From: Candidatus Thorarchaeota archaeon
Lineage (GTDB): Archaea > Asgardarchaeota > Thorarchaeia > Thorarchaeales > Thorarchaeaceae
Direction of reading: 5' to 3'
Assembly: GCA_008080745.1 (NCBI GenBank)
Contig: SHMX01000001.1
Coordinates: 480,001 to 512,000, forward strand
Length of the DNA stretch: 32,000 nucleotides
Shown here: positions 1 through 32,000 of the stretch, piece after piece
Layout: each line of letters starts with the position of its first letter
Position numbering within the stretch: position 1 is the first letter of the stretch
Made by a program: the position numbers and the translations under genes
The notes under the pieces: generated by a model
Database searches by the model: none
Told to the model about the DNA's origin: nothing
Seen by the model: the letters and a program-made list of their open reading frames with translations, nothing else

Positions 1-672
<672 letters not shown>

Positions 673-676
673 CTAT

Positions 677-709
677 CCTACCGAGCTGCTTGAAAGCAGC
701 ATCGGCAGG
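677..709 (-). promoter_or_regulatory. 14-bp hairpin immediately upstream of the tpiA start
   Basis: Minus strand CCUGCCGA-u-GCUGCU-uuca-AGCAGC-UCGGUAGG, ending 10 nt before the ATG. TATA-like CTTATTAA at 736-729. Confidence 0.55.
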
Positions 710-752
710 TGTAAGCGAACACAGCTGGTTAATAAGTTGCTATGATGCAGGC

Positions 753-1370
753 TTACCGAATGGTGCCAACTAAAAGCTTGAGGATAGGAACTCGAGCGTA
801 TCCATTTCGATTCAGTTGACCGATTGGTTTTCGTAACTCAATCTTTACAAATTTTCCAGGTTCGCTATTCTTGTAGTATTGCATATAGATATCCGTGAAC
901 TCGGAGAATGTTGCTGCGTTCAGTAGTTCTTTAACAACATCATTAGATATTCGAATGAATACATCTTCATCAGAAACGGGTCCAGAACCGAATTCCACTT
1001 CATCATTGGAAGGTTTACTGACATGGAAACGTTCACCCATAGCCATAAACTCAATTCTGAATTCATCTGGGCCTTCCAGACAGTCACAAATTGTGGAATC
1101 GTTGAACATGTACTTCAGACGATCAATGATTGAATCATGATAGGGAATAGTTCCTCCCCGTTCGGATATAGGTGTAACCACCTTTTCCGCAGGAACGTCT
1201 TCTTCAGAAGCGGATTCAGATTCTTCAGATGGAGCCGCATCGGTTGCTGACTCTGCACCCTCTGCTTCTTCGGTTTCCAAGTCTGCTTCTTCTGCCTCTT
1301 CAGCAGCTTCCTTCTCTTCCTCTTTCTTTTCTTCGTCTTCTTTATCGCGTCCCAGCAATCTTCTTAGCAT
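753..1370 (-). CDS. Hypothetical protein: Glu/Ala-rich acidic N-terminal region plus possible SCP2 (sterol-carrier)-like C-terminal domain
   Basis: 205-aa ORF with a low-complexity acidic segment. The C-terminal pattern (FHVS...VEFGSG...DVFIRISNDVVKELL) resembles SCP2-fold strands and helix; fold call is tentative. Confidence 0.7.
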   Translation of the reverse strand: MLRRLLGRDKEDEEKKEEEKEAAEEAEEADLETEEAEGAESATDAAPSEESESASEEDVPAEKVVTPISERGGTIPYHDSIIDRLKYMFNDSTICDCLEGPDEFRIEFMAMGERFHVSKPSNDEVEFGSGPVSDEDVFIRISNDVVKELLNAATFSEFTDIYMQYYKNSEPGKFVKIELRKPIGQLNRNGYARVPILKLLVGTIR

Positions 1371-1497
1371 TTTTGAGCGGTCTCCTTCAAATAATAAGTA
1401 ATGGACCGATATAACACTATATCATGTCGCATATACTCGTAAGTACTGTGATATTATGAGTATGTCTTCCTTGAAAAACATAATTAGAGTGTACACA

Positions 1498-1728
1498 CTA
1501 GCTGGTTGGAGTCATTTGAGACTTGCTCTCAACTGATGCTGCTTTTTCCAACTGTGCGATTAGAGGGAGTCCACCAGATTTCGTCCGAGTACCCCACAGC
1601 TCATCAACAAGAAGATCGCGTATCGCAATCCTAATCACTTCAGAACGGTTAGGATACATTCCCGCATTAATTAGCTTGTCCACGCCCTCGACATATGACT
1701 CAGGCATGCATATTGTGACTACTTTCAA
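1498..1728 (-). CDS. Ribbon-helix-helix (CopG/Arc/MetJ) transcription regulator, CdrS-like
   Basis: KVVTICMPESYVEGVDKLINAGMYPNRSEVIRIAIRDLL is a typical RHH with the YPNRSE.IR motif. TTG at 1728 places the beta strand at the N-terminus, so it is preferred over the ORF-track start at 1806. Confidence 0.88.
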   Translation of the reverse strand: MKVVTICMPESYVEGVDKLINAGMYPNRSEVIRIAIRDLLVDELWGTRTKSGGLPLIAQLEKAASVESKSQMTPTS

Positions 1729-1877
1729 AGTGTCTAGCACCATCCACGTAAACAACATGAGCACTAATGAAATAGTGTCACTTCCCAGTATACATCTACG
1801 TAACACTCGGTCGTCATTAGGCAGAATTTAAGAAAGAATAATTCATGAGAGATACAAAATAACGGGATAGATTAGAG

Positions 1878-2174
1878 ATGGCAAAAGGAAAAAGCAAGAC
1901 AGGAAAAGTACGAGCTAGTCACATTCTAGTTGAAAAACATAGTCAAGCCCTTGATCTAATACGTCGAGTTCAAGAGGGAGAAGACTTCGGTGCACTAGCA
2001 CGTGAGCACAGTAGCTGTAGCTCAGCAAAGAAGGGTGGAGACCTAGGTTATTTCAGCAGAGGTCAGATGGTCAAGGAGTTTGAAAGAGCTGCTTATGACC
2101 TCAGTGTGGGCGCAATCACAACTAACCCTGTAAAGACTCAATTTGGATATCACATCATTAAAAGAACTGGATAA
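1878..2174 (+). CDS. ppiC: Parvulin-type peptidyl-prolyl cis-trans isomerase
   Basis: VRASHILV...FGALAREHSSCSSAKKGGDLGYFSRGQMVKEFE...VKTQFGYHIIK rotamase motifs. Confidence 0.96.
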   Translation: MAKGKSKTGKVRASHILVEKHSQALDLIRRVQEGEDFGALAREHSSCSSAKKGGDLGYFSRGQMVKEFERAAYDLSVGAITTNPVKTQFGYHIIKRTG

Positions 2175-2234
2175 ATTATCCACAATGGTGAGATATATCA
2201 TCGTCCAAAAAAATTACTGATAAAACAAGGTAGC

Positions 2235-2258
2235 CTGCGAGCAGAGTGCTGCTCGCAG
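2235..2258 (-). terminator. Perfect 10-bp GC-rich hairpin between convergent ppiC and fbp; probable terminator
   Basis: CTGCGAGCAG-agtg-CTGCTCGCAG. On the minus strand it is followed by a U-rich tract (CCTTGTTTT...TTTTTTT). Confidence 0.55.
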
Positions 2259-2281
2259 CATACTAATTGATTTTGATTGGA

Positions 2282-3430
2282 TTACTCAGCGGAGTCTGAA
2301 TCGTCTCTAGCTTCGCCTTTGACCACAATCTCTTCTTCTGAGAAGCGAGATTCACACTTTTTGAGAACACCTGGAAGGGTAGTGTATTCCATTGCTTCTT
2401 GCTCAAGACGATGAGGTTGGAATGGTCCAGTTCGACGTAGATAATCAGCAATCTCCATTGCTCTCTGACGAGTGATGTCAAATGCAACATCCTTGAAGAG
2501 ATCAATTGGGCCAACAAGCTGACCATTGCATATTTGGAACCCTAGACCTATGACACGTGGTGGGCCATCGAATCGGGTACAGACTGAGTTCTCCAAGTCA
2601 ACTGGCATAAGAGGTCCAGTATGAGAACCACGCATCCAACCAGATACAAGATGGGGTAATGTGAATGCCTCTAGTACTTCACCCATGGCAGGTAGCCCTG
2701 AGTGAGCTCGTACAATGGCTACTGGGTCGTCTTTTCCAATATATTTACCAGCTATATTATGTAGTTTATCGGTACTGACAGCTGCTGCAATAAGACCATC
2801 CTTTCGGTATATTTTCTTGATAGTATATTGACCAGTACTTCCAAGTAACGCTAGTAGATCGTACATCTCTTCAGGACATTTCATCTCCACGTAGCATGGA
2901 ACTTCTTTCTTGATATCCTGTACAATGAAGCTGAATCCTTGGTGTAGATTTGGATCTATTACTAGTCCCGCTGTATTAAAAGGGTCAGCAAACATCTTGA
3001 ACAGCGGAAAATTAAATGCACCTGGCTCAGTTTTGTCAGCCATAAAGATGCCGAAAGGTTCAGATTTTCTTTCAGTAATTGTCATTTCAGCAGAACCGGG
3101 ACCCATTCCCTTCACATTACCACTAAAGGTGTCGGAGAGAATATCCTGACCTGCTGCGTATATTTTCATCTCACGGGCTTTCTCGGTGCCTTTCATGAAT
3201 GTATCCCAGGCAAGACGATGAACCTCTTCATTTTCTTCGCCTTTGGTATGAGTCATGATAAGCTCGAGATCGTCACCAGCATGGGTGACATAATAATCGT
3301 TGATTATTTTCTTCTCGACTCCTTCCTTCAAGGACTTTCTGGCGAGTTCAAGAATGAAATCTGGAACCACAACGTGGCCAGCTAGCGAACCGATATCAGC
3401 CTTGATCACAGTGATGGTAGTTTCAACCAT
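2282..3430 (-). CDS. fbp: Bifunctional fructose-1,6-bisphosphate aldolase/phosphatase (class V FBPase)
   Basis: VIKADIG, HAGDDLELIM, YAAGQDILSD, GNVKGMGPG, DKTEPGAFN, FADPFNTAGLVIDP, YIGKDDPV, GWMRGSH, RFDGPPRV. Confidence 0.97.
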   Translation of the reverse strand: MVETTITVIKADIGSLAGHVVVPDFILELARKSLKEGVEKKIINDYYVTHAGDDLELIMTHTKGEENEEVHRLAWDTFMKGTEKAREMKIYAAGQDILSDTFSGNVKGMGPGSAEMTITERKSEPFGIFMADKTEPGAFNFPLFKMFADPFNTAGLVIDPNLHQGFSFIVQDIKKEVPCYVEMKCPEEMYDLLALLGSTGQYTIKKIYRKDGLIAAAVSTDKLHNIAGKYIGKDDPVAIVRAHSGLPAMGEVLEAFTLPHLVSGWMRGSHTGPLMPVDLENSVCTRFDGPPRVIGLGFQICNGQLVGPIDLFKDVAFDITRQRAMEIADYLRRTGPFQPHRLEQEAMEYTTLPGVLKKCESRFSEEEIVVKGEARDDSDSAE

Positions 3431-3461
3431 TCTAAATTAACTCCTAATGCAAGATCTAAAT

Positions 3462-3477
3462 TGAGCGAATTCGCTCA
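3462..3477. promoter_or_regulatory. Perfect 16-bp palindrome in the fbp/udp divergent intergenic region
   Basis: TGAGCGAATTCGCTCA, 31 nt upstream of the fbp ATG. Confidence 0.45.
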
Positions 3478-3664
3478 GAGAGGGATGAACAAGCCGAAGA
3501 TGATGGTGTAATAGGCGTTTCGGAAGCATCGCCCTCTACACCAACGATAACTATTCTACATACATATAACTGTAGCTCCTTGTCTAAATAGTCAATGTAC
3601 ATAAGAGGGGAGAAGTGTATTCTATATGACAGAATTGAATTTCAAAGTGAAATAAAAAGGCGAA

Positions 3665-4501
3665 GTGAGTCAAATGCCAGAAGAAACAGTTTCTGCAAAA
3701 CGTCCTGAAACCCCTGATAGAAAACAGTACCATATCGAGGTCGAAAAAGGAGCAGTTGCGCCAACAGTACTATTACCGGGAGATCCACAACGGGTTAGAA
3801 AAATCAGTTCGAAATGGGATTCATTCGAGGAAGTGGCAAACCATAGGCAGTATGTCACTCATACTGGAAAATACAAGGGAGCATCCATTTCTGCTTGCTC
3901 AACAGGCATTGGTGGACCAGGGGCTGCCATCGCTTTGGAAGAATTGGCAAATGTAGGAGTTAGAAACTTCATTCGGGTTGGCTCTTGTGCCACACTAAAA
4001 GATGATATTGATATTGGAGATCTTATCATCTCCACTGGCGCTGTACGTCTTGAGGGAACAAGTAAACAGTATATTAGACCGGAATATCCAGCTATTGCAT
4101 CATATGAGGTCGTTCTTGCCCTAATCGAGGCAGCGGAAACTATAGGAATTACGTATCACTTGGGATTATCAGCTTCCACCGACTCCTTCTATCTTGGTCA
4201 ATCAAGGCCCGGATATGGAGGATATGAGCAACAATGGAGCAAGCAGCTTATTGACGACCTGACAAAAGCAAATGTATACAATTTCGAGATGGAAGCTGCT
4301 ACTATATTCACTCTGTCGAATATCTATGACTTCCGTTCTGGTGCAGTCTGTGCAGTGTATGCAAATCGACCAAGAGATGAATTTGCAGTAAAGGGGGAGA
4401 ATGATGTTATCAAGTGTGGGAACGAGGCTGTACGAATACTTGCAGATATGGACGAGGAGAAGGAGAGTAGGAAGAAGAGATATTGGTCAAGAACAATGTA
4501 G
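3665..4501 (+). CDS. udp: Uridine phosphorylase (PNP/UDP family 1)
   Basis: QYHI, VLLPGDPQRV, STGIGGPGAAIALEEL, IRVGSCA, STDSFYLGQSR, NFEMEAA. GTG start. Confidence 0.93.
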   Translation: MSQMPEETVSAKRPETPDRKQYHIEVEKGAVAPTVLLPGDPQRVRKISSKWDSFEEVANHRQYVTHTGKYKGASISACSTGIGGPGAAIALEELANVGVRNFIRVGSCATLKDDIDIGDLIISTGAVRLEGTSKQYIRPEYPAIASYEVVLALIEAAETIGITYHLGLSASTDSFYLGQSRPGYGGYEQQWSKQLIDDLTKANVYNFEMEAATIFTLSNIYDFRSGAVCAVYANRPRDEFAVKGENDVIKCGNEAVRILADMDEEKESRKKRYWSRTM

Positions 4502-4527
4502 GTCCTTTTCCAGTATTCTACTTTTTT

Positions 4528-6354
4528 CTATTTCCCAACGTAGTAATATTCACCCTCGGCCTTCTGTTGTTGATCGAGTCTGGAACCAGTCTTGTTAACA
4601 CGAGGGCGTCCTGTCTGGGGATCCCTACGGAAAGTGACTCCCATTTGCTTAAGGAATGCATTCATACCCCTTCTTAGAGTGGTTACACTGTGGGCAACAC
4701 CCTCTTTCCCTGGAACACCATCAAATACGACCATACTATCACTCAAATAATCCGCCATCAGAATGCTATGCTCTACAACGAATGCGGTCTTCAGTCTAAA
4801 CTGCATCATATGGCGAATAGCACGAGAGCTAGCTAAACGTTGTTCAATATCAAGAAAGGCAGATGGTTCATCAAAAAGATAAATGTCCGCATCTTGTGCA
4901 AGACAGGCTGCTATAGCAGAACGTTGGAGTTCTCCACCACTTAAATCTCCAACACCGTGATCTAATAGATGTTCCAATTCCAATTTTCGAATCACTGATG
5001 TCCTGAAATCAGATGTATCCGCAGTAGAACCCCCGGTTTCTCTTAGTAGCATTCGTACAGTTCCAGGATAGGAGGCATCAATGTATTGAGGCTTATATGC
5101 TACTTTCAACTCCAAACCAGTGACAGTCTTCTTGGGTACCTCACCCTCATCGGGTTCAAGAATGCCTGCAAGCATTTTAACAAAAGTTGTTTTTCCAATG
5201 CCATTAGGACCTAAGATGCCAACTATTTGTCCTTTAGCGACCCTTCCACCTTTTACAGTCAGTTCAAAATCCTCGAATTTCTTCGTCATATCACCATATT
5301 CGAGTAATGTTTCACCATGTGCAAATTCACTGTCTTCTGCAGTCATACCTTTGAATGAGATAGAAGTATCACGAAATCGCATGTTCTCATCAGGAATATA
5401 TCCATCAAGAAAGATATTTACTCCCACACGTGTGCCATGCGGATGAGAAACAATTCCATACACACCGGGATCGCCATAAAACATACATACGAGATCGGAA
5501 ACATAATCGAGTATCGAAAGGTCATGCTCAACAATAACAACAGTCTTTCCGATTTCTGAAAGTTGTCGGATAGCCTTCCCAACACGTAATCTCTCACGAA
5601 CGTCAAGATATGCGGTTGGTTCGTCAAAAAAGTAGATATCTCCATCTCGAACAATTGCAGCAGTAATTGCAGTACGTTGTAACTCCCCGCCGCTAAGGAA
5701 TTTGATTGGTCGATCCCAGATGCTCTCTAGGTTCATATCGTCTCTAATTTCTTTCAGACGTCCTGAAGAATCAGCACCCTCCAATAAATCACTGATAGGT
5801 TTGTCAGCAATTGACGGGACCTTTGGCAGGTCTGTAATATTCTGGGGTTTCAAAATGGGAGTGATATCACCCGCTTGAATCCGTTCGAAGAAGGGTTGGA
5901 GTTCTGAACCACGATACTGGAGAATGATTTCTTCCCAATCCGGAGGGTCATCATATCTACCAAGATTCGGTTTCAATTCACCAGCAAGAATCCTCAGAGC
6001 AGTGGTTTTTCCCACACCATTCGGACCGATTAATCCTAATACTCTGCCTTCCTTGGGAATCGGCATTCTGAAAAGCTTGAACCCGTTAGCACTATAACGA
6101 TGGCTCGTATCGACTTCGAGTTGTTCTGGAAGGTTTACAATAGTGATTGCATTGTAAGGACATTTCTTCACGCATATTGCTTCGCCTGAGCACAAAGACT
6201 CGATAATAGTGGGTGGCTTGTCAGGACCATCAGTAAATACGACGGTCTCATCACCTGTTCGAACCCTTGGACAGAATCGTCTGCATTCATGTGTACAATC
6301 TTTTGGTCTACAACGAAATTTATCAAGTACAGCAATACGCATTCTAATAGCCAC
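4528..6354 (-). CDS. abce1: ABCE1/RLI ribosome-recycling ATPase
   Basis: N-terminal Fe-S domain, YSANGFKL, two NBDs (GPNGVGKTT, GPNGIGKTT, LSGGELQR twice, DEPT/DEPS), C-terminal FRRDPQTGRPRVNK..S..D..QK..G.YY. Confidence 0.98.
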   Translation of the reverse strand: MAIRMRIAVLDKFRCRPKDCTHECRRFCPRVRTGDETVVFTDGPDKPPTIIESLCSGEAICVKKCPYNAITIVNLPEQLEVDTSHRYSANGFKLFRMPIPKEGRVLGLIGPNGVGKTTALRILAGELKPNLGRYDDPPDWEEIILQYRGSELQPFFERIQAGDITPILKPQNITDLPKVPSIADKPISDLLEGADSSGRLKEIRDDMNLESIWDRPIKFLSGGELQRTAITAAIVRDGDIYFFDEPTAYLDVRERLRVGKAIRQLSEIGKTVVIVEHDLSILDYVSDLVCMFYGDPGVYGIVSHPHGTRVGVNIFLDGYIPDENMRFRDTSISFKGMTAEDSEFAHGETLLEYGDMTKKFEDFELTVKGGRVAKGQIVGILGPNGIGKTTFVKMLAGILEPDEGEVPKKTVTGLELKVAYKPQYIDASYPGTVRMLLRETGGSTADTSDFRTSVIRKLELEHLLDHGVGDLSGGELQRSAIAACLAQDADIYLFDEPSAFLDIEQRLASSRAIRHMMQFRLKTAFVVEHSILMADYLSDSMVVFDGVPGKEGVAHSVTTLRRGMNAFLKQMGVTFRRDPQTGRPRVNKTGSRLDQQQKAEGEYYYVGK

Positions 6355-6469
6355 CTTGTTTATGTCAATTCCCGTTGTACTGGATTGCTATTTAGGAGTT
6401 TGGCTCTATCCGCCTTTTTACAAAACCTTTTCAACCTTGTAAGAGTTGAAGAATACGGAGTATAACACG

Positions 6470-6700
6470 ATGGACCTCATTGAAAAACTGCTTAATCTTT
6501 TCAACAGACGTGGTAAATTATTCAGTGGAACTATAAATCAACCAAATGATCTTATGAAATCGATACAGGTAGTGAGGGCTTATGCATTCCAGAAAATTAC
6601 CGGAAAGAGATTAGTTATTCCCACTCTAGAGTCAAATCATAGTAAGAGTATCGCTGAATCACTCTCCCCTATGAAACGCCTGGCGAGAAGGGATATATAG
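6470..6700 (+). CDS. Possible small hypothetical protein (76 aa)
   Basis: The only sizeable ORF in an otherwise empty ~370-nt gap, with GGAG shortly upstream of ATG 6470. No recognisable motif; could be non-coding. Confidence 0.35.
   Translation: MDLIEKLLNLFNRRGKLFSGTINQPNDLMKSIQVVRAYAFQKITGKRLVIPTLESNHSKSIAESLSPMKRLARRDI
6694..6700 (+). promoter_or_regulatory. Candidate TATA box for the box C/D sRNA
   Basis: TATATAG starting 28 nt before the sRNA terminal stem, with purine-rich GAGAAGGG upstream (BRE-like). Confidence 0.45.
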
Positions 6701-6721
6701 ACCGGCGATTCCAGTTTTATA

Positions 6722-6794
6722 GCGGGATGATGATGTAGCAGGGAAGGTGAACGTCCATCAACCGTCGTGATCCTATAAACCGCAATCTGACCGC
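6722..6794 (+). ncRNA. Box C/D 2'-O-methylation guide sRNA
   Basis: Terminal stem GCGG/CCGC; box C ATGATGA 6727-6733; D' GTGA 6747-6750; C' GTGATCC 6767-6773; box D CTGA 6787-6790; two 13-nt guide spacers; K-turn geometry at both motifs. Confidence 0.88.
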
Positions 6795-6857
6795 CAAGTT
6801 CCAATTATTCTGTTATTAATAGATCATATACTCCCCAATTTGATAGTATGGAGTTAG

Positions 6858-7280
6858 ATGAACGTGCCTCCTTTCGAATGTAATCATGATGGGTCATGCG
6901 AAGAAGTCAGATTATGCTGCACGGATACAGAAATGACCCTGACTCGGGCAGATGCAGAGCGCATCAATGCACTAGGTTATGATAGGGAGGAGTACCTGGT
7001 GAAGAGTGAAGATGGATTCTGTCAGCTCCGAAACATCAATGGAAATTGCTATTTCTACGATCAGAAGACCAAATTATGTAAAATATATGACCACAGGCCA
7101 GAAGGATGCCGATATTACCCAATAGTCTATAATGTCAGAAAAAAGAAATGCGTTGTGGATTATGACTGTCCATCACGGAAAACAGTAACGTCACAAGACC
7201 TCAGGAAAGTATGTAAGAATGTTCGAGAGCTGGTCGAAAAATTAATGAGGGAGGCAGAATATCGTGATGGACCGTGCTGA
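6858..7280 (+). CDS. YkgJ/UPF0153 family cysteine-cluster protein (putative Zn/Fe-S binding)
   Basis: C..C..CC N-terminus, then C.F.D....C.IY..RP..CR.YP motif. Confidence 0.9.
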   Translation: MNVPPFECNHDGSCEEVRLCCTDTEMTLTRADAERINALGYDREEYLVKSEDGFCQLRNINGNCYFYDQKTKLCKIYDHRPEGCRYYPIVYNVRKKKCVVDYDCPSRKTVTSQDLRKVCKNVRELVEKLMREAEYRDGPC

Positions 7281-8109
7281 TTTGCATACACACTCGAATT
7301 TCTCCGACGGCAAATATTCGCCACAAAAGATTGTTGAATTAGCGAAGAGTCTGAATCTTGGAGCTGTTGCTCTAACAGACCATGATACACTCAAGGGAAT
7401 TCCTGATTTCCTTTCTGCAAACAAAATCTCGGACATCATGTTAATTCCAGGCGTCGAAATTAGTACAGAATTCCAAGAAACAGAATTTCATATACTCGGT
7501 TATTTCCCACCCCAAGATTCTAAAAAATTTGAACAAGCGCTAAAAAAACTGGAATTCTCAAGAACGCAGAGATTCCCAAAGATGTGTAAAAAACTCGCTG
7601 AGTTGGGTATTAGTATATCAGAAGAGGAGATTGAGGAAGAACTGAAGAACGTCACTAGTCCCGGCCGTCCTCACTTAGCACGAATCTTAGTGAAAAAAGG
7701 AATTGTAAATAATACCCAAGATGCCTTCGATAAATTTCTTCGAAAAGGTGGACCAGCATATGTAAAGAAGGAACGTATGAATAGTCTTGATGCTATTCAT
7801 TTACTCCGTGATGAACATGCGGTTCCAGTGATAGCACATCCACTCCTCACACATATTGAGAATCTGGATGCCATATTGATAAAATTTGAAGAGGAGGGTC
7901 TATTGGGAGTAGAGATCGAATATGATTACGGAAAATCAAAATCTTGGAGAAACAATCAATCATTGAAATCGCTTGTGAAGAAGCTTGGTCTTATCATGAC
8001 TGGTGGCAGCGACACGCACGGAGACGATTCGCATAGTCCATTGGGTGGTGTAACCGTTTCGATAGATGTTGCCAGAGATCTTGAACGTTTACATACCGAG
8101 GTCTGCTGA
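7264..8109 (+). CDS. PHP-domain metal-dependent phosphoesterase (TrpH/YciV-like)
   Basis: DLHTHSNFSDG, ALTDHDT, GVEIS, FHILGY, PGRPHLA, IAHP, TGGSDTHG. Confidence 0.93.
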   Translation: MMDRADLHTHSNFSDGKYSPQKIVELAKSLNLGAVALTDHDTLKGIPDFLSANKISDIMLIPGVEISTEFQETEFHILGYFPPQDSKKFEQALKKLEFSRTQRFPKMCKKLAELGISISEEEIEEELKNVTSPGRPHLARILVKKGIVNNTQDAFDKFLRKGGPAYVKKERMNSLDAIHLLRDEHAVPVIAHPLLTHIENLDAILIKFEEEGLLGVEIEYDYGKSKSWRNNQSLKSLVKKLGLIMTGGSDTHGDDSHSPLGGVTVSIDVARDLERLHTEVC

Positions 8110-8161
8110 ATTCCACAAACCTAATCAGTCAACAAATTAGTTTCAGAAGGAGGATAAGTCA

Positions 8162-9064
8162 TTGCGCGCAATCGATGCACACGTTCATACTTGGACTCGA
8201 GAAATCATCTCCCAAAAAGATCTTGATGCTCGCAGGATAGCAGCAGAGAGAACAGGAATAGAACCCCAACTTGATTCCCCAGTGGTTAATCTCAAAGAGG
8301 CTATGAAACAGGCAGGTATTGAACGAGCGGTGATTCTTCCAATCGATAGTGGGCTTAACCAAGATATGCCGCTTACACTCACAGAGAAGACCGATTGGCA
8401 TGCCCAAGAAGTAGAACATGATGACTCCTTGATAACCTTCGTTGGCTTGGATCCAAGAAGGGGCAGAGAGGGCCTTGAGGAACTCAGACGAGCTGTGAAG
8501 GAGAAGAATTGCAAAGGTTGGAAAATATATCCTCCTAATGGATTCTATCCAGACGATGATGACTTCTTCTCATATTATGAACTTGCTTCAGAACTTGAAA
8601 TTCCTATTGTGATTCACCAAGGTTTCACGTCACGATTCAAGCATGTTAAATATGCTCGTCCAATCTATGTTGACAAGGTGGCTGCAGAATTTCCACAATT
8701 AAAGATAGTCTTGGCCCATGTCGGAACGCCATGGGTTTCTGAAGCATTGATGGTTTCTGCTAAGAATCCAAATGTATCTGTAGATGTATCTGGTTGGCAG
8801 GTATTTGCCTCACGTATACCTCACAAACTCTATGAGATGATTGGAGAAGCTAAAATCATGCGGGTTTTTCCAAACCGAATGTTATGGGGTAGTGATTTCC
8901 CCCTTTTTGAGCATGCAATGAGTCTAAAAGATTGGGTCAAGTTCTTTAGCAATATACAATTGCCGGAGGACCTGATCGAGCGTGGATATCCTCAGATAAC
9001 CTCAAAAGAAATAGAATTGGTGATGTGGAAGAATGCTTCGCGAATATTTTTTGGTGGTCAATAA
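8162..9064 (+). CDS. Amidohydrolase_2 family metal-dependent hydrolase
   Basis: IDAHVH, KGWKIYP, PIVIHQG, IVLAHVG, NVSVDVS, MLWGSDFP. TTG start. Confidence 0.9.
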   Translation: MRAIDAHVHTWTREIISQKDLDARRIAAERTGIEPQLDSPVVNLKEAMKQAGIERAVILPIDSGLNQDMPLTLTEKTDWHAQEVEHDDSLITFVGLDPRRGREGLEELRRAVKEKNCKGWKIYPPNGFYPDDDDFFSYYELASELEIPIVIHQGFTSRFKHVKYARPIYVDKVAAEFPQLKIVLAHVGTPWVSEALMVSAKNPNVSVDVSGWQVFASRIPHKLYEMIGEAKIMRVFPNRMLWGSDFPLFEHAMSLKDWVKFFSNIQLPEDLIERGYPQITSKEIELVMWKNASRIFFGGQ

Positions 9065-9555
9065 TGAGATTCGTAGTTGATGCAATGTTAGGAAAGGTTG
9101 CAATTTGGCTTCGATTAGCAGGTTACGACACACTTTACTCTGGAACATTAGACGATGATGATGCATTAGTAATTTCAGCTGAAGAAGACCGCATACTATT
9201 GACAGCTGATGAGGAGCTGCATCAACGAGCAGTAGAGAGAGACCTACCTACAATGCTAGTGAGAGGCTCTGTAGATGAAAAAGTAGCCGCAGTCTTTCAT
9301 AAATTCCAGATATCAGCCATCATAGATCCATCAAAAGCAAGATGTTCCAAATGCAATGGAAAACTTCGCAGGATAAATACCGAACAAAAGGAAGAGATTC
9401 GTGATCTGGTGCATGAAAATACCTACGAATGTTATGATACATTTTGGTTATGTGGTGATTGTCATAGTGTCTTCTTTCAAGGAGGATACTGGGAAAATAT
9501 CCGAAAATATATGCACCGAATTACATCTATGATAGAAAAACTGTCAAAGCCCTAA
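9064..9555 (+). CDS. Mut7-C RNase domain protein (PIN-like fold plus Zn ribbon)
   Basis: MRFVVDAMLGKVAIWLRLAGYDT, RILLTAD, RCSKCNG, FWLCGDC. The ATG at 9064 overlaps the upstream TAA (TAATG), so it is preferred over 9025. Confidence 0.92.
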   Translation: MRFVVDAMLGKVAIWLRLAGYDTLYSGTLDDDDALVISAEEDRILLTADEELHQRAVERDLPTMLVRGSVDEKVAAVFHKFQISAIIDPSKARCSKCNGKLRRINTEQKEEIRDLVHENTYECYDTFWLCGDCHSVFFQGGYWENIRKYMHRITSMIEKLSKP

Positions 9556-10017
9556 CTAATCAGCTTCTGAAACCGTATCAATTTTGATATCGTATTCAAT
9601 GGGAATACAATCTTTTGTAGAACGAGTCAATGGACAATATTTCTTTGCTTGTTCGATGCATCGCTCTCCCAGATATAGATCATCCTCTGGAACAACAACT
9701 TCACCAGTGATCTCGAATTTAGATACGGAATAACCCGAACCATCAAATTGTACAAGCAGTTTTCCCTGCAACTTGAAGGATACAAGCTCCAAATTCGCCA
9801 TTCGTTGGATATCGAGAAACGTATTGTTGATACAGCCCAAAACACCAGCGATGAATAAACGATATGGGCAGAGACCTTGTTCCCTGCCACCGTAGATCTC
9901 TGGGGTATCAAAGACTAATTCACCATTTCGAAGGAATGCAGTTCCACCAGTCTTGCCATCCCACTCTGTGTGTGCGATGTACTCCATTTTTTCAGGATAC
10001 TTGGACTTCACCTTCAT
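9556..10017 (-). CDS. OsmC/Ohr family protein
   Basis: FDTPEIYGG...P..L...VLGC and KYCPLT cysteine pair. Start uncertain (10017 chosen; 9987 or 10062 possible). Confidence 0.85.
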   Translation of the reverse strand: MKVKSKYPEKMEYIAHTEWDGKTGGTAFLRNGELVFDTPEIYGGREQGLCPYRLFIAGVLGCINNTFLDIQRMANLELVSFKLQGKLLVQFDGSGYSVSKFEITGEVVVPEDDLYLGERCIEQAKKYCPLTRSTKDCIPIEYDIKIDTVSEAD

Positions 10018-10123
10018 GATATGGTCCTCGAATGGAAATTTCGTCCTGCGGAGCATAAGCATTGTGGTAAAGCCCAGTACTCAGTAAGTCATTTAAATCA
10101 GAGAGGGGGAGCATATATCCTGT

Positions 10124-11176
10124 GTGAAGACTATGGGTCGGCGTATGAAAGCTGCGATGTTTCACGATATAGGAGACGTCCGATACGAAGAAACTGACAT
10201 CCCTGAGATAGGAAGAGGAGAAATTCTCATCCGTGTCGGAAAGGCACTGACATGTGGCACCGATGTTAAAACATTCAAGAGGGGGCATCCTCTTTTACTA
10301 AGAAATCCACCAGCATTATTCGGACACGAGTATGCAGGTACCATTGAGGAAGTAGGAGGGGAAGTCAGACAGTTCGAACCAGGAATGAGAGTTGTTGCTA
10401 CGAACTCTGCACCCTGTGGGAGCTGCTTTTTCTGTAAGAGAAATAGACCAAACCTATGTCAACAGCTAAAAACAACTTTTGTCAATGGAGCATTCGCAGA
10501 GTACATTCGTGTTCCTGAGGCCGTAGTCAGATGGAACACCCATCAAATACCAGACTCCCTAGCATTTGAAGAGGCAGCACTAACAGAACCCCTCGCCTGT
10601 GTTGTTCATGGAATTGAAGAAGCAGAAATAGAATTGGGAGATACCGTTGCAATCATCGGAGCTGGACCAATCGGACAGATGTTAATCATGTTGGCAAAGA
10701 AACGGGGAGCTTCAACAGTGATATCATCGGACCCTGCAGAATTAAGAAGAAAGATGGCCAAAAAAGCAGGCGCTGACATAGTGATAGATCCTACTGAAAT
10801 CAGCCCGATTGAAAAGATTAAGGAAGAAACATCCGGACATGGCGCAGATGTAGTAATAGAAGCTGTTGGCCTTCCAGCCACCTGGGAACAGGCGGTTCAA
10901 ATGACAAGAGATGCAGGTATGACTGTTTTATTTGGTGGGGCAGCTTCTGGTACCACATTCGAACTTGATACAGTTCGTTTCCACTATGGCCAGCTTACTA
11001 TAAAGGGCGTATTCCATCTCACACCAAAACATGTTGAACAAGCTCTTAATCTCATAATATCGGGAGATATCAAACCCGAAGTATTGATAACTCATGAAAT
11101 GCCACTTCACAAAATCACCGAGGCCATCGAGCTAATGGCATCTGGCAAGAGTATGAAGGTGGCAATAACACCTTGA
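10124..11176 (+). CDS. Zinc-dependent medium-chain alcohol/polyol dehydrogenase
   Basis: TCGTD, GHEYAG, structural Zn CGSCFFC...NLC, EPLAC, GAGPIG. Confidence 0.93.
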   Translation: MKTMGRRMKAAMFHDIGDVRYEETDIPEIGRGEILIRVGKALTCGTDVKTFKRGHPLLLRNPPALFGHEYAGTIEEVGGEVRQFEPGMRVVATNSAPCGSCFFCKRNRPNLCQQLKTTFVNGAFAEYIRVPEAVVRWNTHQIPDSLAFEEAALTEPLACVVHGIEEAEIELGDTVAIIGAGPIGQMLIMLAKKRGASTVISSDPAELRRKMAKKAGADIVIDPTEISPIEKIKEETSGHGADVVIEAVGLPATWEQAVQMTRDAGMTVLFGGAASGTTFELDTVRFHYGQLTIKGVFHLTPKHVEQALNLIISGDIKPEVLITHEMPLHKITEAIELMASGKSMKVAITP

Positions 11177-12036
11177 TGTTTCGAAAAGACAGAAAACTAC
11201 GCGATAATGAGAGAGAACTTGTCAAACTTTTTGCCGAGCTCGATAAAAAATACGGCAGACCAATTATAGTTGTTGAAGGAAAAAGAGATGAAAGAATTCT
11301 AAGGGACCTCGGCGTGCAGAGTCCAATTATTCGAACACAAGGGGCTATATCAAGACATGAATTGATAGAAAAGATTGCATATGCATCATCAGAGAAACCA
11401 GTTCTTATACTGACGGATTTTGATCAGGAGGGTGTAGAAATTTGTAACTTATTGGTGAAATCTCTTGAAACAAGAGGAGTTAGAATTCTTCGAAGATTAC
11501 GTTTGAAAATCAGAAAGTTGATGGCGACATTAAGATGTATTGAAGAGTTGGTATTTCTTCTGAAACAAAAGGATTCGCCCATACCAGGATCTCCAGATAC
11601 CGTCCCAACTCGGTTGATTGAGAGACCCGCCTTAGATATAATCCAAACTGTCGAAACATCAAACGATCTTCAAAAAATCATTCTTAACTATCTAGCATTT
11701 TTGAAACAAGAATACATATCCTATCAGGAGCAAGAGAAAAGCCTTCTCTACAAGGGGCTTAGAAAAATACTTGAACTTCTAGTTTTTGATCAACACCAAT
11801 ATTCCTCCGATGTAACCAAACAAATTCTGGATAAGAACATCTACAATTATATTCTACCGGAGGATGTGTATTATCTTGAGGGATGGGAGGTTATCATTGA
11901 CGAGTTAAGAAATTTCGACATCGAAAAACATGTTTTTCTTGAGAATATTGTACCAGAGAGATTCCTTGATTCAGAGGGTTGGTATGGAATTAGGATTATG
12001 CGAGCACTTGGATATGAAATAATTGAACGGGGGTAA
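11173..12036 (+). CDS. Toprim-domain (small primase-like/RNase M5-like) protein with an unrecognised ~145-aa C-terminal extension
   Basis: IIVVEGKRDERIL and VLILTDFDQEG Toprim motifs. TTGA overlap with the upstream stop. Confidence 0.85.
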   Translation: MMFRKDRKLRDNERELVKLFAELDKKYGRPIIVVEGKRDERILRDLGVQSPIIRTQGAISRHELIEKIAYASSEKPVLILTDFDQEGVEICNLLVKSLETRGVRILRRLRLKIRKLMATLRCIEELVFLLKQKDSPIPGSPDTVPTRLIERPALDIIQTVETSNDLQKIILNYLAFLKQEYISYQEQEKSLLYKGLRKILELLVFDQHQYSSDVTKQILDKNIYNYILPEDVYYLEGWEVIIDELRNFDIEKHVFLENIVPERFLDSEGWYGIRIMRALGYEIIERG

Positions 12037-12050
12037 TTGAGTAAATTGGT

Positions 12051-13868
12051 TTACTCGTCTGATTTTCTTTCAAGATTGTTGGGTGTTGCTATGTCATACA
12101 TTCGAAAGAGTCTCTCCATTAGTAACATAGCAGGTAGAGAGAATAAGAGCAGATAGGTTCCAATTCCAATATCAATAATAAGATTAGCACTAAAGATGGA
12201 GAAATAGCCATAAAACAACGTCAATAAAACCACAAATACGAGCATCAATGGAATCCAAATTAGAACTGTCAATCGCAAGGGAAGTTGATGCCTGAAAGCT
12301 GATAGTGCATATATGAAAGATATAGCAATCACGATGCTTGGAATAAACCATCCATCCATACCAAAGATATTACCATATTGTTCAATAAAAGTGAGCATGG
12401 ATACCTGTGTTCTTCCGGAGATATCAAAAAATGGTAGGACAAAACCACCAATGATCATGAATAAGCCGACATGAATGGGAATTTCTCTGATGACCCGTTT
12501 CTTTGTTGGACGCCAAGTTCCAATAGCTATGATAATCGAGAGTCCACCAAAGGAGAGAAGTAATGCTACGGGAATAATCATAGAACCTGCAAGACCAGAA
12601 ATCATAGAAGACGTATAGAGTATGTTGTTTGTGTCGTCAGCTGAAACAAAGAAGAAGACCCGGCCTAATTCTACAGGTAATATCAAGGATTGATAGCCAT
12701 AAGATGTCTTGGTCATATTCTGTCTAACCCAGATTGATCCAGGTACACTGGACCTCCACCATAATGAGAGAGGGGCATCCGTCGTCGTTGAAACCTTTAC
12801 ATCCAAGACAACACCATTGAATGTGATATTCTGAGTAAATGACACATCCAGCGAAGGAAATGGCTCAAATTCCAAGAAGGTGTTCGTTAACCATTCTACG
12901 ATAGTTGAAGTCCATAAGTCAGTGACAAGATGATTCCAGCTTGGTTGGATTCGGAGGGTGATGGGAGCAGAAATGGCCTGAATTGTATCTCTGAAAGAGG
13001 CAAACGGGAAATACTGATCATCGGTCCCACACATAAAGAGAACGGGTTCAGTTAACTGACGAGCATATGGTAGAGGGTCAAACCATTTGACAATTTGTTC
13101 CATCTCTTCAGAGCCGATATCATATTCAGGGACAATAACGGTATTCAAAACAGAACCCATCAGAATACTGTTCCTGAAATTACCTGCAGCTATCATAGGT
13201 ATAGAGCCATCAACTCGATCATCAATAGCGGATAAAATCATGGTTTCTATAGACCCCATGGATACACCACCGACAATCGTGAAATCACTAGCAACATAAG
13301 GTAAGGTTTCAATGAATGTGACCGCTCGGGCTGCTGCCCATACTGAATGATACAAATGAGCACTTTCAGGACCATCTGATACATTGAAAAAAGTGAAGGG
13401 ATTCAGTGCGGGACCAGTAGAATCACCCGACCCAGGTGCATCTGTACCCATAACAACAATGCCGGATGCAGCTATGGTGCGCATGATTTCAAGATAGTCT
13501 GTATATTGACCGTGATAACCGTGAAGAAAAAGTAAGCATGGTAACGATGAAGATGTATTTGATGGTCTTATTATTATTGAATTGATTCGAATGTCAATCC
13601 CATAGTATTTCTCGCTATAATAACTAAATCGCCACTCGATTATTGACGTATCTAGGTAGGTTGATGTCCTGTTGGATATATTGTCAATTTGAAGGGGGTC
13701 AACTGCCACATCTGATAAATCCCAGAAATCTGTATCAAATTCATCCGGGGAGGGAGGTTCCGATAATGTTGAAGGATATTGAAAGAATACCGCAAGTAAT
13801 ACAGACGTCAAACTGCTTGTCAGGATAGTTATGAGTAGGATTGTGAATAGAGCAATCTGACGATTCAT
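12051..13868 (-). CDS. Membrane-anchored alpha/beta hydrolase (acetyl-xylan-esterase-like) with N-terminal anchor and several C-terminal TM helices
   Basis: FLHGYHG, nucleophile elbow GVSMG, GTDDQYF, WNHL. Hydrophobic N-terminus from Met at 13868, chosen to avoid overlap with the upstream gene. Confidence 0.85.
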   Translation of the reverse strand: MNRQIALFTILLITILTSSLTSVLLAVFFQYPSTLSEPPSPDEFDTDFWDLSDVAVDPLQIDNISNRTSTYLDTSIIEWRFSYYSEKYYGIDIRINSIIIRPSNTSSSLPCLLFLHGYHGQYTDYLEIMRTIAASGIVVMGTDAPGSGDSTGPALNPFTFFNVSDGPESAHLYHSVWAAARAVTFIETLPYVASDFTIVGGVSMGSIETMILSAIDDRVDGSIPMIAAGNFRNSILMGSVLNTVIVPEYDIGSEEMEQIVKWFDPLPYARQLTEPVLFMCGTDDQYFPFASFRDTIQAISAPITLRIQPSWNHLVTDLWTSTIVEWLTNTFLEFEPFPSLDVSFTQNITFNGVVLDVKVSTTTDAPLSLWWRSSVPGSIWVRQNMTKTSYGYQSLILPVELGRVFFFVSADDTNNILYTSSMISGLAGSMIIPVALLLSFGGLSIIIAIGTWRPTKKRVIREIPIHVGLFMIIGGFVLPFFDISGRTQVSMLTFIEQYGNIFGMDGWFIPSIVIAISFIYALSAFRHQLPLRLTVLIWIPLMLVFVVLLTLFYGYFSIFSANLIIDIGIGTYLLLFSLPAMLLMERLFRMYDIATPNNLERKSDE

Positions 13869-13893
13869 ATCTTGTACTCCAACTGTGGTTATA

Positions 13894-14916
13894 TCAGACA
13901 GTACTACCACAATTAGCACAAATGAACTTACCTGCTGGAATCTCTTGTCCACAGACTCGACAGGTCCGTGCTTTCTTTGCAACAGATACCTCTACCTCAT
14001 CTCCAGTACGTGGAATTAGAATGAAACGATCGTCCTCCCAACTGATCTTGAACTCGTCCGGGTTTCCTGCTAGCTCAAGAAGATCAGTAGGCATAGGCAG
14101 ACGGTAGTTATTGTCAAGTCGGATTATTCGAGTTGTATCTAAAGTATCGAGATCGATTCCAGTCTGATGAAATCCTGAGATGATACCGTCTCGAATCTCA
14201 ACGGTGACATCGGCCTTTGATGCGACCTGCTGGCTGTGAGTTACTATAAAGAAAGAGGTTCCAAGAGTTTCATTTAGCTCTTTGAACAGCTCAAGAATAC
14301 GTTCAGCAGTTTCAGGGTCAAGATCTCCTGTAGGCTCATCACAAAGTACAAGTCCCTTGCTCTCTGTATCAATCAGGTTGACAAGAGCACTAGCAATAGC
14401 AATTCTTGAACGTTCTCCACCACTAAGAGTCGTGACTTTGTTACGACGGCGCTCCTCTAGTCCAACAAGTTTAATCAACCTATCAACTCGCTCTTGTCGA
14501 ACCTTTCTGGGAACACCCGCAATTCTAGCAGCTAACTCAACATTCTGCCAAGCATTCAAATGAGGGAGGAGGTTAGCAACCTGAAAAATGAATCCTATGA
14601 AATTTCTTCGTGCCTCAGTCAATACACGCTCACTTATTTTGGTAATGTCTGAACGAAGATTCGCCCAATAGACCTTGCCAACTGTAGCTTTTGTAATGCC
14701 ACCAATTATGTTTGTCAGAGTGGTCTTACCAGATCCAGAAGGCCCTACGACACACATGATTTTGCCCTCTTGAATTTGAAGGGACACACCACTCAATGCA
14801 ACAGTTTCAAGCTCTGCAGTCTTGTAGATTTTGTAGACGTTATCACAGCTTACAACTATATCATCTGCATAATCAGAGTACAGGTCTAGTTCATCACTGA
14901 CTGTCATAGGAGGCAC
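13894..14916 (-). CDS. LolD/MacB-type ABC ATPase with C-terminal AbrB-like and double-CxxC Zn-ribbon domains
   Basis: GPSGSGKTT, GFIFQ, LSGGERSR, LCDEPTGDLD, VTH; then IIRLDNNYRLPMP..LLE..G...F.I....RFILIP and CRVC..CANC. Confidence 0.92.
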   Translation of the reverse strand: MPPMTVSDELDLYSDYADDIVVSCDNVYKIYKTAELETVALSGVSLQIQEGKIMCVVGPSGSGKTTLTNIIGGITKATVGKVYWANLRSDITKISERVLTEARRNFIGFIFQVANLLPHLNAWQNVELAARIAGVPRKVRQERVDRLIKLVGLEERRRNKVTTLSGGERSRIAIASALVNLIDTESKGLVLCDEPTGDLDPETAERILELFKELNETLGTSFFIVTHSQQVASKADVTVEIRDGIISGFHQTGIDLDTLDTTRIIRLDNNYRLPMPTDLLELAGNPDEFKISWEDDRFILIPRTGDEVEVSVAKKARTCRVCGQEIPAGKFICANCGSTV

Positions 14917-15028
14917 ATCATTTCTTGCAGGGTATTCATTAGATAAGGATTGCGAACTGCGCTAAAGATGAGTGTAAAATATGTATGAAGACCTACATTA
15001 GGAGCTAAGAGAGAGGAAAAATATGAAA

Positions 15029-15051
15029 TGAGGAGAGTTCAAATCTCCTCA
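15029..15051 (-). terminator. 8-bp hairpin flanked by U-rich tracts downstream of the second permease
   Basis: Minus strand TTTTTTTGG-TGAGGAGA-tttgaac-TCTCCTCA-TTTCATATTTTT. Confidence 0.55.
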
Positions 15052-15062
15052 CCAAAAAAACT

Positions 15063-17978
15063 CTACAAATTACGTAATGCAGTAGCTGGATTAACTTCAC
15101 CTGCCCTTCGAGCGGGGAAGTAACAGCTTGCTATCATCACAAAGCTCTCCAGAGAGAGGATTATCAACATCATGGTAATGGGATAAGTGAGAACAGCCCC
15201 CAGAACCGGAGAGAAGGGAGAGACACCAAGGGTAAGTATACCCATAACATAACCAAACACTAGACCAAGTATTGCACTAATCGCTATTGAGGCAATCACG
15301 ATACCTGAAAATTCTCCAAACACCATTGAGACAACCTGACTCTTAGTCCCACCAAGTGATCGGAATAATGCATATTCAGATTTCCGCTCCAGAACTGCAG
15401 ACCCCAGAAATAGTGCTAGCGATGCCAGACCCATAATAGCACACATGATAAAGGATACTACAGTCAGACCTTGAATACCGGATAGAAAGAGCTGAATCGA
15501 ATAAGATTCAGATTTGATGTCAAATGTTGTAGGGGTATAGACATCGGTATTCCGCTCCAGATTAAAGGTTTCAACAAGAGGAGTCATATCAGAATAGCAT
15601 GAAACGTCTACTAGAAAGGTTTCAGCACCATCATATCCTCCCGCTTGTGCTATGAAATCCAAATTGACAATGGCAAAGCCGCCATTTCCTGCTTGGAAAC
15701 CAAATTGTGATCCAAAGGTCGGTGCGACAAGCTCATCTGTTGCACCAATACCAAAACCGGGGGCACTTTGAAGAAGACCTATAATCTCAAATTGATAGTA
15801 ACGACTTTCGTCTTCCTCGGCCGCTCCATAATAGACACCAACAGTCTGACCCACCGTCTTATTCCAGAGTTTTGCATGATATTCGCTGATTATTATACCA
15901 TGTTTATTTTCATGCAGTGCTTGAAGTAATTCTTCGGGAGTCCCACTCACGAAGGAATCTTCTCTAAATAATCCAATACGCGAGTAAGGTAACGGATCTA
16001 CTGCCTCTAGAAAGAAGGTATACGAACCAACCATAGACCAAGTTTCAATAACTGGAGTAGCTTCTATTACACCGGGGTACTGTAAGAGTGTTTCATTGAA
16101 ATTGAAGGGCTTGGTACTGCATTCAATCCTGATATCAGCTCCCAGTGAGTATTCCAGCTCATTTTGTAATGTAGATTCAAAAGTTGTTACCTGAATCAAC
16201 ATCATTGTGGTCGTGGTCAAGGTGAGTGTTAGAATAACCAGAAGGGGGATGAATTGGCCCTTTCGCTTTCTAAGACTTTGAGACATGTACAAACTCTTCT
16301 CTCCAAGAAGGAAACTCGTTCCACTAGATACCTTTGCAGTAACCAATCGCATTGCACGAGAGCCAAGATACGCCGCCAGAAACAATACAAGAGTAGCTAC
16401 CAATATCTCCATAATTGCAAAGCCACCCACTGGTGCTATTATCTCCGGAACAATGACGAGAGCAGCAAGTACGATAGCCAGGCTTACGGTATATTTCCAT
16501 AGACTCGCGTCTTCTGCACCCTCTTCAGCATTCATTGCAGCGGGTTGACCGACTTCAGAAACATCAATTCTCCGTGCCACATGTAATAGATATGCAGATG
16601 GAAGATACATCGCAATTGCTCCTGCAATTATCAATGCAACGGGATTAATGGTTATTGAAGATAGAAATCGAGTGAAAACTGCAGAATCAAACATAAACAG
16701 ACCAACGGATGATGCAATCATAGGTGCCATCAAAATCGATAGGCCCATGGCTATTACAAAACCGAAGACACATAGAAACAATGATTCCCACATGAAAGTG
16801 GAGAATATCTGATTGAAGGATGCACCTTTTGAACGGAGAGCACTAATCTCGCCCTTTCTTCTTGAAACCGATGTTTCGGAAGTGAATAAAGTTAGCATTA
16901 GGCTCATAATCATAATGGGGAAGACCACAACCGTGAGTACCCTACTAGCAACAAATGTCCGTATTGTGCTCTCCAGCTCCCAAATATAACGCAAACCTTT
17001 GACATCAACATCCTGAAACTGTTCCAGAATACTTTCCTGAAAGTATTCCAGATTGGGCACTAGTCGATCCGTTCCCATTGAGATAAGTCTTGGTAGAGAG
17101 GCTCGCATGAAGAGAAATCCACCAAAACCATGAGCAATAATCTCTCCAACATCGCCCTCCTGCATTGCATCTTCGCTTATTATAACCGAGTCAGCTAGTC
17201 CTAATACCGGAGAAGCAAATCCAAATGGATCCCAGTTCTTCCTTAGTATGGATGTCATCACCTGAGCACTGATTGTTCCGGAATCTTTTGCCTCATAGAT
17301 TCCCATTACTGTGAGATTTGTTAAAGACCTTGCATTTAGTTGAGTTGCAGTCCATGATAAACCTGGATCAGGCATTCGTTTGATAACATCCATTGAAATA
17401 ACGCTGCCAACCTCAATCGTAATGCCATGTACTTGTCGAGTATAGGAGCAGAATTGTTCGGATACCAGAACTTCATCGGGTAACAAAGCAGTAAAGTTGC
17501 CTTCGTAATCAAATTCTCGAGCCCATGTTTCAATGAAATTGTTATCTGCAATTATAACGCGCATGTCTTTTATGCCATGAATATAGTTTAATCCTATCAT
17601 ATTATATGGAGTATAATCTGGCAATGATTCTCCAGTCAAGACACCAATTGTGCTAGATACTCGCGAGGAGAATTCTAGAAAATTAGTGCTATCAACATAT
17701 TCCTGCACATCCGGCATGTCTGCTGATTGATACGAATTATATCCATCAGGATATGCAACATATTGGAAAGCAACATCATCAAAATAATCTTCGACGACAA
17801 GACGAGTTCCAGTATCACTCCAGACAAATACTGTTGTCGGTAATGCAATACCTATTGCCAAGATGATTGCAATACCAGCATTTCGAACTGGATAGTTTTT
17901 CAGAGAGCTCAGTGCGTATCCTAAGGACCACCAGCGGTTTCCTTTGAGCATCTTCGGTCGTTGTGTCAATGATATCAA
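15063..17978 (-). CDS. FtsX/MacB-family ABC permease (two FtsX units, large extracytoplasmic domains)
   Basis: RRKGEISALRSKGAS and ERKSEYALFRSLGGT coupling motifs, GADIRI, C-terminal PARRAGEVNPATALR, multiple TM segments. Confidence 0.92.
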   Translation of the reverse strand: MISLTQRPKMLKGNRWWSLGYALSSLKNYPVRNAGIAIILAIGIALPTTVFVWSDTGTRLVVEDYFDDVAFQYVAYPDGYNSYQSADMPDVQEYVDSTNFLEFSSRVSSTIGVLTGESLPDYTPYNMIGLNYIHGIKDMRVIIADNNFIETWAREFDYEGNFTALLPDEVLVSEQFCSYTRQVHGITIEVGSVISMDVIKRMPDPGLSWTATQLNARSLTNLTVMGIYEAKDSGTISAQVMTSILRKNWDPFGFASPVLGLADSVIISEDAMQEGDVGEIIAHGFGGFLFMRASLPRLISMGTDRLVPNLEYFQESILEQFQDVDVKGLRYIWELESTIRTFVASRVLTVVVFPIMIMSLMLTLFTSETSVSRRKGEISALRSKGASFNQIFSTFMWESLFLCVFGFVIAMGLSILMAPMIASSVGLFMFDSAVFTRFLSSITINPVALIIAGAIAMYLPSAYLLHVARRIDVSEVGQPAAMNAEEGAEDASLWKYTVSLAIVLAALVIVPEIIAPVGGFAIMEILVATLVLFLAAYLGSRAMRLVTAKVSSGTSFLLGEKSLYMSQSLRKRKGQFIPLLVILTLTLTTTTMMLIQVTTFESTLQNELEYSLGADIRIECSTKPFNFNETLLQYPGVIEATPVIETWSMVGSYTFFLEAVDPLPYSRIGLFREDSFVSGTPEELLQALHENKHGIIISEYHAKLWNKTVGQTVGVYYGAAEEDESRYYQFEIIGLLQSAPGFGIGATDELVAPTFGSQFGFQAGNGGFAIVNLDFIAQAGGYDGAETFLVDVSCYSDMTPLVETFNLERNTDVYTPTTFDIKSESYSIQLFLSGIQGLTVVSFIMCAIMGLASLALFLGSAVLERKSEYALFRSLGGTKSQVVSMVFGEFSGIVIASIAISAILGLVFGYVMGILTLGVSPFSPVLGAVLTYPITMMLIILSLESFVMIASCYFPARRAGEVNPATALRNL

Positions 17979-17982
17979 GTCC

Positions 17983-20895
17983 TCATAGATTTCTTAGCAC
18001 AATTGCAGGATCAGTCTTTGAAGCCTCTCTTGCAGGCCAATAAGCTCCAAGAATCATCATGAATACCTCAAGAAGAAGTACTCCAGTTAGGAATCCAACT
18101 GGAAATACAACCAGAGCTTGAAGCGTACGAGCAAAGGGACTCATCGAAAAGATGACAATGCTCTGTACATAGCCAAATATTGTCCCCAGTACTAGGCTCA
18201 ATGCCAGGGCTGCTAGGACGATTCCGGTAAACTCTGACAATACCATCTTGACGATTTGCTGTCTTGAACCTCCAACTGCCCGCAAAATAGCGTAGTCCCG
18301 TTTTCTCTCACGAACTATTGAACCTAAGAAGAGAGTCAGTGCAAACATACTCAGTAAAAGTGACATGGCAAAACCAATCGAGAAGAGACCCTGAACAGTA
18401 CTGAGGAAAAGAGCAGTACCAAAGGATATTCCTTCCAAGTCGAAACTGCCTGCAGTAGTTGCTGTGACACCTTGAAGATCATTTAGCGCACGTACAACCA
18501 AATCTTCATCGGTTACACAAACAAGATCAGCAAGGAACAATGTGGCCGTGGCCCTATCTGTCATTTCTGATACAAAGGCAATATTTGCCAATGCAAACCC
18601 AGAGAGACCCGATTGAAAGCCAAAACCCGGACCTAAACGGGAAGGAGGTATATACTCATCTGCAGCATAGCCAAAACCAGGTGCTGAATAAACCAGACCA
18701 ACTATCTCGAAGGATATATCAGTCGAGCCAGATCGTGCGTTTACATCCAGATTGATAGTATCACCCACAGTCTTGTTCCATCGGTTAGCATGATATTCGC
18801 TAAGTATGATTCCGTTTTCTACCGATGCAAGCCGGGAAAGGGCAGTGGAGTGATCTGTATTTACAAAACTTGTTGGATCAAAATCGCCAATGAGAGAGTA
18901 TTCGATAGCATCTAATGAAGCTAATATGATTCGTTCAGTACCCACAGAACTGGAAAGTTTGAGAACAGGTGTAGCTCGATTAACACCAGGATATTCTTCA
19001 ATTGTGTCATTAAAACTAAAGGGCCTGGATGTGCAGTCCACACGGAGATCTGCTCCAATTGCATAGGATACTTCAATGTCCAAATCTGCTTGAAAACTCT
19101 CAGCTTGAACAGTAAAAGCAATGGTAGATGATAAAGTAAGGGCAAGAACTACCATCAAAGGCACGATTCGACCTTTACGCATTCTCAGATTTCCAGCAGC
19201 AACCAGATTCTTTTCTCCAAGTATGAAAGACAATCGTTTTGTCATATTTGCAAAACCAACTCGAGAAATTCGGGAACCATTATAGGCCATAAAGAACCAG
19301 GAGGCTGTGCCTAAACCAAGTTCCAGCAGAATCAGGATAGGATTTGCAGGAAGGAAGATGACTGCTCCTAAGACCATAGAGAGAAGAACAACTGACATTC
19401 CTATAGTGAACCCATATGCTTCTTTACTATCACTTAATGCCTCCGTTGTTTCAACTAGACCAGAACCTATTTCGGTCTTAGCGGTGTTTCTTGCAGAATT
19501 CAAAATGAACAGAAGAGGTGGAAGAATACAGAATAAAAATGAATAGATAATTGTTTCAACTTTGAGTACAGACTCATTCAAGAAGGATAGATACGAAACC
19601 CAGTTAAACACCATGAATGCCTCGGCAGAGGGTATCAATGCAGCAAACGCAATGCTCAGAATGATTCCCATGAAGAGACTTACACTCGCAATTATCACGG
19701 ATTCGGAAAAGAATATCCAATATATTTGACTGGAACTTGCACCCTTTGCACGGAGCGAACTCACCTCTACTTTTCGGGTTGCCATGAAGGTGTCCGCAGC
19801 AAATACGGACAGGAATAAAGCGAGGATGAAAATCGGTAGATTGAGAAGCGCTAGCGGCATTGTGTCCGTATATGTGCTAACGAGTTCTTGAAGATACAGA
19901 ACCTCATCAAGACCTTCTACATCAACATTATACAATTCATCAATTCTATCTTTCAGCGTAAGAAGATTGTCAGATATTGTATCAACACCAGCTGAAACCA
20001 ATGCTGTTGATGAAGCTCTTAGAAACGACCGCGCAGGAAAGAATCCAATTTCTGGAAGGGGGTCAGTATCGATGACATTTGATAAAATCATAACACTATC
20101 ACGAATGCCCAACACAGGCGTATCCCAGTTATAGTGCTCATAGTTTGATCGTAGACGGGATGGGAAACCAGTCTCCAAAATAGAGTTGTAACCTTGGATC
20201 TCGTATATACCCACAATACGGAGAGATGTGAGACTCATTCTATCAAGCTCGGATAGTGGAGCTATAGAGGTACTTCTTCTTGTCAACAGCTCGATATCGA
20301 TTGTTGAGTTAATCGTAATAGTGAAACCATATACATCATAGAAAGATTCGACAAATAATTGAGAAACAACTATCTCTCCTTCTTGGAGCGCAAATCTGCC
20401 TTCTATTTCAAACTCAGGTTCAATAATATTCAAGAGTTCATTATTGACAAATATTACTTCACAGTCTTTTATCCCATCAGAGTATATCGGCATATCCAGC
20501 CCATATAGTGTACTGTCAGGTAAATTCGATCCATACACCAGTCCTACTGACGAATTAACTCGATACGTATTCTCAATATACTCGCTGGTTTGCGAATAGC
20601 CTTCTGCTGCTATAATGGCCTCGGATTGTCCTGGAGGTGCGGTTATCATTAATTGAAAAGAATTATCCTCGAAATAATTGTCCACACTGACTTTAACGCC
20701 AGTATCTGCCCAAACTAGAACGGAACCAATGAGAGAAACCCCGAGACTAAGTGTGAGTGCAAGACTCAAAGCTCTAAATGGGTATGAGCGCATTGCACTA
20801 AGAGCATACGAAAAAGGATAGAGCCGACTTCCTTTCTTAAAATCAACGCCGTTCTTCTTGCGCCTCGCCAAGCAATCACCCCTGTGATGTAACAT
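17983..20895 (-). CDS. FtsX/MacB-family ABC permease, paralog of 15063-17978
   Basis: RKVEVSSLRAKGAS, ERKRDYAILRAVGGS, GADLRV, PAREASKTDPAIVLR. The true start may be slightly downstream (TTG about 20871). Confidence 0.92.
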   Translation of the reverse strand: MLHHRGDCLARRKKNGVDFKKGSRLYPFSYALSAMRSYPFRALSLALTLSLGVSLIGSVLVWADTGVKVSVDNYFEDNSFQLMITAPPGQSEAIIAAEGYSQTSEYIENTYRVNSSVGLVYGSNLPDSTLYGLDMPIYSDGIKDCEVIFVNNELLNIIEPEFEIEGRFALQEGEIVVSQLFVESFYDVYGFTITINSTIDIELLTRRSTSIAPLSELDRMSLTSLRIVGIYEIQGYNSILETGFPSRLRSNYEHYNWDTPVLGIRDSVMILSNVIDTDPLPEIGFFPARSFLRASSTALVSAGVDTISDNLLTLKDRIDELYNVDVEGLDEVLYLQELVSTYTDTMPLALLNLPIFILALFLSVFAADTFMATRKVEVSSLRAKGASSSQIYWIFFSESVIIASVSLFMGIILSIAFAALIPSAEAFMVFNWVSYLSFLNESVLKVETIIYSFLFCILPPLLFILNSARNTAKTEIGSGLVETTEALSDSKEAYGFTIGMSVVLLSMVLGAVIFLPANPILILLELGLGTASWFFMAYNGSRISRVGFANMTKRLSFILGEKNLVAAGNLRMRKGRIVPLMVVLALTLSSTIAFTVQAESFQADLDIEVSYAIGADLRVDCTSRPFSFNDTIEEYPGVNRATPVLKLSSSVGTERIILASLDAIEYSLIGDFDPTSFVNTDHSTALSRLASVENGIILSEYHANRWNKTVGDTINLDVNARSGSTDISFEIVGLVYSAPGFGYAADEYIPPSRLGPGFGFQSGLSGFALANIAFVSEMTDRATATLFLADLVCVTDEDLVVRALNDLQGVTATTAGSFDLEGISFGTALFLSTVQGLFSIGFAMSLLLSMFALTLFLGSIVRERKRDYAILRAVGGSRQQIVKMVLSEFTGIVLAALALSLVLGTIFGYVQSIVIFSMSPFARTLQALVVFPVGFLTGVLLLEVFMMILGAYWPAREASKTDPAIVLRNL

Positions 20896-21667
20896 CAGCC
20901 GTCGAATCTTCGTCTTTGGGTCGGGTCACATCAACACCACTGTGTTTGAAGAATGCTGAAATCAGTTCCTCAACAAGTACCCCATCACGAAGAAGCATAA
21001 TCTTGTCAGCCATTCTTGCAACCTCTGGATCATGTGTCACAACAATCACTGCACGGCCTTCTTTCTTTGCTAAATCACGCATGAGTTTGATAATCTCTCC
21101 ACCAGTCTTGTGGTCCAAATCCCCAGTCGGTTCGTCACACAGCAGAATTACTGGGTCATTAGCTAATGCACGGGCAAGTGCAACTCGTGAGCGCATACCA
21201 CCAGATAATTCGTGGGGCATGTGGTGAGCTCGGTGATCAACGGAAACCGCTTCAAGAAGTTTCATAGCTTTACTGATTCGTTTCTCGGCCCGAACTTCAT
21301 CAAGAAGCATGGGCACCATTACATTTTCAATAGCTGTAAAAATAGGAAGAAGGTGCTGATCTTGAAAGAGTACGCCAATCTTACTTCGACGCATCTCAGA
21401 CATCTGATCATCATTCAGTTCAGTAATATCTACATTATCAACAAATATCGTTCCGCTTGTAGGCCGGTCAAGACCACCAATAAGATTGAGTAGAGTAGTC
21501 TTACCTGAACCCGAAGCACCGACAATCGCAACAAAATCACCTTTACGGACTGTTAGGTCTGTACCTCGAAGTACTTTGATAATTCGAGTTCCGTCCTGAA
21601 ACTCACGGAAGACCTCTTTACATTCTACAGCAATACTGTTGTCTGGTTCCAAGTCTGGTCTCTCCAA
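20876..21667 (-). CDS. LolD/MacB-type ABC ATPase
   Basis: GASGSGKTT, LDRPTSG, LSGGMRSR, LCDEPTGDLD, VVTHD. TTG start. Confidence 0.94.
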   Translation of the reverse strand: MERPDLEPDNSIAVECKEVFREFQDGTRIIKVLRGTDLTVRKGDFVAIVGASGSGKTTLLNLIGGLDRPTSGTIFVDNVDITELNDDQMSEMRRSKIGVLFQDQHLLPIFTAIENVMVPMLLDEVRAEKRISKAMKLLEAVSVDHRAHHMPHELSGGMRSRVALARALANDPVILLCDEPTGDLDHKTGGEIIKLMRDLAKKEGRAVIVVTHDPEVARMADKIMLLRDGVLVEELISAFFKHSGVDVTRPKDEDSTADVTSQG

Positions 21668-21792
21668 GGGAGATTATTCTTCAATCAGGTTGTTTTTAGC
21701 GTTGCGTCTCAAGCAACAAATTCGACGCAGCATGAATACCTAAAAAAGGGGCCTATCTCGTCAATATTTACAAGATTTTTAGAGGTTCTAGT

Positions 21793-22281
21793 ATGAGAGT
21801 CTTCGCAGTTTCAGGATGGTCCAAAACAGGAAAGACCACTCTTGTTGAAGAACTAATCAAAGCACTACTCGCTAGAGGTTATCGAGTAGCCACCATAAAA
21901 AGCACACACGAAGATATATTGGATAAGCCAGGAACAGATACATACCGTCATCAAAAGGCAGGCGCAAATCCATCAATATTGCTTGGAAAAAACGGAACTA
22001 TGATAAATTACTCCGAGCGGCTGGAAATTAAAACATTTGCTGAGTTGGATGTGGAGTTTCTCATTATTGAAGGAATGAAGAGAAGTATAATTCCAAAAGT
22101 CTGGTGCAGTAAAAAAAAGGATACCTCGTGGAAAGACTTTCCCGATATTAGAGCAATAGTTTCTAGAGATCTAAACCCAACACAAGGAGAGAAAAGTATA
22201 CCAATTCTGCATCCCGATGATATCGAGAGTATAGTGTCAATCATTCTAAGAGAAGCTATACCAGTAACAGATATTTCATAG
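21793..22281 (+). CDS. mobB: Molybdopterin-guanine dinucleotide biosynthesis protein B
   Basis: VSGWSKTGKTTLVEELI...GYRVATIKSTH...DKPGTDTYRH..AGA...LIIEGMK. Confidence 0.9.
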   Translation: MRVFAVSGWSKTGKTTLVEELIKALLARGYRVATIKSTHEDILDKPGTDTYRHQKAGANPSILLGKNGTMINYSERLEIKTFAELDVEFLIIEGMKRSIIPKVWCSKKKDTSWKDFPDIRAIVSRDLNPTQGEKSIPILHPDDIESIVSIILREAIPVTDIS

Positions 22282-22335
22282 AGCAAGATTGGCGTAATCC
22301 GTAACTTATAACTGTAGAATAGCGATGAAAAAAGT

Positions 22336-24330
22336 ATGACCCGTGACCAAATTTCCCAGTATTTCGCAGCGATTGCAGTGATGGTTTTGGTTTTTAGTCC
22401 GGTTCTTACGGTGGATGCCCAGCTCAAACCAGCATCAATAAGCCCATCTGAGCAACGAGTAATCCCTAGTTCAGTATATGATGCAGAGGCTGATTGGGAC
22501 AGTATCTTTGGAAGTGTTTCAATTACTTGGCTTAGGAACTTCGTACGAGATATGTCTGAAGATCATCCATATCGTACTTGGTATCCGCTCGATAAAGCGC
22601 CTTCTCCCCAACTAGAGGGGGGCTGGACGATGGCAAATAATACTCTAATGAGTATCACTGGCGGGAATCTCAGTTTCAAAATTATGACTGAATATATGAA
22701 TCTGGTTGCAATCAGGAACGGGTCGGATTCACGTCTTGCACCAATCATTATTGCAGGAACTATTGCTGGACCCTACAGCCCCGGTGCAAACGCTTATGCA
22801 GCATCTGTAGCGGGTGTGCTTCATGTAGCTTATCTCCTGAACAATTTGACCATTAGTAATGATGTCTACTTTGTTTTGGTTAATACGTATCGATCGTATC
22901 ATCAGCCCTCTGGAAGCAATATTGGCTTCAGGGCATTGCTAAGCACTCTTGAAAATCAGGGACGACACCCTGCCACCGTCTTGTGGATGGATAGTATCCT
23001 CTACGAGAGTGAGGAAACTAATGGAGATAGACTTGCCATCCAGTTCGGACAGGGTGGAGAAGTACTGGAAGGAAGTGAATACCTTGCATTTCTCTCGACA
23101 CAAGTATCTGCATACGCTGGAAACAGTAGAGCTGTAGTAAAATCAACTACCAACAGATATTGGGACGACTCTGGTTCTGCAGAAGCGATAAATTATGGGA
23201 TTCCCTCGATTGTGTTTTCACAATATTACACAGAGAGTGTTTCAGGCCGCGAAAATGATGACTGGGACTTTTTCTATTGGTCATATACAATGCTTGAGGA
23301 AGCTGCAGGTATAGCTGCGTCAATCATAGCATATCTTGGGAAAATAAGCAATGGAGAAGCCCCGATAGTAGAAAGAACAACGTCACTTTCAGCGGGCAGC
23401 TCGAAAACAATCGATATCTATCTCACAGGTATATCCAGTATTAATGTGAGTGTTGGATGGAGTGATAATACGACGATAGAAGCACAGATTCGAAATGAGT
23501 TTGATGTAGTGCTATTCTCTCGTGTGGGAGATAATAATTCACTCATTCTTAATTATACAAATGAGGATACTGGTGAATTTTCTCTGAGACTCCTCAATTC
23601 GGGTACAAATAGCACAACAGTACAGTACAACTACACTCATTGGCATGACTTCGATCAAGATGGACTTAGCGATGATTTGGAGTACATGTATGGTACAGAC
23701 GGAATCAGCAGCGATACAGACAATGATCTTGCAGATGATTACTCCGAAGTCATGGTCTATGGATGTGACCCCCTTGTCCAAGATACAGATGGAGATGGAG
23801 CAATAGATGGTGTGGAGATTATGTTGGGTGCCGATCCTACTATTGTTGATACTGACCAAGACACTCTAAGTGATGGTTTTGAGATTGAAAATGGGTATGA
23901 TCCTACCTCAAATGATACGGATGGAGACCAAATACTAGATAATGTGGAAGTTGATTTGGGATTAAATCCTCTTTCCAATGATACCGATGGAGACGGCCTA
24001 TTGGATTATCAGGAGCTTTTAGCAGGTACCGATGCTGCATCACCAGACTCAGATGGAGACGGGCTTTCCGACCTATTTGAGCTGCTAAATTACATGGACC
24101 CTCTATCACAAGACTCGGATAAAGATGGTTTATCTGATGCTTATGAGATTGAGAATTGTCTTATGCCCAATAATCCAGATACAGATTCAGACGGCATTCC
24201 TGATGGAGTTGATTGGATGCCTAGAGAACACTGGATGACTATAGTTCCTGTGGCGGGCTTTGGTATATTCCTGCTTGTTATGATTCTATGGTTACTCATG
24301 AAGAGAAGAACGTATTCTAGGAGTGGATAA
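22336..24330 (+). CDS. Membrane-anchored surface protein: signal/anchor, degenerate M28 peptidase-fold domain, beta-sandwich, 9 Ca-binding TSP3-like repeats, C-terminal TM
   Basis: NLVA...IIIAG...PGAN...VLHVA...WMD...GIP M28 scaffold; DxDxDG..D..E repeats; TM followed by KRRTYSR. Confidence 0.85.
   Translation: MTRDQISQYFAAIAVMVLVFSPVLTVDAQLKPASISPSEQRVIPSSVYDAEADWDSIFGSVSITWLRNFVRDMSEDHPYRTWYPLDKAPSPQLEGGWTMANNTLMSITGGNLSFKIMTEYMNLVAIRNGSDSRLAPIIIAGTIAGPYSPGANAYAASVAGVLHVAYLLNNLTISNDVYFVLVNTYRSYHQPSGSNIGFRALLSTLENQGRHPATVLWMDSILYESEETNGDRLAIQFGQGGEVLEGSEYLAFLSTQVSAYAGNSRAVVKSTTNRYWDDSGSAEAINYGIPSIVFSQYYTESVSGRENDDWDFFYWSYTMLEEAAGIAASIIAYLGKISNGEAPIVERTTSLSAGSSKTIDIYLTGISSINVSVGWSDNTTIEAQIRNEFDVVLFSRVGDNNSLILNYTNEDTGEFSLRLLNSGTNSTTVQYNYTHWHDFDQDGLSDDLEYMYGTDGISSDTDNDLADDYSEVMVYGCDPLVQDTDGDGAIDGVEIMLGADPTIVDTDQDTLSDGFEIENGYDPTSNDTDGDQILDNVEVDLGLNPLSNDTDGDGLLDYQELLAGTDAASPDSDGDGLSDLFELLNYMDPLSQDSDKDGLSDAYEIENCLMPNNPDTDSDGIPDGVDWMPREHWMTIVPVAGFGIFLLVMILWLLMKRRTYSRSG
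23647..24213 (+). repeat. Nine coding DxDxD(G)xxDxxE calcium-binding (bacterial TSP3-like) repeats, about 23 aa period
   Basis: DFDQDG, DTDNDL, DTDGDG, DTDQDT, DTDGDQ, DTDGDG, DSDGDG, DSDKDG, DTDSDG. Confidence 0.9.
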
Positions 24331-24333
24331 TAC

Positions 24334-26394
24334 ATGCAACTAACCAAGACGAAAGTACGACATAATCGAATTATACGGAGGTATTTTGCAATCTTCACCC
24401 TGATACTTCTACTTGCTATACCTATGTATACAGAGCCAGAAACAGCCATAAATAATGGTGAAATCCAACTAGAAAATCATTCCAAGTTTCAAGATGCTTC
24501 TGTGGGTAATCCTACATATGTAAATCTAACCCAGTATATTGAAGAGATCTACAATACAACATCCCAGACCAGAATCGAGGAATACACCCAGAGCCTTTCA
24601 GAAAATTATCCAGCAAGAATATGGAATATATCAATTAATGCAGCCTCAACCAACCTCCTTGCCGCTATGGCTTGGGTGAACACTACACTAAAGACAATCA
24701 CCGATGAGTCCCTAATATTCAAACAAATAGAGGGAGAGCCGTTCCTCTTTGCAAAGCAGGAGGGAAGTGATACCAATCCCAGAAAAGGAATAGTACTTAC
24801 GGGAATTCTAGACTCAGAGAATTATCCTGGTGCAAATAGTGTAGGGATAAGTGTCGCAATCATTTTGGAGCTAGCCAATATACTCCATGAATATTCTTTT
24901 GATTTTGATATTTATTACGTATTATCGATTGGTGGCAGATATGATTCTGATATCGATTATGGGAGTAGGGCCTTTGTCGAATGGATACAAAACAACAATA
25001 TTGACATTTTCACGACATTGGCATTTGACAAGATGCTCTTTAGTCGTTACGGATTCATTAACAGTAATAAGATAGCTCTTAGAACCAGCACAATATCAAA
25101 TTACCACTTTTCAGATTATATTCCCGACTTGTTAGTGCAGATCTCAAAGCAATATGGTTCAAACAAATTCATCAGGCTAATTGATAATGAAAAGGCAGAC
25201 CGTTCCACAGCATATGAGATGTGGAGAGTCAATCTTCCAGGAATTCATGTCACACAAGGATATTACCCAGATCCCAATAGCGATTCTATAGAAGACGTTT
25301 GGGACAATGACGAGTACAAATACGACAAACCAGTAGAGACAGTATCTGCAACTGCTGCTATGCTGGTACAACTTGGAATGATGAATGGAAATCATGCTGC
25401 AGCTCATTATATGAATAGCACTATTCCCACGGGTCAAAGCTCGAATCTCTTCTTTGTAGCAAGTGTCAACGATTTCGTCAATGTCACAATATCCTGGCCA
25501 GAAGGGACTCAATTACAGGCGAATATCATAAGGTCCTCAACATCAACATCGATGTATCAACGAATAGAAAACGACTCGCTCATCATTATGAAATATCGTT
25601 CTGTTCCACGAGGCGAATATGAGGTAGTCATAGAGAATCTTGGATCGCATAATGCTACCGTCAGTATGAATATTACATATTATGAGGACTTTGATGGTGA
25701 CTCTCTTCACGGAGGGACTGAGGCAGAACTGGGAACTAGCGTATATTTCGCGGACTCGGACTCGGACAATATCAATGACAATGTAGAAATCCAAATGGGA
25801 ACCTCACCACTCCTGGAGGATTCCGATAATGACGGAGCTAATGATTTTGAGGAGCTACAATATGGTAGCAATCCATATTTGAACGATACAGATGGTGACC
25901 AACTTCTAGATGGTTTTGAGATTGCTAGAAACATGGATCCAACAAACACAGATTCTGATGATGATGAAATTGGAGACTACGATGAGATATACACATATTT
26001 CACCGATCCAACACGGGAGGATTCCGATTTTGATGGATTAGAGGATGGTTTTGAAATCTCGGCGGGATTAGATCCGCTTTCGCCCGATTCTGATGGGGAC
26101 TCGCTTGGAGACCTCTTCGAAATCCTCAACCAAATAGATCCCACTAAAATGGATACTGATGGGGATGGCTGGTCCGATGCATATGAGGTTGAGTTCTGTC
26201 TATCACCAACAAATCCAGATACTGACGGAGATGGAATTCCAGATGGTATAGATTGGGACCCTCAAGAGCATTGGGTAAATGTAGTAGCCCCCATCGCTCT
26301 ACTATCAATAATTCTTCTTACAGGCATCTTTGGCTTTCTCAAACTGAGGCTTTACAAAAGACTTGATGCGGAGGAAAACGAAGCCACTGCATAA
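24334..26394 (+). CDS. Paralog of 22336-24330 with the same architecture
   Basis: IVLTGILDS..YPGAN...IILELANIL...YGSRAFV...AFDK...LPGI M28 scaffold; 9 repeats; C-terminal TM. Starts 3 nt after the upstream stop. Confidence 0.85.
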   Translation: MQLTKTKVRHNRIIRRYFAIFTLILLLAIPMYTEPETAINNGEIQLENHSKFQDASVGNPTYVNLTQYIEEIYNTTSQTRIEEYTQSLSENYPARIWNISINAASTNLLAAMAWVNTTLKTITDESLIFKQIEGEPFLFAKQEGSDTNPRKGIVLTGILDSENYPGANSVGISVAIILELANILHEYSFDFDIYYVLSIGGRYDSDIDYGSRAFVEWIQNNNIDIFTTLAFDKMLFSRYGFINSNKIALRTSTISNYHFSDYIPDLLVQISKQYGSNKFIRLIDNEKADRSTAYEMWRVNLPGIHVTQGYYPDPNSDSIEDVWDNDEYKYDKPVETVSATAAMLVQLGMMNGNHAAAHYMNSTIPTGQSSNLFFVASVNDFVNVTISWPEGTQLQANIIRSSTSTSMYQRIENDSLIIMKYRSVPRGEYEVVIENLGSHNATVSMNITYYEDFDGDSLHGGTEAELGTSVYFADSDSDNINDNVEIQMGTSPLLEDSDNDGANDFEELQYGSNPYLNDTDGDQLLDGFEIARNMDPTNTDSDDDEIGDYDEIYTYFTDPTREDSDFDGLEDGFEISAGLDPLSPDSDGDSLGDLFEILNQIDPTKMDTDGDGWSDAYEVEFCLSPTNPDTDGDGIPDGIDWDPQEHWVNVVAPIALLSIILLTGIFGFLKLRLYKRLDAEENEATA
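25687..26253 (+). repeat. Nine coding TSP3-like calcium-binding repeats
   Basis: DFDGDS, DSDSDN, DSDNDG, DTDGDQ, DSDDDE, DSDFDG, DSDGDS, DTDGDG, DTDGDG. Confidence 0.9.
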
Positions 26395-26424
26395 GCCAGT
26401 GGTACTTTTTCTTTGTGAAATAGA

Positions 26425-26491
26425 GCGGTTCAGTTACCCCTAAGGTCGTTCATCTTGTTCCGATCACATATAGGTAAGTCATCATTACCGC
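26425..26491 (-). ncRNA. Box C/D 2'-O-methylation guide sRNA
   Basis: Minus strand GCGGU-a-AUGAUGA-CUUACCUAUAU-GUGA-ucggaacaag-AUGAACG-ACCUUAGGGGUAA-CUGA-ACCGC: 5-bp terminal stem, perfect boxes C and D, 11- and 13-nt guides. Confidence 0.85.
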
Positions 26492-26635
26492 ATTACTTTG
26501 TATGATTGACTGCTATTTAGAATTGCTATTAGCCACTATCAAGATTGAATGCAAGTACAATATACGGGGTTTGCGGGCGTTGTGATCTTACACAGTCCTA
26601 TCACAATACTAATTTCTTGAGGTTTGATAGTGGTC

Positions 26636-27469
26636 ATGATGAAGACCATTACAGTGACTGACTTTTCTCTCAAAGATACTCTTGAGTGTGGGCAGACCTT
26701 TTGTTGGCTGAAAGAAGGTGAGGGATATGTAAATCCTGATATTGGTCAGGTCGTCTATGTTGAGCAACAAGGAAATGTGTTGCATTTTGACACTTCTGAT
26801 GGTGATGTGGATCTAAAAGGACTACTTGGTCTCTATGATCCAGTTGACGAAATTCGTGTTACCGTAAATAGAGATTCTTTGATGGAGAAGAGCATTGCAC
26901 ATATGCCAGGACTTCGTGTGGTAAGAGATCCGTTCTTCCCCTGTTTAATCGCATTTTTGTGTTCTATAAGGAAGAACATACCCACCATTCGACAAATGGT
27001 CCAATCAATTCGTGAAACATATGGTGAACCAATATCCTTCAGGGATATGACATATCACTGTATGCCAACTCCAGAACAATTGAGAGGAGTACCAGCAAAA
27101 GAACTCAGAAAACTAGGTCTAGGTTGGCGAGCCAAGTTCATTGAAGAAACCACTAGTACGATTGCGGAACGAGAGATTGAATTTAAGACCTTGCAAAAAA
27201 TGGAATATGAAGAGGCCCATCGCCAACTAAAGACCCTTCATGGGGTGGGCGATAAGGTTGCAGATTGTGTAAGCTTGTTCTCTTTGGGGTTTTTGGAAGC
27301 TTTTCCAATCGACATATGGATTGAACGAATAATTGAGGAACATTATAATATCTTCACAGAAACTGGTAACTCATACAAGAAGAAGTCCTCAGCCGCAAGA
27401 GAATATTTCGGGCCGTATGCAGGTTATGCTCAACAATACCTATTCCATTTTATGAGAACTGGATGCTAA
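26636..27469 (+). CDS. ogg1: 8-oxoguanine DNA glycosylase/AP lyase, OGG1-like HhH-GPD family
   Basis: TLECGQTF, GLRVVRDPF, LIAFLCS, LGLGWRAKFI, LHGVGDKVADCV.LFSL, AFPIDIWI, FGPYAGYAQQYLF. Start may be 26624, 26636 or 26639. Confidence 0.92.
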   Translation: MMKTITVTDFSLKDTLECGQTFCWLKEGEGYVNPDIGQVVYVEQQGNVLHFDTSDGDVDLKGLLGLYDPVDEIRVTVNRDSLMEKSIAHMPGLRVVRDPFFPCLIAFLCSIRKNIPTIRQMVQSIRETYGEPISFRDMTYHCMPTPEQLRGVPAKELRKLGLGWRAKFIEETTSTIAEREIEFKTLQKMEYEEAHRQLKTLHGVGDKVADCVSLFSLGFLEAFPIDIWIERIIEEHYNIFTETGNSYKKKSSAAREYFGPYAGYAQQYLFHFMRTGC

Positions 27470-27475
27470 AAGTAG

Positions 27476-28624
27476 TTAGCTTAGTTTTTGTTTCTTCTCG
27501 CGCTTTCGAGAATACCATGAATGGTCATCAATATTTTTAGAGAGTTCCCAAGCTCTTGTTTGGTAGAAATCAAGAGGATGGAGAACATATTCACAGAGAT
27601 CGTCCCAAGCCTCTCCAAGATAAACGGGACAGAGGTGATTCCCCTGCATCTTGTCACAAGCAGGTGGGGTATATCCCTCTCCTGCAGACTTTGAAGAGAT
27701 GTGTCTGACCTGATATTCGGCTAGACTCCGTACATAATCGGGTGCCGCCTTGAATACTCCCATCACCTCCTTTTCACTCATGCCAATTTTTAGAAGAAAA
27801 GCAGCCAGAGCGAAACGAGCTTCATGGGAAAGATTCTTTCCAGCCACTGATTCAGCATATATTATTGAGATACATGGAGGAAATGCACCTTTTGATTCAT
27901 CGGAAAATTCAATGGGTTTTGTGCTTCTGATTTTGGTTGTTAGCTCGGTCTCAATTGATTGCACAATTTCGGTCAACCGAGTGGGAAGGGTTGGTACATC
28001 AGAGGTGCTTTCTAAAATCAGGTCATTGAACTTACCAGAAATCAGCCGTTCTAGTTCCTTTTTGGCAATATAGACCATGCCGGCATCCACATGTCTGTTG
28101 ACTAATTTCCATTTATCATGATGAAATTTAGGTGCGACCTGAAGAAAGTTCTGAAAAGCAATTTTGAATTCAAATGGTTGAAGAATGGATGAAAGATGGC
28201 TTCGTTCCAAGATCTCGCCCTGCCATTCTAATTCCCAACCAAATGCGGATTCAGCAAGATACTCTAAAATTTCGTACTTCTCCCTAGATAAATAAGACCG
28301 CACAGATTTAGATTCAGCCACTGCTTGATAGGACCGTAATCGGACGTTTCCAATCTTTTCAACAATTAATCGCGCAGTAGGATAGATCAATACATCACGT
28401 TCATCATTGGTATTGACTAGACGAATGGGTTTTCTATCTAATGCATTGAGCACCCGTTCACCTGCTTCTTCTACAATATACCGATTATTGCTCTCACCCA
28501 AGAATTTGGATAGATCTCGTAGGTCCCTAGCAAACTTCTGGGATGCTCGACGAGCCTCCACAGAGAACGGATATTGAAGCATCTGTATTCTGGTAAGCAT
28601 GATGAGGGCCTCTTTAGTGTTCAA
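27476..28624 (-). CDS. priL: DNA primase large subunit
   Basis: YPFS, WKLVNR..DAG.V, FPPCI, LSHEARF, YQVRHI, YTPPAC...LCP...LC...HPL.FY Fe-S domain. Confidence 0.95.
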   Translation of the reverse strand: MNTKEALIMLTRIQMLQYPFSVEARRASQKFARDLRDLSKFLGESNNRYIVEEAGERVLNALDRKPIRLVNTNDERDVLIYPTARLIVEKIGNVRLRSYQAVAESKSVRSYLSREKYEILEYLAESAFGWELEWQGEILERSHLSSILQPFEFKIAFQNFLQVAPKFHHDKWKLVNRHVDAGMVYIAKKELERLISGKFNDLILESTSDVPTLPTRLTEIVQSIETELTTKIRSTKPIEFSDESKGAFPPCISIIYAESVAGKNLSHEARFALAAFLLKIGMSEKEVMGVFKAAPDYVRSLAEYQVRHISSKSAGEGYTPPACDKMQGNHLCPVYLGEAWDDLCEYVLHPLDFYQTRAWELSKNIDDHSWYSRKREKKQKLS

Positions 28625-28818
28625 TAGAAGAGTGGCTTGTAGTCATCATATCCTTTATCGTAAAACTTGCTCCCACATGAATTACATTTGAAAATTTGTA
28701 TCCCGCGCGCACGAGCCCAACGTTCAAGTACACGTTCAATACGTTCACTCCCACATTTGGGGCATTTCAATTCTTCATCATTATATGCCCATGGTGAATC
28801 ACGACGGCTGCTTGGCAA
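28621..28818 (-). CDS. Small Zn-ribbon protein, translationally coupled to priL
   Basis: CPKC-22aa-CNSC. Its TGA overlaps the priL TTG start. Confidence 0.75.
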   Translation of the reverse strand: MPSSRRDSPWAYNDEELKCPKCGSERIERVLERWARARGIQIFKCNSCGSKFYDKGYDDYKPLFY

Positions 28819-28837
28819 ATTATTACCTCAATTATTA

Positions 28838-29500
28838 TTATTGTCCGGACCCTTTTATTCCCAATACTATCGCACGAATCGGGTCTAGTTGAACTGATTT
28901 GGTCCCGGAGAATCCTTCCCTAATGAGAATATCTTCTATATCACTGATAGAATGCTTACACATATGGGGATATCGTTTGCGCGCTTTCTCTGGATCCATG
29001 TGTCCTTCAGACATTATCTTGACGAACTCATCAGGGTTTCCAGAAACAAAATCATAAACCACATATCCACCCTTGAAATTTATGGTCCTATAGATCTGCT
29101 GAACAAAATCATACGGATCAGCAACTTCATGAAGTACATACCCTGAAAAACCCAAGTCAACAGATTGTGTGGGCAGGTTAATTCTACTTTTGTCAAAATC
29201 TTGCTCTATCAATTCGACCTTTACTTTAGATAAATTTGCCAAGGATATTTCTCGGGCGTAAGATAGCATCTCTTTGCTTGCATCGATTCCAATAATCTTG
29301 GATGCATTGAATTCCTTCACAGCATCTCGTAGGAAGAGTCCAGGACCACATCCAAAATCACCTAGAGTATGGATAGACACAGATTCTACTAATTGAACTA
29401 GCTCCTTCCAGAAATGATCCCCATATCGCCGATGATAGGAATCAGCAATGCTCTTAACGCGATCGGAATCACTCCAGTCAGCCTTTGCTAAGTCCGCCAC
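28838..29500 (-). CDS. Class I SAM-dependent methyltransferase
   Basis: LGDFGCGPG, IIGIDAS, VLHEV, YDF. GTG at 29500 directly follows the upstream stop. Confidence 0.9.
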   Translation of the reverse strand: MADLAKADWSDSDRVKSIADSYHRRYGDHFWKELVQLVESVSIHTLGDFGCGPGLFLRDAVKEFNASKIIGIDASKEMLSYAREISLANLSKVKVELIEQDFDKSRINLPTQSVDLGFSGYVLHEVADPYDFVQQIYRTINFKGGYVVYDFVSGNPDEFVKIMSEGHMDPEKARKRYPHMCKHSISDIEDILIREGFSGTKSVQLDPIRAIVLGIKGSGQ

Positions 29501-29501
29501 C

Positions 29502-30041
29502 TTAGTGCCGTCCCAGGATATAATCAGAACGCAATAACAGGTCCAAAAACTCGTGGAGACTTTGACGTAAAATCTCAGGATCACTATACAGTTTTTTTAA
29601 TGCTACCTTTCGTTGTTCAATAGAAGGATTGCTCTTCTCATTGATGAGTTTGTATACGGTATTAGGACGTTCAGCCCATCTGCAAAGCTCTTGTAACTCT
29701 TCATTAAGGAACAAGACAACAGGGGTCTTTCGTTTCCCATTAACCCGAAAATTCTGGTGGAAGCGTGCATGTTTATCACTATCGAGAATACGCAACTCTA
29801 CTTTTGGTGATAGAGATGCCATTCTGGCAAGAACGGGGAGATTTCCAGCAGTATCATTACAACGATCAGTGCCTATGACAAGAATGTTAATTCTGTTTTG
29901 AATGGTTCTCAAAATATCCTGCTCGTGTTCATTTAGCATCAGATCATTAAATCGTGCTTTCATTATTTCAACATTCTCACGAGCTGCTTTCAGAAATTCC
30001 TCGTATGTTATAGCCTCATTATACTCTGTGATTTCAGACAT
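29502..30041 (-). CDS. Thioredoxin-like protein (Thioredoxin_9-type)
   Basis: TYEEF, LVIGTDRCNDTAGNLPVL, LRILDSD, NGKRKTP, WAERP. Start 30041 or 30062. Confidence 0.8.
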   Translation of the reverse strand: MSEITEYNEAITYEEFLKAARENVEIMKARFNDLMLNEHEQDILRTIQNRINILVIGTDRCNDTAGNLPVLARMASLSPKVELRILDSDKHARFHQNFRVNGKRKTPVVLFLNEELQELCRWAERPNTVYKLINEKSNPSIEQRKVALKKLYSDPEILRQSLHEFLDLLLRSDYILGRH

Positions 30042-30193
30042 GCGTACCACTTCAATATTCAAAGAATTCGCTGTAGGTACAGCACCTTGATGAATATACT
30101 AATTGGATAAAAGACTTATCGGTCAAGTAGAAAACTCAAAATTTCGTCAGAAATCAGAATAATATTAGAAAAAATAAGCATCTCTATATCAAG

Positions 30194-30898
30194 ATGGTTG
30201 TATATGACACTATGGCACCAGAGTATGCAGAGAAATTTGTCGAAGACCTACAGAGTAGAGGTTCAGCAGAAACGGCTAAACACATTGCCCGATACCTAAA
30301 AACAAGCCAGCTTGAATTCTATGGACTCCACCTTCCAGTTATTCACAAAATAACGACGAAGTATACCAAAAAAATGATACTATCAGATCTGAAGGAACTG
30401 ATGCTTGATCTTTGGAAAAAACCAATATTTGAAGTGAGAAGAGCAGCTATCAATATCTTGGAAAAGTATGCCAAGGCAGGGGCGGTCTATCCAACACTAA
30501 AGATTGCTTCCGACTGGATTAGAGAAATCGATACCTGGGCGTTGCTTGATCCTCTAGCAACACCTTGTCTAGGGATTCTCCTTCTTCGAGATTGGGCTGT
30601 CGAGAAGACTTTGATATCATGGCAAGAAAGTGATAACTTCTGGAGAAGAAGAGCGTCCGTACTACCATATCACCATCTCTGCCGAACGAAAATCTACAAG
30701 GAGGAATACACTGAGAAGATTGTTAGCGCAGTCCTACCTCATATCACAGATAAAGAGTTCTTTGTTGGTAAGGCAGCAGGATGGGGTTTACGAGAGCTAA
30801 GCAAGAAAAATCCTACAGCGGTTCGAGAATTCATAGAGCAGTATGGGAATAAAATGACTGCCTTGGTCAGACGTGAGGGAAGCAAAAAATTGGAATAG
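30194..30898 (+). CDS. AlkD-like DNA alkylation repair protein (HEAT-like repeat glycosylase)
   Basis: IDTWALLD, DNFWRRRAS, EFFVGKAAGWGLRE, LVRREG.K. Confidence 0.88.
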   Translation: MVVYDTMAPEYAEKFVEDLQSRGSAETAKHIARYLKTSQLEFYGLHLPVIHKITTKYTKKMILSDLKELMLDLWKKPIFEVRRAAINILEKYAKAGAVYPTLKIASDWIREIDTWALLDPLATPCLGILLLRDWAVEKTLISWQESDNFWRRRASVLPYHHLCRTKIYKEEYTEKIVSAVLPHITDKEFFVGKAAGWGLRELSKKNPTAVREFIEQYGNKMTALVRREGSKKLE

Positions 30899-30945
30899 TT
30901 TCGGTAATCTGTTTTACTTTTATTATTGTTTTGAGAGCATAAGAT

Positions 30946-31287
30946 ATGATGGATATGCTAGCATACTGCGGCCTCGACTGCAAGGAGTGTCCCGCATATC
31001 GCGCAAAACGCAGTGAGGACAAGTACCTACAGGAGAAGACCGCAAAGGAGTGGTCAACAGCGGAATGGACTGTTGAGCCTGAAGAGGTTAGCTGCGATGG
31101 TTGCAAATCTGATGGGGACTTATTCAAGCATTGTGCAGTCTGTAGAGTCAAATCTTGTGCCAAAACCAGAAACGTAACAACCTGTGCCCACTGTGAGGAT
31201 TACAAGTGTGATAAACTAGAAACTCTATTAGACGTACTTGGAAAAAACGCACGAACTAGATTAGATAAAATAAGATCAACTCTCTGA
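30946..31287 (+). CDS. DUF3795 family cysteine-rich protein
   Basis: AYCGLDCKECP...CDGC...C.V..C....V..CA.C..Y.C. Confidence 0.85.
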   Translation: MMDMLAYCGLDCKECPAYRAKRSEDKYLQEKTAKEWSTAEWTVEPEEVSCDGCKSDGDLFKHCAVCRVKSCAKTRNVTTCAHCEDYKCDKLETLLDVLGKNARTRLDKIRSTL

Positions 31288-31313
31288 AAACTTTAAGGAG
31301 TAACCGAGATATA

Positions 31314-32000
31314 ATGAGACGCGGAGGAGTAGCAGATCTCAAACTGCATCCGGGTAAAGCACCCCATTGGTTAGTCAAACGAATGATACCCATGGCTAGT
31401 GCAATCTGCGCATTCATTGTTGATGAATACGGTCCAAAAGAACTACTCAATCGATTATCAGATCCTGTATGGTTTCAAGCTCTTTCTAACGCTCTGGGAT
31501 ACGATTGGGATTCATCCGGTTCAACTACTGTCACTTGTGGAGTGCTAAAGACCGCACTGAATTTTGAAACTCACAGGATGGTGGGAGTTGGTGGGAAGGG
31601 CTTGGTCTCTCGTAAAGTTCCAGATAGATTGATTGCTCTGGAGGACTTTGGACTGGATGGTGCGAGACTTGCATCAATAAGTAGAGCGGTTGCTAAGGTG
31701 GATAATGCAGCTATTCAAGATGGTTATCAACTCTATCAACATGTGTTCTTCGTTGATGAAGAGGAGAATTGGACCGTTGTCCAACAGGGGATGGACCAAG
31801 ATTCAAATGATGCTAGAAGATATCACTGGACCTCCTCAGAATTTCAGGACTTTATTGATGAGCCGCATTCCGGAATGATTTCTGGACAAGTGAAACGGGC
31901 AACACTTGACCTTACATCTAAAGTCTCGGATGATTGTCGAAAAACATCATTGGATGTTGTGAAAGAAAAACCCATTCGCATTCGGAGAATGTTTGAAGAC
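31314..32000 (+). CDS. DUF763 family protein (5' part, runs off the window; absent from ORF track)
   Basis: Manual translation: MRRGGVADLKLHPGKAPHWL..RM...RLSDPVWFQAL...LGYDWDSSGSTTVTCGVLK...SRAVAKVDNAAIQDGYQLYQH...WTVVQQGM...ARRYHW. Confidence 0.93.
   Translation, partial: MRRGGVADLKLHPGKAPHWLVKRMIPMASAICAFIVDEYGPKELLNRLSDPVWFQALSNALGYDWDSSGSTTVTCGVLKTALNFETHRMVGVGGKGLVSRKVPDRLIALEDFGLDGARLASISRAVAKVDNAAIQDGYQLYQHVFFVDEEENWTVVQQGMDQDSNDARRYHWTSSEFQDFIDEPHSGMISGQVKRATLDLTSKVSDDCRKTSLDVVKEKPIRIRRMFED

Follow-up and report, generated by a model that had tools for sequence, protein, structure and literature searches.

Replacement of one iron-sulfur cysteine, mostly by glutamate, in the ribosome-recycling ATPase ABCE1 of Thorarchaeaceae and other Asgard archaea

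ABCE1 (RLI/Rli1) is an essential ribosome-splitting ATPase, and the Asgard archaea are the archaeal lineage closest to eukaryotes. Canonical ABCE1 carries eight cysteines that bind two [4Fe-4S] clusters, and no fewer than seven of them are required for viability (PMC13255074). In a 32,000-nucleotide stretch of contig SHMX01000001.1 from a Candidatus Thorarchaeota archaeon, which is referred to here as the window, the ABCE1 gene encodes a glutamate where one of these cysteines is expected. This raises the question of whether the gene encodes a genuine ABCE1 and, if so, what becomes of a cluster from which a ligand has been removed.

The gene lies on the minus strand of the window at positions 4528..6342 and encodes 604 amino acids from an ATG at 6342, as supported by the list of open reading frames, Pfam and phmmer. 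An in-frame GTG at 6354 (open reading frame 4528-6354, minus strand) offers an alternative start that would add four residues, for 608 in all. The start common to the homologues is the ATG (MRIAVLD...), from which residues are numbered here. The neighboring genes are ordinary and encode a PNP_UDP phosphorylase, a CxxCxxCC-domain protein and a PHP-domain protein. Alignment to the solved ABCE1 Fe-S domain places the N-terminal Fe-S cluster domain at approximately residues 1-76 (6115..6342, minus strand). Pfam detected Fer4_RLI (PF04068) at residues 5-36 with 38.8 bits (cut-off 23) together with two ABC_tran domains, while Fer4 (PF00037) did not reach an E value of 0.001, a result to which we give no weight given how short that motif is. 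When all PDB chains were searched with phmmer, residues 1-601 aligned to residues 5-592 of P. abyssi ABCE1 (3BK7/5LW7) with an E value of 7e-204, and the human, yeast and S. solfataricus chains followed with E values of 1e-165 or better.

Both nucleotide-binding domains are intact in a motif scan of the translation. The first (NBD1) has its Walker A motif, GPNGVGKT, at residues 106-113 (6004..6027, minus strand), LSGG at 216, the Walker B-Glu stretch IYFFDE at 236-241 and the H-loop VEHD at 271. The second (NBD2) has GPNGIGKT at residues 378-385 (5188..5211, minus strand), LSGG at 467, IYLFDE at 487-492 and VEHS at 523. The source genome (3.16 Mb, 98% complete) contains one full-length ABCE1, and the remaining matches to it are ordinary ABC ATPases with E values no better than ~3e-14. 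The closest proteins among 5.8 billion searched are named as Thorarchaeota ABCE1/RLI. Every sequence feature expected of ABCE1 was found (Fer4_RLI, both nucleotide-binding domains, collinearity and a single copy), the eight-cysteine rule being the one exception. Judged by these features, the Thorarchaeal protein is an ABCE1 with a variant cluster site and does not represent a new family.

The first cysteine motif, C11-x4-C16-x3-C20-x3-C24-P (Cys 1-4; 6268..6312, minus strand), is intact in the translation. The second, ferredoxin-like motif (6157..6192, minus strand) reads CSGEAICVKKCP, that is, C51-S-G-E54-A-I-C57-V-K-K-C61-P, from the codons TGC TCA GGC GAA GCA ATA TGC GTG AAG AAA TGT CCT (6192-6157); it was established from the sequence, the PDB alignment and an exact pattern match (G000:C1:486133-486192). 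Its GAA codon at 6181..6183 (minus strand) encodes Glu54, which becomes E58 when residues are counted from the GTG (C55/E58/C61 in that count). In phmmer the stretch gave ungapped alignments with CtgCgiCvhkCP of P. abyssi ABCE1 and CigCgiCikkCP of human ABCE1, and Glu54 sits on the middle Cys of CX2CX2C, which is Cys-6, the sixth of the eight Fe-S cysteines and the equivalent of yeast C58. An earlier reading of the window from its letters and open reading frames (the sequence-only reading) had claimed that GAA at 6183-6181 puts Glu in place of an Fe-S cysteine of ABCE1 and that the other seven cysteines are intact. The ungapped PDB alignment bears out the first claim and the translation the second, given that C11, C16, C20, C24, C51, C57 and C61 are present, a total of seven, and that the second motif departs from CX2CX2CX3CP by Glu at Cys-6. 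The motif matches the [3Fe-4S]-type ferredoxin pattern CXX(non-Cys)XXC(X)nCP, with C51-x2-E54-x2-C57 and, by ABCE1 homology, C24-P as its remote part. GAA and TGY disagree at every base, and the same residue recurs in many independent assemblies, so that a sequencing or assembly error is excluded, as had been argued from the codon for a single-base error. We also considered whether an extra cysteine compensates, by ligand swapping of the kind found in eukaryotes, and rejected this, given that no substitute for Cys-6 was found among the first 76 residues. Extra cysteines after the CP occur in some relatives, both with and without Cys-6.

The sequence-only reading had proposed checking whether the Glu is clade-wide in relatives, and we found it to be the norm in the Thorarchaeaceae. 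Among the nearest 120 clusters at 90% identity, which were drawn from NCBI, JGI, ENA and Logan assemblies, the motif reads CSGE[AG]IC in 112 and CSGA[AG]MC in 6; one cluster (P0098) has Phe for Cys-5, and in another, which has a long N-terminal extension, the motif is absent from the first 140 residues scanned. Related genomes have Glu or Ala in 28 of 30 cases and Cys in the other two. All sampled Thorarchaeaceae genera lack Cys-6, except for genus g12 (CSGCGMC), and have either Glu or, in three groups, Ala. The sister family has kept Cys in the single genome sampled. The Glu is strictly retained over roughly 20% protein divergence, and its codon is GAA in 36 and GAG in 45 of 140 full-length Asgard genes. 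This turnover argues that the amino acid at position 6 is kept by selection while its codon drifts.

The residues around position 6 covary with it in the Thorarchaeaceae. Two residues downstream, Met accompanies Ala in all 10 full-length cases and Ile accompanies Glu in all 81, a pairing that looks like packing compensation around a vacant corner and that argues against position 6 being free of constraint. In a tree built from the ATPase body, with the Fe-S domain left out, the three Ala groups stand apart. Approximately unbiased (AU) tests rejected monophyly of the Ala variants (p 0.006) and of the Glu variants (p 9e-5), where the p values are indicative only, given that the groups were chosen after the first tree. 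These results point to repeated switches between Glu and Ala within the family. The direction of change, from Glu to Ala or the reverse, is insecure, given that genus g4 (Ala) and genus g12 (Cys) have a four-residue insert in common.

The variant is not a peculiarity of one genome. For each of 27 Asgard families, to which we refer by handle together with their NCBI labels, the ABCE1 N-terminus was read from one or several genomes. Position 6 is Glu in f7 (Jordarchaeales label) and f13 (Atabeyarchaeum label), Glu or Ser in part of f9 (Loki-type), Thr in f16 (Borrarchaeum label) and f19 (Freyarchaeota label), Val or Ile in part of f5 (Heimdallarchaeota AB_125 group) and Ala in f18. Species genomes were also scanned with a DNA template for non-Cys forms, C-x-G-[codon not starting with T]-[AG]-[hydrophobic]-C-x-x-K-C-P-x7-N, which demands G at +2, A or G at +4, [KNRSHQ]-K before the CP and Asn seven residues past it, and which misses ABCE1 genes that contain inserts (Thor genera g4 and g12; family f4) or differ in their flanks (f22, f17 and f20). 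The template matched 165 of 400 Asgard species genomes, with E, V, I, T, A, S or N at position 6, and a reversed-pattern control had no match in the 400. By family, the matches came to 67 of 85 genomes in f1, 25 of 31 in f5, 4 of 5 in f7, 51 of 135 in f9, 3 of 3 in f13, 5 of 5 in f16 and 6 of 6 in f19, with single genomes in f14, f24 and f18. The corresponding TGY template matched 148 of 400 genomes, in some of which the match is an unrelated ferredoxin, and it had no match in f1, f7, f13, f16 or f19. By these counts, Cys-6 is absent from the ABCE1 of about four in ten Asgard species (about 40% of those sampled).

A tree of 140 Asgard ABCE1 sequences and 10 outgroup representatives has at least 8 switches between Cys and non-Cys and 14 state changes in total. 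Glu arises in about four lineages: the Thorarchaeaceae, the Jordarchaeales-labelled family, the Atabeyarchaeia and one large Loki-type genus. The remaining cysteines are conserved after the loss. Cys 1-4 are invariant in all 118 Asgard sequences that lack Cys-6. For Cys 5, 7 and 8, conservation is forced by the pattern in loci found with the DNA template, and the unbiased measure is the set of nearest 90%-identity clusters, in which these three are kept in 118 of 120. A Gly-to-Ala change beside the lost cysteine is present in 67 of the 118 sequences without Cys-6 versus 1 of 32, a difference that is not significant given that it comprises 5 independent pairs only.

Beyond the Asgard archaea, the 150 best matches among 1.84 billion 50%-identity representatives were read, and in 113 the N-terminus is covered. 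Among these 113, all eight cysteines are present in 104 and Cys-6 in 110, and the three representatives without Cys-6 (P0165, P0204 and P0264) lack all eight. The non-Cys template, scanned over one genome per prokaryotic species, gave at least 120 matches. Among the 120 matches listed, 119 are ABCE1 genes and one is a bacterial gene that is not ABCE1. Position 6 in the 119 listed ABCE1 genes is Glu in 78, Val in 19, Thr in 9, Ala in 7, Ile in 3 and Ser in 3, and it is Asp in none of them. All but one of the 119 carry Asgard-type or "uncultured archaeon" labels, the other being a Geothermarchaeales MAG with Ser. In the phylum of this MAG (TACK-type), the non-Cys template had no match in 300 evenly drawn genomes and the Cys template matched 169 of 301. 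The rarity of Cys-6 replacement outside Asgard archaea is well supported by a sample made up of the listed scan matches, this one TACK-type phylum and the family-wide representatives, the euryarchaeal and DPANN phyla being covered by the 50%-identity representatives alone. The sequence-only reading had allowed that the substitution might already be common and documented across archaea. Common it is, within Asgard only. Full-text searches, in which subscription journals are sparsely covered and which are weak evidence on this point, found no paper on natural Cys-6 variation in ABCE1.

What would the loss of Cys-6 mean for the cluster? The Fe-S domain of ABCE1 is a mechanical part. On closure of the ATP sites it is displaced, and it then docks between h44, h5-h15 and uS12 by means of conserved basic residues, one of them the Lys in ...KKCP (PMC7196836). 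Given that the domain works as a wedge, it is the scaffolding of the fold by the cluster that would matter, and three cysteines could suffice for a rigid wedge of this kind. Cys-6 is the only ligand that yeast can do without, which suggests why the loss is tolerated. According to PMC3442406, yeast with Rli1 C58A survives, the mutant protein presumably holds a [3Fe-4S]+ cluster, and the mutant shows sensitivity to H2O2 and Cu. This agrees with the sequence-only reading, in which loss of this cysteine is tolerated but reported to give a labile or [3Fe-4S] cluster. We therefore favor, with a probability of about 0.75 for the reading as a whole, a single-copy ribosome-recycling ATPase that is predicted to be functional and whose ferredoxin-like cluster would still be bound, by Cys 4, 5 and 7 only, with no protein ligand required at the fourth corner. 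The fourth ligand position, Cys-6, would have been given up in evolution, with Glu now in its place. That the cluster is still bound is suggested by the invariance of the remaining ligands long after the loss.

Two states of such a three-cysteine cluster can be envisaged. In ferredoxins, CXXCXXC...CP binds [4Fe-4S] and CXXA/GXXC...CP binds [3Fe-4S], and the CXXDXXC ferredoxin of P. furiosus holds [4Fe-4S] anaerobically and [3Fe-4S] in air (PMC6237146). The Thorarchaeal cluster could be a [3Fe-4S] with Glu capping the vacant corner, to which we would give roughly a shade under an even chance, or a [4Fe-4S] in which the Glu carboxylate, solvent or a small thiol binds the unique iron, to which the chance we would give falls a little lower. 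Position 6 of Asgard ABCE1 can be occupied by Glu, Ala, Val, Ile, Thr, Ser and Asn, and the presence of Ala, Val, Ile or Thr in sister lineages makes it slightly more likely than not that Glu is not an obligatory ligand. The sequence-only reading had proposed a natural variant with a Glu-ligated or 3Fe cluster. The natural variant of a single-copy ABCE1 is genuine, but the same residues in relatives indicate that a protein ligand at the site is seemingly not required.

The alternative that survives best is that Glu54 was selected as a true oxygen ligand in a full [4Fe-4S] cluster (three Cys and one Glu), the site-differentiated iron having an altered potential or lability, as with Asp14 of P. 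furiosus ferredoxin. The appearance of Glu in about four separate lineages, three base changes away from Cys, and its strict retention through GAA/GAG turnover look more like a selected role than the filling of a dispensable site, and there are precedents for Asp (PMC6237146) and for Glu (PMC8053098) as Fe-S ligands. However, residues that do not bind iron (Ala, Val, Ile and Thr) occupy the site elsewhere, repeatedly so within the Thorarchaeaceae, the classical carboxylate ligand Asp is absent from the 119 listed ABCE1 genes, and the ferredoxin survey in PMC6237146 makes no mention of Glu at this motif position. We consider this alternative possible but doubtful. A capping and a ligating role may each be compatible with the evidence for position 6. 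It is also conceivable that the ferredoxin-like cluster has been lost altogether, leaving the ABCE1-type cluster (Cys 1, 2, 3 and 8) in a step toward cysteine-free ABCE1. Such loss is possible in the family, given P0165, P0204 and P0264, but Cys-4 is invariant, Cys 5 and 7 are kept in nearly all of the nearest clusters, and useless cysteines would not be expected to persist in lineages that have long been without Cys-6, which together make this very improbable. A sequencing or assembly error, a pseudogene, or a redundant paralogue with a canonical copy to make up for its defect was rejected as having next to no chance, given that nothing in its favor was found, that independent assemblies with the same residue number well over 100 and include closed chromosomes (CP070761), that a three-base difference from TGY lies within an intact reading frame for a highly conserved protein, and that the genome holds no second ABCE1.

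The Asgard distribution has a wider meaning. The cysteine dropped by an entire archaeal class, and by about 40% of the Asgard species sampled, is exactly the one that is dispensable in yeast, which constitutes an independent natural confirmation of the yeast genetic result. The natural variant series (Glu, Ala with Met, Val, Ile, Thr, Ser, Asn and Cys, in some cases inside a single genus) bears on the purpose of the cluster, as scaffold or sensor. There is also a practical consequence, in that annotation or quality filters that demand eight cysteines would wrongly flag Asgard ABCE1 genes. More speculatively, and in our estimate improbably, Glu could be a convergently selected carboxylate ligand of a 3Cys+1Glu [4Fe-4S] cluster, the labile, site-differentiated iron of which would tune Asgard ribosome recycling to redox or iron status. 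If this were true, a core translation factor would contain a ferredoxin-type cluster ligated by Glu, and we know of no such cluster described to date.

In comparison with known systems, the Thorarchaeal protein is alike to canonical ABCE1 (P. abyssi 3BK7, S. solfataricus 6TMF, yeast 5LL6 and human 6ZME) in being collinear over its full length, with E values of 7e-204 to 1e-165, and in the order of Fe-S domain, NBD1 with its helix-loop-helix (HLH) insertion, hinge and NBD2, with both nucleotide sites and seven of the eight cysteines in place. It differs in that canonical ABCE1 has eight cysteines and two [4Fe-4S] clusters (PMC13255074), whereas the Thorarchaeal Cys-6 is Glu. The cysteine-free proteins P0165, P0204 and P0264 likewise depart naturally from the rule of eight invariant cysteines, and their existence makes the loss of one cysteine less surprising; in these, however, all eight are gone, whereas the Asgard variant is short of exactly one, the other seven being strictly retained. 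In the engineered yeast Rli1 C58A (Barthelme et al. 2007, as cited in PMC3442406), the same ligand has been removed and life is still supported, and Cys-6 is reported as the sole dispensable coordinating cysteine (PMC3442406, PMC13255074). That mutant is a laboratory Ala substitution made in a eukaryote that lives aerobically, and it shows sensitivity to H2O2 and Cu, whereas the Asgard change is natural, ancient, clade-fixed and mostly to Glu. The same motif position is replaced in ferredoxins whose CXX?XXC(X)nCP contains a residue other than Cys (Ala or Gly in 3Fe ferredoxins, CXXDXXC in P. furiosus, and His, Asn, Thr, Tyr, Ser or Phe in those of M. marinum; PMC6237146), but they are electron carriers, while the Thorarchaeal motif lies in a structural domain of a translation factor. 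The nearest experimental analogue of the Thorarchaeal protein is the engineered Cys-6 mutant, and its nearest chemical analogues are the 3Fe and Asp-type ferredoxins.

Among the Thorarchaeota ABCE1 proteins, one cluster of five members (P0098, on an 86.8-kb JGI contig) carried Phe at Cys-5 in addition to Glu at Cys-6 (ELFSGEGICVKKCP). With both cysteines replaced, the ferredoxin-like cluster would have two ligands only. L025, a near-identical genome copy, has Cys at this position, so the Phe could stem from one miscalled base (TTC in place of TGC), or the variant could be genuine. Loss of several Fe-S cysteines was also seen among the 50%-identity representatives (the best 150 of the family-wide protein search, 113 of them covering the N terminus): P0165, P0204, and P0264 had none of the eight and read I/L-A-V-D-M-H-A/C-Y, and P0167, P0182, P0183, and P0213 lacked Cys-7 and Cys-2, some of them also lacking Cys-1 or Cys-3.

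The DNA pattern for the second ABCE1 motif with Cys-6 replaced gave at least 120 matches. Among the matches listed, the sole ABCE1 without Cys-6 that was not labelled Asgard was L210/L238 (G400:C18:14583-14642), labelled Candidatus Geothermarchaeales, which has Ser at that position: CTGSGICVKKCP. No match to this pattern was found in 300 other sampled genomes of the same phylum. The only non-ABCE1 locus among the 120 matches listed was L145, on contig CAYTSY010000120.1, which bears the label uncultured Desulfobacteraceae bacterium; the best similarity of L145 to ABCE1 is confined to an ABC ATPase domain, at 24% identity.

Some Loki-type genomes held more than one ABCE1-like sequence. In G054, a highly divergent ABCE1-like gene, L053 (G054:C130:3680-4120; full match, G054:C130:3718-5556; 38% identity over the full length), accompanies the normal ABCE1, and its Fe-S domain has a long insert and an intact CLKCGICLNVCP motif. 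Two genome bins each contained two ABCE1 N termini, one with Cys and one with Glu in G095 (contigs C166 and C175) and both with Glu in G308 (contigs C63 and C142); the bins may be mixed, or the duplicates may be genuine. In the Thorarchaeota genome from which the window comes, a second Fer4_RLI (PF04068) match lies elsewhere, at G000:C12:3373-3459 within an ORF of ~180 amino acids, and an additional Fer4_RLI ORF is likewise present in most Asgard genomes. Tsr3-type rRNA aminocarboxypropyltransferases are known carriers of this domain, and the G000 ORF probably encodes one. Upstream of ABCE1, on the opposite strand, two overlapping genes encode a CxxCxxCC protein (PF03692) that putatively chelates zinc or iron (window 6858-7280, +) and a PHP-domain phosphoesterase (window 7264-8109, +); no link between this pair and ABCE1 was evident.

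Inserts were also found around the second Cys motif. The Thorarchaeaceae genera g4 (L028 and L032; CPYNQHGAVIKIINLP) and g12 (L036 and L037; CPYNHHGAVIKIINLP/CPYNHQGAVIKIINLP) have in common a four-residue insert after CPYN, whereas in the ATPase-body tree g4, with Ala at Cys-6, is nested within the Glu clade and g12, with Cys, falls outside it. This discordance could reflect recombination of the Fe-S domain or repeated loss of the insert. In the Asgard family f4 (L041 and L042; genomes G039 and G050), a three-residue insert lies inside the motif itself (CSGEKSCGIC/CSGEKACGIC). Glu follows CSG here as it does in the Glu variants, but a Cys is retained behind the insert.

Follow-up and report, generated by a model that had tools for sequence, protein, structure and literature searches.

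A conserved box C/D guide RNA gene of Thorarchaeia and its predicted target in 16S rRNA

The DNA between positions 6722 and 6794 on the forward strand of the window is, to judge from its sequence, a real and unannotated box C/D guide RNA gene of an Asgard archaeon of the Thorarchaeia. The window is the whole 32,000-nt stretch of DNA that was analysed, taken from a 3.16-Mb genome assembled from marine sediment, and coordinates refer to it unless a contig is named; the sequencing runs listed as containing the stretch are two DNA runs of one marine-sediment study, probably its source, and include no RNA run. The explanation that accounts best for the observations is an independently transcribed archaeal box C/D sRNA gene of about 73 nt, and we regard it as highly probable. 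The predicted task of the RNA is most likely the sugar methylation of one conserved cytidine in the small rRNA. The kind of RNA is well known; the family is itself uncatalogued, and the RNA gene predicted at 6722-6794 is, within this analysis, the founding member of a Thorarchaeia-wide family.

The RNA is closed by a terminal stem of four base pairs, in which GCGG (6722-6725) pairs with CCGC (6791-6794). Box C (AUGAUGA, 6727-6733) and box D (CUGA, 6787-6790) form a K-turn next to this stem, with a three-nucleotide bulge (G6726, A6727 and U6728) and tandem sheared pairs of G6729 and A6730 with G6789 and A6790. Box C is followed by the D' guide, UGUAGCAGGGAAG (13 nt, 6734-6746), whose +5 nucleotide is G6742, and by box D' (6747-6750), which reads GUGA, a variant of CUGA. 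An internal stem of 3 bp, formed by ACG (6751-6753) and CGU (6763-6765), carries an apical loop of 9 nt, UCCAUCAAC (6754-6762), between D' and C'. Box C' (GUGAUCC, 6767-6773) then leads into the D guide, UAUAAACCGCAAU (13 nt, 6774-6786), whose +5 nucleotide is G6782. The internal K-turn has its own bulge (C6766, G6767 and U6768) and its own sheared pairs, of G6769 and A6770 with G6749 and A6750, and C6772 and C6773 pair with G6747 and G6746. All of these elements lie on the forward strand.

This anatomy agrees in every part with the original prediction, which had described perfect boxes C and D with a 4-bp terminal stem and a 3-nt K-turn bulge, an internal D'/C' pair with a stem of its own (ACG/CGT), symmetric 13-nt spacers, and G6782 and G6742 as the fifth nucleotides upstream of D and D'; all can be read directly from the letters at 6722-6794. 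Its reading of the element as an archaeal box C/D sRNA is likewise upheld, every defining feature at the sequence level being present and conserved, with the single exception that the spacers are 1 nt longer than the usual 10-12. Spacers of archaeal C/D RNAs are typically 10-12 nt (PMC4644070). The comparison with archaeal C/D sRNAs, of which the sR families of Pyrococcus, Sulfolobus and Pyrobaculum have been reviewed (PMC7994747) and catalogued (PMC4644070), otherwise reveals the same boxes C, D', C' and D, the same terminal K-turn, two guides, the N+5 rule, an rRNA target, L7Ae, Nop5 and fibrillarin genes in the host, and a short gene with its own promoter. The RNA at 6722-6794 differs in its 13-nt spacers, in having a 3-bp stem and a conserved loop of 9-10 nt instead of a short K-loop, and in matching no Rfam family: an Rfam scan of the whole stretch gave nothing at gathering thresholds, and one of the 301 nt from 6600 to 6900 gave nothing at E-values up to 10.

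The gene is intergenic. It begins 21 nt after the stop of a small forward-strand ORF (6446-6700), which has 84 codons counted from a TTG, or 77 from an ATG at 6467, and no Pfam match, and it ends 63 nt before a downstream gene for a CxxCxxCC-domain protein (6858-7280). No terminator-like site was found. A minus-strand ORF of 55 codons (6637-6804) overlaps the RNA gene. Upstream, a BRE-like purine-rich element, GAGAAGGG (6685-6692, forward strand), is followed by a TATA-like element, ATATATAG (6693-6700, forward strand), which lies at -29 to -22 and overlaps the stop codon of the upstream ORF (6698-6700). Archaeal transcription starts lie about 26 nt from the centre of the TATA box, and from a centre at about 6696.5 the start is thus predicted at about 6722-6724, where the RNA itself begins. 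The TATA-like element had been noticed in the original prediction, and its position is conserved across the family: across 58 distinct upstream flanks the fraction of A+T is highest, at 0.83-0.95, between -30 and -27 from the first base of the RNA, GAAAG or AGAAG precedes this peak in most of them, and BRE and TATA are kept at -32 to -25. The C-terminus of the small ORF (...LARRDI), with its stop codon inside the TATA element of the sRNA, also recurs upstream of the sRNA in several genera.

On the other side of the small ORF lies the gene for the ribosome-recycling ATPase ABCE1/RLI (4528-6354, minus strand, 608 aa). Of 48 loci searched around ABCE1 homologues, 46 from Thorarchaeia-type genomes, 30 have the RNA upstream of ABCE1 in divergent orientation. 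Conservation in syntenic regions of relatives had been suggested as a check on the original prediction, and the position beside ABCE1 is indeed retained in these 30 loci.

Taken by itself, the motif exceeds chance only weakly. In the 3.16-Mb genome a strict scan (RUGAUGA, 45-75 nt, CUGA and four Watson-Crick stem pairs), which is too strict for counting the C/D sRNAs of a genome, gave three matches against one in a reversed control. Chance is excluded because of conservation across relatives and not because of the motif. A blastn search with 6650-6860 against 40 relatives found the element in 14 or more genomes belonging to the same family, and the matches span only positions 74-144 of the query, or 6723-6793, similarity stopping at the ends of the RNA. 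A covariance model built from 15 copies found exactly one strong copy in 58 of the 85 other genomes of the family, representing 11 of its 16 genera, with E-values from 1e-16 to 1e-26. The same model found none in the sister family, of which one genome was searched, and none in five genera of the family whose D-guide target sequence is intact. A pattern search through 400 genomes of the phylum placed the RNA family in the Thorarchaeia family only, apart from three sporadic matches. Boxes C and D are invariant in the 59 homologues, which answers the further demand of the original prediction that the boxes be conserved in relatives. The strict scan also recovered a second box C/D candidate in the window, at 26425-26491 on the minus strand, with box C AUGAUGA, D' GUGA, C' AUGAACG, D CUGA and a terminal stem.

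The stems covary. Among 59 aligned copies (49 distinct sequences, in an alignment that had been fitted to the model), 95.6% of the cells in the proposed structure pair, and in six of the nine pairs both partners vary. The observed pairing and covariation were reached by none of 500 shuffles, and slid controls were 13-41% paired; the picture from a MAFFT alignment was the same as that from the model-fitted one. Three of the four pairs of the terminal stem covary: the first is UA in 24 cases, GC in nine, UG in four and AU in two, the second is CG in 37 and UA in eight, and the third has changed once from GC to CG. The first pair of the internal stem covaries as well (GC 18, AU 16, GU 13), and the second is CG in 47 and UA in two. 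The homologues are 69-75 nt long and vary in length by non-multiples of three, which argues against a coding sequence. Thermodynamic folding energy is no better than that of shuffles (z of about -0.1 to -0.8); such poor scores are usual for C/D RNAs, which are scaffolded by protein, and are uninformative for them. RNAalifold recovered the terminal stem alone, together with three probably spurious pairs.

The internal C'/D' module is closed by a stem, 3 bp long with a loop of 9-10 nt in the family, and is therefore a K-turn rather than a K-loop. Both of its boxes, D' GUGA and C' GUGAUCC, depart from consensus. The sequence GAUGA(C/A)C of relatives aligns at the columns occupied by CGUGAUC in the window's genome, and on this alignment the C' strand is read as a 3-nt bulge, GA, one unpaired base and CC, an arrangement that mirrors box C. 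The CC of C' pairs with a GG that spans the end of the D' spacer and the start of D', and the pair that the first G of D' makes with a C of C' is GC in 39 of 43 cells. In canonical boxes a G-C pair joins G6 of box C' to C1 of box D'; in the RNA at 6722-6794 it is replaced by C-G. Across the family, D' takes the forms GUGA, GCGA, UUGA and GUUA, and C' is of the type xUGAYCC. A C' of the form GAUGG occurs in all three distinct sequences that have D' GUUA and is absent from all others. The combination amounts to a double change from A.G to G.U at the second sheared pair, and it is sensible solely if the D' and C' boxes face each other.

The apical loop (6754-6762; columns 39-49 of the second alignment) has a core, CAUCA, that is kept in most copies, the majority sequence being CCUCAUCAG. 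Its complement, UGAUG, stands in boxes C and C', and in the minimum-free-energy fold of relatives the loop pairs with C' as a 6-bp hairpin. An additional pairing of the loop with rRNA was considered and rejected: the loop of the window's genome reaches at most 6 nt, and the majority loop reaches 8 nt at a site in 23S rRNA that has no relation to the targets of the guides.

The same genome carries a 16S gene (contig C2:589938-592348) and a 23S gene (contig C9:71161-74266), against which the guides could be compared. The D guide makes 10 contiguous Watson-Crick pairs, through guide positions 2-11, with the sequence CUUGCGGUUUA of its own 16S rRNA, and its +5 nucleotide, G6782, lies opposite the C that corresponds by alignment to E. 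coli 16S position 952. In the standard secondary structure of 16S rRNA we take this position to belong to the 5' strand of helix 30. The original prediction had proposed this target from a conserved archaeal 16S motif, and it is present in the organism's own 16S with 10 Watson-Crick pairs and the +5 nucleotide on C952; complementarity of at least 9 nt spanning +5, on which the original prediction had been made to depend, is thus found. Guide shuffles reached 10 Watson-Crick pairs in 12 of 1000 cases. Positions 1-11 of the D guide are essentially invariant in the 59 homologues and the unpaired positions 12-13 vary, the Watson-Crick G-C pair at +5 is kept in all 59 copies with box D intact, and changes from A to G at guide position 2 retain a G-U pair. 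The target sequence is itself invariant in nearly all 16S genes of the family, and the two genomes in which it has changed (G013 and G020) have no copy of the RNA. The C952 region of 16S rRNA is a well-supported candidate target of the D guide. Targets among tRNAs were discarded: in the 22 tRNAs parsed, the best match was 8 bp including G-U, and none reached 9 bp.

The D' guide has two candidate sites in 16S rRNA, which share GUCCCUGCU, and it probably pairs with an element of this sequence. Site A, at local position 561 (E. coli about 600), makes 9 Watson-Crick pairs with the D' guide of the window's genome. Site B, UCCCUGCU, makes 8 plus two isolated pairs and would place +5 on C1382. A match in 23S rRNA at local position 2608 (9 bp including one G-U) ranked below both. 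The original prediction had named C1382; the site does exist, and it is the best one for the majority guide of the family, but the site near 600 fits the window's genome slightly better, with 9 Watson-Crick pairs against 8, so that the assignment is ambiguous there. The majority D' guide, UGAAGUAGGGAUG, makes 12-13 pairs (two of them G-U) at site B and 10 at site A, and the boundary between its conserved and variable parts, at positions 12/13, fits site B. In the window's genome guide position 11 is U in place of A, and the facing position of its own site A is A in place of U; the change is thus matched at site A, a compensatory pair that favours site A in this genome. In all genomes with both a 16S gene and an RNA of the common D' type, the best 16S matches of the D' guide are the same two sites. 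A D' target appears to be real for the family, and in the window's genome it may be either C1382 or the site near 600. Once G-U pairs are allowed, the complementarity of the D' guide is not significant against shuffles, and alone it is statistically not strong.

The D' half of the RNA is also the more changeable. Its spacers range from 10 to 15 nt in the family and are mostly 13, and spacers of 12, 13 and 14 nt would place +5 on C1383, C1382 and C1381, respectively. In one genome of the same genus (G001) the D' guide has decayed and its complementarity is lost. In two other lineages it has been replaced, with the D guide unchanged: the new guide of G054 (locus L084) matches its own 16S at local position 251 with 10 bp, and that of G016 (locus L014) matches its own at local position 195 with 8 bp.

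The 16S genes of the group contain several insertions. A hairpin of about 30 nt is inserted directly after GUCCCUGC, at E. coli about 1386 and inside site B, in several relatives (G004, G017, G024 and G003; loci L030, L036, L037 and L038). The hairpin may be a spliced micro-intron or an expansion segment, and if it stays in the rRNA it would leave 9 bp of pairing at site B. The 16S gene of the window's own genome has an insertion of 849 nt (L001 2404-3252) at E. coli about 907/908, which encodes a 262-aa protein with a LAGLIDADG domain and is probably a homing-endonuclease rRNA intron, judged by its coding content. Compared with those of relatives, the same gene has another two insertions of about 30 nt, and the 16S matches of many relatives break at one and the same model position, 828/829.

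The pattern of change in the two guides bears on what the RNA does. A genuine C/D sRNA could act chiefly as a chaperone of 16S folding, with methylation absent or incidental, or could use its D guide alone while D' decays. We think either of these unlikely, for all that the D' half lends itself to such views: its guide makes only 8-9 bp, the G001 copy has lost its complementarity, and the shifting of +5 among C1381-C1383 by spacer variation speaks against a strictly conserved D' methylation site. The two candidate targets are moreover separated by more than 400 nt, which resembles the long-range sR15 and sR17 of Nanoarchaeum equitans, proposed chaperones (PMC4644070). Pairing alone, however, would not need the exact distance between guide and box D, which is kept in all copies. 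Nor does a chaperone sit well with the universal Watson-Crick G-C pair at +5 beside an intact box D, or with the methyltransferase genes of the host.

The remaining alternatives concern whether there is an sRNA gene at all. The short distances to the neighbouring genes, 21 nt past one stop and 63 nt ahead of the next start, and the failure to find a terminator-like site would suit a cis-regulatory element or untranslated region of a neighbouring mRNA, on the 3' side of ORF 6446-6700 or the 5' side of gene 6858-7280. Against such an origin, similarity ends at the ends of the RNA, the downstream flanks differ between genera, nearly all copies have their own BRE and TATA at the right distance, and conservation falls in blocks that coincide exactly with the C/D boxes and with the guide complementary to rRNA; we consider it very improbable. 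Least credible of all is that the motif arose by chance or as part of the minus-strand ORF at 6637-6804. The overlap of that ORF and the meagre excess of the strict scan (three against one) are what can be said for it, and they are outweighed by retention of the element in 58 other genomes with covarying stems and by lengths of 69-75 nt whose differences are not multiples of three. To the extent that sequence data can, the pattern of conservation refutes this reading, and we give it next to no weight.

An independently transcribed box C/D sRNA would find its protein partners in the same genome, where a fibrillarin gene (C2:517955-518623) adjoins a Nop5 gene (C2:518746-519420) and a gene of the L7Ae family lies at C2:299937-300212. 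By analogy with characterized archaeal C/D sRNPs, L7Ae would bind both K-turns, the terminal one of C/D and the stem-closed internal one of C'/D', and Nop5 and fibrillarin would then assemble on the RNA. The D guide would pair with nascent 16S rRNA over CUUGCGGUUUA, the 5' strand of helix 30, and fibrillarin would methylate the 2'-O position of the C at E. coli 952. The D' guide would pair next to the 3' strand of helix 28, with +5 on C1382, or with the look-alike near 600. If D' uses C1382, the RNA would hold together two sequence boundaries of the head domain of the small subunit during assembly, as a long-range double guide or a chaperone.

The nearest functional analogues of the RNA would appear to be sR15 and sR17 of N. 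equitans, long-range double guides on domain III of 16S rRNA (Dennis et al. 2015, PMC4644070). In helix 30 both strands pair with sR15, as those of helix 28 do with sR17 (PMC4644070), and a chaperone role in the folding of domain III, by the joining of distant strands, has been proposed for both (PMC4644070; PMC7994747). The targets of sR15 are G930 and G1218 in the paper's own numbering (PMC4644070), and the D guide of sR17, read from its catalogued sequence, would have its +5 on about U1384. The RNA at 6722-6794, in contrast, would take one strand of each helix (at C952, and at C1382 if site B is used), and its sequence and target nucleotides differ from those of sR15 and sR17. No AAACCGCA guide was found in the supplements of Dennis et al. 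One catalogued RNA, sR116 of T. tenax, contains UAAACCGCGCC and was considered as the same guide, but it misfits the T. tenax 16S rRNA at this site. The literature searched contained no paper cataloguing the C/D sRNAs of Asgard archaea, which is no proof that none has been published.

A candidate C/D sRNA in another Asgard family seems to address the same nucleotide. Recovered by the pattern search of 400 genomes, it lies in genome G373 (contig C1:682-741; locus L108 676-746) and has a box C, a C' of AUGAGGA, a 12-nt D guide, ACAAACCGCAGG, a box D and a flanking stem of GGC with GCC. Its D guide, like that of the RNA at 6722-6794, would place +5 on the C at E. coli 952, here within CCUGCGGUUU, a target that was read from G375 of the same family, G373 having no assembled 16S gene. 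The two RNAs differ at guide positions 1-2, which are GG in the G373 candidate and AU in the RNA at 6722-6794, and position 2 follows the letter of the target, which is C in the family of G373 and U in the Thorarchaeia family. Beyond the guide the two RNAs share no detectable sequence similarity, and the spacer of the G373 candidate has the canonical 12 nt.

In archaea, box C/D guide RNAs correspond to the snoRNAs of eukaryotes, whose closest known relatives are the Asgard archaea. Eukaryotic box C/D snoRNAs share with the RNA at 6722-6794 the RNP, the guide rule and a longer structured region between D' and C'. We know of no 2'-O-methylation catalogued at the human or yeast 18S equivalents of E. 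coli 952 or 1382, the nearest human 18S marks being Am1678 and Cm1703. No claim of homology to eukaryotic snoRNAs is made for the putative guide RNA described here.

The internal module and the two predicted targets can be combined into a larger, more speculative scheme, which we think doubtful. The RNA would serve mainly as a clamp in the assembly of the head, holding helix 30 and the strand beside helix 28, with a second dock for D' near 600, and its loop would act as a mask or switch of the K-turn. The 3' major domain is bounded in sequence by the strands of C952 and C1382, and the CAUCA of the loop would mask UGAUG intramolecularly and so time the formation of the C'/D' K-turn. If the scheme were true, the longer, stem-closed internal module would represent a more snoRNA-like architecture in the Asgard lineage.

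The understanding of how C/D RNAs work is unchanged by this family, and its value lies in particulars. Its guides furnish an example of turnover, with the D guide frozen and the D' guide drifting or replaced. For the biochemistry of K-turns it offers internal motifs that vary in nature, with GUGA opposite UGAYCC or GUUA opposite GAUGG. With its covariance model, one gene of this kind can be annotated in roughly two of every three Thorarchaeia genomes. Finally, it yields a concrete prediction for these organisms, that the C at E. coli position 952 of their 16S rRNA would carry a 2'-O-methyl group, and at least one other Asgard family may share the modification.

Follow-up and report, generated by a model that had tools for sequence, protein, structure and literature searches.

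The 67-nt element at positions 26425–26491 on the minus strand of the window (the whole stretch of 32,000 nucleotides analyzed here) is almost certainly a genuine, previously unannotated box C/D sRNA gene. Its most likely target is C2441 of the 23S rRNA, a cytidine beside the catalytic centre of the ribosome that it would mark for methylation, and its weak guide seems to be backed by a second grip from the central loop of the RNA.

A box C/D sRNA gene opposite ogg1

The initial annotation had proposed minus-strand boxes C, D′, C′ and D enclosed by a GCGGU/ACCGC stem with a bulge, and all of these elements are present in place. The gene and its surroundings are laid out as follows:

26425..26491, minus strand: box C/D sRNA gene, C2441-guide family of Thorarchaeota, 67 nt
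26487..26491, minus strand: 5′ arm of the terminal stem, GCGGU, then a 3-nt k-turn bulge, AAU
26479..26485, minus strand: box C, AUGAUGA, 97% conserved
26468..26478, minus strand: D′ guide region, 11 nt, drifting, with CC alone conserved
26464..26467, minus strand: box D′, GUGA, whose initial G is paired to the conserved C in C′
26454..26463, minus strand: D′-C′ loop, 10 nt, with GGAAC at 26461–26457; proposed extra base-pairing element
26447..26453, minus strand: box C′, AUGAACG, 93% conserved
26434..26446, minus strand: D guide, 13 nt, with +5 G at 26438 and +8 A at 26441
26430..26433, minus strand: box D, CUGA, seen in the sequence
26425..26429, minus strand: 3′ arm of the terminal stem, ACCGC, seen in the sequence
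26513..26526, minus strand: promoter-like motif (BRE/TATA-like), with a similar A-rich motif in homologues; putative function
26417..26424, minus strand: pyrimidine-rich tail, possible archaeal terminator
26624..27469, plus strand: ogg1-like glycosylase gene (OGG_N + HhH-GPD), divergent neighbor, synteny marker only

The terminal C and D boxes with their stem show the k-turn geometry of archaeal box C/D sRNAs, and the internal D′/C′ pair (GUGA/AUGAACG) is able to form a k-loop. Across homologues, the tandem GA is invariant, the stem II pair types are G:C, A:U and U:A, A:U, U·U, and the D′/C′ pairing covaries in the standard orientation. When both strands of the 3.16-Mb genome were scanned strictly for C/D boxes plus a stem, three matches resulted, two of which are the sRNAs of this window. 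An Rfam search with the sRNA gave no match, and its folding energy by itself does not reach significance (z −1.0). Fibrillarin and Nop5 are encoded side by side in the host, which also has two proteins of the L7Ae family, either of which may be L7Ae or L30e. Several small contigs of this assembly (C14, C15, C17, C18 and C19 of G000) have a G+C content of 62–65% compared to ∼41% elsewhere, which suggests contamination or mobile DNA.

The sRNA sits in a gap of 229 nt, with the end of a 686-aa gene at 26394 on one side and the start of the ogg1-like glycosylase gene at 26624 on the other. The sequence CTAAATAG at 26520–26513 (minus strand) lies 21 nt 5′ of the sRNA stem; it had been taken for a TATA-like element, and a similar A-rich motif recurs ∼22–30 nt before the stem in homologues, supporting a promoter at this place. 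Nearby, a hairpin followed by a T-run at window positions 26383–26403 (plus strand) overlaps the stop of the 686-aa gene and is terminator-like on both strands, and a conserved motif at 26598–26610 just 5′ of ogg1, present also in genomes that lack the sRNA, is probably part of the ogg1 promoter.

Conservation analysis with a covariance model revealed homologues in 45 of the 86 genomes of the family, spread over 9 of its 16 genera; none was found in the other 7 genera, and a broader model added no homologues. When the phylum was searched with a loose pattern, the matches numbered close to the control level. Exact matches to the 3′ half of the sRNA occur in 23 public genome records, of which the named ones are nearly all labelled Thorarchaeota. 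Synteny and box conservation, both suggested by the initial annotation as checks, bear out the gene. About three quarters of the copies keep the divergent position upstream of ogg1 on the opposite strand, and a related-locus search with ogg1 as the query found nothing. Genus-weighted column conservation is 97% for box C, 94% for D′, 93% for C′, 82% for the D guide, 62% for the D′-C′ loop (88–89% for its AA) and 50% for the D′ region; the boxes thus stand out at 93–97% against about 50% for flanking DNA (51% over 45 upstream and 52% over 25 downstream columns, both including the sRNA stem).

In a paralogue that shares scaffold and loop with this sRNA, the D guide is aimed at the 23S A-loop, with Um2555 as the predicted product (L039:1631–1706 in G015; also L078, L079, L080 and L084); in G015 the paralogue stands in tandem with the C2441-guide sRNA. 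Genus g1 carries A2555, and the paralogue was not found in this host.

The D guide is probably directed to 23S rRNA near the catalytic centre

We consider it very probable that the D guide binds 23S rRNA at 2437–2449 (E. coli numbering, checked against E. coli rrlA, whose own count is one above the standard here). In this duplex, 7 bp are followed by an A·A at +8 and then by 5 bp, of which two are G·U and three Watson-Crick, with the +5 G facing C2441 and the +8 A facing A2444 as a mismatch. By the N+5 rule, the sRNA would then be a likely guide for 2′-O-methylation of C2441. The duplex falls below the usual criterion of at least nine contiguous Watson-Crick pairs spanning +5 (PMC4644070). In an in vitro hemi-complex, mismatches beyond positions 3–5 were tolerated without loss of activity and one guide was enough (PMC1635284).

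Position +5 forms a Watson-Crick G:C2441 pair in every host having a 23S sequence; guide positions +2 to +6 are invariant, in one register for either guide length, and position +10 varies between C and U, facing a G. When each guide was compared with its own rRNA, 2437 came out as the top 23S site for 11 of the 13 hosts carrying this guide type and as the runner-up for the remaining two. A genus-averaged scan over both rRNAs likewise ranked 23S 2437–2449 first (Z −3.6), with 16S helix 7 as a fairly close second (Z −3.0) that scores at least equally in G024 and G014. The initial annotation had also aimed this guide at 23S rRNA but at the H69/H70 region. Host helix 69 reads CUCUUAAGGUAG, which would leave +1 to +3 unpaired and place a G·U wobble at +5, and we therefore rejected it in favor of 2437–2449.

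Near-identical guides of Sulfolobus sR128, Methanopyrus sR16 and Ignicoccus sR425 have been assigned to alignment position C2715 (PMC4644070, Additional file 1), which corresponds to E. coli 2441, so that methylation at this position is predicted in these archaeal relatives. Like them, the Thorarchaeota guide places +5 on the 2441 equivalent, and it ends in GGGGUA as is typical of the C2441-guide group. Trypanosomatids may methylate the equivalent cytidine, a point on which none of our arguments relies.

The target segment is a near-palindrome, and the host version folds on itself at −5.8 kcal/mol compared to −0.7 kcal/mol in E. coli. G2448 and A2444 make 23S 2437–2451 a near-perfect palindrome in all family genomes read, so that a non-native hairpin is possible. 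A perfect guide to such a target would self-dimerize (−20.1 kcal/mol), whereas five of six natural guides tested range from −9.7 to −13.5 kcal/mol. The +8 mismatch may, speculatively, be kept to lessen self-dimerization, a mere suggestion since the sixth natural guide reaches −19.4 kcal/mol. Moreover, introns resembling bulge-helix-bulge elements lie inside or beside the guide target in several 23S genes (near 2440 and 2450; L036 in G001, L133 in G008, L136 in G078 and L001 in G000), and the order of their splicing could affect guide access.

The D′ region reads as a decayed guide

Comparison of the homologues with their own rRNAs revealed no consistent conserved target site for the D′ guide, and we read this region as a decayed guide. 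In line with this, the initial annotation had been unable to assign it; its suggestion of a tRNA or mRNA target did not hold, as the best tRNA run scores 6–7 and the one 12-nt match to a coding region is about what is expected by chance. A match of the G014 D′ region near 2418 includes two G·U pairs, and we give it no weight. Pairing between the conserved CC and the D guide's GG is possible, though the trend is weak, and in most homologues the guide seed can be masked by the D′ region, each case being weak (median shuffle p 0.18).

A double-guide layout, with D and D′ directed to nearby sites, is thus not a property of the family and was found in the homologue of G013 alone. In G013, and likewise in four genomes belonging to another family of the phylum, the same D guide is combined with a D′ guide predicted for C2498, giving a putative 2441 + 2498 double-guide form like that of Methanopyrus sR16. 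Apart from G013 and the g10/g14 loop described below, no separate guide for C2498 was found to be conserved in the family. Three other families of the phylum also have canonical double-guide relatives in which the D guide is the same (L189, L190, L194–L197 and L201).

The D′-C′ loop matches helix 89 and changes with it

The C′-like AUGAACG box recognized by the initial annotation is well conserved, but the conserved D′-C′ loop adjoining it had been overlooked. Judging from complementarity, this loop probably pairs with helix 89 of the 23S rRNA. In this host, loop GGAAC is complementary to 23S GUUCC at the helix 89 tip (E. coli 2472–2476). In most homologues the loop has UAUGAAC or UGUGAAC, complementary to GUUCAUA at the same tip (2472–2478), and in genera g10 and g14 the loop reads GAGGAAG, complementary to 2495–2501.

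The loop changes along with the host rRNA, the combinations being UGAAC/GUUCA versus GGAAC/GUUCC. This host and its congener have 23S GUUCCUA and a loop with GGAAC, and G094 has 23S GUUCCUA and loop UAGGAAU. Opposite 2476, the loop base is U in all seven A2476 hosts of this loop type and G in all three C2476 hosts, and exchanging loop and rRNA partners costs 3–6 kcal/mol. The loop variants UGUGAAC and UAUGGAC still pair by means of G·U. Because genera g1 and g7 fall into one clade, the compensatory loop change may be a single event; overall, the compensatory changes represent one or two events in this family and one more in a second family (see below).

Scanned over both rRNAs, the top loop site is 2472–2478 in four genera (Z −3.8) and 2494–2503 in genera g10/g14 (Z −5.0), both at most 65 nt from C2441. 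In a shuffle test restricted to the 60 nt after the target (2452–2511), the loops gave a Fisher p of 7e-4 when the worst p per genus was used, with loop types grouped after inspection and genera that are not independent. The D′ region reached no p < 0.08 in any host in the same test. For this genome alone, the loop match of 5 bp has a p of 0.35, and the divergent homologues G022, G007 and G013 have loops without either motif. At the level of the family, the sRNA carries the sequence hallmark of snoRNAs with extra base-pairing, namely a conserved non-guide D′-C′ element complementary to nearby rRNA. The host 23S rRNA also contains a short insert directly after the target of the loop, at 2477.

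Loops of other C/D sRNAs

The other C/D sRNA of the window (6722–6794, plus strand) has a conserved D′-C′ loop core, UCAUCA, which is complementary to 16S UGAUGA ∼62 nt after the target of that sRNA in 12 of 13 hosts. In genus g4 the loop is UCGUCA, and the 16S sequence reads UGACGA in three of four genes, while the fourth would pair by G·U. UCAUCA could alternatively pair with the C box of the same RNA, but the change in g4 follows the rRNA rather than the box. In a third family, both guides are good (G2446 and ∼2510) and a variable hairpin forms the D′-C′ loop; in this host the family is represented by a double-guide C/D sRNA at C1:78061 (plus strand). The comparison of the three families fits loops that compensate for a lost guide.

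The host 16S gene L002 (C2:589938–592348 of G000) contains an ∼850-nt insertion that looks protein-coding, possibly for a homing endonuclease, and also carries two short intron-like inserts.

Proposed mechanism and alternatives

Our joint best model, to which we give somewhat better than even chances, is a single-guide C2441 sRNA with a second contact from the D′-C′ loop. The sRNA would be transcribed from its own promoter, and L7Ae, Nop5 and fibrillarin would assemble on the C/D k-turn and the C′/D′ k-loop, as is established for such RNPs. The D guide would pair with pre-23S rRNA at 2437–2449, and fibrillarin would 2′-O-methylate C2441 in helix 74, ten nucleotides before A2451. With a conserved central mismatch interrupting the guide duplex and the D′ guide decayed, the loop would provide the second contact at the helix 89 tip, 31–37 nt downstream, adding affinity or specificity without directing methylation, as does extra base-pairing of yeast snoRNAs. 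Support for this model comes from sequence, conservation, complementarity and matching sequence changes, from which we infer expression, RNP assembly, both pairings in vivo and the methyl group.

An unlikely alternative is that the D guide suffices and the loop is kept for structure or protein binding, its rRNA match being incidental. This would agree with a match of only 5–7 bp in most genera, which is not significant in this genome, and with covariation that possibly reflects one event. It would leave unexplained that two distinct loop types both fall on helix 89, that loop variants remain wobble-compatible, and that a second family has its own compensatory change.

Slightly less probable still is a chaperone which, like yeast snR190, does not methylate: the RNP on 2437–2449 and helix 89 would keep domain V open, for instance by countering the non-native hairpin of the palindromic segment. 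The conserved +8 mismatch, the possible masking of the guide seed by the D′ region and the stronger self-folding of the host segment compared to E. coli point in this direction, and methylation by snR190 in domain V was predicted yet undetected (PMC8536666). Against it, +2 to +6 including +5 form invariant Watson-Crick pairs in one register in both guide lengths, the boxes are near-canonical, and the palindrome is also present in genera lacking the sRNA.

It is improbable that the loop itself is a second methylation guide, with AUGA at the start of C′ serving as a D-like box and Cm2498 (g10/g14) or Um2473/2474 (elsewhere) as products. In g10, the loop and one flanking base do form a 10-bp duplex with +5 exactly on C2498, which is the D′ target of the canonical relatives. 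However, the standard-orientation D′/C′ covariation puts this segment in the closing loop, which by known RNP geometry is remote from the active site, and the register is off by one in this genome and in G015a.

Equally improbable is a main target elsewhere: 16S helix 7, second in the D guide ranking, can be paired only with bulges or mismatches and gains no support from the loop; helix 69 offers no Watson-Crick pair at +5; 16S A683 in helix 23, with which the host D′ guide pairs over 10 nt, is matched equally well by 6% of shuffles and is not conserved, the guides of G024 and others not covarying with their own 16S; and the 9-nt pairing of the D guide with the D′ guide of the C1:78061 sRNA (−13.2 kcal/mol), the one for G2446, is a consequence of the palindrome in the rRNA and does not account for +10 to +13.

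Comparison with known systems

The closest known counterpart in guide sequence, Sac-sR128 of Sulfolobus acidocaldarius, is predicted to target 23S C2715 and G2697 in alignment numbering (PMC4644070, Additional file 1). Its D guide ends in ACCCUGGGGUAA, compared to ACCUUAGGGGUAA in the Thorarchaeota sRNA, and the predicted site (E. coli 2441) is shared. Both are non-Watson-Crick at +8, with a true mismatch in the Thorarchaeota sRNA. Whereas Sac-sR128 has two working guides and a loop of few bases, the Thorarchaeota sRNA has a decayed D′ guide and a 10-nt loop with a second antisense element. The guide of the Thorarchaeota sRNA, with its A·A at +8, recurs in Pyrobaculum sR16, for which no prediction is listed.

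Methanopyrus kandleri sR16 (C2715 and C2772) and Ignicoccus sR425 (C2715 and C2698; PMC4644070) also share the D guide to the 2441 site, which does not imply common descent. The sR16 partner C2772 lies 57 nt from C2715, the same spacing as that of 2498 from 2441, so its second contact falls in the region met by the g10/g14 loop and by the G013 D′ guide. In sR16 and sR425 the second contact is a canonical D′ guide, whereas in Thorarchaeota the proposed second contact is located between D′ and C′ and in most genera has moved to the helix 89 tip.

In yeast and human snoRNAs such as snR70, conserved stretches of 4–11 nt that lie mostly between D′ and C′ are complementary to rRNA close to the target (van Nues et al. 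2011, PMC3116282); this extra base-pairing stimulates methylation and is enriched where the guide is short (PMC3116282). These snoRNAs are eukaryotic, assemble with Nop56/Nop58 and were tested in vivo, in contrast to the archaeal RNA of 67 nt, whose second contact we infer from sequence, and they touch the rRNA immediately adjacent to the target rather than 31–60 nt away. Like the Thorarchaeota sRNA, snR190 is a box C/D RNA in which more than one element pairs with domain V of the large subunit and an internal stem can mask the guide, but its long elements bind H73 and domain I without methylation, and we claim no sequence kinship (PMC8536666). Archaeal sRNA models take the D′-C′ loop as a variable spacer of any base (PMC6009581). 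We found no literature report of extra base-pairing in archaea, including Asgard archaea, in a search that covers subscription journals weakly.

Implications

With this sRNA, a guide group already known across archaea gains a new member in Thorarchaeota, one whose variant layout is similar to extra base-pairing in eukaryotes. Since the RNA class and the predicted site were already known, the gene alone is ordinary. Its interest rests on the loop, as two families of Asgard sRNAs share this layout and the rRNA has changed to match in both, which makes it testable whether extra base-pairing predates eukaryotes. Our results also suggest that some archaeal sRNAs listed with no target are weak guides rescued by a second contact. 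We consider it reasonably probable that C/D sRNAs of Thorarchaeota recurrently combine, in an asymmetric layout of eukaryotic style, one working guide, a decayed second one and a D′-C′ loop that grips the rRNA 30–60 nt away from the target. If so, extra base-pairing would exist in Asgard archaea with a homodimeric Nop5, having arisen before or in parallel to that of eukaryotic snoRNAs.
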